Shown here: positions 1-64,000 of the stretch, one piece after another
Numbering within the stretch: the stretch's first letter is position 1
Layout of the letters: every line of letters starts with the position of its first letter
DNA from: Saccharolobus islandicus REY15A
Lineage (GTDB): Archaea; Thermoproteota; Thermoprotei_A; Sulfolobales; Sulfolobaceae
Assembly (NCBI RefSeq): GCF_000189555.1
Contig: NC_017276.1
DNA length: 64,000 bases
Strand: one strand, 5' to 3'
The notes under the pieces: generated by a model
What the model was told of the DNA's origin: nothing
Database searches by the model: none
What the model saw: only the letters and a program-made list of their open reading frames with translations
Made by a program: the position numbers and the translations under genes

Positions 1-940
1 ACTACTGGGTCAATCCTTAAGAGTAGACCAAATGTGGTCCTTGATGACATATCCCTTAAGTCCTCTGCAAGATTTAGTGATATAATAGGTATACCTATTA
101 TGTAAGCTTTTTGAGCTCTAAATCCTGGAATATAGGTGGGTCTTTCCGATTCTGGATTGCGAATATCTAGAAATGGATATAACCTATATACATCCTTTTG
201 TGGATCAATATGTATGAGGGTACCACCATAGAATGCAATTAGCTTGTTCTGTATTTTTGCACCATTTGTCCTCCAACACGTCTTATCTGTATCTTCTTAT
301 TGCTTTCTAATGGAAAGTCAAATGACTCTACAAACTTGTATTCACCATTAAGTGTATTATATACCATTATCGATGAAACATCAGTGTGTATAGGATTAAA
401 TATCGTGGCGTAGATTTTATTATCCTTCATTTCCATCTTATATACAGTACGATTCTTCACCAGAAATTCTGCATCTCTAGTAGATACACCTACTTTTCAC
501 AAGCCTAATTCAGCATGCCCATCGGCTCTACTGAAGTAGACTGCATCCTCGTGCTGGTCGTAAAGTAAGTCAGTTACCTCACCATACCAATTGTTTGGAG
601 GAATTTTATCATCCCACTTCCTACTCCATAGAATTTCTACTTTATCATCGTCATATATCATGTGTATATGACTATACTTCATCCGCATATCCTGATATTT
701 CAAAATCCTCTCATATTGTGATACCTCTATCATTCCCGGAGGTGTCTTAAGCCATCCACCTATGAATAATAAATCTTTAGACCAAGTTAATGCAGCATAT
801 GTATCATCTGCTACTCTAGGTGGCTTGGCTAACTTTTCATTTCTATATATTACTTCTCCATTGGAATAAACTTTAGCCGCATGTCCATCATGAACTATCA
901 TGTTTCTGGAAATCGGATGAAAGCCTATAGAGAGATCTAA
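1..940 (-). pseudogene. Degraded DUF2139-like archaeal protein gene (runs off the left edge)
   Basis: ORFs 497..901 and 239..460 are in the same frame, separated by a TGA at 497-499 (GL*KVGV, probably a former TGG). A frameshift near 265-272 continues as AKIQNKLIAF...RTTFGLLLRIDPV to the edge. Motifs GGW, KYSHIH, GEV..L.YD and RADGH.ELG recall DUF2139. Confidence 0.7.
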
Positions 941-1127
941 ACTGATGATGACCTAATGCTATTTCATTATGTTGAACAAACTCTTTTAAGACTAGCTTTG
1001 GCTTATCCAATATTTACCCCGAATAGAAGTATATGAGATTGCCTATTTAATTCTTTAGCGTTACTATTTAGAAGTTTCTAATATTTTAATAAAGCTTTAA
1101 TTACACTCTCTTGTTTGTAGATACTAT

Positions 1128-2837
1128 ATGAGATCGTTTTATAGGCCAAAAATAGATCTTCAAGGCTTTTGGAAATTCAAGATAGATAGTGAGAATGTTG
1201 GGGAAAAGAACGAGTGGGGTAAAGGTTTAGAATCTGAAGATATTATTTACGTGCCGGCTTCTTGGAATGAGCAAAACCCACAATGGGATCAGTTTTCTAG
1301 TATAGCGTGGTATCAGAAGGATCTGTTTGTTAGTAGTTATGAGAGTAAGAAGGCTTGGATAGTATTTGAGGGGGCAGGATACATCACAAAACTTTGGATT
1401 AATGGAGAATATGTAGGAACTCATGAGGGATCATTTACACAATTCAAATTTCCAATTAAACTTAATACTAATGAATTTAATAAAATAGTAGTAAAGATAG
1501 ATAACACACCATCACCCTACAACTTACCCCCAGCTAAAGATCTAAACATTGCAGCATTTGACTTCTTCAACTATGGAGGGATCCAGAGACCAGTTTACAT
1601 AGAGTTTGTAGATGAATGTCACGTAGAAGATATAACAGTATATACTAAATCCAATGGACATCTAAAGGTAGAGATTTTGCCAGAATGTAATCAAAAGTAC
1701 AGCCTAAGATTTAAATTAGTTGATAAAGAGGGAAAAGTCCTATTAGATGAGGAGAGTAGTAACGAAATATATGAAAAAGATGTAGGTAATGTTACGCCGT
1801 GGTCTCCAGATAATCCTTACTTATACACTCTCATAGTGGAAATATACGTTGATGAAAATCTGAAGGACTCGATTTATGAACGTATAGGCTTTAGAGATGT
1901 AGAGGTGAAGAATGGCAGAATATACTTGAACGGTAAGCCCATATTCTTAAAGGGCTTTGGAAGACATGAGGATTTTCCAATACTAGGTAAATTTATGTAC
2001 GGGGCAGTATTAGTTAGGGATTTTTACCTTATGAGAAAAATTGGAGCTAACTCGTTTAGAACTTCCCACTACCCTTATTCAAATGAACATTTAGATTTAG
2101 CCGATGAAATGGGATTTTTGGTCATATTAGAGCCACCTTTATGTTATTCCAATATTAGTAGGGTGATGAGCCAAGAGGAGATTGCTAAGATGTTCAGTGA
2201 TATAAAGTACTTCGAAAAGGTAAAGCATACGATAAAGGAAATGATTAGGCAACATAAAAATAGACCTTCAGTAATAATGTATAGCGTTATGAATGAACCC
2301 CCTAGCGATATGTATGAAGTTGCAGAGTTTATAAAGAAAGAAGTTAAATTCTTGAAGACTTTGGATTCTTCTAGGCCAGTAACTTTCGCCTCTCATAGAT
2401 CAGTACGAGACCTAGCGTTAGAATATGTTGACATAATCTCCTTAAACTATTATCATGGGTGGTATACTGAGTGGGGAGATATTGATAGTGGTGTAAGGAC
2501 TGTCGCAATGGAATTAGAGGAAATTCATAAGAAGTTTCCAGAGAAGCCAATAATCATTACCGAATTTGGTGCTGATGCAATATATGGCCTTCATAGCGAT
2601 CCTCCCCAAATGTGGTCGGAGGAATATCAAAGTGAAATGATAAGAAAGTATATAGAAGCCTTAAGGAAGAACAATTACATAGTAGGCTTTCACATTTGGA
2701 ACTTTGCTGACTTTAGAACCCCTCAAAATCCAGGGAGAACAATACTTAATAGGAAAGGAATATTTACTAGAGATAGGCAGCCTAAATCGGCAGCTAAAGT
2801 AGTTGAGGAATTATTCAAAAATAAATTGTCTTCTTAA
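1128..2837 (+). CDS. gusB: GH2 beta-glucuronidase
   Basis: GH2 motifs: VPASWN, DFFNYGGIQRPV, GFGRHED, NSFRTSHYPY, WSVMNEP-like acid/base (YSVMNEP), ITEFGAD nucleophile, WNFADF, NRKG. Confidence 0.92.
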   Translation: MRSFYRPKIDLQGFWKFKIDSENVGEKNEWGKGLESEDIIYVPASWNEQNPQWDQFSSIAWYQKDLFVSSYESKKAWIVFEGAGYITKLWINGEYVGTHEGSFTQFKFPIKLNTNEFNKIVVKIDNTPSPYNLPPAKDLNIAAFDFFNYGGIQRPVYIEFVDECHVEDITVYTKSNGHLKVEILPECNQKYSLRFKLVDKEGKVLLDEESSNEIYEKDVGNVTPWSPDNPYLYTLIVEIYVDENLKDSIYERIGFRDVEVKNGRIYLNGKPIFLKGFGRHEDFPILGKFMYGAVLVRDFYLMRKIGANSFRTSHYPYSNEHLDLADEMGFLVILEPPLCYSNISRVMSQEEIAKMFSDIKYFEKVKHTIKEMIRQHKNRPSVIMYSVMNEPPSDMYEVAEFIKKEVKFLKTLDSSRPVTFASHRSVRDLALEYVDIISLNYYHGWYTEWGDIDSGVRTVAMELEEIHKKFPEKPIIITEFGADAIYGLHSDPPQMWSEEYQSEMIRKYIEALRKNNYIVGFHIWNFADFRTPQNPGRTILNRKGIFTRDRQPKSAAKVVEELFKNKLSS

Positions 2838-3159
2838 GGTAATAGCAAGTGCATATGTTTTATTTTTCAAATAACGTTAGCATCCGTCTTAGTTGTCTTA
2901 AAAGATTTCCCAGGAAGTTACAGCGATCATTTTTATTTTATTCTCTATCTGGATATTGTTCTGATAAACACTATAGGTTTAAAATTCTTTACCGTGGTAT
3001 CTAACTATTCTCTTGCTTAGAGACAGCTTTACATTTACGTCATCGTTATCCTGTGTAGGATGGTCTAAATTCACTTACTAGCTCAAAATTAACCTCTACG
3101 TGACTTGGAGAAGAAAATTAACCTTTATAAGAGCGGACCAGCTCATCATATCACCTGCC

Positions 3160-4068
3160 TTACCTTATACCATTTTTCTCAAAGTTTAATATCTGATTTA
3201 TTTTCTCTATAATCTTTCTCTTAACATCTTCACTTATCACATCGTCTAAATTCGGTAGTGGGGGTCGTGTAACATAGCTTGAGATTAAACCACGTAACCA
3301 AGCTCCTAGCTTAGCTAAATGGGACATTGTCAAGGGGAATTTTATAAATGTCCTATACTCTAAGAGTAAATCATATAGTCTTATGGTAGTATCTATATCC
3401 CTCTTTTTCTCGTAACTCTCATAAATCATAAAAGGCAATGAGGAAAACGAGCCCATTGAGGTAGTAAATCCCTTAGCCCCTAAAACTAGACCCAATAACG
3501 CTCTCTCTTCTAAACCATCTATTACATCTATCTTATCCCCTACAAGTCTCAATACTTCCTTAAATTCTACAACATTATACCTAGCCTCTTTCAGCACCTT
3601 AAAACTGGGTATTATATCGCTTAATCTCTTTATTAGTTGAGGGGAAAGATCTATACCTGCTGATGATGGATTATTATATAATGTTATGGTTAAATCACAC
3701 AATTCAGAGACTTTGATGAAATAATCCATTATTCCCTTTTCGTTACCCTTTAAGTAGTAAGGAGGTAAGATCATAATTTTATCGACACCTATCTCCTTAT
3801 ATTTTTTGCAAAGTTCAGCAGTTTCTAAAAAGGAGGTAGATGATGCACCAGCTATGATCTCCCCCTTACTTAATGCCTTTCTTACCTGATCAATAACTCT
3901 AACTTTTTCTTTGAAGGTAAGTGAGGAGAATTCACCAGCAGTACCTAGAGGTACAATATACTTATACCCAACACTCTCTGCGAATTCTACAATCCTTTTT
4001 AGCCCTTCTAAGTCTAGCTCAAATGTTTTGGTAAAAGGCGTCACGTTAGTTAGGAAAACCCCATTCAT
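3160..4068 (-). CDS. DHDPS/N-acetylneuraminate lyase family class I aldolase or dehydratase
   Basis: TPF, GTAGEF, PPYY, LYNNP and Schiff-base Lys (KEA) motifs; 302 aa. Confidence 0.88.
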   Translation of the reverse strand: MNGVFLTNVTPFTKTFELDLEGLKRIVEFAESVGYKYIVPLGTAGEFSSLTFKEKVRVIDQVRKALSKGEIIAGASSTSFLETAELCKKYKEIGVDKIMILPPYYLKGNEKGIMDYFIKVSELCDLTITLYNNPSSAGIDLSPQLIKRLSDIIPSFKVLKEARYNVVEFKEVLRLVGDKIDVIDGLEERALLGLVLGAKGFTTSMGSFSSLPFMIYESYEKKRDIDTTIRLYDLLLEYRTFIKFPLTMSHLAKLGAWLRGLISSYVTRPPLPNLDDVISEDVKRKIIEKINQILNFEKNGIR

Positions 4069-4933
4069 ATCTTCATCTTCGTAGAAAATTTATAAAATAT
4101 ATTGCTAACCTTTTTCCCAATGGAAATTGTGTTTACTAGCTTTACATTTATCTAGAGTTAAGCTTAGAGGATGTTGTAGAGAGAAGGAGTAAGGTTGGGC
4201 TTGATGTAGGAGTTGATAGTAGTAGATAATGGTAAACATTCGAAATCAGAGTTTTTCTTCCAACAAATAAGGAAGGACAGAAATCTTTCCTCCATAACAA
4301 CTTCTGATTTGGTAGATATGATAGGTTCCATTTCGCTGGTAAAACTGAGACAAAAATGAAGAGAAAATATTTTTTGGAAACATTAATAAAAATGGGTAGC
4401 AGCAGTCTAAACGCTTTGGGAGTGAGAGTATATGGAGGGCGAAGTCGCAGAAGAAAAGACCAATTCACGGAATAGCTTAATCATTGATAGGATTAATGAA
4501 ATTACCTAAGACTATTACGTTAAAATTCTCATAGAAATTTCATGCGAAGGATTCACGATTAAACTTTTATGAGAACTTAATGGGGATTTAGGATTCGTCT
4601 ATGATCCCACTAACGTGTTTTTTCAGATGATTCTCATAATGGGGTTTTCCCGTTAATATCTGAAGGAATATTCCAAGTTCATATTGAGGATTTTGCGATA
4701 CAGAATAAAAAGTAAAGAACTTGATAAACAATGTAAAGGTATAGTTCCTTTTATAGAAGATAACTAAAGACTTAAAGAGCATTGGCTAGAGATATTATTT
4801 ATCAGTTGAGTGCCAGAAAATGTGACATCTAGAACTAGATAGTAGTGATGCTATATTATCAAAATATTTCTCTTATTTAAAGAGCTTACTTATTCGCTGT
4901 ATAGTAGAGAAGTATTTAAACTAGTCAAGATAT

Positions 4934-4941
4934 AACATGTA
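4934..4941 (+). promoter_or_regulatory. Ara-box-like element upstream of the GH3 gene
   Basis: AACATGTA (consensus AACATGTT, 1 mismatch) about 10 nt upstream of a TATA-like CTTAAATA (4952-4959); start codon at 4982. Confidence 0.5.
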
Positions 4942-4981
4942 AATCTAAACTCTTAAATATAAATAGAGATATTTTATTATC

Positions 4982-7246
4982 GTGAACTCTATAAGGAGTC
5001 TTCTAAATCAGATGAACTTGGAGGAAAAAATAGCTCAACTTCAAGCTATACCAATAGACGCTCTTATAGAGGAAAAGGAATTCTCTGAGGAAAAAGCAAA
5101 AAAATATCTAAAATTAGGAATAGGGCAGATCACTAGAGTGGCTGGTAGCAGATTAGGACTAAAACCGAAAGAAGTCGCAAAACTAGTTAATAAAATTCAA
5201 AAATTTCTAGTAGAAAATACCAGGATGAAGATTCCAGCAATAATACACGAAGAATGTCTATCTGGTTTAATGGGATACTCTTCTACAGCATTTCCTCAAG
5301 CGATTGGGTTGGCTAGTACTTGGAATCTTGAATTAGTTATGGATATAGCATCAGTCATAAGATCTCAAGCAAGACTAGTTGGAGTTAACCAATGTCTTTC
5401 TCCCGTGTTAGACGTTTGTAAAGACCCAAGATGGGGAAGATGCGAAGAGACTTATGGGGAAGACCCATACTTAGTAGCTTCAATGGGATTAGCATATATT
5501 ACCGGGTTACAAGGTGATAATCAATTGGTAGCGACTGCAAAGCATTTCGCAGCTCATGGTTTCCCAGAAGGTGGAAGAAATATTGCACAAGTGCATGTTG
5601 GAAATAGAGAATTGAGGGAAACGTTCCTCTTTCCCTTTGAGGTTGCCGTAAAGATAGGAAAAGTAATGTCGATTATGCCTGCATATCATGAGATTGATGG
5701 AATACCATGCCATGGCAATCCCCAATTATTAACTAATATTTTAAGACAAGAATGGGGATTTGATGGAATAGTAGTATCTGATTACGATGGTATTAGACAA
5801 TTAGAGACAATACACAGGGTTGCATCAAATAAGATGGAGGCCGCTATTTTGGCTCTGGAATCTGGCGTGGATATAGAGTTTCCTACTATAGATTGCTATA
5901 GTGAACCATTAGTTAATGCTCTAACGGAGGGTTTGGTCCCAGAGTCTCTAATAGATAGGGCCGTCGAGAGAGTTTTACGAATTAAAGATAGACTTGGACT
6001 TTTGGACAATCCATTTGTTAATGAAAATTCGGTTCCAGAAAAGTTAGATGATCACAAATCGAGAGAATTAGCGTTAAAGACAGCTAGAGAGTCAATAGTT
6101 CTCCTTAAAAATGAAAATAACATACTACCTCTAAGCAAGAATGTTAATAAAATTGCAGTAATAGGACCAAATGCTAATGATCCAAGAAATATGTTAGGAG
6201 ATTATACTTATACTGGACATCTAAATATAGATAGCGGGATAGAGATCGTAACAGTACTTCAAGGAGTAGTTAAGAAGGTTGGGGAAAGTAAAGTGCTTTA
6301 CGCAAAGGGGTGCGATATTGCAAGCGAATCAAAAGAAGGATTTGCCGAGGCAATAGAGATAGCAAGGCAAGCCGACGTAATAATAGCAGTCATGGGTGAG
6401 AAATCAGGATTGCCGCTATCATGGACGGATATTCCTTCAGAAGAAGAGTTTAAGAAATATCAAGCAGTTACTGGAGAAGGTAATGATAGGAGTAGTCTAA
6501 GATTACCTGGAGTTCAAGAGGAATTACTCAAAGAACTATACAAGACTGGAAAACCAATAATCTTAGTTTTAATTAATGGTAGACCCTTAGTTCTTTCACC
6601 AATAATTAATTACGTTAAAGCAGTAATTGAAGCATGGTTTCCAGGAGAAGAAGGAGGAAATGCCATAGCTGATGTAATATTTGGAGACTACAATCCAAGT
6701 GGACGCTTACCTATAACGTTCCCAATGGATACTGGGCAAATACCATTATATTATAATAGGAAACCATCTTCCTTTAGACCATACGTTATGCTCCGTTCAT
6801 CTCCATTATTTACATTTGGATATGGATTAAGTTACACTCAATTTGAATATTCTAACCTTGAAGTAACGCCAAAAGAGATAGGACCTAACAGTAATATTGC
6901 CATTTCAATAGATGTTAAAAATGTGGGGAAAATGGAAGGTGATGATGTAGTTCAACTATATGTTTCAAAAACCTTTTCTAGTGTTGCTAGACCAGTTAAG
7001 GAATTAAAAGGATTTGCTAAGATTCATCTTAAACCCGGTGAAAAGAGAAGAGTGAAATTCATATTACCCACGGAGGCATTAGCGTTTTATGACAGCTTTA
7101 TGCGACTAGTAGTAGAGAAAGGTGAATATCAGTTATTAATAGGAAATTCTTCTGAAAACATAATTCTTAGGGATATATTTAGAATAAAAGAAACAAAACC
7201 TATTGTAGAAAGAAGAATATTTCTATCGAATGTACAAATTGAATAA
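4982..7246 (+). CDS. xarS: GH3 beta-xylosidase/alpha-L-arabinosidase
   Basis: GH3 motifs HEECLSG, DPRWGRCEETYGEDP, KHFAAHG, VVSDY nucleophile, ESIVLLKN, C-terminal FnIII-like domain; GTG start. Confidence 0.92.
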   Translation: MNSIRSLLNQMNLEEKIAQLQAIPIDALIEEKEFSEEKAKKYLKLGIGQITRVAGSRLGLKPKEVAKLVNKIQKFLVENTRMKIPAIIHEECLSGLMGYSSTAFPQAIGLASTWNLELVMDIASVIRSQARLVGVNQCLSPVLDVCKDPRWGRCEETYGEDPYLVASMGLAYITGLQGDNQLVATAKHFAAHGFPEGGRNIAQVHVGNRELRETFLFPFEVAVKIGKVMSIMPAYHEIDGIPCHGNPQLLTNILRQEWGFDGIVVSDYDGIRQLETIHRVASNKMEAAILALESGVDIEFPTIDCYSEPLVNALTEGLVPESLIDRAVERVLRIKDRLGLLDNPFVNENSVPEKLDDHKSRELALKTARESIVLLKNENNILPLSKNVNKIAVIGPNANDPRNMLGDYTYTGHLNIDSGIEIVTVLQGVVKKVGESKVLYAKGCDIASESKEGFAEAIEIARQADVIIAVMGEKSGLPLSWTDIPSEEEFKKYQAVTGEGNDRSSLRLPGVQEELLKELYKTGKPIILVLINGRPLVLSPIINYVKAVIEAWFPGEEGGNAIADVIFGDYNPSGRLPITFPMDTGQIPLYYNRKPSSFRPYVMLRSSPLFTFGYGLSYTQFEYSNLEVTPKEIGPNSNIAISIDVKNVGKMEGDDVVQLYVSKTFSSVARPVKELKGFAKIHLKPGEKRRVKFILPTEALAFYDSFMRLVVEKGEYQLLIGNSSENIILRDIFRIKETKPIVERRIFLSNVQIE

Positions 7247-7278
7247 ATAAATAGAAAAATTTTAGCTTTATTTTTCTT

Positions 7279-7368
7279 TTATCTTCTTCTTAGGCCTAGT
7301 ACTATTGTCACCATTATTATAATTATTATTACAACAGCTATTATGGCGTATATTGCGTCAAATGGTTC
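7279..7368 (-). pseudogene. Orphan 3' end of a membrane-anchored surface or solute-binding protein
   Basis: Minus frame reads EPFDAIYAIIAVVIIIIIMVTIVLGLRRR* (TM helix plus basic tail), bounded upstream by an in-frame TAG with no start codon. Confidence 0.55.
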
Positions 7369-7526
7369 CTAAGGGTATGCAAGTCCAGGTCGGAGATACA
7401 TAGGAGGGTCAAGAAGTTTAGGTTAAAGGGATACCAGTTATAGTTGTGGTAGCTAAAGGTGAAAAATAATGGCAAAAAGTAAAAAATAACCCCGGGAATG
7501 GGTATACTATAGGAAATACTAGTGAA

Positions 7527-7763
7527 ATGAAAGTTAACCTAATGCATATAGCTGATGAAATTAACGTCCCAATACTCATTGCCCATTCGAAAGGTGATGA
7601 GGTATTAGATTTCAGATTTTCAATGGAGTTTTACAATCAAATAAAGTTTACTGATAAACAAATATTACTATTTGACAAGGGTGGACATATATTTTACGAT
7701 TATGAAGTTAGGCAGAGATTGTATAAAGAAGTAACTGAGTGGTTAATTAAGAGATTAAAATAA
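7527..7763 (+). pseudogene. C-terminal fragment of an alpha/beta hydrolase
   Basis: PILIAHSKGDEVL...GGH (catalytic Asp and His region) present; nucleophile half absent; in-frame stop near 7467. Confidence 0.7.
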
Positions 7764-7789
7764 GACTTTACTTTTAACTAACAATTATA

Positions 7790-8599
7790 TCAACTTGTTA
7801 TCTCCCTTAATATTTTCATTAAGCCATTGAAGGACTCCTTAGTACTTGCCTCTGGGTCATTTGCGGCATTTCTATAATGAGTTTCTAAAGATATTACATA
7901 TGGCTTACCCTTTAATACTCTTAATTGCCCCTTATAGTCTATCATCCCTTTTCCCACTGGCATCCAAATGAAGTGCCCATCTTTAACCATAGCGTCTTTG
8001 ATGTGCAAGTGCATGATGTCATCTTTTATTAATTCGTATCCGTCTGGATAAGGCGTTTCCCTAGCGAAAAATGCATTACCAGGATCCCATAATACCCTAA
8101 CCCATTTTGACTTTATTTTGTCCAAAAACGTTCTAAGTTCTTTACCAGTTCCCACGAGACAACTGTACTCATTCTCTATCACTAATGTTACCCCTTCACT
8201 TTCAGCTATATCAATGGCACTGTTAAACCTCTCAGCTAGCTTATCAATATAATATTTTAATTCTCCCTCGTACCAAAAGGTGAATATTCTAGTATAGTTT
8301 ATGTCAAATTTCTTACTTAACTCTATTACCTTCCTCAAGATTTGTAAGTGCTCTTTATAACCCTTCTCGTCATTAATGTATATTTTAAAGGTAGGAGAAT
8401 CTAAATTCGAAATAGCTAACCCATATTTTTCAACAATGTTCCTTATTTCTGAAAATTCGGAGTCTGATACTTGTGTTATATTCTTATTCCATAAATTTCT
8501 TACTTCAACGTGACTTGCACCTAGCTCTTTTATCATTTTTACTGCGTGCTCGAAATCGAGAGAGATCTCGTCTGATATGATTCCTACTTTCCAATCCAT
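7790..8599 (-). CDS. Sugar phosphate isomerase/epimerase family protein (xylose-isomerase-like TIM barrel, AP_endonuc_2)
   Basis: Metal ligands IENE, WDPGN, HLHIKD, SLETH; PVGKGMIDY. Confidence 0.88.
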   Translation of the reverse strand: MDWKVGIISDEISLDFEHAVKMIKELGASHVEVRNLWNKNITQVSDSEFSEIRNIVEKYGLAISNLDSPTFKIYINDEKGYKEHLQILRKVIELSKKFDINYTRIFTFWYEGELKYYIDKLAERFNSAIDIAESEGVTLVIENEYSCLVGTGKELRTFLDKIKSKWVRVLWDPGNAFFARETPYPDGYELIKDDIMHLHIKDAMVKDGHFIWMPVGKGMIDYKGQLRVLKGKPYVISLETHYRNAANDPEASTKESFNGLMKILREITS

Positions 8600-9047
8600 G
8601 TGGTATAAGACCTTTTCCGAGCTTAAATTTTTTGGCTTTTACAAGAGACGTATTTTTGCCTTGTTTCTGATATAACTACGATCCATATTAACCAACATGG
8701 TAGTTAGCGCTATATCAGAGATAATTTACCTTTTTGATAATATACTTTATATATTTCCGAATAAAACTCTTCTCTCAAAATAAGGAAGCAATCTATATGT
8801 TTTGCTGAGGCGATTCAAGTCTCTTTTACGAATTGTAATTCACTAATAAGATTGGCATAATAAAGTAAACTACTGAGCGTGGATCTCCACCTAGTCAGAG
8901 CGGCGATATTTAATTAAATTCATTACGATTCTTTAAATAAACTGAATTTCCAAAGGATGCGTGAATGGCTCCATTTTGCTATACTATATAAATAGAAATT
9001 TAGATAAAAGAACAATTTTTATTAAAAGGAAATTTTTGTAAAAACTT

Positions 9048-9959
9048 TCATGATGTTATCTGTATGCTTATATTACTAGACACTAATGCATATGCTATTA
9101 CGAAAAGGGAAGTAGTTTCTCCATTCATTGAAGAAATGTTATAGCCATATTCTATTTTTCCGTTAACATACTTATAGCTGGTCCAAACTCCGCCTTGAGA
9201 ACTTTGTAGTAGGGACATTATGTTGGAAACTTCTCTCGTCATATTGACGTATTTAGTTGCTAATAAGCAAGTATGGGGATTTAATTCTAAGGCTCTCCAT
9301 ACTATCAAGAAAAGTGCGAGTTTATATGACTGATAAGTATCATTATGATAAGCTGAGTCATTAAACCCGATTCCGTTCCACATTTTCACTAGGCTAATGA
9401 AGTTCTCCTCTGCCCCACTATAGTTTCCCAGATGCAACCATAATAATACCCTGTAAGCTAAAAGATCGGCATAGTCGTAGTAATTACTGATAGTGTGATT
9501 GAAAATCGTTGCGTTCAATGTGTAATTATCAATATTACCAACAATAATATCTACTCCGCTTTGAGGAGTTGTGGTACTAGGATATATTCCGAAAATTTCG
9601 AAGACTGAATTATAATATTTATACAAACCACCATAAGGCTTTATCGCAATCAATATCTGTTCGGCTAACATTTTTGCACTAACATTATGAGTTATATTGT
9701 AAATTAACATTAAAGCGTTATAATCTAAGGCTTGATCATCTGCAAGCCATATTGTATGGGACCCTGGATATTCCCTTAAAAGCCCCAAGCTAGTATTTAA
9801 AGACTCATAAAAGTTTAAAGCCTCCTCCAAATTAAAATTGAAATATACCTTTTGTTGTTCGCAAGTTTCTTGCTGGTTCCCTACCCTATAATATAGGAGA
9901 GCAATTACACCAACCAATAGAATTATGAGAACTATTAACACCTTATATCTTCCAGTCAT
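9048..9959 (-). CDS. Hypothetical secreted or membrane-anchored protein
   Basis: N-terminal hydrophobic helix after MTGRYK; many N-X-S/T sequons; 303 aa intact ORF with typical codon usage. Confidence 0.75.
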   Translation of the reverse strand: MTGRYKVLIVLIILLVGVIALLYYRVGNQQETCEQQKVYFNFNLEEALNFYESLNTSLGLLREYPGSHTIWLADDQALDYNALMLIYNITHNVSAKMLAEQILIAIKPYGGLYKYYNSVFEIFGIYPSTTTPQSGVDIIVGNIDNYTLNATIFNHTISNYYDYADLLAYRVLLWLHLGNYSGAEENFISLVKMWNGIGFNDSAYHNDTYQSYKLALFLIVWRALELNPHTCLLATKYVNMTREVSNIMSLLQSSQGGVWTSYKYVNGKIEYGYNISSMNGETTSLFVIAYALVSSNISIQITS

Positions 9960-10016
9960 AAAAATGTTTCTTTTGAAACGTAATATAAGATTTATGATGA
10001 AGTATTAGAGTGTGTC

Positions 10017-10810
10017 CATAGTGTCGTCATTAAGCTACAAATTCTGGGATTAACCTTCTCTCCCATAAGACTAGGGCTAGGGAGTACATCATGGTGCGAA
10101 TGCTCCTATTTACTGCCTTAGTACCCTCTTGAACCTAACCAGCCTATCCCTCACTGAGGAATGAAGAGATTCATTGGGATTAACGGGTGAGATAGCCATG
10201 TGATCTTTCAACCAGAAGTACAAGTCGTAATCATCGTTCACCAATCTACCCTCATCCGGCAAGTACTTCTTAACCTCGCTGAAAGCCCTTTCGTCCCTAT
10301 CACCAACTGAATAGATTAAGTAAAAACCAAGGCTTGTGTAAACGTAGCAAGTAAAGATCCATTTGTAGAAAGCCTTAGCATCTCTGTACAAATAAGTCCA
10401 CATCTCATCAACAACCTTAGCAGTAACCTTACCCTTGACCAAATCCTTAGCTTTACTTCACAATTCCACAAGCTTCTCATGCTTTTGCCCACCATATCGC
10501 TTAATCCAAGTGAAAACAGTACCACGATGCACGTTAAGCACACTGGATATGGCCCTTATACTCATACCATTAGCATACAACCTCAAAGCCTCCTCCCTCA
10601 ACTTCTTGGAATGGTGATGATAAGTAGCGTCAGCAAGGAAATACTTACCGGAATCCTACACAAATACCTCTGCCTACCCAAAGGCTTACCACACTTAACC
10701 ACGTGGTGACTACCACAAGAAGTACATGCTAAGTCTTCCCTAATTACAGGCTTCCTACCCATAAGTAATACTCGTTATACAAATACAAATAGCTTAATGA
10801 TCACACTATG
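10017..10810 (-). mobile_element. IS1-family element (ISC796-like), transposase frameshifted
   Basis: 21-bp TIRs CATAGTGTCGTCATTAAGCTA / TAGCTTAATGATCACACTATG (2 mismatches); Zn-ribbon N-terminus (CTSCGSHHVVKCG), HTH, VVDEMWTY catalytic domain in broken frames; no TSD (flanks AGTGTGTC / GATAATAT). Confidence 0.88.
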
Positions 10811-10885
10811 GATAATATTGATGCAATAGATGTAAATCTGACATCAGATTGTATGAAGAGAATTAAAGAGATAATAACGTACTAT

Positions 10886-11275
10886 TCATTTAATTTCTTC
10901 CAAAGACATTACATTTACAAATCCACTAACTTTTTTCCTCAATTTTTCATCTTCAGTGATTAACGGTAAACTTAAATTCCTTGCAAGCCAAACGTAAGAT
11001 GCATCGTAGAATGAGATTCTATTCTTAATACCAATCTTTTCAACTTCATTATATTTTAAGTCCTCTAAATTCATAGTTTCAAGGACTTTAAGTAAAAACT
11101 GATATAATTTCTCACCCTCATCTTCAGTAATCCTTTTAAATATTGTGACCTCTTTCCATATAACATTTCCTAACTCGAATTTTGATAGAATTGCAGTATA
11201 GTTTCCTCCTAGAATACTTAACTTATTAAATGAAAACGCTTTATAAATCGATGAGGAGTCAAATACGTAACTCAT
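10886..11275 (-). CDS. vapC: VapC PIN-domain toxin
   Basis: FDSS, ELGN, SFYDASY, LITEDEKL PIN motifs. Confidence 0.9.
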   Translation of the reverse strand: MSYVFDSSSIYKAFSFNKLSILGGNYTAILSKFELGNVIWKEVTIFKRITEDEGEKLYQFLLKVLETMNLEDLKYNEVEKIGIKNRISFYDASYVWLARNLSLPLITEDEKLRKKVSGFVNVMSLEEIK

Positions 11276-11502
11276 CTACTTTCCCTATCTTCTCTAATGC
11301 TCTTTACTACATTCTCAAACGGTATTTTCTTTAATATATCCGCAACTTCATTTATTCTTTCCTCTAATTCCTTAGCCTTAGCCTTCTTAACTTCATTTAT
11401 TAAAGCCTTTCTAATTACTTCAACTTCATTTATACCATACTTTTTTAATTCCCTTTCTAACTCCTCTGGAATTCGAACGGAAATTACTACGGTCTTTCCC
11501 AT
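11272..11502 (-). CDS. vapB: VapB-type antitoxin (ribbon-helix-helix)
   Basis: VISVRIPEEL RHH start; 4-nt overlap with vapC; C-terminal IREDRESR typical of Sulfolobus VapB. Confidence 0.85.
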   Translation of the reverse strand: MGKTVVISVRIPEELERELKKYGINEVEVIRKALINEVKKAKAKELEERINEVADILKKIPFENVVKSIREDRESR

Positions 11503-11627
11503 AATTTAAACTATATCTTTATTATTAAAAAGTTTACGATATGTATACTTACTATAAACTTAGGCTAACATAACTCCAAGACTCATCAAAACCCTAGACT
11601 TATTATCAAACTCCTTAAGTAACTCTT

Positions 11628-12855
11628 GAGAGTGTCCGGAATGTAAAAAACTGAATTTTAATTTTTGAGAATAAATTGATTCTTAGCATTATTTTGGATT
11701 AAATTGTAGTAATACTTAAGTTATGGGAGGAGAGAGTAGTACCATGGCACGTACACTAAGACGCATCCCAAACTTAGTGTACTATTCTCTCCCCCCAAGA
11801 GAGGATATGCCGTGGAGGGAAAAATGGTTAACGGATATCAAACCCGTGCTAGACACCCTAGATCTAGAAAGAGTTCTAGGAGAAGGCACTCTGATTTACC
11901 TGAAGTTACTAATCGTCATGGTACTCTACTCCTGTTCCTATAGAGACGCGGTAAAGATGGTCAACGTGAACGTCGTTGTGGCGTGGTTCGTTGGGAGGAA
12001 AGTGGGTAAGAGCACATTACACGATTTCGTGGGAAGAGTATACGAAGTGAGGAAGAAGTTGCTGGAAATTTCCTTCAAGCTTGAGGAGAAGTGCCTACCC
12101 AGTTACCTCCCTGCCAGTGCCCACTCCCTGGACTTCATTGCGTGGCTCGTTGACTCCTTCCTTCTAGACTTACCTTTTGGGAAGAGGAGCGTGGAGACCT
12201 TCCGAGAGAAGGCAGAGCTGGAGAAGAAGGAAGGTAACTTGAAGAAGGCCAAGAAGCTGCTCTCCTTGGGGAGAACTAAGAGGAGATTCAAGGGGAAGTG
12301 GACCAAGAAGAGGGGAGTCTCTCACTTCGGGCTGAAGGCCCTAATAGTTATCTCCACTTCCCTCTTCGTAAGGTCCATCACGGTGAAGCCTGCCAACTTC
12401 TCGGATAAGAGATTTAAGTCCCCGCTCAAGGGGATTAAGATAGCTGATAGGGGTTTCTCGCCCTCCCCAACCCAGCTCATAGCTATGGAGAAACCTTTCA
12501 CGACTCTGAGGGCCCACGTGGAGTTCTTCGGTACCTTCCTGTACAAGTTCTGGAGGCCCTATGGGACCACGGTGTGGAGGAACGAAGCCTTCCTCCACGT
12601 CCTGGGAGTCTTCTACAATATCAGGATGTTCCTAGCCGTCCAACGGAGAACCCCTCCAGGACGTCGAATAGTTCAACTCTAAGAAACGTCATCACGCACT
12701 CAAGCATCACCATGCATGACAAATAAATCTTCTTAACTTGATATTTTTCCATGATCAAGTTTTTCCAGATTAACCAGGTTTTATACTTCTGATAATATTA
12801 ATATTTATCATTCCATTTATATATTCATTCAGATAATTACATTCCGGACATTCTC
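11628..12855 (+). mobile_element. IS5-type element (ISC1234-like by size and TIR), 1228 bp
   Basis: 19-bp TIRs GAGAGTGTCCGGAATGTAA (11628-11646) and TTACATTCCGGACATTCTC (12837-12855), 1 mismatch; visibly GC-richer than the host; no TSD. Confidence 0.85.
11723..12682 (+). CDS. DDE transposase (intact)
   Basis: LVDSFLLD, ADRGF and VEFF DDE-type motifs; lies inside the TIRs. Confidence 0.88.
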   Translation: MGGESSTMARTLRRIPNLVYYSLPPREDMPWREKWLTDIKPVLDTLDLERVLGEGTLIYLKLLIVMVLYSCSYRDAVKMVNVNVVVAWFVGRKVGKSTLHDFVGRVYEVRKKLLEISFKLEEKCLPSYLPASAHSLDFIAWLVDSFLLDLPFGKRSVETFREKAELEKKEGNLKKAKKLLSLGRTKRRFKGKWTKKRGVSHFGLKALIVISTSLFVRSITVKPANFSDKRFKSPLKGIKIADRGFSPSPTQLIAMEKPFTTLRAHVEFFGTFLYKFWRPYGTTVWRNEAFLHVLGVFYNIRMFLAVQRRTPPGRRIVQL

Positions 12856-13370
12856 ACGAGTTTCCTTTTTCAGAGCTCCCGAGCCCTTTCACTGGTTTCC
12901 CATACCATGTCTTGGTTGTCCAGTCTATTGAGAGATCTATCTCATTCACTCCCTTTAATATCTCCAAGGATATTTTCCTAGCTCTTTCCAATAGCTTTTC
13001 AGTCACTTCCATCCCTTGTTTCTCTACGTAATTCCTCACGGTCTGTGGGGATACGTCATACGCTCTGGACTTGTTCTCTACTGAATCGTTCCACAAACAC
13101 GCGGAGATGAGAGTTTTCGCTACCTCCTCTACCTTTTCCCCTTGGAAGTTTAGCATGGAAAGTAATTTATATCCTATTTGTTGAATATTATTTTGGTGAG
13201 GGAGACCTGGTGTTACCATCTTCCTATGTCACGTGGTAATACGCCATCTCCCTCACCTTAAACCCTTTCTTCAATTGAATTCTTTATACTCTTATAAATT
13301 TCTTTATCTTTTATAAATTCGATATTATCCTACCAGAAATATTTTTTCTAATATGATTTTGGGTCTACCG
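12856..13370 (-). mobile_element. Truncated ISH3-family element (ISC1439/ISC1359-like), left end only
   Basis: ORF 12854..13219 (MVTPGLPHQNNIQQIGYKLLSML...SIDWTTKTWYGKP) is the N-terminus of a Sulfolobus ISH3 transposase; its TGA is created at the junction with the IS5-type TIR. Putative left end CGGTAGACCC at 13370. Confidence 0.75.
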
Positions 13371-13405
13371 TTACGGAAGGGGACTTTCGCCCCCTTAACC
13401 CCTAT
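13371..13405 (-). mobile_element. Possible IS200/IS605-family end hairpin remnant
   Basis: Hairpin AAGGGG-ACTTTCGC-CCCCTT (13377-13396) resembles Sulfolobus IS605-type subterminal structures; it sits exactly where the upstream gene is cut. Confidence 0.45.
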
Positions 13406-13640
13406 AAAGGTTAAACGCATCCTCACCTATTAATTGATCTTTCAACTTTTCAATGAGTGGAGCTAATGAGAATCCACCACCTCCAGTTTCACTATATCCA
13501 GTGACTCCCTTATCGGTAATTATTTCCACTAAAGTGAATACATTTCTTCCAAGGTGTTCACCAGCAACTCTTAACAATTTTCCCCTTATTGGGACAGCTA
13601 TACTCTTGACCTTAACGTCCTTAATTCTAATTTTAACCAC
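13395..13640 (-). pseudogene. Truncated enolase-superfamily gene, glucarate dehydratase (GudD)-like N-terminus
   Basis: 81 aa LLRVAGEH...TLVEIITDKGVTGYSETGGG matches the GudD capping domain; ends abruptly at the IS junction. Confidence 0.75.
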
Positions 13641-13935
13641 CTCTGATTTCCTTCTTTTTCGTTAAAGTATTAAAACATATCCTATAACTAGTATCTCTAT
13701 TGTGATGAAAAATAGTTTTAATATGCCAATATATAGGGATCTGATTATTACAAAGAGATTACGTAACTCCTAAGGATTTCAACTAGTATTAAGGATATTA
13801 CTGAACCTATGCATAAGCTTCCAATTAAACGTTAATGGCGTTAAACTGGTAATATATCCATCCATTTGAAGCTAAGCCATGAATACGTACGAGTTAGTAA
13901 TAATACTTAAATTTAATATTACGAATAGCTACTAG

Positions 13936-16587
13936 ATGTCAAAAATAATAGACCTTAGAGTTGAGTTCACGATAAATCCCCTTGGGCTAGACGAATCAAA
14001 ACCTAGATTTTCTTGGATCTTCATGCCAGCAACCAGAGGTAATTCACAAAAGGCATATAGAATTGTAGTAGGAAGTTTAAATAACATCACTAAAGATAGC
14101 GGTGACGTTTGGGATTCTGGAATTGTCGAATCTGACGATAATATCGTGGAATATAAAGGACTTCCATTAAAGAGCTACACTAGATACTACTGGAAAGTCA
14201 AGGTATGGGACAAGGAAGGTAAGGAATATTCAAGTGATATAGCGTGGTTTGAGGCTGGAGTAATTGAGCCAAAGGATTGGACATGGATAGGAGGAGGTCA
14301 ATTAATGAGAAAAGAGTTCGTCATTGACAAAGAGGTGGAAGAGGCTAGAGTATATATAAGTGGGTTGGGATACTACGAGTTGAGGATTAACGGAAATAGA
14401 GTAGGGGATAAAGCGTTAGACCCACCATGGAGTGAGTACACTAAGACAGTGTATTATAGCGTTTATGACGTTACTAAGCTAATTAGGAAAGGAGTTAACG
14501 CCACGGGCGTAATATTGGGGAGGGGAAGGTTTGGTCAAAGATTTGGAAGTGTAAAGTATTACGGTGAACCTAGAGCCACGGTCATGTTAAGGGTTAAACT
14601 TATTGATGGAAGTGTAGTGGAAATTAATACTGATGAAAACTGGAAGTGCCTTCAGAGTGGACCAATAATAAGTGATGATATATATCTTGGTTTTAGGTAC
14701 GATGCTAGACTTGAACTAAAGGGATGGGACTTACCGGGTTTCGATGATTCCTCTTGGATGTCTTGCTCTAAACTTCCTCCTATAGGTAAACTTAGATCAT
14801 CGGCAACAATACCAGCAACGAAAGTAATGGCTATTTTGAAACCTAGGGACCACTTAAATCCCGCTACCGGTATTCACGTCTTTGACTTCGGTCAGAACAT
14901 TACGGGATGGGTGAGGGTTAAGGTTAAAGGAGGTATTGAGGGTAGTGAAATAAGAGTTAGGTATGCAGAGCTTTTGAACCCTGATGGTACACTAAACACC
15001 CTTGACCTTAGAGGGGCTGAGTCAACAGATGTATTTATTTTAAGGGGTGAGGAGGTTGAGATTTTGGAGCCTAGGTTTACATTTCACGGTTTTAGATATG
15101 TGGAGATTACTGGATACCCGGGTACTCCGTCAATGGATGATGTTGAGGCAGAAGTCATTCACGCAGATCTAGAGCCCATAGGTTCCTTTGTCTCTTCAAA
15201 CAATCTGCTCAATAGCATTCATAGAATAACACTTTGGAGTCTTAAGGGGAACTTGATGAATGGAGTTGAAACTGATTGTCCACAGAGGGATGAGAGAATG
15301 GGTTGGCTTGGAGATGCTTGGTTATCCTCAGATTCAGCAGTACTTAACTTCAATATGATTAGGTATTACGAGAAGTTCATAAAGGATATCATTGAATCCC
15401 AAAAGGGAGATGGGTCGATATCAGATGTTGCACCTCCATACTGGGAAATCTACCCGGCTGATCCAGCCTGGGGTACTGCACTCATATACATACCTTGGGC
15501 ACTTTACGTATATTATAACGATAAGAGGATTCTGGAAAACAGCTATGACGCTATGAAGAAGTGGTGGAATTACTTAAATTCGATGACTAAGGACGGAATC
15601 TTATATTTCAATAAGTATGGTGACTGGGTTCCTCCTGGAAGAGTTAGGTCAGTTGAACATTGTCCACCAGAGATTATCTCAACGTGGATACTTTATAGGG
15701 ATACAAAACTTCTATCGAGGATAGCTAAGATACTTAAGAAAGATACTGAGGCTGAGTTGTTTGAGGAGAAAGCAAAGCAGATTCTTGAGGCTTTTAATAG
15801 GAATTTCTTGAGTGAGGTTTCTATGAGTCACTATTCTACTATGGGTTATTACTCTACATATACTTCACCAGATGGATCAAAGGTGAAATTCGGTGGGTCT
15901 CAAGCGTGTAACGCATTACCTCTAGTTGAGGATATGGTTCCCAAAGAGGCCTTAGAACAAGTTGTGAAATCCCTTGTTAAGAGTGTTGAGGTAGATTGGG
16001 ATAAGCATCTAAACGTAGGAATAATTGGGGCTAAATACGTTCCAGAGGCGTTGGCAAGGTATGGATATGTTGACCTTGCATATGACACTTTAACACAGGA
16101 AAGTTATCCCAGTTACGGCTATATGATCAAAGAAGGAGCTACGACACTTTGGGAGAGATGGGAAAAACTTACTAGAAGTGGTATGAATTCTCATAATCAT
16201 CATATGTTTGGAAGTGTGGATAATTGGCTTTACAAGTATGTTGCCGGCTTAGAGGTTTTAGAACCAAGCTTTAAGAAAGTTTTGATAAAGCCTTGGCTCT
16301 ATAAGAGGCTTAGTCACGCTTCAGCATCTGTGAGAAGTATTAGAGGGTTAGTTTCCGTTGAATGGGAGCTTAGGAATAGCGTATTCAAACTTAAAGCTAC
16401 GATACCTTCATTTGCTGAAATTCACTTACCTAAAATTAGTGAGAAGGTTGAAGTGCTAGAGAGCGGATCTATTATCAGTGAGAAAACTCCCGGAATACTC
16501 TCCATTAAGGAAGGATCTGATTGGATAATAGTTGAGGCTAGCTCTGGAAACTATGATTTCGAAGTGAGAAGTGTTAAAGGTAGATAG
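13936..16587 (+). CDS. GH78 alpha-L-rhamnosidase
   Basis: N-terminal PLGLDESKPRFSW, DFGQN.TGW, FTFHGFRYVEI, TDCPQRDERMGWLGD, GDW, GATTLWERWE, SHNHHMFG. Confidence 0.92.
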   Translation: MSKIIDLRVEFTINPLGLDESKPRFSWIFMPATRGNSQKAYRIVVGSLNNITKDSGDVWDSGIVESDDNIVEYKGLPLKSYTRYYWKVKVWDKEGKEYSSDIAWFEAGVIEPKDWTWIGGGQLMRKEFVIDKEVEEARVYISGLGYYELRINGNRVGDKALDPPWSEYTKTVYYSVYDVTKLIRKGVNATGVILGRGRFGQRFGSVKYYGEPRATVMLRVKLIDGSVVEINTDENWKCLQSGPIISDDIYLGFRYDARLELKGWDLPGFDDSSWMSCSKLPPIGKLRSSATIPATKVMAILKPRDHLNPATGIHVFDFGQNITGWVRVKVKGGIEGSEIRVRYAELLNPDGTLNTLDLRGAESTDVFILRGEEVEILEPRFTFHGFRYVEITGYPGTPSMDDVEAEVIHADLEPIGSFVSSNNLLNSIHRITLWSLKGNLMNGVETDCPQRDERMGWLGDAWLSSDSAVLNFNMIRYYEKFIKDIIESQKGDGSISDVAPPYWEIYPADPAWGTALIYIPWALYVYYNDKRILENSYDAMKKWWNYLNSMTKDGILYFNKYGDWVPPGRVRSVEHCPPEIISTWILYRDTKLLSRIAKILKKDTEAELFEEKAKQILEAFNRNFLSEVSMSHYSTMGYYSTYTSPDGSKVKFGGSQACNALPLVEDMVPKEALEQVVKSLVKSVEVDWDKHLNVGIIGAKYVPEALARYGYVDLAYDTLTQESYPSYGYMIKEGATTLWERWEKLTRSGMNSHNHHMFGSVDNWLYKYVAGLEVLEPSFKKVLIKPWLYKRLSHASASVRSIRGLVSVEWELRNSVFKLKATIPSFAEIHLPKISEKVEVLESGSIISEKTPGILSIKEGSDWIIVEASSGNYDFEVRSVKGR

Positions 16588-16656
16588 TCTTTTTATCTTG
16601 TTAAAAATCTTAACTATTGTTATTTAAAAGATAAAATATTTTTATAGATTTACTTA

Positions 16657-17594
16657 TCAAAATAATATCTTAGCTTTTGCGATATTTACATCCTTACAGC
16701 GTCTTATGATTGGTTTCATTATTGTTCCCTTAACGCTTATTGGAATAACGTTAAGTTTATTTCCCCTCAGCTTAACTTCGTCTATTAAACTTGAATGATC
16801 TTTCGTCAAGTAATATAATTCTAAAGTTGTGTCTTCCTTTGGTTCTATTAACATGCAAGTCTTATTGAGTACCGGTATAGGTGTACTTCCATTGATGATT
16901 TCTCATCCCAAGTATAGCTTAAATTAATGCCAGTAACTCCTTTTTTAACCACTTGCCACTCTTAATCCCAGTGGATGTACTCCATCCCCAAATCCACTCC
17001 TTATCCACATCTCCCCCCATCGATATCTAGTAGCACTGGTAAGTTAATCGATGGTTGAGGTGAATAAGCTATGGCATAAGGCTTTGAAGAACTAATAATA
17101 TCTACCTCATCCGTGAATAACGGTAAATGTAACTGGCATATCATTCACTTATCATGCAGCTCCACTCTCATATAATTTTATACTGAGTACGCAAGGTTTT
17201 TCCTCTACGCATTTATTTAGATCAACGAAATCAAGGGGAATCTCAACCATTTTTCCAAATCTACCAACGTTGGCTTTTAGGATACCCTTTATGACGGAGA
17301 AATAGCATATTCCTCCAGCGAACAGATCATCTGCCTCAAATCCAACCCACAGCATTAGGGAATCCTTATCGAAAATCCTTCTGGGCAATTTGGCTATAAG
17401 TTGATAATAGGCCATAAGTAAACGTTTCTTTTGACGTCAGTTAATAAGCTCTTTGGTTTGCCATATTTAGCATTCTTGAATTTTAGATATTCATACTCAT
17501 CCCAACTAAATTCCCAGTAGTCATTGGGGTTGAATCCCTCAAAAGTGTTCTCCTTACAGTAGTCTTCACTCTTCTCCAACAATAAAAACGTCAT
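16657..17594 (-). pseudogene. Multiply disrupted hypothetical gene (about 310 codons)
   Basis: ORFs 17394..17594, 17152..17415 and 16657..16854 join into one protein-like sequence through frameshifts and stops (TGA TAA near 17150; further lesions 16860-17100). Confidence 0.7.
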
Positions 17595-17745
17595 CCAATT
17601 TACGCCCGTTTAGTAAGGGTGCAAAATCTTAAGACCATACTATCAAATCTCCTTAAGTATTATAATAACATATACTTCTCTCATTAGAGAAGTGGAAGGT
17701 AAATACCACAAATCTTATATAATAGCTCATGAAGAAGCTATATAT

Positions 17746-19938
17746 ATGAGAATAGGGAATTTTAATGTGGAAATAGAATTTATCGCAGATAATATTGTCA
17801 GAGTTTTGTACTATTATGGAAGGGAAGCCGTAATAGATAATAGTCTAGTTGTATTACCGAACCTAGAGAAGCTAAGCATTAAAGGGGAAAGTACGAGTCC
17901 ATCTATAATCTCTTTGTCCAGTAAATCTCTCAGTGTAGAGATAAACACTTCTAACGGAGAGTTAATAATAAAGGACAACAAGGGGGGAATTGTTGTTAAG
18001 GAGAAGAGAAGGGATTTGAAATTTAACGAGGAGTTATCAACTTACAACGTTGAGCAAGAGTTTGAGTTGAGTGAGGGTGAAAGATTATATGGCTTGGGAC
18101 AACATGCAGGTGGAAATGGTTTAGGTCAATCCTCAGCCTACAAGTTAGACTATAATGGTCTTTCCATCACGTTGTCTCAGAGAAATACTGATATCGGCAT
18201 TCCATTCATGATTTCTAGTAAAGGTTATGGAATATTGTGGGATAACTATTCCCTAGGATCAATAAGTCTTAAGGGGAACGAATTGAGGGTTTGGTTTGAA
18301 GCTGGTAAAAAGATAGACTACTACGTAATTTTCGGTGACTTCATAGACGATGTGATAAAGGGTTATAGGAAGTTGACTGGAGATGCCCCTCTCTTACCTA
18401 AATGGGCTTATGGGTATTGGCAGAGTAAGGAAAGGTATAAGTCACAAGATGAGTTAGTAAGCGTAGTTAAGGAGTTTAGAGAAAGGAAGATACCCCTAGA
18501 TGTAATAGTGCTAGACTGGCGGTATTGGGGAAAATATGGGTGGAACGCTTTCAAATTTGATGAGATAGATTTTCCGAGACCTAAAGATATGGTCGAGGAA
18601 ATTCATAAAATGGGAGCTAAGTTGGCAATATCAATATGGCCCACTTTTGGGAAGGAGACTGAAGTGTTTAAGAATATGGAGAGTAAAGGGTGTATAATTC
18701 CGGGGACTACAGCAGTTAATCCCTTTAAGGAGGGATGTAGAGAGCTTTTCTGGAGTTACGTAAAGAGGTTTTACGATATAGGAATAGATGCCTATTGGTT
18801 AGATGCCTCAGAGCCCGAAACTGGACTAGGCTTAGTCTTCTTCTCCCCAATTCATGATGTGGATTTAGGAATTGGAAAAGGATATGAACATTTGAACGCT
18901 TATCCATTAATGGAAACTAAGGCTGTTTATGAGGGGCAAAGGAGAATTAGTGATAAAAGAGTTGCAATATTGACTAGATCTGCATTTGCCGGTCAACAGA
19001 GGTATTCAGCAATAAGTTGGTCTGGGGATGTATTAGGGGATTGGGCTACATTGAGGTCTCAAATCCCCGCTGGTCTTAACTTTTCAATTTCTGGCATACC
19101 CTACTGGACTACTGATACTGGTGGATTCTTCTCTGGAAATCCGGAAACTAAGGCTTATGCAGAGATTTTCGTTAGGTGGTTCCAGTGGAGCACTTTTTGC
19201 CCTATACTTAGAGTTCACGGTACAATATTTCCTAAGGAGCCGTGGAGATTTCCAAAGGAATATCAAGACGTTATCCTTAAGTATATAAGGCTTAGATACG
19301 AATTACTTCCTTACATTTACTCATTGGCATGGATGACGTATAGCAATGGATACACAATTATGAGACCACTAGTTATGGATTTTCGTAACGACAAAAACGT
19401 TTACGATCTTGATGAACAATACATGTTTGGTCCTTATATAATGGTATCTCCAGTAACATTGCCAAGTATTAGAGAAAAAGATGTTTACTTACCCTCTGAC
19501 GAGTATTGGTATGACTTCTGGACTGGTGAGAAGTTGGAAGGAGGAAGAACAACAGACGTTAAAGTTTCATTAGGTACAATACCCCTATTTGTGAGAGGTG
19601 GTGCCGTTCTACCATTATTGGGAAAAGATGTGAGTAATGCAATGGAGGACTGGGATGTACTTCATTTAAGGATATATCCAGGTAAAGATGGTTACTTCGA
19701 AATATACGATGACGATGGTGTTACGTATGATTACGAAAGGGGAAAGTACTTTATCGTACCTATCAGATGGGATGATAATAAACAAGAGCTCACCATAGGA
19801 AAGAAAAGAGGAGACCTAGAGATGAGGAAGAGAATCATGATAACTTGGGTTGAAAAAGGTAAGGGTATTGAGTACTCGAAGCCAGACGTGGAGGTAGAAT
19901 ATGATGGTAAGGAAAGTATTACGGTTAAAAGACATTAG
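17746..19938 (+). CDS. xylS: GH31 alpha-xylosidase
   Basis: MRIGNFNVEIEF start, GH31 WLDASEP nucleophile, WSGDV, RWFQW, PLVMDF. ATG at 17746 preferred over GTG at 17692. Confidence 0.93.
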   Translation: MRIGNFNVEIEFIADNIVRVLYYYGREAVIDNSLVVLPNLEKLSIKGESTSPSIISLSSKSLSVEINTSNGELIIKDNKGGIVVKEKRRDLKFNEELSTYNVEQEFELSEGERLYGLGQHAGGNGLGQSSAYKLDYNGLSITLSQRNTDIGIPFMISSKGYGILWDNYSLGSISLKGNELRVWFEAGKKIDYYVIFGDFIDDVIKGYRKLTGDAPLLPKWAYGYWQSKERYKSQDELVSVVKEFRERKIPLDVIVLDWRYWGKYGWNAFKFDEIDFPRPKDMVEEIHKMGAKLAISIWPTFGKETEVFKNMESKGCIIPGTTAVNPFKEGCRELFWSYVKRFYDIGIDAYWLDASEPETGLGLVFFSPIHDVDLGIGKGYEHLNAYPLMETKAVYEGQRRISDKRVAILTRSAFAGQQRYSAISWSGDVLGDWATLRSQIPAGLNFSISGIPYWTTDTGGFFSGNPETKAYAEIFVRWFQWSTFCPILRVHGTIFPKEPWRFPKEYQDVILKYIRLRYELLPYIYSLAWMTYSNGYTIMRPLVMDFRNDKNVYDLDEQYMFGPYIMVSPVTLPSIREKDVYLPSDEYWYDFWTGEKLEGGRTTDVKVSLGTIPLFVRGGAVLPLLGKDVSNAMEDWDVLHLRIYPGKDGYFEIYDDDGVTYDYERGKYFIVPIRWDDNKQELTIGKKRGDLEMRKRIMITWVEKGKGIEYSKPDVEVEYDGKESITVKRH

Positions 19939-19970
19939 TATTTTTATTTTATTATTCTTTTGTCTTAACA

Positions 19971-21749
19971 ATGAAGGAATTCAAGTTAGCCGTTTACGTT
20001 ACAGCCCCAACTCTAAAGAGTCTAAATGAAGAAAGGACCAATCATCTTATTGAAAAGCTTAAAGAGCTGGGAGTATCTAAGGTCTATTTGGAGAATTATA
20101 GGGATGGGCTAACGCTGGATGCGAATACAATGGTTAAGTTCAAAGAGGTTTTTGGGAAACAGTTTGAAGTTGCTGGAGGGATGGCTATTGGCACGTGGGG
20201 TGAAGGTTGGGGTGAAATGGAGAATTTTGGTTTCAAAGTAGTTTGTTTAGCTGATGAGAGAAATAGGGAATTAGTCAAAAGAGTTGTTGAAGAGCACGCA
20301 AGTGTTTTTGACGAGATAATAATTGACGATTTTTGGGCTAATTGGTGCCACTCTGAGATTGACGTTAAACTGTTTAACTCGATGTATGGATTAAACTTCA
20401 CTAGAGATACGTTAGTTAAAATGTTGAGAGATCCAGTCGTATCACGTTTATGGTGTGACTACTCTTCTTCTCTGGTCTATAACGTTTCAAGGGATTACGT
20501 TGTAGAGCCGGCTAAGAGAATAAACGGCAAAATTAAGATAACTCTAAAGGTTGCTGAGTGGAGAGAAGACTTCTATCATAAAGGTCTTAAGTTAGATAAG
20601 TTGTCTGAAATCTTTGATAACATTTATGTAGGTACTGAGGCTAGGGAATACACTGCGAGATATGGCTCACTTTACATAGTGGACTATGTAAGGGGTATAG
20701 TTGGTGATAAGTTAAAGGGAGTTTGGTTTGATACCTTCATAGGTGGAGAAGGTGGGGATTACGGTAGTCTTAAAACGTATTTACAACAATTCATTTTGAG
20801 TGCATTTGGCCTTACTGAAGAGTTAACTTTGTTTGAGGCTGGGGATATTTTAGACCTTGAGAGGTGGCACTTATTTGAGGGTATTAAGGAAAATAAGGAA
20901 AAGGTACAGAAGTGGAGAGTAGACATTAAGGAATATGGCAATATGGGTTTGAAGAGGTTACCAGTACAGCATTTTGTACCTCAAAGGGTGGATAAATATG
21001 TAGAAGATCACTTGGGAATAATAGGAATTCCATTAGAAGTTTCTAACGTTGTAAATTCAAACGATATAGTCCTCATTACTGAGTCAGATATTTACCATAT
21101 TGACATTGTCGACTTACTAAATAGAGGAGTTAACTTACTGTTCACGGCCAGTGCAGCTAAAAAACTCATCGAAGTTCTGGGAGATACTGCATTGAAGATC
21201 CTTGGCGTGAGTAACGTAATTTTCGATAGTGTTAATGCAAATGCGTTAACTAAGGATGGAAAGACTTTTTATTGGGCATACTATAAGAGGCAAGGAAACT
21301 TTCCAATTGGGCCTATATTTTCCTTAAACGGCGCTGCACCAATTCTTTACGCCTATGACAATACGGAACTTTATCCAGTAGTCTTCCAGAATACCTATTC
21401 CAATGCTAAAGTTTACGTTATATCCCTTACTTCCTATTTACCATATCTGATTTCAGAGTTTTACCCTAGTATTGCGAGACAAATAATTAGGGATATCGTT
21501 GGAGAGCATATCAGTATAAAGGCTATTTCCGCTTCTCCCCTCTTGTTTTCATTAATAGTTAAAAGAGATGGAGTTGTGACAGTTTTAAATCTAAATGACT
21601 TCCCAATTAGATTAACGTTAAGTGTTGATTCTAAAAAGTACAAAATAAAGAGTGTTGAAGACATGAAATTATTGCAATCTAATGAAAATGAGGTCAGGGT
21701 GAGGTTAAAAGAAAACTCTTTTGGTGTGCTGAGACTTGAAAATGTCTAG
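19971..21749 (+). CDS. Conserved hypothetical protein, possible glycoside-hydrolase-like TIM barrel
   Basis: 592 aa intact ORF directly after xylS; acidic motifs EIIIDDF and GTEARE; function not recognisable. Confidence 0.8.
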
Positions 21750-23215
21750 TGCCTTAATGGTCTTATAGGTGGTACACTATTTAAGTGCTCTATCTCGTCA
21801 GTTATTCCACCATTTGTAGCGATTTCCCTATATACAAGGGCTGAAGGTCTCCAGTACAGTCTTTTAGTACCATAATCCACCTTTAACAGGCCAAACCTCA
21901 TGGAGAAACCTGAAGCCCATTCGTAATTATCAGCTAAGGACCAGTGCAAATATCCTCTAACATCAGCACTACTATTTATTGCCCTATGAACTTGATAAAC
22001 GTGAGACACCAGATAATAAGGTCTTTGATAATCTGCATCATCCGCAATACCGTTTTCTGTAACGTACATATGGAGATGATACCTATTCCAATACTTCGTT
22101 AAAACGTCATATAACCCCTCTGGGAAGAACTCCCAGCCGAAGTCACTTGTTGGTAATCCTGCTAAGCTTACTGAATTCCTCTCACATCCATGACCATATC
22201 CTCCTAAGCTAACGTATCCCTTTTCGGTCTTCTTAACTACAGTCCTAGTGTAGTAATTAACACCAATCCAGTCTAACCTACCCCTTAAATCATCTCTCAC
22301 AACCTTCTCCCTCCCTTTCATAATCTCACCCCTTATTATGGCATCAAAGAACGCCCATCTGTTATCGTATTCGGCCATTTCAACAGCCTCCATATCTTTC
22401 TCCGTCAACGGTTGGAATGAAGAATTTGCGTAAATTATACCTATTGGCTTCTTAGAAACGCTCTTTATTCCATCATATGCCCTTACGTGAGCTTGAATAA
22501 TGTTGTACATAGCCTTTCTGGAAAGTTCAAAGCTTAGATACCCTGGAGGGAAACCAGACTTAACACCAACATATCCTAAACCTCCAACTACATTAGGTTC
22601 GTTCATTGTCGAGTACTCGTCTACTAGGTCGTCAAACTTCCACGCTATGTAGGCTGAGAATCTGGCGAATTCGTAAACTGTTCTAGTGCTTAGCCAACCC
22701 GTTGGTCCGCTTAAATCTCCTCTTCTTACTCTAATTGGGTCGTGTAGCCACGAGGGTAAGGGCCAATGGTACATGTTTAGTATGAAATAAATCCCCCTAC
22801 TTTTCAAGTCCTTGAATATTTCCCTATAGTGATTTAATGCGTCTTTATTTGCGTGTTCGTCGAGTCTTCTTAGTTCGTTTTGGTTTATTTCAACCTCTGT
22901 AACATCTTGTTTTGATTCGTCAAAGTTTTGTGGTTTTGGTAGTGGGTTTGGAAATATTCTGGACCATTCAACATTTAGTCTAGCCATTTTTAATCCCATT
23001 TTTTGTGCATTGTCGTGGAATGTCTTGTAGTTTCCCCAATAGCCTGGTCCGTTTTCTGGGAGATCTCCGCTTACTAATCCTGCTGCTATATTTTCTGGAT
23101 CATGCACCCATTTATACCAGTCCGTATTTGGATCTTCTGACCCTGGTGTGCCCATTTCAGATTGGAATCCGGCTTGAGACCAACCGAACCTAAAGTTTTT
23201 TGGAAAAGAATACAT
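21746..23215 (-). CDS. lacS: GH1 beta-glycosidase
   Basis: [22 protein letters not shown]; TMNEP acid/base; VTENG nucleophile; 489 aa. Confidence 0.97.
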
Positions 23216-23235
23216 AACTTTATTTAAGCTCAGTA

Positions 23236-24369
23236 TTATTTAAGCTTTGAGCGAGTATCTTTTATCGTCAAGAATAGGGGAGATACAGAGAATCTTAGTA
23301 TGGATGAAATGATAAGCATGAGATCTATTGAGTACATTGGATTATAAAACTGTGAGACGTAACTATACGCTACTCCCCCTAATATTGATCCAGTCATTAC
23401 TCCGCAACCTACTGTTAAATTATAAACTGCCAAATTTTTCCTTATTGTGAAATCATCTGAGTTATCAAATATATAAGCAATGTAAGTCACTGATCCCACA
23501 GCGTTAGTAAACCCACTGGCTAGGTTAGTAATATAAATGATGTAAATGGAATTAGATAGTGCATAAGATAATGGATAAATGGTAAAAAGTGCGCTACCGA
23601 GGAAAAGCGTTAATCTTCTCTTAGTATCGGTTAATTTAGCCACAATCCTTTGAAACAAGATTGTGGTAACTCCAGTTTCCACACTTAATATTGCTATATT
23701 TTCATCGTTCATGTGGAATTTATATACTTGTGCTAACGGGAAAATTGGCCACGCTAATGATAATACTAGATTAAAGAGGAATACAGTAGCTAAAAATCTT
23801 TTTAACAAAGATGTACTTTTAACTCCCCTTTCCTCGAATGTCGTATCTGTCTCTATCTTTCTAGACAAGTAAGCAGAACCAACAAGCATCAATCCAGAGA
23901 TAAGGAAGAATTCTCTTATTAGCTCCGTGTTACTTCCCGTAATTAAACCCGTTATTAAAGTGGCTGCCAATGCCCCTATTGTTCCGTAAACTAGATATAG
24001 GGATAATGTGGATCCTCTACTATTCTTACTTATTTTATCCATTATCAAATTCCATCCAAAATTTGCAATACCAATACTTATCGTGATAATAAAATAGACA
24101 ATAAGGAATGTTAGGTTAAAGGGTATAAACGCGCTTATAACCCATAGTAGCCCGTTAACTAATGTACCTATAAATATTAGGAGTTTAGCTTTGGATTTAA
24201 TGAAGTTTAGGAAATATTGCGAAATGTTAGGTACTGCATTAGTTGCTGATGTGATTAAGGCTAATTCCTCTGAGTTCATTCCGAAGTACGCTGATACAAA
24301 TGATATGAATGGATTTACCAGATTATTTGCAAGATTTGATAAGATTGCAAAAATTTTTAGATATTTCAA
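23236..24369 (-). CDS. MFS sugar permease upstream of lacS (LacTr-type)
   Basis: About 12 hydrophobic helices; [15 protein letters not shown]; position directly upstream of lacS; TTG start. Confidence 0.85.
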
Positions 24370-24593
24370 TCAAGTTCACTAGTAATTTTCCATTAGGAAA
24401 TTAAAAGTTAACTTACAATAGTTAATGGATACCAAACCTAAAAATTCTAAATTTGAACGTAATACTACAAGGTTATTCATAATAGAAAGCTTTAAAATGT
24501 ATAGTATAATTCCTACATTTTATTAATGTGTCAGGATTAATTTTTGTATTTATAAACGGATTAATTTAAAAGGCACCAAATTGAAATGTATTT

Positions 24594-25436
24594 ATGGGTT
24601 ATGTAGACGCTCATACACACGTTTGGTTTAAGGAAGCTCTACCCAAGGATTTCTTCTTTAACGATTCGGGCTATGAGTATACACCACCTAGCGTTCAAGA
24701 TATTACAAATGAAATGGACAGTGCTAATATCGACTATATAGTGATAATAGCATATCCCAGCAGAGAGATATGGCGTACTAAGGAGGACTTTCCAATCAAC
24801 ATGATAAGAGTTGTGAAGGAGTACGCAAATAGGTTTTCCATTGTTGGTGGGATCGAGCCAAACAAGTTGAACCTCAATGAGGCTAAGGAGTGGTTAGAAA
24901 AGCAATATGAGGCCGGGGTTTCCGGCTTTAAGTTACATCCAGTCCACTCTCATGTAAAGCCAAATGCTTATAGAGAGGAGGAAGGTGGGCTGAAACAACT
25001 TGAGTTACTTTACGAGTTCGCGCAAGATCACAATTTACCAGTTATTATTCACACTGGTACTAGTGTGTTCTTAAAGGCTAGGAATAAGTACGCTGATCCA
25101 ATATTCGTTGATGACATAGCTGTGGATTTTCCAAGGCTAAAGATCGTATTAGCCCATATGGGGAGGCCCAATTACGTCCCAACAGCTTTCCAACTGGTTA
25201 GGATAAGGAAGAACATCTACGGTGAAATCTCTTCCATTCCTCCCAAGAAACTATTGGAATATTTGCCTAGACTTGAGGAAATAAGGTATAAGACGCTTTA
25301 CGGCAGTGATTACGGTGGGCCAGGTATAAAAAGTATCTCATATAACCTAAAGGAGTTTCTGTCCATAAACATTAGCGAAAAAGCAAAGTTCGATATGGCT
25401 AGCAATAATCCAAAAGCCTTATATAAGCCCTTATAG
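24594..25436 (+). CDS. Amidohydrolase family 2 metal-dependent hydrolase (possible sugar lactonase)
   Basis: DAHTH, KLHP, IHTG, AHMG, YGSDY motifs. Confidence 0.88.
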   Translation: MGYVDAHTHVWFKEALPKDFFFNDSGYEYTPPSVQDITNEMDSANIDYIVIIAYPSREIWRTKEDFPINMIRVVKEYANRFSIVGGIEPNKLNLNEAKEWLEKQYEAGVSGFKLHPVHSHVKPNAYREEEGGLKQLELLYEFAQDHNLPVIIHTGTSVFLKARNKYADPIFVDDIAVDFPRLKIVLAHMGRPNYVPTAFQLVRIRKNIYGEISSIPPKKLLEYLPRLEEIRYKTLYGSDYGGPGIKSISYNLKEFLSINISEKAKFDMASNNPKALYKPL

Positions 25437-26498
25437 TGATATTTTTACTTCCTTATCTTCAATTGATGACCTATATATTCCATCAATAATAGAATGAAGG
25501 ATTACACTCTCCTCACCAGTTACTGGAGGTTCCTTATCTTGTAAAATGCTATCCACAAAAGCCTTTACCATTTCGAAGTATATGTCAACTTTTCTTAGTG
25601 CGGGTTTAGTATCGGTAAGGAAGTTCTCAGTTCTACTGTGGAAGGAAATATCCGTGATCGCCTCATGTCCAGTTGCCTCAATTCCTCCCCTATCCCCTAA
25701 TACCCTTATGTAACTCTTCTCCTCCATATGAGACACATTAGCTGCCCAACCAACTTCTATTATTAAACTTACATCACCTTCAAGCTTTACCAATCCAACA
25801 GCGTAGTCATCCAAACTGAAATTCTCTGGATCCCAAGATCCCCAATTGAACTTAACTTCTTCCTTTTTATTTCCGAATTTCGTATATACCTTACCTACAA
25901 CGCTTTTTGGCTTCCTGAACTTTAACAAGGTAAGTAAATTATCTATTAAATAGCATCCAATATCTAATAGCGCACCCCTTCCTCCAGAAAATGTTTTATC
26001 AATGAACGTAGGTATCCCCGGTATGCCTCTCCTCCTAACTAAATACCCATAGGCTACGTAAGGCTCTCCCAATAAGTCCTTGGCTACGATCTCTTCGCCA
26101 TATTGCAATGCTGGAGAGAATCTACTCCAGTATCCTACCATTAACTTTAATCCCTTCTTTCTAGCCGCATTAACTACCTCCTTAACTTCATCCAAGTTAG
26201 CCCCCAATGGTTTATCAACTAAAACGTTAACTCCCCTATTTAGTACGTCAATGGCTATCTTGGAATGTAATCCAGTTGGCGTTACAATGCTTACGGCATC
26301 GAGGGACTCCTTTTCTATCATCTCCATGTAGTCCAAGTAGCATTTAATCTTGTACTGTAAGGACACTTCCTCACATCTTTCTTTGTTTACATCAGCTATA
26401 GCTATGGCTTCTACTTTATCGTTCAGTTTAGTCAATGGAATTAGATGTCTATTTCTTCCGTGACCACCTACTCCTATGACTCCGTATCTAATTTTCAT
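25431..26498 (-). CDS. Gfo/Idh/MocA oxidoreductase
   Basis: GVGGHG, TPTGLH, VDKP, GALLDIGCY. Confidence 0.9.
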   Translation of the reverse strand: MKIRYGVIGVGGHGRNRHLIPLTKLNDKVEAIAIADVNKERCEEVSLQYKIKCYLDYMEMIEKESLDAVSIVTPTGLHSKIAIDVLNRGVNVLVDKPLGANLDEVKEVVNAARKKGLKLMVGYWSRFSPALQYGEEIVAKDLLGEPYVAYGYLVRRRGIPGIPTFIDKTFSGGRGALLDIGCYLIDNLLTLLKFRKPKSVVGKVYTKFGNKKEEVKFNWGSWDPENFSLDDYAVGLVKLEGDVSLIIEVGWAANVSHMEEKSYIRVLGDRGGIEATGHEAITDISFHSRTENFLTDTKPALRKVDIYFEMVKAFVDSILQDKEPPVTGEESVILHSIIDGIYRSSIEDKEVKISL

Positions 26499-26779
26499 AA
26501 GTATTATATGCTACAAAAGGTTATAAACTATCATACGCAAAGTTTAAATAACAGTTGAAAAGATGAAGTATATTACCCCTAAGTTTGTTAAAAATTCTTA
26601 ATAGTATCACTTGTATCAATAAAAGATCACCATATCCTTTTTATTTTAAATAAAACCTTTTAAATAATAACGTAGTTTTCAACATTTGAAAACGTAATTT
26701 ATACATTCCTACATTGATATAAGTATAGGGCAGTAAGCTTTAAAAACTTGAATATACATTTATATATTAGTGAAACGAA

Positions 26780-26947
26780 ATGGCTTTACTACAGTTGAGG
26801 AAGAAAGAAGAACAACCAAGGAAAGAAGATGAAAAAGAGAGAGAAGAAATAATATCAATTGATAAACTACCAGAAGAATATTTAAGACTTGAATATCCAA
26901 ACGATTGGAAGTATCTGCAAAAGGTAAAAGGATATAGTGTTTTTTGA
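26780..26947 (+). CDS. Small hypothetical protein, 55 aa (below the ORF-track cutoff)
   Basis: MALLQLRKKEEQPRKEDEKEREEIISIDKLPEEYLRLEYPNDWKYLQKVKGYSVF*; TATA-like TTTATATA and GTGA upstream; ends 33 nt before the AKR gene. Confidence 0.55.
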   Translation: MALLQLRKKEEQPRKEDEKEREEIISIDKLPEEYLRLEYPNDWKYLQKVKGYSVF

Positions 26948-26980
26948 AACTATAAATAGCTCTATTCTCGTTTTATATAT

Positions 26981-28006
26981 ATGAAGTATATTAAATTAGG
27001 TGATTCTGGAGTTAAGGTATCTCAAGTTGCTATAGGTACGTGGTTTCTTCCTAGATTACAAGAGAAGGACGAACTAGGTATACATAAAGTGGATAAAGAA
27101 ACTACATTAAAGATCCTTAAAAGAGCGTATGATGAGGGAGTTAACTTCATAGATACTGCAAATAGATATCACGGCGCTATGGCACCAGTGGATTTAGCAC
27201 ATGTAGGTAATGCCGAGCGCATTGTTGGAGAATTTCTAAAAACTGTGAATAGGGAATCTGTCGTAATTTCGACTAAGGTTAGGGGTAAGATGGGTGAGTT
27301 CGCTAATGGAGAAGGTTTGTCTAGGAAACATATACAATGGCAAATTAAGGAAAGCTTGAAAAGGTTAGGCACATCATACATAGATCTCTATTTCATCCAT
27401 TGGCCGGATCCCGATACTCCCAAGCTGGAAACCCTAAGAACGCTGAATAGTTTAGTGAACAATGGCTTAGTTTATTATTTGGGCGTTAGTAATCATTCTG
27501 CAATTGATGTGATGGAATTCCTACATTTAAGTGAGAGGTATAATTTGGAGAAATTCGTGGTAATGCAAGAGAAATACAACATGTTGGAAAGGGATATAGA
27601 GAAAGATAAGGTTGATATCGCAAGAAGGTATGGATTAGCAGTTATGGCTTATTCACCGTTAGCTCAAGGGTTTCTCACTGGAAAGTATACGGATAGAAAT
27701 GGTTGGAAGGTTGAGGAACTTAGTAGAGCTACTATAAGTGAAGACTTAAAGAAAAGATACTTTACCGACGCTAATTTAAAGATATTATTGGGGCTTAAGG
27801 ATATTGCATCAGAACTGGGGATAACCTTGTCCCAATTGGCTATCGCGTGGCTTCTCAAGAGAGGTGATCAGCTCGGTGTTACAGTAATCCCACTTATTGG
27901 AGCCAGTAAAGTTGAGCATTTAGAGGACAACCTATCTGCGTTAAATGTGAATTTGAGAGATGAGCATATGAAAAGAATAGAAGAAATATTAGGAAAATCC
28001 ACATGA
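26981..28006 (+). CDS. Aldo/keto reductase
   Basis: FIDTANRY, STKV, SLKRLGTSYIDLYFIHWPD, YSPLAQGFLTGKY. Confidence 0.93.
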   Translation: MKYIKLGDSGVKVSQVAIGTWFLPRLQEKDELGIHKVDKETTLKILKRAYDEGVNFIDTANRYHGAMAPVDLAHVGNAERIVGEFLKTVNRESVVISTKVRGKMGEFANGEGLSRKHIQWQIKESLKRLGTSYIDLYFIHWPDPDTPKLETLRTLNSLVNNGLVYYLGVSNHSAIDVMEFLHLSERYNLEKFVVMQEKYNMLERDIEKDKVDIARRYGLAVMAYSPLAQGFLTGKYTDRNGWKVEELSRATISEDLKKRYFTDANLKILLGLKDIASELGITLSQLAIAWLLKRGDQLGVTVIPLIGASKVEHLEDNLSALNVNLRDEHMKRIEEILGKST

Positions 28007-28948
28007 CTTGTAAACGTCAAGAGCTGCTCTTAAATCCCTCAAGGCAATTTCAGGTGGCATAGGTACTTCAGTATTGTTTTTCACAGCGTTTACAAATCCC
28101 CTTATTTCTTCCTCTATTGGATTCACCTTTTCAACCTCTATTCTTTCCTTTTTACCATCAACGTTTAATATCAGATCTCCGTAAGGCTTTCCCATAACTC
28201 TCGTATTCGGATCTTCTATTAAACTCCCTTTCTCCCCATAAACCTCAAACGCTGGCACTTTTGGTGGATTTGGGGTTGCCCAACTATATAATAATAGCCC
28301 TAGATGTCCTTTTCTAAACTTAAAAGTCGCTAAACTTAAATCTTCTCCTTCTATACCTGAGAAGTATCTCCCACAAATTCCCTTGACGCTTTCGTATTCT
28401 CCACCTAAATTAAGCAATGTATCTATGAAATGAACACCCCCATCTATAAGTGCTCCTCCTCCCATTTTCTCCTTTTCTCTTCTCCATCCCTTTGGCTGAT
28501 ATAAGTGAGTTGATCTCACAATTATTAGGGATAAGTTCCCTAATCTCGATAAAAGCTCCCTCGCCTTTCTAACTGATGATTCGAAATAGAATTGTTCCAA
28601 AACCATGAATTTCCTTTTAGTCTCTTTTGCAGTATTTATCAATCCCATTGCCTCTTCTATTGTCCTCGCTATTGGCTTCTCTAGCATTAAGTGTTTCCCA
28701 GCCTTCATGGCCATTGCGCCCATTGGGTAGTGTTGGTCATGACTCACTAATAAGTCAACGATGTCAACATCTGATTTTATAACATCTTCGTAATTTGTAA
28801 AATAACTCTTTGCGTTAAACTCCTTTGCACACTCCCTTGCCTTTTCGTCATTTCTGCTAAATACGTAATAGTCTATTCCGCTTATATTCTTCATAGCCCT
28901 TAAATGTACTTTTCCGAAACCGTCACATCCCACTACAGCAATTTTCAC
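27989..28948 (-). CDS. Gfo/Idh/MocA oxidoreductase
   Basis: GCDGFG, SHDQH, LEKP, GGALIDGGVH; GTG start. Confidence 0.9.
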   Translation of the reverse strand: MKIAVVGCDGFGKVHLRAMKNISGIDYYVFSRNDEKARECAKEFNAKSYFTNYEDVIKSDVDIVDLLVSHDQHYPMGAMAMKAGKHLMLEKPIARTIEEAMGLINTAKETKRKFMVLEQFYFESSVRKARELLSRLGNLSLIIVRSTHLYQPKGWRREKEKMGGGALIDGGVHFIDTLLNLGGEYESVKGICGRYFSGIEGEDLSLATFKFRKGHLGLLLYSWATPNPPKVPAFEVYGEKGSLIEDPNTRVMGKPYGDLILNVDGKKERIEVEKVNPIEEEIRGFVNAVKNNTEVPMPPEIALRDLRAALDVYKSCGFS

Positions 28949-29043
28949 AGCCTAATAAATTAGTTTTTTAAATATTTAAACATTACCTTTTATGGTGCGG
29001 TAATAGAAATCTTTTTAAGTTAAATCAAAAAATAAGGCTATTC

Positions 29044-31635
29044 GTGAAGAGAGCATCTATAGTGACTTCGAAGTTTAAGGCTGAAGTTAAGACCGATTTG
29101 GATAGGGAATTGAATTTGAGAGAAGAGTTAGTTAAAATTGATGGTAATAGGGTGTCAGTTTTTGATGGCGATAAGGAGGTATTCAGTGTGGATAATGTAA
29201 TAAAACTTTCCTTGGAGACAGGTATAAGCGTGGATAAACTAATAGGCTTTACTTCAGACGGTAAGGAAATTGAGATTGCTTATTTCACCAAGAGAAAGGA
29301 GGAATTATTCAAGAAGGTTATTGATGCGTTTAATAAGGGTGAGCAGATAGAAGTAAAGGATGAGGAGAGTGAGGAGGGTGTAAGAGTTGGTGTAGGCACA
29401 CTAAGGTGGCTTTGGAACATTGCTTCTAGATATAGGAAGACAATGATATTTGGCGCTACTCTTTCCTTAATAACAACTGGCCTTAATCTAGTTCCTCCAT
29501 ACTTACTTAAAATATTAATTGATAGCGTATTATTATCGCCCTCTCACCCTTCCACGCTCTTCATCAACATTATAGTGTATTTAATAGCATCATATTCGGC
29601 ACTTGCTTTATTATCTTCTATTCAGAATAGAACACTAAACAATCTAGGTTCCAGAATAATAAACGATTTAAGGGAAATACTGTACAAACATGCGATTAAC
29701 CACGATTATTCATTCATAGAGAGAATATCTCCTAGTAGGATACTCTCTAGACTTACGACTGATGCAGGAAATACAAATTGGCTATTGGTTTGGGGATTGC
29801 CGACACTTGTTACCAACTTATTTACAATAATTGGAATAGGAGTGATTTTATTTACATTAAATCCTACGTTAGCAGCTTTCATATTAATCCCAGTACCCGC
29901 AATAATATACTTGATCATCTCGTATAGAAGAAAGTCCCATAGGCTCTACCATCGAAATTGGAGGAGAAGTGCAGATATTACCTCTAGGATAAATGATACA
30001 ATACCTAACTTCCTCGTAGTTAGATCCTTTTCCAAAGAGGAATATGAGTCCAAAAGGCTAAGGGAAATGTTGAATAAGCTTTATGAATCCAGTATTGCGA
30101 TTAATAAGATGAACTCAGTATACTGGCCTTTAATGGGATTCGTAGTTAATCTCTCAACTGTATTAATATGGTGGGTAGGAGGACATGAGGTAATCTCTGG
30201 TATTATAGAAATAGGTGTGATAACAGCGTTTATAGCTTACGTTTCCCAGTTTTACGGACCAATCAATAACTTAAGTAACGTTTTGCCATTTATACAACAG
30301 TCTTTAACATCTGCAGAGAGGATTAGGGAAGTTTTAGAAGTTAAACCTCAAATAACAAATCCGGAAAACCCTAAGAGACCTAATATGCCTGCTGAGATAC
30401 GTTTCGAACATGTTTACTTCGGTTATGATCCGCACTTCCCCGTAGTTAAGGATATTAATATTGAAATAAAGCCAGGGGAAAAAGTAGCAATTGTTGGCAA
30501 AAGCGGTTCAGGGAAGAGTACGATAGCTAAACTGCTTCTGCGGTTCTATGACGTTAATGAGGGTAGAATTCTCATTGATGGCATAGATATTAGAGAAATA
30601 GATTTAAATTATCTAAGAAGGAAAGTGGCGTATGTACCTCAAGACGTCGTATTATTTGATACCACGGTAGGATATAACGTTGTATATGGTACAGATAATC
30701 TAAGTGAGGTTGACATAATTAGAGCATGTAAGATTGCCAAAATCCACGATGAGATAGTTAAGTTACCGTTCGCTTATGATACAATTTTAGGGGAAAGGGG
30801 AACGTATTTATCAGGAGGACAGAGACAGAGGTTAAGTATTGCGAGGGCAATTATAAAGAATCCAGATGTGTTGATATTTGATGAAGCAACTTCTAATTTG
30901 GACGTTACAAGTGAAAGAGAGGTTTACGAAACAATGATGGATGTCTCTAAGGGTAAGACGGTAATAATGATAACGCATAATGTGCATGAGGTTATGAACT
31001 CAGATAAGGTTATAGTCTTAAGTAATGGTAAAGTGGTGGAGGAAGGAAAGCCAATTGAGTTACTAAATAAGAAAGGGGAATTCTATAAAATGTTTAAGGA
31101 ACAGATTAACGAGGAAAATATCTTCGCCAGAATGAAACAAAATAGCAAAGAGGAGAAAATTATTGTAAACCTTATTGATATTCATAATGTGAAGATAGAT
31201 CAATCTGTTAGGAGAAGTACCGTAGATGTTATTTATCAAGGGAAGGTGTACCGGGTTTTAGTGCCAAAAATGTTATTTCCAATAACTAAACCAACGTTTA
31301 TAGGTCTTTATGACGAGAGTGGTAAGGAGATATTCTTGATAGATGATTATACTAAATTGGACGAAAAATCTCGTAAAGTATTAGAGAATGCATTAGCTTA
31401 TAATAATTTAATATTCCAAGTGAGGAAAATAAACGAGATTAACATAAAGGGTGATCAATTGGAATGGGACGTGGAAACTAATAAAGGTCCAATAAAGGTC
31501 TACACGATTGGAAGGAGGAACGTAGTTGTCCTAGATTCTAAAGTAGTTTTGATTGATAAAAACGATAATCTTTACGAAATTGATCTGGATAAGATAGATA
31601 GGAAGAGCTTTAAGATACTGGTTGAGACTGTTTAA
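29044..31635 (+). CDS. ABC exporter (TMD plus NBD) with N-terminal extension and C-terminal DUF1854-like domain
   Basis: Walker A GKSGSGKS, signature LSGGQRQ, Walker B FDEATS; C-terminal LFPIT.P...IGLYD.SGKE...WDVETNKG...LID.NDNLYEI resembles DUF1854. Confidence 0.88.
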   Translation: MKRASIVTSKFKAEVKTDLDRELNLREELVKIDGNRVSVFDGDKEVFSVDNVIKLSLETGISVDKLIGFTSDGKEIEIAYFTKRKEELFKKVIDAFNKGEQIEVKDEESEEGVRVGVGTLRWLWNIASRYRKTMIFGATLSLITTGLNLVPPYLLKILIDSVLLSPSHPSTLFINIIVYLIASYSALALLSSIQNRTLNNLGSRIINDLREILYKHAINHDYSFIERISPSRILSRLTTDAGNTNWLLVWGLPTLVTNLFTIIGIGVILFTLNPTLAAFILIPVPAIIYLIISYRRKSHRLYHRNWRRSADITSRINDTIPNFLVVRSFSKEEYESKRLREMLNKLYESSIAINKMNSVYWPLMGFVVNLSTVLIWWVGGHEVISGIIEIGVITAFIAYVSQFYGPINNLSNVLPFIQQSLTSAERIREVLEVKPQITNPENPKRPNMPAEIRFEHVYFGYDPHFPVVKDINIEIKPGEKVAIVGKSGSGKSTIAKLLLRFYDVNEGRILIDGIDIREIDLNYLRRKVAYVPQDVVLFDTTVGYNVVYGTDNLSEVDIIRACKIAKIHDEIVKLPFAYDTILGERGTYLSGGQRQRLSIARAIIKNPDVLIFDEATSNLDVTSEREVYETMMDVSKGKTVIMITHNVHEVMNSDKVIVLSNGKVVEEGKPIELLNKKGEFYKMFKEQINEENIFARMKQNSKEEKIIVNLIDIHNVKIDQSVRRSTVDVIYQGKVYRVLVPKMLFPITKPTFIGLYDESGKEIFLIDDYTKLDEKSRKVLENALAYNNLIFQVRKINEINIKGDQLEWDVETNKGPIKVYTIGRRNVVVLDSKVVLIDKNDNLYEIDLDKIDRKSFKILVETV

Positions 31636-32704
31636 GAAGCCATTGAGGGATATCTATTTTCACCTCTCTCCCTTCTAAAGCCGATTTGTATATACTTTCT
31701 AGTATGGCTACTCCTATAGCACCTTGTTCCGCTGAACATAATGGGTACTCCGGGATTCCCTTTGAAATGGAATCCATCACGGTTCTCCACACCTCTCTAT
31801 ACACGCTTCCTCTTTGTTGTTGAGTTGAAGGTGTACTGAGGAAGAGTTCATCCGCAATATTCCTCATAAAATTTAACATTCCATTATCTATATGTATTCC
31901 ACCCTTATTTCCTAAAACTACTACTTCCATTTTATTCTCCTTTATATATGAAGCCCAACTCACCTCCATGTAGGCTGATATTTCGTCCCCTAAATTTAAA
32001 AAGGCTGAACCAAAATCCTCAACCTCAACCTTAAAGTTAGGCAGATTAGGTGAGGGATAAACTGAGAACTTAGTCTTGTCATCAGAGAAAGCGCTATATG
32101 TTTTACCCGTAACACTTTTAGGCATTGGGAAGTCTGAGAGGAAAAGTAATAAATCTACGATATGTGTACCAATGTCAAATACTGCACCACCTTTAGCTAA
32201 GTCCTTCTTAATGAATGTCGGTGAGGTAGGTATTCCTCTTTGCCTTATATAAAATCCTCTCATATGGTATATTTTACCTACTTCACCACTTCTTATCAAT
32301 TTCTTAGCAATTAACATCGCTGGGTTAAACCTATTTTCATGGCCTACAACTAATACCTTATTTCTTTTTCTCGAAGCCTCTACTAGTGTTAAAGCCTCTT
32401 GAAATGAAGTAGCCATTGGCTTTTCCACGTAAACATTTGCGTCACTATTTATGGCATCTAATGCTATGGTTGCGTGAAGGCTGTGGGGTACTGCTACTAA
32501 AACGAGGTCTGGATTTTCATTTCTTAGCATTTCCTTGTAATCTAAATAACCTTTACACCCTGTTTTTTGAGAGAAATCTTTCACTCTTTTTTCATCTATG
32601 TCCGCGCAGTAGTCCACTTTTATCCCCAAGTCAGTTAGTGCTGGAAGATGGCCAGTAGTTACCCATCCTCCTAGCCCTACAATTCCTAATTTCATATCTA
32701 ACAT
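31610..32704 (-). CDS. Gfo/Idh/MocA oxidoreductase
   Basis: GLGGW, VPHSLH, VEKP, GGAVFDIGTH. Confidence 0.9.
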   Translation of the reverse strand: MLDMKLGIVGLGGWVTTGHLPALTDLGIKVDYCADIDEKRVKDFSQKTGCKGYLDYKEMLRNENPDLVLVAVPHSLHATIALDAINSDANVYVEKPMATSFQEALTLVEASRKRNKVLVVGHENRFNPAMLIAKKLIRSGEVGKIYHMRGFYIRQRGIPTSPTFIKKDLAKGGAVFDIGTHIVDLLLFLSDFPMPKSVTGKTYSAFSDDKTKFSVYPSPNLPNFKVEVEDFGSAFLNLGDEISAYMEVSWASYIKENKMEVVVLGNKGGIHIDNGMLNFMRNIADELFLSTPSTQQQRGSVYREVWRTVMDSISKGIPEYPLCSAEQGAIGVAILESIYKSALEGREVKIDIPQWLLKQSQPVS

Positions 32705-32889
32705 TTAATTATTAGATTTAAAAACTTTATTTGACGAGCGTTATGTAAAATAAAAAGGACTGCTTTCATATCTTGCTATCTCAACTCACCTGAAAATACA
32801 CTTGATTGAGCTTGGAGAAATAAACCCGTAATTTGGTAAATAGAATAAAGAGAAATCGGTATTTTCTATTATTAAGAGACTGGTTATGT

Positions 32890-34023
32890 TTAGAAAACCT
32901 CTTTTATTTTCAGATACAATAGTGACATTAACATTCTCATTATTCCTATTCCAATTAGCATGATATTTATGGCAACTGCTAAACTGAACCATTCTGAAAT
33001 AAGATTGAACATTAAACTTGAAATTGTTGAACCTAAAAGTGCGGCAATTCCGTTAAACATGTTGTATAGAGCTATATTAATCCTCTTTTCGTAATAGTCA
33101 GAGTGGTCAAATAGGAACGCAGTATAAGAGATTGAGGCGGAGTTCGTAAATCCAGAAACTAGATTAGCAATATATATCTCATAAGGTGTGGTGGAAAATG
33201 CATAAGCTAGTGGGAAAGTTGCTAAGGCAAATCTTCCAAAGAACATAACGAATTTTCTATGCCTATCAACTAATCTACCCACGAGCCTCTGTAATGCTAG
33301 GGTGGATGTTCCTCCTGTAACGTTAATTACAGCTACTTGAAATTCGTTCATATGGAACTTATACACTTGTGCCAATGGAAAAATCGGCCATGCCATTGAC
33401 CATACAAATGTAAAGATAAAGTTTGTCAAGATGAATTTTCTTACTTCAAGATTTGATGAAAACAGTTTTATACCATTACCTCTTGCAAACTCCGCATCAA
33501 CATCTGAATTATAGATTACGTAAGCGTTAAAAGCATATATTAAACCAGAAATGATAAAAAAGTACCGCATTAAGTCTAAATTATTACCTACGATAAATCC
33601 AGTTATTAATGTAGCTATTAAACCACCTATTGAGGCGTAAAAGTTATAATATGCTAGTGTTCTTCCTCTATGGGTTGTACTTATTTTATCCAAAATCAGT
33701 AACCAACCGAAGTTCGCAGCACCCAGACAAGCACTTATAATCGAGTAAACCAATACGAAATACTCATTGTATATTGCGTAAACTCCTATTAATATCCACA
33801 GTAAACCCCCAAATAAACTTCCAATTGCAATTAACTTTTTGGCTTTTATGTACAAATTTGCTAATACATATTGGATTATTCCAGGGAATGCAGTATTGGC
33901 AGAGGATACTATTGCCAATAAAGCACCCGTTATTCCATACGATGCAGTAAAGAACGATACGAAGGGATTTACGAGACTAATAGCCAAATTGTTAAGAAGT
34001 GAATAGAGTCTCAATGGCTTCAA
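32890..34023 (-). CDS. MFS permease, paralogue of the lacS-linked permease
   Basis: Same length (377 aa) and shared [16 protein letters not shown] and LVNPF.SF motifs. Confidence 0.87.
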   Translation of the reverse strand: MKPLRLYSLLNNLAISLVNPFVSFFTASYGITGALLAIVSSANTAFPGIIQYVLANLYIKAKKLIAIGSLFGGLLWILIGVYAIYNEYFVLVYSIISACLGAANFGWLLILDKISTTHRGRTLAYYNFYASIGGLIATLITGFIVGNNLDLMRYFFIISGLIYAFNAYVIYNSDVDAEFARGNGIKLFSSNLEVRKFILTNFIFTFVWSMAWPIFPLAQVYKFHMNEFQVAVINVTGGTSTLALQRLVGRLVDRHRKFVMFFGRFALATFPLAYAFSTTPYEIYIANLVSGFTNSASISYTAFLFDHSDYYEKRINIALYNMFNGIAALLGSTISSLMFNLISEWFSLAVAINIMLIGIGIMRMLMSLLYLKIKEVF

Positions 34024-34101
34024 TAGAGGTCATAATGGAGATTAATAGTTTAATCTTTTAAAGTTATTCCCTTTAAAATTTTTTGAAAAAACATATAATG
34101 A

Positions 34102-36273
34102 TTAGCTATTTAAAAGTTTTAAAATTAATTCCGGTTTAGTTGGCATTATATAGATGTTTTTACCTATGGCGTCTTCTACGGCATGTAGAATTGTTGGAGT
34201 TGCAGCAATGGCTGGCAGCTCTCCAATCCCCTTAGACCCTAATGGGGTGTCTGATTTAGCCAGTGCTAGAGACTTCCACTCCACTTTAACAGCTTCCATA
34301 GCAGTGGGAATAACGTAATCGGAGAAGTTGGAAGTTATTAATGAGCCCTCTGTCGAGTAAACAGTTTCCTCATATAGTGCTTGGGAAATACCTTGAAGAG
34401 CACCTCCATGAACTTGTCCCTCAGCTAAAAGCGGATTTACAACAACTCCCACATCGTCAAATGCCTTGTACTCTAACACTTTCACAAATCCAGTCTCCCT
34501 ATCTACCTCTACTAGTGCTATGTGTATTCCATATGGTGAGGTATAAGGTCTAATTGTGTAAGAGTATTCCTCCTCTGGATACACTCCCATACGCAGTGCT
34601 TCTCTAGCGGTATCAGCTAAACTCATTTCACCCTTTTTATGGTAGAACTTTCCATTCCTATACTCTATTTCCTCTGGCCTTACACCTAACTTTTCACCTA
34701 CAACTCTAAGCAACTTCTCTTTTAATCTTATTGAGGCTTCATACACTGCCGAACCTCCAACTGTTAAAGTTGTACTGCCACCCGTTAAACTACCATGGGA
34801 TATCAAGTCTGTATCTCCCCATAATACATCAATTTGGCTTACATCAACATCAAATACCTCAGCTGCTATTTGTGCAAATGCAGTGGCATCTCCTTGCCCA
34901 TGTGGAGTAAATCCACTCACGACTTGAATCCTACCATTGGGTGTAAGTTGTACTCTAGCAGTGCCAGTCCCGAAGGACGCTATCTCTGATACAATAGCTA
35001 CTCCCACTCCAGCTAACTTACCCTTAGCCCTTAACTCGTCACGTTTCCTTAATAGCTCATGATAAAACGGTTTAGCGATTTTTAATGTCTCCCTGTATTT
35101 TCCACTGTCATAGTACATTCCAGTCGGAGTATTATAGTGACTTACCTCATCAATTATATTAACTTCCCTAATTTCAAATTGATCAACACCTAAAGCCCTA
35201 GCTCCAAGGTTCAAAATCCTCTCTACGAAGTATGTAGCCTCAGGTCTACCAGCACCCCTATATGGACCTATAAACGTCTTATTAGTAGCAACACCTAGTA
35301 CCTTAACCTTTAGGGCATTAACCTTGTATCTACCTACCAATAATCTAGCTGCCGTAGTGGCCATTCCAAAGGAATCTTCATAAATCTCCCTTATTGGAGC
35401 ACCTAAATCCATGATCAGAGTTCCTTCTATTCCTAACAATTTTCCCTCCTTATCAAAGGCAGCCTTAAACTTTAACCTCATGTCCCTTCCATGATTTGTC
35501 GACATAAACTCTTCAGTCCTAGTATTAAACCACTTTATAGGCTTCCCAGTAAGAACTGCCAAATAGGATATTAGAGCTTCTTCGGGATAAATATAGATTT
35601 TACTACCAAATGCTCCTCCAACAAATGGCTGAACTACCCTAACGTCATTTACTCCATATTTTGATAAGAGTTGTATAAGAGTATCCTTTAATCCAAATAC
35701 ATTCTGTGTACTGCTCCATACCGTTAGCCTTCTTCCATCAAAGTAGGCTACAGCACCTCTAGGTTCCATTGCTGATGGAATCACTCTTTGGTTTATGACC
35801 TCAGCTTCAACTACCTTATAAGCGTTTTTAAATGCAGAATCTACATCTCCTATCTCTACATTATCCTCTAAAACAATATTTGAGCTCAAGTCGCTTTTAG
35901 CTTTATTAACGTTTTTCAACGCTTCCTCAACGTCAATAACTGCAGGTAATGGTTCGTATTCCACTTCTACTTGTTCAGCCAAATCCCTAGCCTTGTATTC
36001 ATCTTCAGCTAAAACAACTGCTAATGGTTGCCCTTGATAAAGTGCCTCTTCTTTAGCTAATCCGATGAGATCTGGTAAATCTTTAGCAGTGTAGCATAAT
36101 GCATCTTCTGGGCATCTTATACTCTTTATCTTTGCATGCGCGTACTGGCTTCTTATAAATACTGCGTAAAGTGTACCCTTAAAGTCAATGTCGTACACAA
36201 ATCTGCCTTTCCCTGTAATTAAAGAGGGATCTTCTATTATCCTCTTAACGGGCCTTCCTATTTCTCTTGGCAT
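34102..36273 (-). CDS. Xanthine-dehydrogenase-family molybdopterin large subunit (CutA/CoxL-like aldehyde oxidoreductase)
   Basis: VGGAFGSK, YRGAGRPE, HGQG, QVHGG..QG, KGIGE; lacks the form I CO dehydrogenase AYXCSFR loop. Confidence 0.9.
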   Translation of the reverse strand: MPREIGRPVKRIIEDPSLITGKGRFVYDIDFKGTLYAVFIRSQYAHAKIKSIRCPEDALCYTAKDLPDLIGLAKEEALYQGQPLAVVLAEDEYKARDLAEQVEVEYEPLPAVIDVEEALKNVNKAKSDLSSNIVLEDNVEIGDVDSAFKNAYKVVEAEVINQRVIPSAMEPRGAVAYFDGRRLTVWSSTQNVFGLKDTLIQLLSKYGVNDVRVVQPFVGGAFGSKIYIYPEEALISYLAVLTGKPIKWFNTRTEEFMSTNHGRDMRLKFKAAFDKEGKLLGIEGTLIMDLGAPIREIYEDSFGMATTAARLLVGRYKVNALKVKVLGVATNKTFIGPYRGAGRPEATYFVERILNLGARALGVDQFEIREVNIIDEVSHYNTPTGMYYDSGKYRETLKIAKPFYHELLRKRDELRAKGKLAGVGVAIVSEIASFGTGTARVQLTPNGRIQVVSGFTPHGQGDATAFAQIAAEVFDVDVSQIDVLWGDTDLISHGSLTGGSTTLTVGGSAVYEASIRLKEKLLRVVGEKLGVRPEEIEYRNGKFYHKKGEMSLADTAREALRMGVYPEEEYSYTIRPYTSPYGIHIALVEVDRETGFVKVLEYKAFDDVGVVVNPLLAEGQVHGGALQGISQALYEETVYSTEGSLITSNFSDYVIPTAMEAVKVEWKSLALAKSDTPLGSKGIGELPAIAATPTILHAVEDAIGKNIYIMPTKPELILKLLNS

Positions 36274-36407
36274 GGTCTAAGATATGTTATTTGTTAATAA
36301 AAACTTTATTACGACGGTCTTTTCGTAATACATCTCTTGGTAAACTTAACAAGTAAAGGATAACTATATTAACCTATTCAAAAGAGTTTAAACCTTATCT
36401 CTTGAAA

Positions 36408-36480
36408 GGGAGGCCAGGGCAACTCCCCATTAAATCCCCATAACCCCCTTTTATTACCCCATTTGCCCTGGCCCTATCCC
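36408..36480 (-). ncRNA. Candidate structured ncRNA: 11-bp stem enclosing a four-G-tract quadruplex motif
   Basis: GGCCAGGGCAA (36412-36422) pairs perfectly with TTGCCCTGGCC (36463-36473); the minus-strand loop is G4-N8-G5-N4-G4-N7-G4; TATA-like TTTTTAAG at 36512-36505 on the minus strand. Confidence 0.45.
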
Positions 36481-36606
36481 ATGGCTATATATTGAAAATC
36501 TATGCTTAAAAACTTTACTTTCATCATACTAAGTAAAAAGTACATATTCTATAATTATAGTATAGAAACTCTAAACTTATCAGTTATACTATTAAATGTA
36601 TTATTT

Positions 36607-37836
36607 TTAAACGGTGGAATATAATCCTCTAGCTACCTTGGGTATGAAGTCCTCTACTTGCTGTGGATCGAAACTAATCTTCCTCCCATTCTCAGCTGAA
36701 AGGTAGGCGTGCATCATAAGTTGGACTATTAATAATCCGTCATACCAATTTTCTAATGGCATTTTACGGGATAGGAAAGACTCAACCATATGCCTATCCT
36801 CTCCTTGATACCCGTAAGTTACCGCCTCATCCGGTATAATTGGCATTAATCCTTGGTCTGCATTTTGCTTTTCGACAAAAGTTTCAGATGGTGGAAGTTT
36901 AATGTTTCTACTGAAGAACGTTGATAGTTCCGATTGTAGAGTATTAATGTTAACACTGTATTCCGGCCCTAACACCTCAACCGATAATCTAAGCCCAGCT
37001 CCAACGAAGTTCCACGAAGTCCTGGTCTCAGCCATTATTAAATTCCCTATATCGTCCTCATAAGTTATAACAGTTAATGCGTAATCCTCAGCTGGTTCCT
37101 TCACGAAGTCCACGTTATACCTTTCTTTTAAATGCCTAGCATACTCTTCCTTATTCCACTTTAACGTTTCTATCTCAGCGTACACGTGTTTCGGCTTAAG
37201 TGAGGATTTATCCTTTGAAGGGTCAGTTAGTAAAAATCTAGTTGCCTCCAAACTGTGACAAGTCATATCTATTAATGCCCCTCCACCAGAAATAGTTGGT
37301 TTCCAAAACCAGCTATTATGAGGGCCAGAGTGCTCTTCAGCTGCTCTTGCCAAGTATGGTGTTCCGGAATTCCTCGCCCCCATCTCCCAGATAGCCTCCT
37401 TAGCCCTTACCACAGAAGGCATGAAGATCTGATTCTCCAAGTATCCGTGCAGTAGACCAGCCTTCTCCACCAATCTGATCATCTCCTTAGCTTCCTTCAC
37501 ATTTCTAGCTAAGGGTTTTTCTACGGCTATTCCGTATACGTTAGATCTCCCTTGCGAGACCTCTTCGCTAATCAATTTCGTGTATTCTAAATGTGCATCA
37601 TTGGGGACAGTTAGCCATACTGCATTAATCTCCTTATCTGATAGCATTTTACTAATATCGTCATACACTTTAGGTTTCCCTAATCCCACTTGTTCAGATA
37701 ATCCAGCAAATTCTTTAGAAGAGTTTAGATTTCTAGAATAAACTCCCTTAACTTCTACATTCCTAACTCCCACTAATCCCCTTAGATGAAACCTAGCTGA
37801 AAACCCACTTCCTAAAAACGCGATACCTAAAGCCAT
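36607..37836 (-). CDS. Gfo/Idh/MocA oxidoreductase (long form)
   Basis: GSGFSA, VPNDAH, VEKP, GGGALIDMTCH. ATG at 37836 preferred over TTG at 37854. Confidence 0.88.
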   Translation of the reverse strand: MALGIAFLGSGFSARFHLRGLVGVRNVEVKGVYSRNLNSSKEFAGLSEQVGLGKPKVYDDISKMLSDKEINAVWLTVPNDAHLEYTKLISEEVSQGRSNVYGIAVEKPLARNVKEAKEMIRLVEKAGLLHGYLENQIFMPSVVRAKEAIWEMGARNSGTPYLARAAEEHSGPHNSWFWKPTISGGGALIDMTCHSLEATRFLLTDPSKDKSSLKPKHVYAEIETLKWNKEEYARHLKERYNVDFVKEPAEDYALTVITYEDDIGNLIMAETRTSWNFVGAGLRLSVEVLGPEYSVNINTLQSELSTFFSRNIKLPPSETFVEKQNADQGLMPIIPDEAVTYGYQGEDRHMVESFLSRKMPLENWYDGLLIVQLMMHAYLSAENGRKISFDPQQVEDFIPKVARGLYSTV

Positions 37837-37873
37837 AAAATAAGTTTGTAACAATAATTAAAAAATATATAGG

Positions 37874-39658
37874 TTAAACTCTCATTAGACAGCCCGACTT
37901 AGCTCTAACTACTCCTTGGCATGAGTCCATATCCTCTTTAATTTTCACGTTAAGTTCATATTCCTTATCCTCCCATGTGTGGTTTAAAACCGCTATCAAG
38001 CTCTCTCCTTTTCCTTCAAGGTACTGTATTTCAACACCAAAGTCTTGTTTTGGAAAGCTCTGTTCTATATTGGCTACTCTCCCAATATAATTATAAAGTG
38101 ATAAGTGGCGTTTATCCATTATCTCGTTGTTTGAGGATATTAACTCTAGAGGTATTGTGGAGAGGATAGCGTTGCCCTTTCCTCTTTTAGCAATGAAAAT
38201 TACACCATTGTTGCTATCATCTACTCCTATTACTTTAGCATCTTTTTCTTTAAATGAATAGGTGTATAAATTAGATTGTCCCAACTCGTATATATTATTA
38301 TCTAATCTTATTCTTTCTGGGACCTTAACTCCCTTACTCCCTGCGTAATTGCTGGGGATTACTCCAAAAAGTTCCTCCCATAAGTGTGTTGCAGACAGAT
38401 GCGTTAGAGTATAGGTTGAGAAGTAGATAGTACTACCATTTTCAACTACCTTTAATAATTTCCTCCACGTCGTTGTAAGTAGTCTAGTAACGGAGGGTAT
38501 TATTAATAATTTATAACTTGATAAATTTTCATCCTCCTCTCTTGCAAATGTAACTTGAATGTTGGATAGTCTAGCGAACGTAAACGCTTGATTCAATACC
38601 CTAGCGAAATCCCATCTTTTGTTTTGCTCGTAAACGAATTGGAAGTTCCTATAAAACCACGAGGGTACTAGTATTGCTGAATCCCTTTTAGGCACTTTAT
38701 AAGATGATAGCTCAATATCCTTTATTTTGCTACTGAAATCCTTTACCACTTTGGCAGCAATCTTCTCACTTCCATCTTGTCTTATCACTCCAAAGGTTAA
38801 TTCGTGAGGTTCCCATAGATATGGTTCATCACCCTCCCTCGGGAAGTCGGAAAAACACCATATCAATGCACCATCAGCACCGTAAACTAACGCTCCCCTC
38901 AGTATTAATCCTATAAACTTAGCGTGACTTTCCTCAGAGTACAATGAAGTAGGAAATCCAAACTCCTCTAGAATTACCGGCAATCTGGAACTTTGATCGT
39001 ATTCCAAGGTCATGAAGTATTGAAATGAATGTCTAACTGGATCTTGATCGTACAAATAAATATGTGGAGAGGCATAATCGACAATTCCCTTAACGTTTTC
39101 TGGTCTTAAGAAATTGTGGGAAAATGGAGAAACGTTATCTCCAACCGAGACTACGTGTTGGTCATCAATTCCCTTAATGTAACTATACAATTCCTTAAGC
39201 CATCTCAAGAACACATCGTCATTTTGTGGTACTCTCACTAATGATATCTCGTTTGTTAGTATCCATCCCATTATTGCCTTACTTTGCTTAAAACTATTCA
39301 CAACATCTCCTATAAACCTCTTCGTTTGTTCAATCTTGTCGTAAATTGTATTATCAATATCCCATGGGATACCCCAGTTCTTTCCACTCATATGACCTAC
39401 AATTAAGGTTAATAGAACTTTTATGGAATGCCTTTCCGCCTCTTCAAGAAATCTCCCAATTTTACCTTTACATTCATGTTTCAGATTACCTAGTTGATCT
39501 GCGCAATCCTCATCCAATACGAATGCCCTAATAGTGTTTATCCCTAGTTCACTCATTAATTCGAAATCTTTTTTAATTTCTTCAATTTCAAAGCTACTCC
39601 ACATCTTTATATTTGATATCCTAGGCCAATAGTTGAAGCCTAAGATGAACTTTTTCAT
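37874..39658 (-). CDS. GH5 beta-mannosidase/mannanase-like glycoside hydrolase
   Basis: GFNYWPR, LTNE acid/base, ILEEFG nucleophile, WCFSDF, HELTFG; C-terminal GH42-like trimerisation domain. Confidence 0.87.
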   Translation of the reverse strand: MKKFILGFNYWPRISNIKMWSSFEIEEIKKDFELMSELGINTIRAFVLDEDCADQLGNLKHECKGKIGRFLEEAERHSIKVLLTLIVGHMSGKNWGIPWDIDNTIYDKIEQTKRFIGDVVNSFKQSKAIMGWILTNEISLVRVPQNDDVFLRWLKELYSYIKGIDDQHVVSVGDNVSPFSHNFLRPENVKGIVDYASPHIYLYDQDPVRHSFQYFMTLEYDQSSRLPVILEEFGFPTSLYSEESHAKFIGLILRGALVYGADGALIWCFSDFPREGDEPYLWEPHELTFGVIRQDGSEKIAAKVVKDFSSKIKDIELSSYKVPKRDSAILVPSWFYRNFQFVYEQNKRWDFARVLNQAFTFARLSNIQVTFAREEDENLSSYKLLIIPSVTRLLTTTWRKLLKVVENGSTIYFSTYTLTHLSATHLWEELFGVIPSNYAGSKGVKVPERIRLDNNIYELGQSNLYTYSFKEKDAKVIGVDDSNNGVIFIAKRGKGNAILSTIPLELISSNNEIMDKRHLSLYNYIGRVANIEQSFPKQDFGVEIQYLEGKGESLIAVLNHTWEDKEYELNVKIKEDMDSCQGVVRAKSGCLMRV

Positions 39659-39680
39659 ATTTAAGAATCATAATTTCATA

Positions 39681-39708
39681 TTTATATACTTCTGTGCAAG
39701 AAGTATAT
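39681..39708. promoter_or_regulatory. Divergent GH5/GH38 promoter: centred TATA plus 10-bp inverted repeat
   Basis: TTTATATA (39681-39688) lies 22 nt from each ATG; ATATACTTCT-N5-AGAAGTATAT at 39684-39708. Confidence 0.6.
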
Positions 39709-39710
39709 TT

Positions 39711-42614
39711 ATGAGAAGCGTTAACGAGCTTGAAGCGAGACTGATCTTAATACTCGGTAACTCCTTTAGAAATTTAAGGCAATTAAGATGGAATCTTGAA
39801 AATCACAATAAGGCTTACCTAGAGGTTGAGGGTAAGGGAAATTCATATTTGGTAATCGTTGACCACAAGGGAAGTGGACTTATTAGACTAAATGGAAAAC
39901 CGTATTTCGAGTTAGATAGATATCACACGTTAATACCTATTCCCTTTGGTAGTCATAAGATTAGCTTAGAACTTTCAAACTACATGGACTTTGGTGAAAA
40001 AGTCGACATTTCACCTGGAATTCCGTTTTATACTGAGATAGACTCTAACGCCTATAGGCTTTACATATACGGATCTCAGATTCTAGACCTGATAAGAAGT
40101 ATAAATGACAATGAAGTTAAGGACGATTTGAGTAATTCCTTAAGTAAGGCTTTGCGTGAGGCATATTTTGAGTCAATCTCAAAAGAGCAACTATTCGTTC
40201 TATCAAAGCTGATAAGAACGACATTGGATGTAAGTAGAATGATTCAAGAGATTGAGGATCCCCTTGACATATACAAGGAAGATGAGAATAGGGGTAAATA
40301 CGAAAGGGCTTTGAACGTTTTGAAGAGTGAATTATCGAGATTAGTTGACAAGTACGGCAAAAGAGGGGAATTAGTGGGTACTGGTCATGCCCATATCGAC
40401 ACTGCATGGCTGTGGCCATTTGATGAGACTAGAAGGAAAGTTTTAAGAACGTTTTCAACTATTTTAACACTCTTAGATAAGTACGACTTTCACTTCATTC
40501 AAAGCGCTGCAATATATTATGAGTGGATAAAGGCAGATTCTCCAGAACTATTTGAAAGGATAAAGGAAAAGGTTAAGGAAGGGAAGTGGGAGTTAGCAGC
40601 ACTATACGTTGAATCGGATGCAAATATGGTCTCAGGCGAATCGTTGGCTAGGCAGTTCTTGTACTCTCAGAGGTTCTATCTAGAGAACTTCGGAAGGATT
40701 GCCAATACTTTATGGTTGCCAGATACCTTTGGATTTTCAGCATCATTGCCTCAGATAGCCAAATTGGGTGGAGTAAAGGCTTTCGCAACTCATAAAGTCT
40801 TTTGGAACGATACCAACGCATTTCCATTCAATGTTTTCCAATGGGTAGGACCAAATGGTGATCGATTACTTGCAGTTACCTTTGGTCACGGAAAGGGAGG
40901 ATATAATTCGGACTTTTCAGCTTCAAGCGTATTAGAACAGTATAATAACTGGGCTCAAAAGGATCAACCAATCCTATATTCTTATGGATACGGTGATGGC
41001 GGAGGAGGACCAAACGAGGATATGTTAATTAGAGCCGAGGCAATTAACCTTTTACCTATATTACCTAAGGTTGAATTAAGTGGTGTAAATGATTATATAC
41101 AAAGGATAGTTCCAGTGGAAGAATGGAGAGGGGAATTATATTTAGAAACCCACAGGGGTGTATTAACATCACATTCAAAAATGAAATTGCTTAATAGGAT
41201 GGCAGAAATCGCGTTAAGGGAAGCTGAGCTATGGAGCACTTTGGCTAGGACTTATGATAAAGAAGTATTTATCAAATTATGGAAGGTAGTATTAAAGGAT
41301 CAATTTCATGACGTTTTGCCGGGATCAGCTATAAAAGACGTTTACAAGGTAGCTTATCAAGAACTAGAAGATGTGATAAATAGGGCTAATAATATTGCAT
41401 ATGAGGCAATGCAGAAGCTAGTTGGCGGTAATGGCGATAAGACATTTGTGTTTAATTCACTATCATGGGATAGGGAGGAGTTCGTGGAGGTTAATGGCAA
41501 ATTAGTTAAGGTTAAGGTTCCATCAGTAGGCTTCTCGTTGTTGGAACCTCTTGAAGTTAGGGATAAAGTCACAGTTAGTGAAAACAAAGATGAGTATCTT
41601 ATTGAGAACAAATACTATAGGATAAGGGTAAGTAAAATTGGACAGCTTCTGTCAATATTCGATAAGGAAGCTAATAGGGAGGTTTTAAAGGATAGGGGTA
41701 ACCTACTAGTCGCGTATGAGAATATCCCAGGATGGGCAGATGCGTGGGATATTGAGAAGGGATTTGAGGAGACTCATTTTGAAATTAAGGTCTCTTCATC
41801 AGAGATAGTCAATAATGATGGTATTGTAGCTTCAATTAAATTTTCCTATAAATTTAGGAGATCAGAAATTATTCAAATCATCCGTGTTTACGCTGATAGT
41901 AGAAGGATTGACTTCATAACTACATTGAAGATGAAGGATAGGGAAGTATTAATAAAGAGTTGGTTTAAATTTGACCTAAACGTGGAGAGGGCAGTTTCCG
42001 ATATTCCCTTTGGAGTTGTTGAGAGGTTCACTTGGACTAATACTAGCTGGGATAAGGCTAGGTTTGAAGTTCCAATCCAAAAATTTGTTGACTTCTCTGA
42101 GAGCGATTATGGCGTTGCATTGCTTAATAACGGAAAGTATGGGGCAACGTTGAGAGGTTCTTCAGTAGGTTTGAGTTTGACTAAAACTCCAATATATCCA
42201 GATCCCTCTACTGATCTAGAGGAAATCACTTTCGTTTATTCGTTATATCCCCACGTTGGTGATTGGAAGAGGGCTGAGGTGGTTAAGAGGGCTTATGAGC
42301 TAAACGTACCATTGAGAGTAGTTGGGGGAATTAGTGAGGTTAAAAGTGAGAGCTTCATTAGGGTTAGCGATAAGTTGATTTTAGAGGCTGTGAAAGTTGC
42401 TGAGGACGATAGTAATAGCATTATATTAAGGCTTTACGAATACGAGAATACCAGAGGAGAAGCTGTTGTTGAACTACCTTTTAATGTGATTGAAGCTAGG
42501 AGTCTTGACTTGCTAGAGCTGAATGAGATTTCGAGGGACATTAGAACAGATGGTAATAGGATTAAGGTAAAATATAAGAATAGGGATATCCTCACAATAA
42601 GTGTGAGGGGTTAA
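39711..42614 (+). CDS. GH38 alpha-mannosidase
   Basis: GHAHIDTAWLWP, WLPDTFG nucleophile, YGYGDGGGGP, ELYLETHRG, QFHDVLPGS. ATG at 39711 preferred because 39633 overlaps the divergent gene. Confidence 0.93.
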   Translation: MRSVNELEARLILILGNSFRNLRQLRWNLENHNKAYLEVEGKGNSYLVIVDHKGSGLIRLNGKPYFELDRYHTLIPIPFGSHKISLELSNYMDFGEKVDISPGIPFYTEIDSNAYRLYIYGSQILDLIRSINDNEVKDDLSNSLSKALREAYFESISKEQLFVLSKLIRTTLDVSRMIQEIEDPLDIYKEDENRGKYERALNVLKSELSRLVDKYGKRGELVGTGHAHIDTAWLWPFDETRRKVLRTFSTILTLLDKYDFHFIQSAAIYYEWIKADSPELFERIKEKVKEGKWELAALYVESDANMVSGESLARQFLYSQRFYLENFGRIANTLWLPDTFGFSASLPQIAKLGGVKAFATHKVFWNDTNAFPFNVFQWVGPNGDRLLAVTFGHGKGGYNSDFSASSVLEQYNNWAQKDQPILYSYGYGDGGGGPNEDMLIRAEAINLLPILPKVELSGVNDYIQRIVPVEEWRGELYLETHRGVLTSHSKMKLLNRMAEIALREAELWSTLARTYDKEVFIKLWKVVLKDQFHDVLPGSAIKDVYKVAYQELEDVINRANNIAYEAMQKLVGGNGDKTFVFNSLSWDREEFVEVNGKLVKVKVPSVGFSLLEPLEVRDKVTVSENKDEYLIENKYYRIRVSKIGQLLSIFDKEANREVLKDRGNLLVAYENIPGWADAWDIEKGFEETHFEIKVSSSEIVNNDGIVASIKFSYKFRRSEIIQIIRVYADSRRIDFITTLKMKDREVLIKSWFKFDLNVERAVSDIPFGVVERFTWTNTSWDKARFEVPIQKFVDFSESDYGVALLNNGKYGATLRGSSVGLSLTKTPIYPDPSTDLEEITFVYSLYPHVGDWKRAEVVKRAYELNVPLRVVGGISEVKSESFIRVSDKLILEAVKVAEDDSNSIILRLYEYENTRGEAVVELPFNVIEARSLDLLELNEISRDIRTDGNRIKVKYKNRDILTISVRG

Positions 42615-43514
42615 ATGAAAAAAGTAAGTATAGTTACTGGAGGGGCTAAGGGAATAGGTGCAGCAATAGGCTATAGGTTGGGTAAGCAAGGGTATGCAGT
42701 AGTTATTGCTGACATAGACGAAAACGCTGGCAAGTATAGGGAGAACCATTTTAGGAGTGAGGGAATAGATTCCTTTTTCATTAAGACTGATGTTTCGTCG
42801 GAGATGGACGTCTCAAATATGGTTGAAAGGGTCTATGATAGATATGGGAGGATTGATGTCCTTGTTAATAACGCTGGTATAGGATTTAGTGGAAAGAGTA
42901 TAGAAGAACAAACTTTGCATGAATGGAGGAGAGTGATTGAGACAAATTTGACCGGAGTCTGGCTTTGTTCCAAGTACGTAGTGAAGTATATGAAGAATAC
43001 TGGTGGGGTTATCGTAAACGTAGCATCAACTAGGGCTTTCCAATCGGAACCGAACACTGAGCCTTATTCAGCCTCTAAGGGTGGTATAATTGCATTAACC
43101 CACTCCTTGGCTGTTAGTCTAAGTAAGTACAATATAAGGGTGGTTTCCATAAGTCCAGGGTGGATTGATACTAGTAGTTGGCAAGTCCCTCCTAGAAAGT
43201 CATATCTATCTAGTTTGGATCATGGACAACATCTGACTAAAAGAGTTGGAAAGCCTGAAGATGTAGCCTCATTAGTTGCATTTTTAGTGTCTGACGATGC
43301 TTCATGGATTAGCGGTATGAACTTCACAATAGATGGAGGGATGACAGTTAAAATGATATATATTGATGAGAACGTTATTCAAGACTCCTTAACTATGCTA
43401 TTTAATGACGTAGAGTTCTCATATCAGATTAGAAAATTAATTGAAAAAATTAGAAAAGCAGATAATAAGGAAAATATAAAAAGTAAATTAGATGAGTTCT
43501 TAAAGCTATTGTGA
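42615..43514 (+). CDS. Short-chain dehydrogenase/reductase
   Basis: TGGAKGIG, NNAG, YSASKGG, PGWIDT, DGG; about 50 aa extra C-terminal tail. Confidence 0.9.
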   Translation: MKKVSIVTGGAKGIGAAIGYRLGKQGYAVVIADIDENAGKYRENHFRSEGIDSFFIKTDVSSEMDVSNMVERVYDRYGRIDVLVNNAGIGFSGKSIEEQTLHEWRRVIETNLTGVWLCSKYVVKYMKNTGGVIVNVASTRAFQSEPNTEPYSASKGGIIALTHSLAVSLSKYNIRVVSISPGWIDTSSWQVPPRKSYLSSLDHGQHLTKRVGKPEDVASLVAFLVSDDASWISGMNFTIDGGMTVKMIYIDENVIQDSLTMLFNDVEFSYQIRKLIEKIRKADNKENIKSKLDEFLKLL

Positions 43515-43745
43515 ACTATGTTTACCATACAATGAGGCTAAATACCTTAGAGCTAAATAAATCCTCTTGACCGTTAAAAATACTTCATACGTGATAGGTT
43601 CTCTAATCCTCTCTATTTCTAATGAATGCAATTCCGAATTAATAAGAAGGTCCTTATCTATCTGGGAAAAAGGTAATGATTTTGAGGTGTACTGTCTTAG
43701 AAATTTACGTAGGTTTAAAAATTTTTAAGTTATATTGAGTGTGTC

Positions 43746-44546
43746 GATAGTGTCGTCGTTAAGCTATTTATATTTGTATAACGAGTATTACTTATGGGTA
43801 GGAAGGCTTTAGTTAGGCAAGACGTTTCTTGCCCCTCTTGTGGTTCTCATCATGTTGTTAAGTGTGGTAGGCCTTTGGGTAGGTAGAGGTATTTGTGTAG
43901 GGATTGCGGTAGATACTTCTTGGGTGATGCTACTTACCATCATCATTCCAAGAAGTTGAGGGAGGAGGCTTTGAGGTTGTATGCTAATGGTATGAGTATG
44001 AGAGCCATTTCTAGGGTTTTGAATGTCCCCTTGGGTACTGTGTTCACTTGGATTAAGCGGTATGGTGGGCAGAAGTACGAGAAGCTTGTGGGGTAAGGCT
44101 AAGGAGCTGGTCAAGGGTGGTGTTGTTGCTAAGGTTGTTGATGAGATGTGGACTTACTTGTACAAGAATACTAGGGCTTTTTACAAGTGGGCGTTCTATA
44201 TAGGTTTTCACTTGCTACGTTTACACGAAGCTGGGAGTTTACCTCATTTACTCTGTGGGGGATAGGGATGAAAGTACTTTCCTTGAGGTCAAAAAGTATT
44301 TGCTTGACGAGGGTAGATGGGTGAGCGATGATTATAACTTGTACTTCTGGTTGAAAGACCTCACGGTTGTCTCGCCAGTTAACCCGAACGAGTCCTTTCA
44401 TTCCTCATTAAGGGATAGGCTAATTAGATTCAAGAGAGCAACGAAGGCAGTAAATAGGAGCATTCGCACCATGATGTACTCCATAGCCCTAGTCTTATGG
44501 GAGAGAAGGTTAATCCCAGAATTTGTAGCTTAATGACGACACTATG
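43746..44546 (+). mobile_element. IS1-family element (ISC796-like), inactivated, inserted in an IS6 TIR
   Basis: TIRs GATAGTGTCGTCGTTAAGCTA / TAGCTTAATGACGACACTATG; 8-bp TSD AGTGTGTC (43738-43745, 44547-44554); nonsense TAG in the Zn ribbon, a frameshift and a 13-nt insertion. Confidence 0.9.
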
Positions 44547-45312
44547 AGTGTGTCCAACAATTTTTGTTTTTTGTATAAAACATTTGTAGGGCGGTGAGGT
44601 TGTATTATTGAGGAACCATGATTAGCAAAACCAAATTAAGGCACCTCACCGCCCTAATGTTAAGTTCTGTTTTTTCAGCTTTAAACCTTTCTCCACGTTT
44701 TCACACTATTGATGAGGTTGCTAAAGCATTATCAGCCTACTACTTGGGTCTTTCTTTGAGGAGGGTTGAAGCCTTGTTTCACGTCCCTAGAAATACTGTC
44801 CAGTATTATTGGAGGAAGTTAGCTAATTACTCTTCTCCCCCCCCCCCCGTGTAGCAGTTGACGAGACTAGGATTAGAGTAGTGAATGGTTTGCTTTACTG
44901 GTTGTGGGTTGTGAGGAATTTGTAGCTTAATGACGACACTATGAGTGTGTCCAACAATTTTTGTTTTTTGTATAAAACATTTGTAGGGCGGTGAGGTTGT
45001 ATTATTGAGGAACCATGATTAGCAAGACCAAATTAAGGCACCCCACCGCCCTAATGTTAAGTTCTGTTTTTTCAGCTTTAAACCTTTCTCCACGTTTTCA
45101 CACTATTGATGAGGTTGCTAAAGCATTATCAGCCTACTACTTGGGTCTTTCTTTGAGGAGGGTTGAAGCCTTGTTTCACGTCCCTAGAAATACTGTCCAG
45201 TATTATTGGAGGAAGTTAGCTAATTACTCTTCTCCCCCCCCCCCCCCCCGTGTAGCAGTTGACGAGACTAGGATTAGAGTAGTGAATGGTTTACTTTACT
45301 GGTTGTGGGTTG
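44519..45312 (+). repeat. 397-bp tandem duplication (IS1 right end plus IS6 left part)
   Basis: 44519-44915 is repeated from 44916; the ORF starts at 44618 and 45015 differ by 397; the copies differ by a few SNPs and C-tract length (12 vs 16). Confidence 0.9.
44618..44915 (+). pseudogene. Partial IS6-family transposase copy
   Basis: Same N-terminus as 45015..45656; the C12 tract shifts the frame to a TAG; truncated at the duplication junction. Confidence 0.85.
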
Positions 45313-45673
45313 TGAGGGATTTGAACACGGGAAAAGTGGTTGCAGTTAGGCTTTCAGAAACTAGGAGCGGGTTAGATGTTATACTCTTACTGGAGGGTGG
45401 TGGAATAAGGGTGGAAGAGGTTAGGGAGATACTTCACGACGGCGGACCTTGGTATAATATACTTTCAACACTCGGCGTTAACCATGAACACGAGACTTTT
45501 GGCAAGAGAAACCTAGTTGAACAAGTGTTCAGGAGTTTAAAGTTAAGGCTTGCAAGTATGGACAAACACTTCCCACACAATGCCAGTAAGGTTACAATAC
45601 TGAGGTGGGTTAAGGCGTTCTTCACCTTATACAACCTCTTACAACAAGGTGAATGAAATTGTTGGACACACTC
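44943..45673 (+). mobile_element. IS6-family element (ISC774-like), complete copy
   Basis: Perfect 18-bp TIR GAGTGTGTCCAACAATTT; the whole composite 43737-45673 is flanked by the 8-bp TSD GTTATATT (43729-43736, 45674-45681). Confidence 0.88.
45015..45656 (+). CDS. IS6-family DDE transposase
   Basis: VAVDET, LHDGG, NLVEQ DDE motifs; HTH N-terminus. Confidence 0.87.
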   Translation: MISKTKLRHPTALMLSSVFSALNLSPRFHTIDEVAKALSAYYLGLSLRRVEALFHVPRNTVQYYWRKLANYSSPPPPPRVAVDETRIRVVNGLLYWLWVVRDLNTGKVVAVRLSETRSGLDVILLLEGGGIRVEEVREILHDGGPWYNILSTLGVNHEHETFGKRNLVEQVFRSLKLRLASMDKHFPHNASKVTILRWVKAFFTLYNLLQQGE

Positions 45674-45717
45674 GTTATATTGGGCATAAAGTTTATATCT
45701 TTCCCACCTTAACATAG

Positions 45718-46824
<1,107 letters not shown>

Positions 46825-47067
46825 TACAATAAAAGTCTAAGTTTTTTATATCAGAACTTTTGAGTGTAGATAGGTTCCACTTATGGTATATCTAATATGA
46901 CAGTACTTGAATTAGATTTTAAGATTTTATGGTGTTTTTGGTTCGATATAAATTCAGTATTTATATTCAAGCAAGATATAACATAAGGGAGAGTTATAGT
47001 GAGCATAAATGAAAAATTAGTGAAAATCTTTTATATTGATGGGTTAATAGTTTATACTCGGACTTAT

Positions 47068-48438
47068 ATGAGACTTGACATTACATTTTATCTTTTAGTC
47101 TCTACCTTGATATCTATTCTTACTATTCTGTACATTTCCTTTACCTTACCTCTAGCATTTACGTATAGGCCTAAGTCATCTCAAGCCAGTATAAAAAGAA
47201 GTGAAATTACCGTATTGATCCCCGTTTATAAGGAAGACGTGGATGTGTTTAAAGAAGTTATAGATTCTGTTAAAAAGCAAGATTTGAAATTTATTGTTGT
47301 AGGGGATGGCTGTGATGAACCATATAAAAGTATAGTAAGGACAAAGGGAGGTTTGTTCATTAAGCTAGATAAGAATATGGGTAAGAGGAGGGCAATAAGA
47401 GAAGGATTCAAATACGTTAAAACCCCATATGTTTTACTTTTAGATAGTGATACAATACTTCCAGATGATTCAGTTGATCTCTTATCCTCTAAATTAATAG
47501 GGGATATAGTTGCTGTTAGCCCAGAGATTTCGGTATTGTCAGGTAAAAATATAATAGCTTATCATGTCTCCGAGATGATGCAAAGGTTGAGGGAAATAAG
47601 TTATAGGGCGTTAGGTAGATTCGGCAGTATAGTATCACTCAACGGTCAATGTATACTAGTAAGAACTGACGTAATAAGGCCGCTGATCGAATCTGAGGAA
47701 TTTAATAGTGTTAAATTATGGAGATTCTCCACAATTTTAGGGGATGACAAGCAGATAACCAATTATATCTATTCAAATGGATATAAGGCAACTGTAACTA
47801 AGGATGTAGTAGTCAAGACTAAAGCTCCAGATACGATTAGCGGTTTACTAAAGCAAATGGTTAGATGGTATAGATCAAATAATTTCTTCTTGATTAAGGA
47901 AATAGGTGATGGTACTATCTTTAAAAAGGGTTTCTTTTACATGTTTACAGTATTATACTGGTACGCATTACCTTTACTTACGTTACTAAGTTATAGCCTA
48001 TATACTGAAATAATTTTATCACATGTAGCTAAGCACTGGGATTTCATTGTAAGAGCAATAATCACAAACCCTACTAAGTTCATAGAGAATGTAATAGTAT
48101 ACAGAATTGATAATTTGTTTGATATAGATCCCACGCCAATTTTCCATAAATTTAGCCATTTTCTTCCGCATCACTTCAATCCAGGTGGGATTATGTTGAT
48201 TTATGGCAATAAACTGAGTACAGAAATGGTTCTATTTCACTACTTCTATGTTTTTCACACATTTGTGGGTGAAGTGTCAACAATAGTTAGCATTGTAATG
48301 ATTGTGTCTATTCTGCTATACACAAGAAGAATAAGGGGATTTGCTTTAGGTTTATTGGCATTTCCATTAATGTTCTTCGCTGATATATTTGCTCTCATGA
48401 CAATATGGAGGCAAAAGAAGTGGTCTGGTCGTAGCTGA
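47068..48438 (+). CDS. Processive GT2 glycosyltransferase (hyaluronan/chitin-synthase-like)
   Basis: PVYKED, DG, LLDSD, GDD, QMVRW (QxxRW) and several TM helices. Start could also be GTG at 46999. Confidence 0.85.
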   Translation: MRLDITFYLLVSTLISILTILYISFTLPLAFTYRPKSSQASIKRSEITVLIPVYKEDVDVFKEVIDSVKKQDLKFIVVGDGCDEPYKSIVRTKGGLFIKLDKNMGKRRAIREGFKYVKTPYVLLLDSDTILPDDSVDLLSSKLIGDIVAVSPEISVLSGKNIIAYHVSEMMQRLREISYRALGRFGSIVSLNGQCILVRTDVIRPLIESEEFNSVKLWRFSTILGDDKQITNYIYSNGYKATVTKDVVVKTKAPDTISGLLKQMVRWYRSNNFFLIKEIGDGTIFKKGFFYMFTVLYWYALPLLTLLSYSLYTEIILSHVAKHWDFIVRAIITNPTKFIENVIVYRIDNLFDIDPTPIFHKFSHFLPHHFNPGGIMLIYGNKLSTEMVLFHYFYVFHTFVGEVSTIVSIVMIVSILLYTRRIRGFALGLLAFPLMFFADIFALMTIWRQKKWSGRS

Positions 48439-48539
48439 GATTTTAACTCAACACTATTTTTATTCTACTGTTCAGATCCTTAGATAAAACACAAACTTTA
48501 TACTTTTCTAAACATAGTAGAGTCGGAGTGAAAGAAAAC

Positions 48540-50147
48540 ATGGCCTATTTATTAAGAGAAGGAACACAAAGATCTACTGGAAACGAGGTAATACTAAACA
48601 ACATTACTGTAGCCAAAATATTACTGGAAATGCTAAAGTCAAGCCTAGGTCCTAAGGGTTTAGACAAAATGTTGGTGGAAGGACAAGACGTTACAATAAC
48701 CAATGACGGTGCAACAATAGTCAAAAACATGGAAGTGCAGCACCCTACTGCAAAATTACTTATTGAAACCGCTAAAACTGTTGATACCGAGGTAGGAGAT
48801 GGGACAACTTCAGTAGTTGTTCTTGCCGGGTTACTATTAGAAAAAGCTGAGGATTTACTGAATCAGAAGATCCATCCAACTGTCATAATAGAAGGTTATA
48901 GGAAGGCTCTAAATTCGTCATTAGACTTGCTAAAAAGTATTGCAGATAAGATCAGTCCAGAGGATAGGAAGATAATTCATGATCTAGTATATACTACTCT
49001 ATCAAGTAAGTTCTTCTCGACGGAACACACTCTAGAGAAGATAATAAATCTAGTTATTGAAGCTTCATTGGCGGTATTGGATAAAAGAGATGGAACCTAT
49101 GATCTGGATATTAAGAATATAAAGATTGTAAAAGTTAATGGTGGGGAATTTGACGATAGTGAGCTTGTAAATGGAATCGTTGTAGATAAGGAACCAACTA
49201 ATGAGAATATGCCGAGAAGATTGGAAAACGTTAAGGTAATGTTAGCTGACTTTCCATTAAAACTTGAAAAAACAGAAATTAGTATGAAGCTGGGAATAAG
49301 TGACCCCACTCAGATAAAGGGATACTTGGATGAACAAACGGCATATGTTAAGCAAATGGTGGATAAGATAAAGGCTATGGGCGTTAAATTGTTTATTACA
49401 CAGAAGGACATTGATGAAGTCGCTTCATATTTAATGGGAAAAAGTGGGATAATAGCGTTAAAGAACGTAAAGAGGAGCGACATAGAGTTACTGAGTAGAG
49501 CTACTGGTGCGAAAATTGCAAGTAGCATGAAAGACGCTAATGAGAGTGATTTAGGAGAAGCTAAATTAGTGGAGGTTAGAAATTTAGGAAAGAACAAATA
49601 CCTCTTCATTCAATCTGATAAAGCTAAAGCGGTGACTGTAATCATAAAGGGCTCGAATAACATGGTAACTGATGAAGCAGAAAGGAGTTTAAATGACGCC
49701 TTTAACTCCATAAGAAACTTGTTACTAGAACCCTATATTGTGGCTGGCGGCGGTGCTGTAGAGGAGGAGTTGGCTAAGAGGTTAAGGGAGAACGCTGGAA
49801 AGGTTCCCGGAAAAGAGCAATTGGCATTTAATGCATTTGCAGATGCTTTGGAGGAGTATGTTTCAATACTATCAGAAACTGCTGGCATGGATCCCATAAG
49901 TGCGTTAACCGAAATAAGGCATAAACATACAAACGGATTAAAGAATGCTGGGATTGACATAGTTAAGGCCAGAATTTACGATAACATGTTCGAGCTTAAA
50001 GTAATTGATTCCCTAAAGGTTAAGGAGCAAGTTTTAAAGAGCGCCACGGAAGCTGCTACTGCGATTTTAAAGATCGATGATATGATAGCTGCAGCACCTG
50101 CAAAGCAACAACCCCAACCACAACAACCAAATCCATACTTAGGTTAA
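48540..50147 (+). CDS. thsC: Thermosome (group II chaperonin) gamma subunit
   Basis: GPKGLDKM, GDGTT, AGGGA; MAYLLREG start and PQ-rich tail PQPQQPNPYLG characteristic of the gamma subunit. Confidence 0.92.
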   Translation: MAYLLREGTQRSTGNEVILNNITVAKILLEMLKSSLGPKGLDKMLVEGQDVTITNDGATIVKNMEVQHPTAKLLIETAKTVDTEVGDGTTSVVVLAGLLLEKAEDLLNQKIHPTVIIEGYRKALNSSLDLLKSIADKISPEDRKIIHDLVYTTLSSKFFSTEHTLEKIINLVIEASLAVLDKRDGTYDLDIKNIKIVKVNGGEFDDSELVNGIVVDKEPTNENMPRRLENVKVMLADFPLKLEKTEISMKLGISDPTQIKGYLDEQTAYVKQMVDKIKAMGVKLFITQKDIDEVASYLMGKSGIIALKNVKRSDIELLSRATGAKIASSMKDANESDLGEAKLVEVRNLGKNKYLFIQSDKAKAVTVIIKGSNNMVTDEAERSLNDAFNSIRNLLLEPYIVAGGGAVEEELAKRLRENAGKVPGKEQLAFNAFADALEEYVSILSETAGMDPISALTEIRHKHTNGLKNAGIDIVKARIYDNMFELKVIDSLKVKEQVLKSATEAATAILKIDDMIAAAPAKQQPQPQQPNPYLG

Positions 50148-50192
50148 AAGGTTAAGATATGATTATTTTATTTAGGTTTTCTTTATTACTTT

Positions 50193-51452
50193 ATGGAACT
50201 AAAAATCACTGATTTCAAAGTTTTCGTAGCTCAGGCCAATTTCGAATGGGCTTTCGTGAGAATCTACTCCAAGGACTTGTATGGTACTGGTGAGGCTGGT
50301 CCAGCACCGGGTTTAAAAGGAATGGAAAGCGAGTTTAGACAATTACTAATTGGCGAAGATGCGTTTAAAATTAATAGGATAGTTGAGAAACTGAGATATG
50401 CCGCACTATACTCCGGGACTACTGTGTATCATCTGATCTCAGCCATTAATATAGCATTATACGATATTATTGGAAAATTCCTAAATGTACCAATATACAA
50501 ATTGCTAGGAGGGGATAAGACGGAAATACCAGTATATGTTGACGCTCATGGAGGGAAAGGATTAGAAGCGATTAACGCTTTACACTTACCAGTTAACTTA
50601 CCTTGGATAAAGGAAGCTGAAGTGGAGACAAGTAGGTTGCTCACAACCAATAATCCAGTTCATGGTAGGTTATCAATGGAAAAGTGGAATGAGGACTACT
50701 CCCCTGAGGCTTACGCTAAGAGAGCTTTGAAGATGAAAAACGAGGGTTATAAAGCCATGAAATTTGACCTAGACGTTCCTACACCTTATATAGATTTAAG
50801 GAGAGTGAGAAATGGGGATTTATCCCTTAAAGACATCGACTACATGGCAGAAATAGTTAAGGCTGTTAGGGAATCCGTTGGCAATGAAGTCGAAATAATG
50901 TTCGATTTGCATTGGAGATATAATTTAAACACTGCTATTAGGATTTGTAAGTCATTAGAACCATATAGGCTAAGATGGCTAGAGGATCCAACACCTGCAA
51001 TAATGGCTGTTCCCAATTACGACGAATTGAAGTTGTTGACATCTCAGTGCTCAGTTCCAATAGAAACTGGTGAGAATCTCTATACAGTATACCAGTTCAA
51101 GGATTTACTGAATACTGGAACAAGAGTATGGGCTCCAGATATAGTTAAGGCTGGCGGGATAACTGAGGGAAGAAGAATAGCTGAATTAGCTGCGATGTAC
51201 GATATAGAATATTCTCCTCATAATATTGCTTCACCAATAGGTACTATGGCTCACGCTCATGTAGGGTCGATTGCAAACACTTTCGGTTTCGTGGAATTTC
51301 ACGGTCATGATGTGCCTTTCTGGAATGAGATAGTTAAACCTAAGAGAAGGATTATAGGGGATGGTGTAATTAAGCTTACCGAGGATCCAGGATTAGGTGT
51401 TGATTTAGATGATGAGGTTATGAGGAAATACTGGCCAGATTATAATTTATAA
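50193..51452 (+). CDS. Mandelate racemase/enolase-superfamily acid-sugar dehydratase
   Basis: AMKFD, MFDLHW, WLEDP, TGEN, PHN, PGLG. Confidence 0.88.
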   Translation: MELKITDFKVFVAQANFEWAFVRIYSKDLYGTGEAGPAPGLKGMESEFRQLLIGEDAFKINRIVEKLRYAALYSGTTVYHLISAINIALYDIIGKFLNVPIYKLLGGDKTEIPVYVDAHGGKGLEAINALHLPVNLPWIKEAEVETSRLLTTNNPVHGRLSMEKWNEDYSPEAYAKRALKMKNEGYKAMKFDLDVPTPYIDLRRVRNGDLSLKDIDYMAEIVKAVRESVGNEVEIMFDLHWRYNLNTAIRICKSLEPYRLRWLEDPTPAIMAVPNYDELKLLTSQCSVPIETGENLYTVYQFKDLLNTGTRVWAPDIVKAGGITEGRRIAELAAMYDIEYSPHNIASPIGTMAHAHVGSIANTFGFVEFHGHDVPFWNEIVKPKRRIIGDGVIKLTEDPGLGVDLDDEVMRKYWPDYNL

Positions 51453-51567
51453 AATATGTATGAACTTCCTAACTCATAAACCTAGATATAACTTCAAGTT
51501 ATATTTTTTGAAAATGTAATTATAAATTACTGATAAAGTTTTATATAAAGAAAGAATAAAGGGTTTT

Positions 51568-52722
51568 TTAGTCGTAGAAACCCTTGCTACTTTTAGCTAA
51601 TTCCTCTATTAAACTATTTGGCCTATACGCCCTATATCCTTTCGAATAGATATCGACTAGATGATTGTAAATGTTCTTTATACCTAGTTCATCAGCCATT
51701 TGCATTAAACCCTTGGGGAAATTAAAGCCATAAATCATTACAGTATCAATATCCCTAGCACTTACTATACCATTTTGTATGAGCCATGCCCCCTCATTTA
51801 CTGCTAAAGATATTAATCTAGCCGGATCAACCTTACTACTAATTGGTAAATCAACTTTTTTATACTTACCAGCTGCAGGATAATTATAGAATCCTCTTCC
51901 AGTCTTAACGCCCAATTCTTTAGCCTCATACTTCGTCTTATACATCTCACACTTAACATCTTCAGCAGTTCCGCTATTTACTATCACATTCCATAAATCA
52001 ACTGCAACATCCAATCCCACATAATCCGATAGCTCGAAAATGCCCATTGGTAATTTAAGCTTATTCCTAGCAGTACTATCAACTTCCTCAATACTCGCTT
52101 CACCACTCTCAACTTCCCTGCAAGCCTCTTGCATTAGCCTCAAAAATATCCTATTGCTAACAAAACCGGGAACTTCAACCTTAAGTCTAACTGGGATTTT
52201 GTTCATTTTCTTCGCCAAATCTATTGTAACGTTAATGGTCTCATCTGAGGTGTACTTACTAGGAACTACCTCTACGAGCTTCATAATTGGTGGAGGATTA
52301 AAGAAGTGCATTCCGATAACTTTCTCCTTCCTCTTAGTGACTTCAGCTATAGTCGATATCGGGATTGATGAAGTATTCGAGGCTAGAAACGCGTGGGAAG
52401 GGGTTATATTATCTAAAGTCTCAAACACCTTTCTTTTAAGCTCTATAATCTCTGGAACTGCCTCTATAATGAAATCAGCATCGCGCATTATATCATAAGA
52501 CGTCGAGAATTCTATTCTTTTCATTACGTCCTCTGGCCTTTCCTTTATTTGCCCCTTTTCATAAAATCTGTTTAATGACTCCATTATCCTCTCCTTTGCC
52601 CTATTTAGGAAATCCCACGATATATCCACTACGCTGACCTTGTAGTTGGCAAGTGCAGAAACCTCAGCAATTCCATGACCCATGGTACCCGCTCCAACCA
52701 CGCCTATCTTTTTTATAGTCAT
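51568..52722 (-). CDS. 3-hydroxyacyl-CoA dehydrogenase
   Basis: [39 protein letters not shown]. Confidence 0.92.
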
Positions 52723-52838
52723 GAGTGATATATAATAATTTTAAGAATTTAAAGTGAAGCTTTATTCCATCATTAATAAATATATACATTTACGATTAGG
52801 CGTAAAGCATATATATACTGAACATTGTGTATCATAAT

Positions 52839-54023
52839 ATGAGCATTAGAGAGATAGTAAGACTTTTCGGTCCAGCATGGATAGTAATGATGGCGGATGT
52901 TGACGCAGCAAGCGTATTAACTGGCGTAGCCAATGGGCAAGAGTACGGATATAGACTGATCTGGCTGTTGCTACTCTTGGCCTTTCCCTTATATGTTATC
53001 CAAGAAGCTGCCGGAAGATTAGGTGCAGTAAATAATGGTAAAGGTCTTGGGGAGATTATTAGGGAGAGATACTCAGTTAAAATATCGCTACTAGCCTCTC
53101 TTTCTATGTTTATGGTTGACGTGTTCACGTACATAGTTGAATACGTTGGAATAGCAGTCGGGGGATTAGTGCTAGGAGTTCCACCTTATATAACTCTTCC
53201 AATTTTCTTTATATTTCATCTAATTATAATATCAACTAGAAAATATGATAAAATAGAGAAATTCCTAATATCGATATCTTTAATTTTGCTAGTTGCATTT
53301 ATGCTTGAAGCTATATTAAGAGGCATCATACCTGGAGAAAACGTATTTTACTTCTCACTTTCCAAATCCTTTACGTTTCTTGTTGCTGCAAATATAGGCG
53401 CAGTAGTCATGCCCTTTATGATATTTTACCAAACCTCGGCAACTGCTTATAAATACCAAGATGTAGCTTCGCCAATAGAAACTAAGGTGAAGTGGTCCTC
53501 CATAGAGACGTTTATCGGGGCCATAGTATCAGAGCTTATAATGGTGGCTATAGAAATGGCAACTACTGGAATTTCACAATCAGTAGATCCTTTAAATTAC
53601 AAGGAAATGTCTTATTCACTATCCTTAATTTCAGGTCCAATTTCCCCATATATATTTGGAATTGGCTTAATTAGTGCAGCTTTTCTAGCATTAATAGTGG
53701 AGTCTTTAGGAAGTGCGTGGGGAACTTTAGAAGCTTTAGGTAAAAACAGTTTTAGCAACTTTCTACTATTATATATTTCCGAATCGATTCCTTCACTCGT
53801 AATTACGCTACTTTTCACCAACAATTACGATAATGTGATAAACTTTGCCCTAACTTTAATGTCAATAGCACCATTTATAGTTATAATCCCCTCGGTATTG
53901 ATTGGAATTTTAATAAAGGATAAGAACTTAATGATGAACTACAAATATGGAAGAACTAGAATGATCATTTATTGGATTACCGTTATAATTATACTCACTG
54001 GGGGAATACTTGCAATAATTTAG
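52839..54023 (+). CDS. NRAMP/MntH-family divalent metal transporter
   Basis: GPAWIVMMADVDAAS, GQEYGY, GAVVMP; multi-TM. Start ATG 52839 or GTG 52827. Confidence 0.87.
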   Translation: MSIREIVRLFGPAWIVMMADVDAASVLTGVANGQEYGYRLIWLLLLLAFPLYVIQEAAGRLGAVNNGKGLGEIIRERYSVKISLLASLSMFMVDVFTYIVEYVGIAVGGLVLGVPPYITLPIFFIFHLIIISTRKYDKIEKFLISISLILLVAFMLEAILRGIIPGENVFYFSLSKSFTFLVAANIGAVVMPFMIFYQTSATAYKYQDVASPIETKVKWSSIETFIGAIVSELIMVAIEMATTGISQSVDPLNYKEMSYSLSLISGPISPYIFGIGLISAAFLALIVESLGSAWGTLEALGKNSFSNFLLLYISESIPSLVITLLFTNNYDNVINFALTLMSIAPFIVIIPSVLIGILIKDKNLMMNYKYGRTRMIIYWITVIIILTGGILAII

Positions 54024-54892
54024 GTTCCTTTCCACATTTTTAAGGAGGATATGAAATCTGAAATTGAATATCTACTTTTCCAGCTTAATGGATAACTAAA
54101 CTTAATATTGCGAGGGGAAGTGTAATCTAGACTTAATAATTCATTATCGTTCAATGTCATCCTTATTTTCCTATCATTAACCTCTATTTCCAATTTTCCA
54201 GCTTCCTCTTTACTTTCCAAAAATTCAAAGCCTTTGTCATATCTTAGCATTAAGAACTTTTCTAGATTTTTTATGTTACCATCAACCACAACAGTACCAG
54301 AACCTAGTATAATGTGAAATAACCATAATTTTATAACGTTTAAACTTTGATCTATGTCCTTTACGCTATAAGCTTCGTCTCCGAAGTAAGTACAACCTCT
54401 CAATGCTATACAGACTTGTTGACCATAGAAGTATACTGTATCGTTTGCCCACTCAGAGTGTTTTTCAATAGATTTATACAGAGGTTCTATGTGAACATAA
54501 TATTGTGGATCTATCTCAATCATTCTAGAAGGTGGTAAATATTTTATAACTTCTGAAGGTAAATTGAGGAAAGTGATAAAGCTGGGATAGGAGCCATTCC
54601 ATATGGAGAATGTTCTCTCCGAGATTTTCCTTATTTCGTTAAATGGCTGTGTCTTGTATACTAATCTGTAAAGGTTCTCTGACATCGTATTGGGCAATTT
54701 ACTTAGTACTAATGCTCTAAATGCGGGAGATATTGCGTTTATATATGGTATGATATCGTTTTCACCCTTAACTCTTTTAACTATGCCATTTTTTATAATG
54801 TAAACTTCATCATCATCGCTAATTTGAACCTCTATCTCACACTGTGTATTCACTAGCCCTTTTTTCCATCTTATACACTGTTTATATACCAC
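54020..54892 (-). CDS. Hypothetical protein
   Basis: 290 aa intact ORF with host-like codon usage; no recognisable motif. Confidence 0.7.
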   Translation of the reverse strand: MVYKQCIRWKKGLVNTQCEIEVQISDDDEVYIIKNGIVKRVKGENDIIPYINAISPAFRALVLSKLPNTMSENLYRLVYKTQPFNEIRKISERTFSIWNGSYPSFITFLNLPSEVIKYLPPSRMIEIDPQYYVHIEPLYKSIEKHSEWANDTVYFYGQQVCIALRGCTYFGDEAYSVKDIDQSLNVIKLWLFHIILGSGTVVVDGNIKNLEKFLMLRYDKGFEFLESKEEAGKLEIEVNDRKIRMTLNDNELLSLDYTSPRNIKFSYPLSWKSRYSISDFISSLKMWKGT

Positions 54893-54932
54893 ATTTAAAG
54901 TAAGGTATAACCAAATATTAAAATACTAATTA

Positions 54933-55505
54933 TCAACGATGCAATGTGTATTTAGAGTAAAAGGACTTCAACTCGTTAGCGTATTTTACACAATTTAAAC
55001 TAGATGTAATTGCTATGACTAAGATCCCAAAGGCTAAACCAGAAAATATGAAGGCAATACTCACAATATTTAACAATAAAAATAACGACGAGAAAATAAG
55101 GAGAACTAGTGAAATTTTGTTCTCATTAACTACGTGAGACACTGCTACACTTACTTCCTCGGATAAGAAAATTATTTTATCTACATTCTTAATCTTCTCG
55201 TTCAGTATATTTATAGGACCCTTAAGGCTATCCCAGTTGGCTGAGACATATTTTTTCAATTCTTCAATTTTGACGTTAAGTGGACTAGCAATTATCGTAC
55301 CTTCGAGCATATCTGAAACCTTATCTGATGATAGAAGCTGAACAAGGGATAGTAATGCTTCCAGTTTAGCTAAAAATGTTATTTTATCCAAGTCTTTAGA
55401 TAAACTCGGTAATCTAGATTCGAGGTAAAACTGCAATCCACTCGAAATAATCAATAAGAATGGTGAAGTTAATATAATCCCTAAGAACAATATGTTATGA
55501 CTCAT
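54933..55505 (-). CDS. Hypothetical membrane protein
   Basis: N-terminal TM, coiled central region, two C-terminal TMs. Confidence 0.72.
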   Translation of the reverse strand: MSHNILFLGIILTSPFLLIISSGLQFYLESRLPSLSKDLDKITFLAKLEALLSLVQLLSSDKVSDMLEGTIIASPLNVKIEELKKYVSANWDSLKGPINILNEKIKNVDKIIFLSEEVSVAVSHVVNENKISLVLLIFSSLFLLLNIVSIAFIFSGLAFGILVIAITSSLNCVKYANELKSFYSKYTLHR

Positions 55506-55634
55506 AAATTTTCACCTATTCTTTCATTGTTCTTGTACTATAATATGCTATAGAGTAAATAAATATTATGTTCTAGGTAATTATATATTAAGTGGCCTTA
55601 TAATAATATATATTAATATCGTCTAAGAACAATT

Positions 55635-56315
55635 GTGAATAAGGTTATCATTGACAAATACGTCATTCGTACTGATTGTAATGATGATAATATCCTAAAT
55701 GATCTAGTACAGACACTAAGAAAATACAACGTAAAAGCGTATAATTACAAGGTTGAATTTCTACGTGACAAGGTTAGTGTTAGAGTAATAAGAGGAAATG
55801 CTGTTTTAAACTTATCAAATCTATATATAAAGGAATTGGAAGATATTCTAAAAGAATCAGAGGAATTATACACTACCAGATTTGGCATAGAATTCCATAA
55901 TATACCATCTAAGAGGGAGATTCTAGATAGGCTAGAATCCACTGAGCTTCCTTACTCTAAGGTTGACGTATTTAAGGATAAGGTTAAGATAAGGACAGTA
56001 AATGGGTTCACGTTCATTGATGAAACGAATTTAGAGGCAACATATTATTTAAGCCTAATTTTCGATAAGGTTAATTTAAAACCCTTCAATGTGGGTAGAA
56101 TTAAAAAGGTTAAGGATATGAGAGCCTTGCTTCTCCTTAAATACTATGGAGTAAGGGATTTAGAATTGATTGAGAAATTAATCGATTTAGATTTGAGAAT
56201 TGAGGATAATGAGATTATAATCGGAGATATTGCAATTGGAGAGAATGGGATATTAAAAAAGGACAAGGAAGTATCTAAAAAGGAATTATATGAGTTAGTT
56301 AAAGTTAATAAGTAA
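55635..56315 (+). CDS. Hypothetical protein upstream of mvaD
   Basis: 226 aa ORF ending 18 nt before mvaD; GTG start. Confidence 0.72.
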   Translation: MNKVIIDKYVIRTDCNDDNILNDLVQTLRKYNVKAYNYKVEFLRDKVSVRVIRGNAVLNLSNLYIKELEDILKESEELYTTRFGIEFHNIPSKREILDRLESTELPYSKVDVFKDKVKIRTVNGFTFIDETNLEATYYLSLIFDKVNLKPFNVGRIKKVKDMRALLLLKYYGVRDLELIEKLIDLDLRIEDNEIIIGDIAIGENGILKKDKEVSKKELYELVKVNK

Positions 56316-56333
56316 TAACATATTCTTAGAATC

Positions 56334-57311
56334 GTGCTAAAGTCTGTAACAGTTTCAGCACCTTCAAATATAGCCGTAGTGAAGTATTGGGGAAAAAGAG
56401 GAGATGAAAGGTTAAATTTACCACTTAATAACTCATTGTCGATTACATTAGATGACCAGTTATCAGTAATTACCAAAGTTACCTTGAGCGATAAGAACAT
56501 TGTAATAGTTAACGAAAGGATCTTACCAGAGGATGAAATGAAAGAATATGCTGGAAGAGTGTTGGAAGCCTTTAAGAAAATCGTTGGCAAGGAGTTTAAC
56601 GTTAAGGTCGAGTCAAAGGCAAAATTCCCCGTTAACGCTGGATTAGCGTCATCTGCGGCAGGAATTGCCGCATTAACCTTTGGCTTGAATGAACTATTGG
56701 AATTGGAACTTAAACCTGAAGAACTTTCCAAAATAGCCAGACTAGGATCTGGGAGTGCTTGTAGGAGTATGTTTGGAGGATTTGTTGTATGGAATAAGGG
56801 TCTAAGAGAAGATGGTGAGGATTCCTATTGCTATCAAATCTTCCAACATGGACATTGGAGTGAACTAGTCGATATAATTCCGATATTAAGCGAGAAAGAA
56901 AAGAAGATATCTTCTAGAAAGGGTATGATAAGATCAGCTGAGACTTCAGAATTAATGGAGTGTAGGCTAAAATTCGTTGAGAAGACCTTTAATGAAGTCA
57001 TCGAGGCTATAAGGAATAGGGATGAGAGGAAATTCTACTATCTCGTCATGAGACATAGCAACAGTATGCATGCAATAATATTAGATAGTTGGCCGTCATT
57101 CTTCTACTTAAACGATACTTCAATAAGGATAATGGAATGGATACAAGAGTACGGTAAGGCTGGTTACACATTCGATGCTGGACCAAATCCCCACATTTTC
57201 ACTACAGAAAGATATGTACAAGACGTCTTAGAATTCTTAAAATCTCTAGAAATAAAGAGAATTATAGTATCTAAAGTTGGAGATGGACCTAAGATATTGA
57301 ATAGAGAATGA
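56334..57311 (+). CDS. mvaD: Diphosphomevalonate decarboxylase
   Basis: [35 protein letters not shown]. Confidence 0.94.
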
Positions 57312-57320
57312 CAAAATTTT

Positions 57321-58289
57321 TTAATTAGAATCTAGCTTTAAGCCCTCATTCTCCTTCACGTCAATAGTTATAATACCTCTTCTTTTCCATGCCTCCCTTA
57401 CCTTACTCAAATCATTACCCAAAGCGAAAATTGAATCCCCACCACCAGCTCCAGGGGACAAGGCTATTAATGCGCCTTCGTCCTCAGCTATCTTTATCAA
57501 CTCCTCCTCTTCTTTACTTACTAGTTTAACACCGACTATACGTTCAGCTATATAGTTTAGATACTTCCTCCCTAACCTTACATGCTCTACAGCTTCGTCG
57601 ATTTTATTTAATTTTACGAGTCTAATTGCCATATTATTCTCCTCATCTATAAGCCTCATAATTTCCCGAAAATCCTCTAAATTACTCTTCTCTACAAATT
57701 TCTTGACTAAACCCACAGTTTCAGAACTCTTTCCCGTAAAGCCAAGTACCATATCATAATTACCCAGCTTTAACTTCTCGTAATAGAAGTCCATTTTCTC
57801 CAAATCAGTAAATCTCTTGTAAACTATACTTCCAAAAACAGCTGAAGCTATATCAAACCCACTTCCAATTCCCTTTTGTCTCTTGAAATTGGCAATTTGC
57901 GCCAATTTATGTATTTCAAATAAATCCAGTTTACCATTGATAGCGTAATATAGGCAGGCGGTAAGGGAAACTGTAGCAGCTGAAGAACTGCCTAATCCCG
58001 TTTTTTTACCATCTAATATGAATTCCTTATCGTTATAAAGTTCAATTTCATAGCCTTGAGGAAGTTGGGTAAATCTTTCTCTAAAAGTATCTAGGACTGA
58101 ATTAATTAACTCATTACCTGAATTTTTAAAATCGCCATAACTAGTGTGGAAAATCAAACTCCTCTCTTGAATTTCTCTTAACCTGCAACTCACTCTCTTA
58201 TTAACTGCAATTACGTGTGATATACCTCCAAATACTACGCTATAACTTCCTATCCAAAGTATTTTTCCAGGAGCGCTAATCCTTATCAC
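57321..58289 (-). CDS. Phosphomevalonate kinase (GHMP family)
   Basis: [28 protein letters not shown]. Confidence 0.9.
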
Positions 58290-58340
58290 ATTCCATATTC
58301 CTTATTAGCTTTTTAATCTTTAACTACAATTCTTTGGCAA

Positions 58341-58949
58341 ATGGAATTCCTAAGTAAAAGGGAAAGGCTAGTATTAGTTGCTATAGCCCAATCGGGACCT
58401 AGTGGGACTACTTATTCGCAACTTTCAGCATTAGGTTACATCTTGTCCAAAAATACGATACAAGAAACCATTGAGAATCTTTACTTGCAAGGTTATATTA
58501 ACGTTCTGAAAGATGGAGACGAGATAAGATACATTGCGTCAAAAAATGTGAGAAATGCTATTATTAATTTGGAATTTCATAAGTATAGACTAGCTAAAAA
58601 TCTAACCGAATTGAAGAAAAAAGTAGAGGATATTAGCAAAATGGAGAAACAACAACAAGCTACAGCTTTCAAGGGTATACTAAAAGATCTGCTTTCCTCC
58701 ATTTCATCTTCAATAGTATCATTGCTAGATGAGTTACCAGCTCTAACATTGCCAGAATACATGGAGGTTCTGGAAAATCTATACAAGGAGTTTTTATCAA
58801 AACTATCTCCGCTGATACAAGAATCCATGACTGAGGATGAAATAAATACGTTCATCTCTTTGGTAGGTAAATATAGGGGAGAAAAAGACGCTGAGGAAAT
58901 TAAAAATACATTACAGAAGATAAAGGGAGGAACTGAGAATCAACGTTAG
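58341..58949 (+). CDS. Hypothetical protein with an N-terminal winged-helix-like domain
   Basis: LSKRERLVL...TIQETIENLYLQGYI wHTH-like pattern followed by a helical region. Confidence 0.72.
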   Translation: MEFLSKRERLVLVAIAQSGPSGTTYSQLSALGYILSKNTIQETIENLYLQGYINVLKDGDEIRYIASKNVRNAIINLEFHKYRLAKNLTELKKKVEDISKMEKQQQATAFKGILKDLLSSISSSIVSLLDELPALTLPEYMEVLENLYKEFLSKLSPLIQESMTEDEINTFISLVGKYRGEKDAEEIKNTLQKIKGGTENQR

Positions 58950-59138
58950 AGTTTTTCCATCTTGAAGGTTTCTCATAAACTTAGAACTACATCTGATGTT
59001 CGAGAAAATGTAAGAAAATAATTTTAACTTATGTTTAGTTTGAAATTTGTCGTTCTCACTTTTAGGCTTTTCGTCCCATTCGCTACTGAGGAACTCCATG
59101 ATAAAAAATATAAATGATTAAAGAGTAGTAGTAAATGT

Positions 59139-59450
59139 ATGAGAAGGACTAGAGATGATATAATAGGTGATATCTTAGAGGCGATTGATAGTAACATTAA
59201 TAGGATATCTAGTATTATGAAAAATGTTAATCTTAGCGCATCACTAGCAAAAAAGTATCTGTCAATGCTAACTGATGACGGGCTTATTCAAGAGGTTGAT
59301 GGTGAATACAAATTAACTGAAAAAGGGAGAAAAGTTCTAGAACATTTTAGAAATATGAGAAAGATTGAGTTAGAATTAGCTACTATAATATATGAGGTAA
59401 GAAAAGAACTATCAGCTAACAAGAAGGAAGATCAAGTAAGCCATAGTTAG
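59139..59450 (+). CDS. Winged-helix transcriptional regulator (archaeal HTH_45 type)
   Basis: RRTRDDIIGDIL...NLS....KKYL..L...GLI....GEYKLTEKG. Confidence 0.85.
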   Translation: MRRTRDDIIGDILEAIDSNINRISSIMKNVNLSASLAKKYLSMLTDDGLIQEVDGEYKLTEKGRKVLEHFRNMRKIELELATIIYEVRKELSANKKEDQVSHS

Positions 59451-59930
59451 AAGACCTATTCCTATATCTACTATTTTATATATCCTCTTAGGTATAAGAT
59501 TGAACAACGAAAGGGATATTATTGAAGCTGCAGAGGCTATTATAAACGACGAAACTATCTCTATGGAATAAAGAAGAGTATAACCAGTTGAAGCAATAAC
59601 TATAACTAATACTTTAGTTGGAGTTATAACGAAAGCTCCTTGTAGTAATCCTGCCTTATTTGCCCCTATATCTATTTCCTTATTGAATATCGCTTGGACC
59701 AACAGTAGAATTGAAAATATAATACCTACTATATCTGAGATCATTTCCAGAAATTTATTATCACCTATAAGAATTACAAGTGGTATTGCTATTATAATGA
59801 ACCCTGCTGAATGAGCTAAAGCGAATTGGATAATTTTCCATCTACTCCTTAAGAGTCTGGCGGTAGCTACGTGATCGGGCTCAATTCCGTGGGAAAGACC
59901 TAGTAATAATGATAGGATTATAGGATCCAC
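59412..59930 (-). CDS. NicO/HoxN-like nickel/cobalt transporter-type membrane protein
   Basis: LLLGLSHGIEPDH resembles the HxxDxDH metal motif; AHS in helix 2. Confidence 0.65.
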   Translation of the reverse strand: MDPIILSLLLGLSHGIEPDHVATARLLRSRWKIIQFALAHSAGFIIIAIPLVILIGDNKFLEMISDIVGIIFSILLLVQAIFNKEIDIGANKAGLLQGAFVITPTKVLVIVIASTGYTLLYSIEIVSSFIIASAASIISLSLFNLIPKRIYKIVDIGIGLLTMAYLIFLLVS

Positions 59931-60185
59931 GTTTACACCTTAAATAACTACAGTAATATAACTTATTGCTACTCGCGACAAAAAATAGTGGTAATTCCTT
60001 GCAAGATAATTAATGAAGAGGATTATAAATTACTAACATATTCAAGACTATATCGAGAATTTTTAAGGTAAGACTAAAAGCAGAAAGCTGTTAAGGTAGA
60101 GATTATATCACCTTTCATAACTTCCAGATGGGAAAAACCATTAATTTCTTTCTTCAAACTATCATACTCATAGTGTTAAACTAAA

Positions 60186-61415
60186 GTGAGAGAAATGAGA
60201 GTGCTAGCAATTGGTAACGTGTTTAACCCTTCTGGAGTATCAGTTCACATAAAAAACGTGTTAAAAGAACTAGTAAAGATGGGAGACGAAGTAACGTTAT
60301 ACGTTCCATCATTTCTAGTTAGAAGAAACTATGAGGTGCTAAAGGATTTAGAGAGCGCACATGTTAACGTTCATCATTCTGTGTATGAAGTTAAAGAAGC
60401 TGAAGAAGTTGGTACATTACCCTATTTCATAAAATCTCATACCGTCTATTTGAGATGGAATGATTTGGGAGAGGATAGAAAATACATTGATGAACTAAAG
60501 GAAATTAAACCTGACGTGATATACGATATGCACGAGGACTCAATAACGTTGCGATTATCTTATCATATTTCAAAAAAATTGGATAAGCCATTAGTTAAAC
60601 TTCTACATGATGAACCATTCAGGAATTCCTTCGGAAGGGGATACAAGAGATTTCTAGGAATCAAGGGTTTAGCCTATGATATCTTAATGTGGATGTTCTA
60701 CAAATTCGACAAGAGAGCGTTTTTGCGTTCAATAAATGATGGAGTACTAAGGGGAATAGCCGGTGTATCTAAGGCATCGTTTTATTTATCTGGGATTGAA
60801 GAGATTGCACGTGACGTGAGATTAAAGGTTTACGAGGTCGGCAACGCTTTCAATAGGGATATTATTTATAAGTATAGGAAGACTAAGGGTAAAGAAGACT
60901 ATGCAGTGTTCTTTGCTAGATTAGTACCACAGAAAGGTATTAGGGAATTGCCTAGAATTGCTGATTTACTAAATAGTAAAATAGTTGTATTTGGAAAAAT
61001 TTTCAACGAGAGGGATAGGGCGATTCTAATGTCGCATCCTAAAATTGAATATATGGGTTATAGGCCAATAGAGGAGGTGTATAGTACAGTAGCTAAGGGC
61101 AAAGTTTTAATATATCCTTCCCATCAAGATGGTTTTTCCCTAGTTGTTTTAGATACCTTAGCTTTAGGTACTTCGGTCGTAGCATATGACATACCAGCAA
61201 TTAGGTTCGTTTTTTCCAATTTAAAACCAGTTAGAGCAGTGAGAGAGTATGATGTGAAGGAAATGGCGAGGATTGCAAACAATATATTGAGTATGAAAGA
61301 TGAGGAATATGAGAGCGAGCATGAAGATGAGAACGTGAAGAAGTTTTTAGAATTACACTCGTCATGGGCAAACGTAGCTAAGGAGACTCATGACTTTCTT
61401 TCTGCATTCTTATAA
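60186..61415 (+). CDS. GT4 glycosyltransferase
   Basis: FFARLVPQKG, YPSHQDGFSLVVLDTLALG, YDIP. Confidence 0.87.
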   Translation: MREMRVLAIGNVFNPSGVSVHIKNVLKELVKMGDEVTLYVPSFLVRRNYEVLKDLESAHVNVHHSVYEVKEAEEVGTLPYFIKSHTVYLRWNDLGEDRKYIDELKEIKPDVIYDMHEDSITLRLSYHISKKLDKPLVKLLHDEPFRNSFGRGYKRFLGIKGLAYDILMWMFYKFDKRAFLRSINDGVLRGIAGVSKASFYLSGIEEIARDVRLKVYEVGNAFNRDIIYKYRKTKGKEDYAVFFARLVPQKGIRELPRIADLLNSKIVVFGKIFNERDRAILMSHPKIEYMGYRPIEEVYSTVAKGKVLIYPSHQDGFSLVVLDTLALGTSVVAYDIPAIRFVFSNLKPVRAVREYDVKEMARIANNILSMKDEEYESEHEDENVKKFLELHSSWANVAKETHDFLSAFL

Positions 61416-62346
61416 ACCTCATTGATAGTCCTAATTTTATGGAAGTTAAATAGAAATTATCTCTAATTAAATAGAGGAAATAGAGCACTGCAATGACCCA
61501 TAAAATTCCAGAGATTTTAAAGTAAAAGAATCGCAATATATAAGCCAAATCTGAGAGAATTATTGAAATTACTATCTTATCATAATTATATCTACTAGTT
61601 GAGTACGTAATGCAGGAGAAGAATAAGGTCGACATAATACCTAAGGTGAATGCGTGGACGAAATCTCCAAAATAGAGTGATAAAAGGGGGATCACTATGA
61701 GAGATAGTAAAGATGAGATTGCACTAGTGTTCTTAAACGTAAATGTTTTTCTGTATATTGTTAGAAAATACACCACTCCGATAAATGGAAATAGAATGGG
61801 GAAGAAGTATGACGATATTATAATTAGAAATATTGGTAACTGATATAATCCGAATACTGGTCTCGTTCTTAAATTAACGGAGAACACTCCCACGTTAACT
61901 CCTAATATATATAAGAGTAAAGGAGTTATGAGAAGCCAGTAATTTGGATAGAGTAGCCATGTAATTATAGATGCAAATGGCGATGAAAGCACCAAAGCGT
62001 TAATTGGCAATTTTTTAGCATTATAACCATAACTTCTCAGATCCAGTAAAGCTTTGACTTCAGTAATTGCTAGTGTAATTGATGCAATAATTTGAAAATA
62101 ATATATCGGAATTGCCAAAAAGATTAGAGAGGCTATATGTAATGCTAGGTAATTTTTGGCAGGAAAGAATAGTCTCTGTATCATACCAAAGTACAACGCG
62201 TAAGCTCCCAACATCATGAAATAGGGATGATATGACCAATTGAGGGGAAGTGATAACGAACCCAAAGCCCAATATGCTATTGCCAAGAATATAAAAGGAA
62301 TGTTAACTCCCCATGGTTCAATCTCCTTAATTTCACTCTTCTTCAT
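61378..62346 (-). CDS. Polytopic membrane protein (possibly NnrS-like)
   Basis: About 11 TM segments with conserved-looking His (HPYFMM, VHAFTLG); family assignment tentative. Confidence 0.65.
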   Translation of the reverse strand: MKKSEIKEIEPWGVNIPFIFLAIAYWALGSLSLPLNWSYHPYFMMLGAYALYFGMIQRLFFPAKNYLALHIASLIFLAIPIYYFQIIASITLAITEVKALLDLRSYGYNAKKLPINALVLSSPFASIITWLLYPNYWLLITPLLLYILGVNVGVFSVNLRTRPVFGLYQLPIFLIIISSYFFPILFPFIGVVYFLTIYRKTFTFKNTSAISSLLSLIVIPLLSLYFGDFVHAFTLGIMSTLFFSCITYSTSRYNYDKIVISIILSDLAYILRFFYFKISGILWVIAVLYFLYLIRDNFYLTSIKLGLSMRFIRMQKESHESP

Positions 62347-62391
62347 ATAGCTAAAATCGAGAACTGAATTAAAAAACCTAAAGCTTATAGA

Positions 62392-62604
62392 TTAGGTTTC
62401 AACGAGACTCTTATAACTATTAAGCAAATACCTAGCCAAGTATAGGGCGTCAGTATCTAAATAACCAGCTAGTCTGACCAAGGTTATGTCTGGATTTTGT
62501 CTGATTATTTCAATTATTTTTCTTAACTTATAAGGTAAGATATCTTCATCATTTGTTGTTAAAGCCCATTCCTTAAACCTTGTCCAAAATTTTGAATAGT
62601 TCAC
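62392..62604 (-). CDS. Small hypothetical protein
   Basis: 70 aa, GTG start, HTH-like segment ITLVRLAGYL. Confidence 0.6.
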   Translation of the reverse strand: MNYSKFWTRFKEWALTTNDEDILPYKLRKIIEIIRQNPDITLVRLAGYLDTDALYLARYLLNSYKSLVET

Positions 62605-62684
62605 AACATGTTAGTTTATTAGGATACTTTTTAAGCAAAAGTGCCTAATGACATCTTTTTATGCTTTTTTGCAAAAATGTTAAT

Positions 62685-63596
62685 ATGAAAATCTTAACAT
62701 TTGGCGGTACCGGATTCGTAGGTAGCAATTTCGTAAGATACGCATTGAGTAAGGGGCATGATGTACTAGTTTACGCTAGGAATATGAACGATTACGCAAA
62801 AGCCTTACAAAACGCTGGTGCAAATATAATTTTCTCTTATGACGATCATTTGAAAGACGTTGATTGTTTAGTCTATTTTATAGGCGCGATGTGGACTAAA
62901 GATCCTAAAGAATTTCAATACTTACAAGTTAAATTTCCTACTGAAATAGGAAGGAAGTTCTTTCAAGTTAATTCAGGTAAGTTCGTATATATAAGCAGTA
63001 TAGGAGTGTCTGAAAATATCGACAGTAAAGAAAGACCTATCCTTGAGGAGAGTCCCCATGGAGAAGGTTTAAAGCCAAATACACTTCATGGAATTACGAA
63101 GCTTGAAGGGGAAAAGAGTATATCGCAATTCCCCAATTATGTAATACTTCGGTTTCCAATAATCTACGGTCCATATAGTAGAATCCTTATGTGGAGGATT
63201 TTCATGTGGTTGACTTCTCATGGTATTGGCATAAAAAATGATAATATGTTTAGCGTAGTCTCAACTAGAAATGCGTCTAAGGCAATAGAATTAGCTTGTA
63301 AATATAAGAGTAACGATTATTTTTACATAACCGATAAGGAACCCGTTAACTTAACAAGTCTTTTCTCCGATACAGCAAAAGCCATAAATAGAGAAATAAA
63401 GTCTTGGTTCCCATTTAGCGTAAAACTCATAGAGCCTTTCAAGTCTTCACATGAGATGTTAAAAATGGCCTATGACGTTCTTTCTAGGGAGTTAGTGTAT
63501 TCCTATAAGAAGGCCGAAAGGGAATTGGGTTACATTCCAGAGGACGTAAGGGTTGAGACGTTTAAGGAAATGGCAAGATACTATAAGATTATATGA
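62685..63596 (+). CDS. NAD-dependent epimerase/dehydratase (extended SDR)
   Basis: GGTGFVG, YISS, H(Y)GITK, LRFPIIYGP. Start ATG 62685 or 62661. Confidence 0.87.
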   Translation: MKILTFGGTGFVGSNFVRYALSKGHDVLVYARNMNDYAKALQNAGANIIFSYDDHLKDVDCLVYFIGAMWTKDPKEFQYLQVKFPTEIGRKFFQVNSGKFVYISSIGVSENIDSKERPILEESPHGEGLKPNTLHGITKLEGEKSISQFPNYVILRFPIIYGPYSRILMWRIFMWLTSHGIGIKNDNMFSVVSTRNASKAIELACKYKSNDYFYITDKEPVNLTSLFSDTAKAINREIKSWFPFSVKLIEPFKSSHEMLKMAYDVLSRELVYSYKKAERELGYIPEDVRVETFKEMARYYKII

Positions 63597-63620
63597 ACGT
63601 TTAGGATTAACCTTTTTACT

Positions 63621-64000
63621 ATGCAAGTTATTAAAATTCTTATGATAATGTGCACTGTTGTAGATGATTCAAATAGATTGGACTTATTCTCCAGAGGGAA
63701 ATTCGTAGTATTATTTGACAGTAAAAATAGGGAGATTCTATTTAAAGAGGAGAATCCAGCCCTAAACTCCTCAACGAAAAGGCCATTAGTTGCTAAGGAG
63801 TGTGTAAGGTTAAGAGCCGAAATGGTAATTGCTGCGCATGGTTCTCTTTGCTATCCATCCTATTCAATTTTAAGGAAAGCTAATATCAAAATGTTGGTAG
63901 GAAATATTGGAGATAGCATATACACAGAAAACCTTCGCGCAGTAAGTAAGTGGGAAGTTACCTACTCTAGCTTCCTAGCAATTAAGGAAAGATTATTCGG
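63621..64000 (+). CDS. NifB/NifX-family (FeMo-cofactor-binding-like) protein, partial at the right edge
   Basis: Open frame MQVIKILMIMCTVVDD...LFSRGK...ENPA...AHGSLCYPSY not in the ORF track because no stop is reached. Confidence 0.65.
   Translation, partial: MQVIKILMIMCTVVDDSNRLDLFSRGKFVVLFDSKNREILFKEENPALNSSTKRPLVAKECVRLRAEMVIAAHGSLCYPSYSILRKANIKMLVGNIGDSIYTENLRAVSKWEVTYSSFLAIKERLF

Follow-up and report, generated by a model that had tools for sequence, protein, structure and literature searches.

A conserved hairpin enclosing four G-tracts in a Sulfolobales sugar-utilisation cluster is very probably an undescribed small structured RNA gene

Short RNAs in which stems hold a functional G-quadruplex (G4) core are known from the fluorogenic aptamers Spinach, Mango and Corn, and the element described here would share this layout with them. 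The aptamers, however, are artificial, in vitro selected and dye-binding, with two to three quadruplex layers and short irregular loops, whereas our element is natural and conserved, carries four tracts of four to five G joined by long A/U loops, and has no known ligand. In prokaryotes, the E. coli G-quadruplex-hairpin-duplex switch (Kaplan et al. 2016, PMC5100583) is likewise conserved, intergenic and capable of forming a hairpin or a G4. The G-tracts of that motif lie inside the hairpin, hairpin and G4 compete, and the motif occurs in multiple copies, whereas the element is single-copy and has a predicted promoter of its own. Its stem is formed by sequence other than the G-tracts, so that, unlike in the E. 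coli motif, both structures can be present together. An archaeal intergenic potential G4 motif beside complementary C-rich sequence on its 3' side has been described in the repeats of Methanomicrobiaceae (Chashchina et al. 2021, PMC8044849), whose G4 and C-track sequences take alternative folds in vitro. Those repeats, which were studied as DNA, are dispersed and multi-copy, and pairing takes place between their C-track and the G-runs; the element, in contrast, occupies a single orthologous locus in Sulfolobales and has a separate stem in which the covariation is seen.

Several copies of a very short motif set in variable sequence, as seen in the element, are also a feature of the small RNAs CsrB/RsmZ and RsaE/RoxS. 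These RNAs are bacterial, whereas the element has a fixed set of four GGGG and matches no Rfam model, and we know of no CsrA-like partner in Sulfolobales. The C/D-box and H/ACA guide sRNAs of archaea, which are abundant in Sulfolobales, are likewise small (50–80 nt) and promoter-driven or processed, but the element has neither C/D boxes nor an ACA box or pseudouridylation pocket. Judging from the comparative analysis presented below, the element is very probably an undescribed small structured RNA gene, and as an archaeal sRNA gene it would have an architecture that we could not find described for any natural RNA.

Architecture and conservation of the hairpin

The window, that is the whole 64-kb stretch of DNA that was analysed, has a G+C content of 36 %, and the hairpin lies within a 333-nt gap separating two of its minus-strand genes. 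From 36480 to 36408 the minus strand reads GGGA-TAG-GGCCAGGGCAA-AT-GGGG-TAATAAAA-GGGGG-TTAT-GGGG-ATTTAAT-GGGG-AG-TTGCCCTGGCC-TCCC, which is exactly the sequence and architecture put forward in an earlier sequence-only reading of the window. The features of the element and its surroundings are collected in Table 1. Neither 11-nt arm has a second copy elsewhere in the 64-kb window. Directly 3' of the hairpin the window carries TTT (36405–36407); in the other lineages T3–T5 runs follow 10–30 nt past the hairpin, at positions that are not conserved.

Table 1. Coordinates of the element, its predicted transcription signals and the flanking genes in the window
Feature	Position	Strand	Remarks
Whole hairpin element, predicted RNA core	36408..36480	minus	73 nt; covariance model R1 84 bits, E=4e-21
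Outer stem, 5' strand GGGA	36477..36480	minus	Partner 36408–36411; 4 bp in window
5'-side bulge TAG	36474..36476	minus	3 nt; TCG in L052, AG in remaining lineages
Inner stem, 5' strand GGCCAGGGCAA	36463..36473	minus	11 bp, perfect complement of TTGCCCTGGCC
Four G-tracts with A/T linkers	36425..36460	minus	Predicted four-layer G-quadruplex
Individual G-tracts	GGGG 36457–36460, GGGGG 36444–36448, GGGG 36436–36439, GGGG 36425–36428	minus	Read from sequence
Inner stem, 3' strand TTGCCCTGGCC	36412..36422	minus	Sequence and covariation
Outer stem, 3' strand TCCC	36408..36411	minus	Pairs with GGGA 36477–36480
First T4 run 3' of hairpin	36380..36383	minus	Candidate RNA 3' end
BRE/TATA-like promoter AAAGTTTTTAAG	36505..36516	minus	Predicted transcription start about 36480–36482
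Dyad TTTACTT-N10-AAGTAAA	36514..36537	minus	Overlaps BRE; T5 run 36535–36539
Perfect palindrome CTATAATTATAG	36549..36560	minus	Only exact copy in window
Separate BRE/TATA AAAGTTTTTATT of molybdoenzyme gene	36296..36307	minus	Bounds the element, outside it
GFO/IDH/MocA oxidoreductase gene	36607–37854	minus	Stop codon 127 nt before hairpin
Molybdopterin-binding subunit gene, xanthine-dehydrogenase-family enzyme	34102–36273	minus	ATG at 36273, 134 nt 3' of hairpin

Runs of at least four G occur about 100 times per strand of the window. Four such runs joined by loops of up to 12 nt were found at this one site only when both strands of the 64-kb window were searched, and 300 first-order as well as 300 third-order Markov simulations of the window produced no such four-run site. 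With four runs of 4–5 G and loops of 8, 4 and 7 nt, the element has the sequence of an intramolecular G-quadruplex as defined by four runs of at least three G with loops of about 1–12 nt on one strand. Its G4Hunter score of 2.08 is exceeded in the window only by two C-homopolymer tracts. The folding energy of the 91-nt region was unremarkable in comparison with shuffled sequences (z-score −0.36), so that the significance of the element rests on motif statistics and comparative data, not on thermodynamics.

Other repeats were seen elsewhere in the window. Two tandem copies of a unit measuring about 400 nt occupy 44519–45323 (300 nt at 99 % and 86 nt at 98 % identity), and each of them carries a C12–C16 homopolymer tract; these tracts account for the highest G4Hunter and i-motif scores of the window. 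Two inverted copies of about 800 nt (10017–10812 and 43744–44546), lying 33 kb apart with 78–98 % identity and holding no ORF above about 110 aa, could represent decayed IS copies or else a mobile element of the non-autonomous type. At 11621–12862, inverted repeats of 36 nt (86 % complementary) surround a 319-aa ORF (11723–12682), a layout that suggests an insertion sequence.

Orthologous loci were fetched via both flanking proteins, and one metagenome pattern scan was added. Six lineages carry the element 3' of the GFO/IDH/MocA oxidoreductase gene, in the same orientation: the S. islandicus-like lineage of the window, S. solfataricus (CP050869.1), S. tengchongensis, Sulfolobus sp. A20/E1, the uncultured L023/L087 and the uncultured L029. 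As the window lineage includes a variant with the bulge TCG (L052), the comparative set comprised eight distinct sequence variants. The GFO protein of the window is 98 % identical to that of Sulfolobus islandicus Y.G.57.14, and the flanking proteins of the other lineages are only 77–89 % identical to those of the window. Where synteny is missing, the element is missing too, namely at the S. acidocaldarius molybdoenzyme locus (L028), in the lineage with a molybdoenzyme of 65 % identity (L030/31) and at the locus of a GFO homologue of 71 % identity (L110–113). A covariance model run over 257 kb of Sulfolobales DNA returned orthologous copies only, and the element is confined to one clade among the loci examined.

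Wider pattern searches led to the same lineages. A metagenome scan that included the upstream dyad and the BRE gave 54 matches, five of which were real, all from lineages already sampled. The exact-arm pattern had no match in viral contigs and 19 matches in 185,579 species genomes, which we attribute to chance because all of them fall in unrelated organisms, either G+C-rich bacteria or one methanogen; this genome scan missed S. solfataricus because its arms bear a compensatory change. In viral contigs, a stem-agnostic loop pattern yielded 18 chance or low-complexity matches and the upstream 21-mer none. A viral contig of 36 % G+C (L035, IMGVR_UViG_3300033146_000921) carries at 97–136 the sequence CCCCTATAAGGGGGTATTATTAGGGGGTAAAAAGGGGATTGTTAAGGGGGG, which consists of CCCC followed by four G-tracts with A/T linkers; though similar in design, it is not a homologue, since it reaches only 10–11 bits with the covariance model.

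The stem shows clear covariation. In a MAFFT alignment of the eight variants with imperfect register, 92 % of the cells were paired and six pairs displayed double changes; none of 500 shuffles reached the observed pairing values, and registers slid by 1–3 columns dropped to 33–55 %. Setting the correct register, with a 3-nt bulge in the window group and a 2-nt bulge in the remaining lineages, gave 121 Watson-Crick pairs, four G.U, no A.C and four other combinations among 129 cells, and all four of the latter fall at the pair next but one to the loop. Compensatory G-C/A-T exchanges occur in the inner stem at position 1 (S. tengchongensis), position 7 (the A20/L023 clade) and position 8 (S. solfataricus), as well as at positions 1, 2 and 3 of the outer stem, which measures 4–6 bp in the other lineages. 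The bulge of 2–3 nt keeps its terminal G in all eight variants. RNAalifold recovered the same helix independently, and ViennaRNA predicts the stem as the minimum-energy fold of every variant at both 37 °C and 75 °C, with about −10 kcal/mol at the higher temperature. The locus hence carries what comparatively defines a structured non-coding RNA, a helix kept by compensatory substitutions in orthologues. The presence of G.U pairs and absence of A.C combinations indicate the G-rich strand as the folded one. Covariation of the stem and conservation of the G-tracts across Sulfolobales, proposed by the sequence-only reading as the test of its idea, are thereby both seen, in eight variants from six lineages.

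Every lineage has exactly four tracts of at least four G. All 16 core G columns are invariant, compared with 3 of 26 linker columns (Fisher p=6e-9). The linkers measure 7–11, 4–6 and 7–9 nt across lineages (4–11 nt overall) and drift in sequence as well; they consist of 86–100 % A+T and are almost without C, which leaves the G-runs without a Watson-Crick partner within the loop. The loop spans about 40 nt, and its outermost G-tracts lie 1–3 nt from the stem. This conservation pattern points to a fold, or to a protein recognising G-runs. As the linkers vary, a fixed seed would consist of GGGG alone, and four nucleotides are too few for antisense targeting.

The predictions on the quadruplex itself are mixed. 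With its G4 option, ViennaRNA returns stem plus G4 as the minimum-energy fold of all variants at 37 °C (−48 to −50 kcal/mol), and at 75 °C its G4 energy model predicts no G4. The quadruplex loops add up to 18–23 nt, a length that weakens a quadruplex. When the element of the window was folded with its flanks at 37 °C, the G-tracts preferred an alternative pairing with the C-rich 3' arm, which was not reproduced for the element alone or in the other lineages. RNA quadruplexes are usually parallel with their two ends on opposite faces, and closure by a duplex through junctions of 1–3 nt may therefore need an unusual topology. Taking conservation and folding predictions together, we regard a G-quadruplex fold of the core as an evenly balanced prospect.

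Transcription signals, neighbouring genes and known RNA classes

The last base of the BRE/TATA-like AAAGTTTTTAAG is separated from the first G of the hairpin by 24 nt in the window, as had been pointed out before, and the comparison adds that this distance is fixed: the box is kept in all lineages and the spacing stays at 24–25 nt while the sequence of the spacer diverges. The same class of 10-mer stands 23–26 nt before the start codons of several window genes and 26 nt before the first G of the hairpin. A box-to-start distance of 23–26 nt is the arrangement expected for leaderless Sulfolobus mRNAs, and we infer that AAAGTTTTTAAG serves as promoter of the element.

Upstream of the box, about 60 nt comprising two dyads and the T5 run are almost invariant. 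This stretch is more conserved than an ordinary promoter and could belong to a longer RNA or to the 3' UTR of the upstream gene. TTTACTT-N10-AAGTAAA is unique in the window; its arms are conserved and its 10-nt spacer differs in S. tengchongensis. Together with the T5 run, it may be where a regulator binds and/or where transcription of the GFO gene terminates. Five lineages share the palindrome CTATAATTATAG, and in S. solfataricus (L106, about 5278–5289) both halves have changed symmetrically to give CTGTAATTACAG, which makes the palindrome a probable regulator binding site by prediction; since both half-sites are altered in S. solfataricus, a co-evolving dimeric regulator or a paired structure is suggested. 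A search for the two upstream dyads as a regulon signal revealed no further copies in the window.

The molybdoenzyme gene downstream has transcription signals of its own. The 10-mer AAAGTTTTTA ends 24 nt before its ATG, and an equivalent box is present at the same distance in all lineages. A conserved regulatory block within 36274–36407, containing AAGAG-N12-CTCTT and a dyad of the TTAAC-TT-GTTAA type (TTTACTTGTTAAG in the window), accompanies the molybdoenzyme gene in all lineages. The hairpin stays on the GFO side, and its distance from the molybdoenzyme gene is 134 nt in the window and S. solfataricus, and 197, 296 or about 1390 nt in other species, the largest of these values in S. tengchongensis. 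No gap separates hairpin and block in the window and S. solfataricus, 50–85 nt do so in A20 and L023, and about 1.2 kb in S. tengchongensis (CP146016.1, L022 1611–3000), where the insert encodes a 190-aa ORF without Pfam domain. With a conserved leaderless promoter in front of the gene itself and a separation this variable, the element is probably not a leader or riboswitch of the molybdoenzyme gene, and the 5' leader suggested from the sequence is disfavoured.

The element lies inside a conserved sugar-utilisation cluster (window 32890–39658 and L106), which encodes a GH5-like/DUF4434 hydrolase, the GFO/IDH/MocA oxidoreductase, the molybdoenzyme of the xanthine-dehydrogenase family, an MFS transporter and a second GFO oxidoreductase. 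A GH38 alpha-mannosidase-like gene adjoins the cluster in S. solfataricus.

Searches for known RNA classes agree with the initial impression that the sequence corresponds to no tRNA, C/D-box RNA or IS end. Rfam 15 gave no match at gathering thresholds in the whole window, and a permissive search of 36200–36700 produced only matches with E≥2.1 and 13–19 bits, compared with family thresholds of 40–64; ARAGORN detected no tRNA or tmRNA in the window. A C/D-box sRNA was rejected, as 36408–36480 contains no boxes and the ATGATGA at 36521–36527 lies upstream of the TATA box with no CUGA downstream; ATGATGA was also discarded as a C box in its own right, reading ATACCGA in S. tengchongensis and ATGACGA in L029. 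An H/ACA sRNA was rejected on account of a stem that is continuous apart from one 2–3 nt bulge, with no tandem G.A pairs and no pseudouridylation pocket, and in the window, S. solfataricus, S. tengchongensis and L023 no ACA follows it. Nor does the hairpin qualify as intrinsic terminator: the terminator scan found none, the loop measures 40 nt, and the T-run is 3 nt long in the window and absent or displaced in the other lineages. A 40-aa plus-strand ORF (36502–36624) was dismissed since its ATG is absent in L023 and A20. The terminal repeat of a MITE or IS was likewise rejected, as one copy alone is present in the window and in 257 kb of related loci, with no direct repeat flanking it; blastn against plasmid and phage collections returned no match. 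In the literature search, we came across no report on the element sequence, the presumed S. solfataricus gene numbers or this RNA. PMC3325985 does not list the element among its hairpin candidates for S. solfataricus, and the archaeal G4 literature consulted (PMC7565180, PMC8044849, PMC12873603) gives no description of it.

Proposed mode of action and competing explanations

The reading we favour is that of an independently transcribed small RNA of about 75–110 nt whose stem clamps a four-layer G-quadruplex, and we assign it a probability of roughly 0.5. That the element is a transcribed structured RNA, whatever its loop may form, appears likely from the comparative data, and among the three functions first considered for it (sRNA, 5' leader or DNA-level G4/i-motif element) a stand-alone sRNA is favoured. 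TBP and TFB would bind the BRE/TATA at 36516–36505 and set a minus-strand start within about 3 nt of the first G, at 36480–36482, so that the predicted 5' end falls 0–3 nt before GGGAUAGGGCC on the G-rich strand. The transcript would amount to approximately one hairpin, made up of an outer stem of 4–6 bp, a 5' bulge of 2–3 nt and a G+C-rich inner stem of 9–11 bp, with the base pairing demonstrated by covariation. Going by the conservation pattern, the nearly C-free loop of about 40 nt would most likely form an intramolecular four-layer G4 placed 1–3 nt above the stem. The folded RNA may thus represent a heat- and nuclease-resistant module, for which recognition by a protein or a cation appears more likely than action as an antisense seed; the latter is improbable, because the linkers are free to vary and the GGGG runs alone are fixed. 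The two conserved upstream dyads suggest that synthesis would be under control, probably one shared with the glycoside and sugar-oxidation genes nearby. More tentatively, and with less confidence than in the RNA itself, the element could represent the first class of natural non-coding RNAs to have a duplex-clamped four-layer RNA G4 as its defining feature, held under selection in hyperthermophilic archaea and working as a cation- or temperature-dependent switch or as the site where a dedicated G4-binding protein docks to regulate sugar catabolism.

The same small RNA could act without a quadruplex, its stem displaying four single-stranded GGGG motifs to copies of an RNA-binding protein or to short C-rich sites, much as CsrB/RsmZ present GGA motifs. 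Fixation of the GGGG runs alone, amid variable, A/U-rich and nearly C-free linkers as expected of an unstructured loop, agrees with such a display, as does the lack of a predicted G4 at 75 °C. However, no lineage departs from exactly four tracts, whereas motif number varies among sponge RNAs of the CsrB/Rsm type, each tract keeps at least four G, the tracts approach the stem to within 1–3 nt, and no candidate protein is known, so we consider this account unlikely. A cis-acting role in a longer mRNA, be it as 3'-UTR stabiliser or terminator of the GFO gene or as molybdoenzyme 5' leader reached by read-through, would explain why the hairpin always follows the GFO gene, with 60 almost invariant nucleotides in between, and why it lies 134 nt from the molybdoenzyme ATG in the window and S. 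solfataricus. We nevertheless judge it quite improbable: a T5/T6 run and then a consensus BRE/TATA intervene between GFO stop and hairpin, the spacing from this box to the hairpin base is that from promoter to start, the molybdoenzyme gene is served by its own leaderless promoter and lies anywhere between 134 and about 1390 nt away, there is no conserved U-tract after the stem and the terminator scan was negative.

 Compensatory evolution that tolerates G.T would also fit a single-stranded DNA hairpin of the G-rich strand, and upon strand separation a G4-bearing hairpin or cruciform, or one with an i-motif on the C-strand, could form and affect replication, recombination or transcription of the neighbours; G4 DNA is heat-stable, and chair-type DNA quadruplexes put both ends on one face. 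Yet such an element leaves the conserved promoter at the right distance unexplained, cruciform extrusion is disfavoured in Sulfolobales, whose reverse gyrase supercoils DNA positively (cf. PMC6150213), and an i-motif is improbable at the near-neutral cytoplasmic pH and about 78 °C, which makes this explanation decidedly improbable. It is very unlikely that the plus strand is the RNA, forming a hairpin with four CCCC motifs that pair with G-rich ribosome-binding sites in the manner of the C-rich loops of RsaE/RoxS. Complementarity of the stem is the same on either strand and C-rich seed loops are a known sRNA design, but on the plus strand the four G.U cells turn into non-pairing A.C with no case of the reverse, and the plus-strand flank is unconserved, with different inserts per lineage, whereas the promoter side of the minus strand is nearly invariant. 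Terminal inverted repeats of 11–15 nt around a short core could finally mark an IS end, or a miniature inverted-repeat mobile element present as a remnant or as one isolated copy, and Redder et al. are said to have described in 2001 that Sulfolobus genomes carry MITEs of a size similar to the element. Its single-copy state in the window and 257 kb of related DNA, the missing direct repeats, the same orthologous site with compensatory stem evolution in six lineages, the lack of plasmid and phage matches by blastn and the purely chance nature of the exact-arm matches in 185,579 genomes leave this origin a next to negligible chance.

The favoured reading, a small RNA with a stem-clamped quadruplex, bears on a question that is open, which is whether RNA G4 structures have selected functions in prokaryotes. 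Evidence for such functions has come mostly from motif counting or antibody staining (for archaea, PMC7565180 and PMC12873603). At the element, selection is seen directly in the compensatory evolution of the stem, the frozen positions of the G-tracts and the drift of the loops. The element should be of high interest for RNA and G4 biology because its hosts are genetically manipulable; genetics, transcriptomics and in vitro transcription systems exist for S. solfataricus and S. islandicus. If the reading is true, it would provide a heat-stable G4 scaffold possibly useful in RNA engineering, add an unannotated RNA family to the genomes of Sulfolobales, and constitute direct evolutionary proof of functional RNA quadruplexes in a prokaryote growing near 80 °C.
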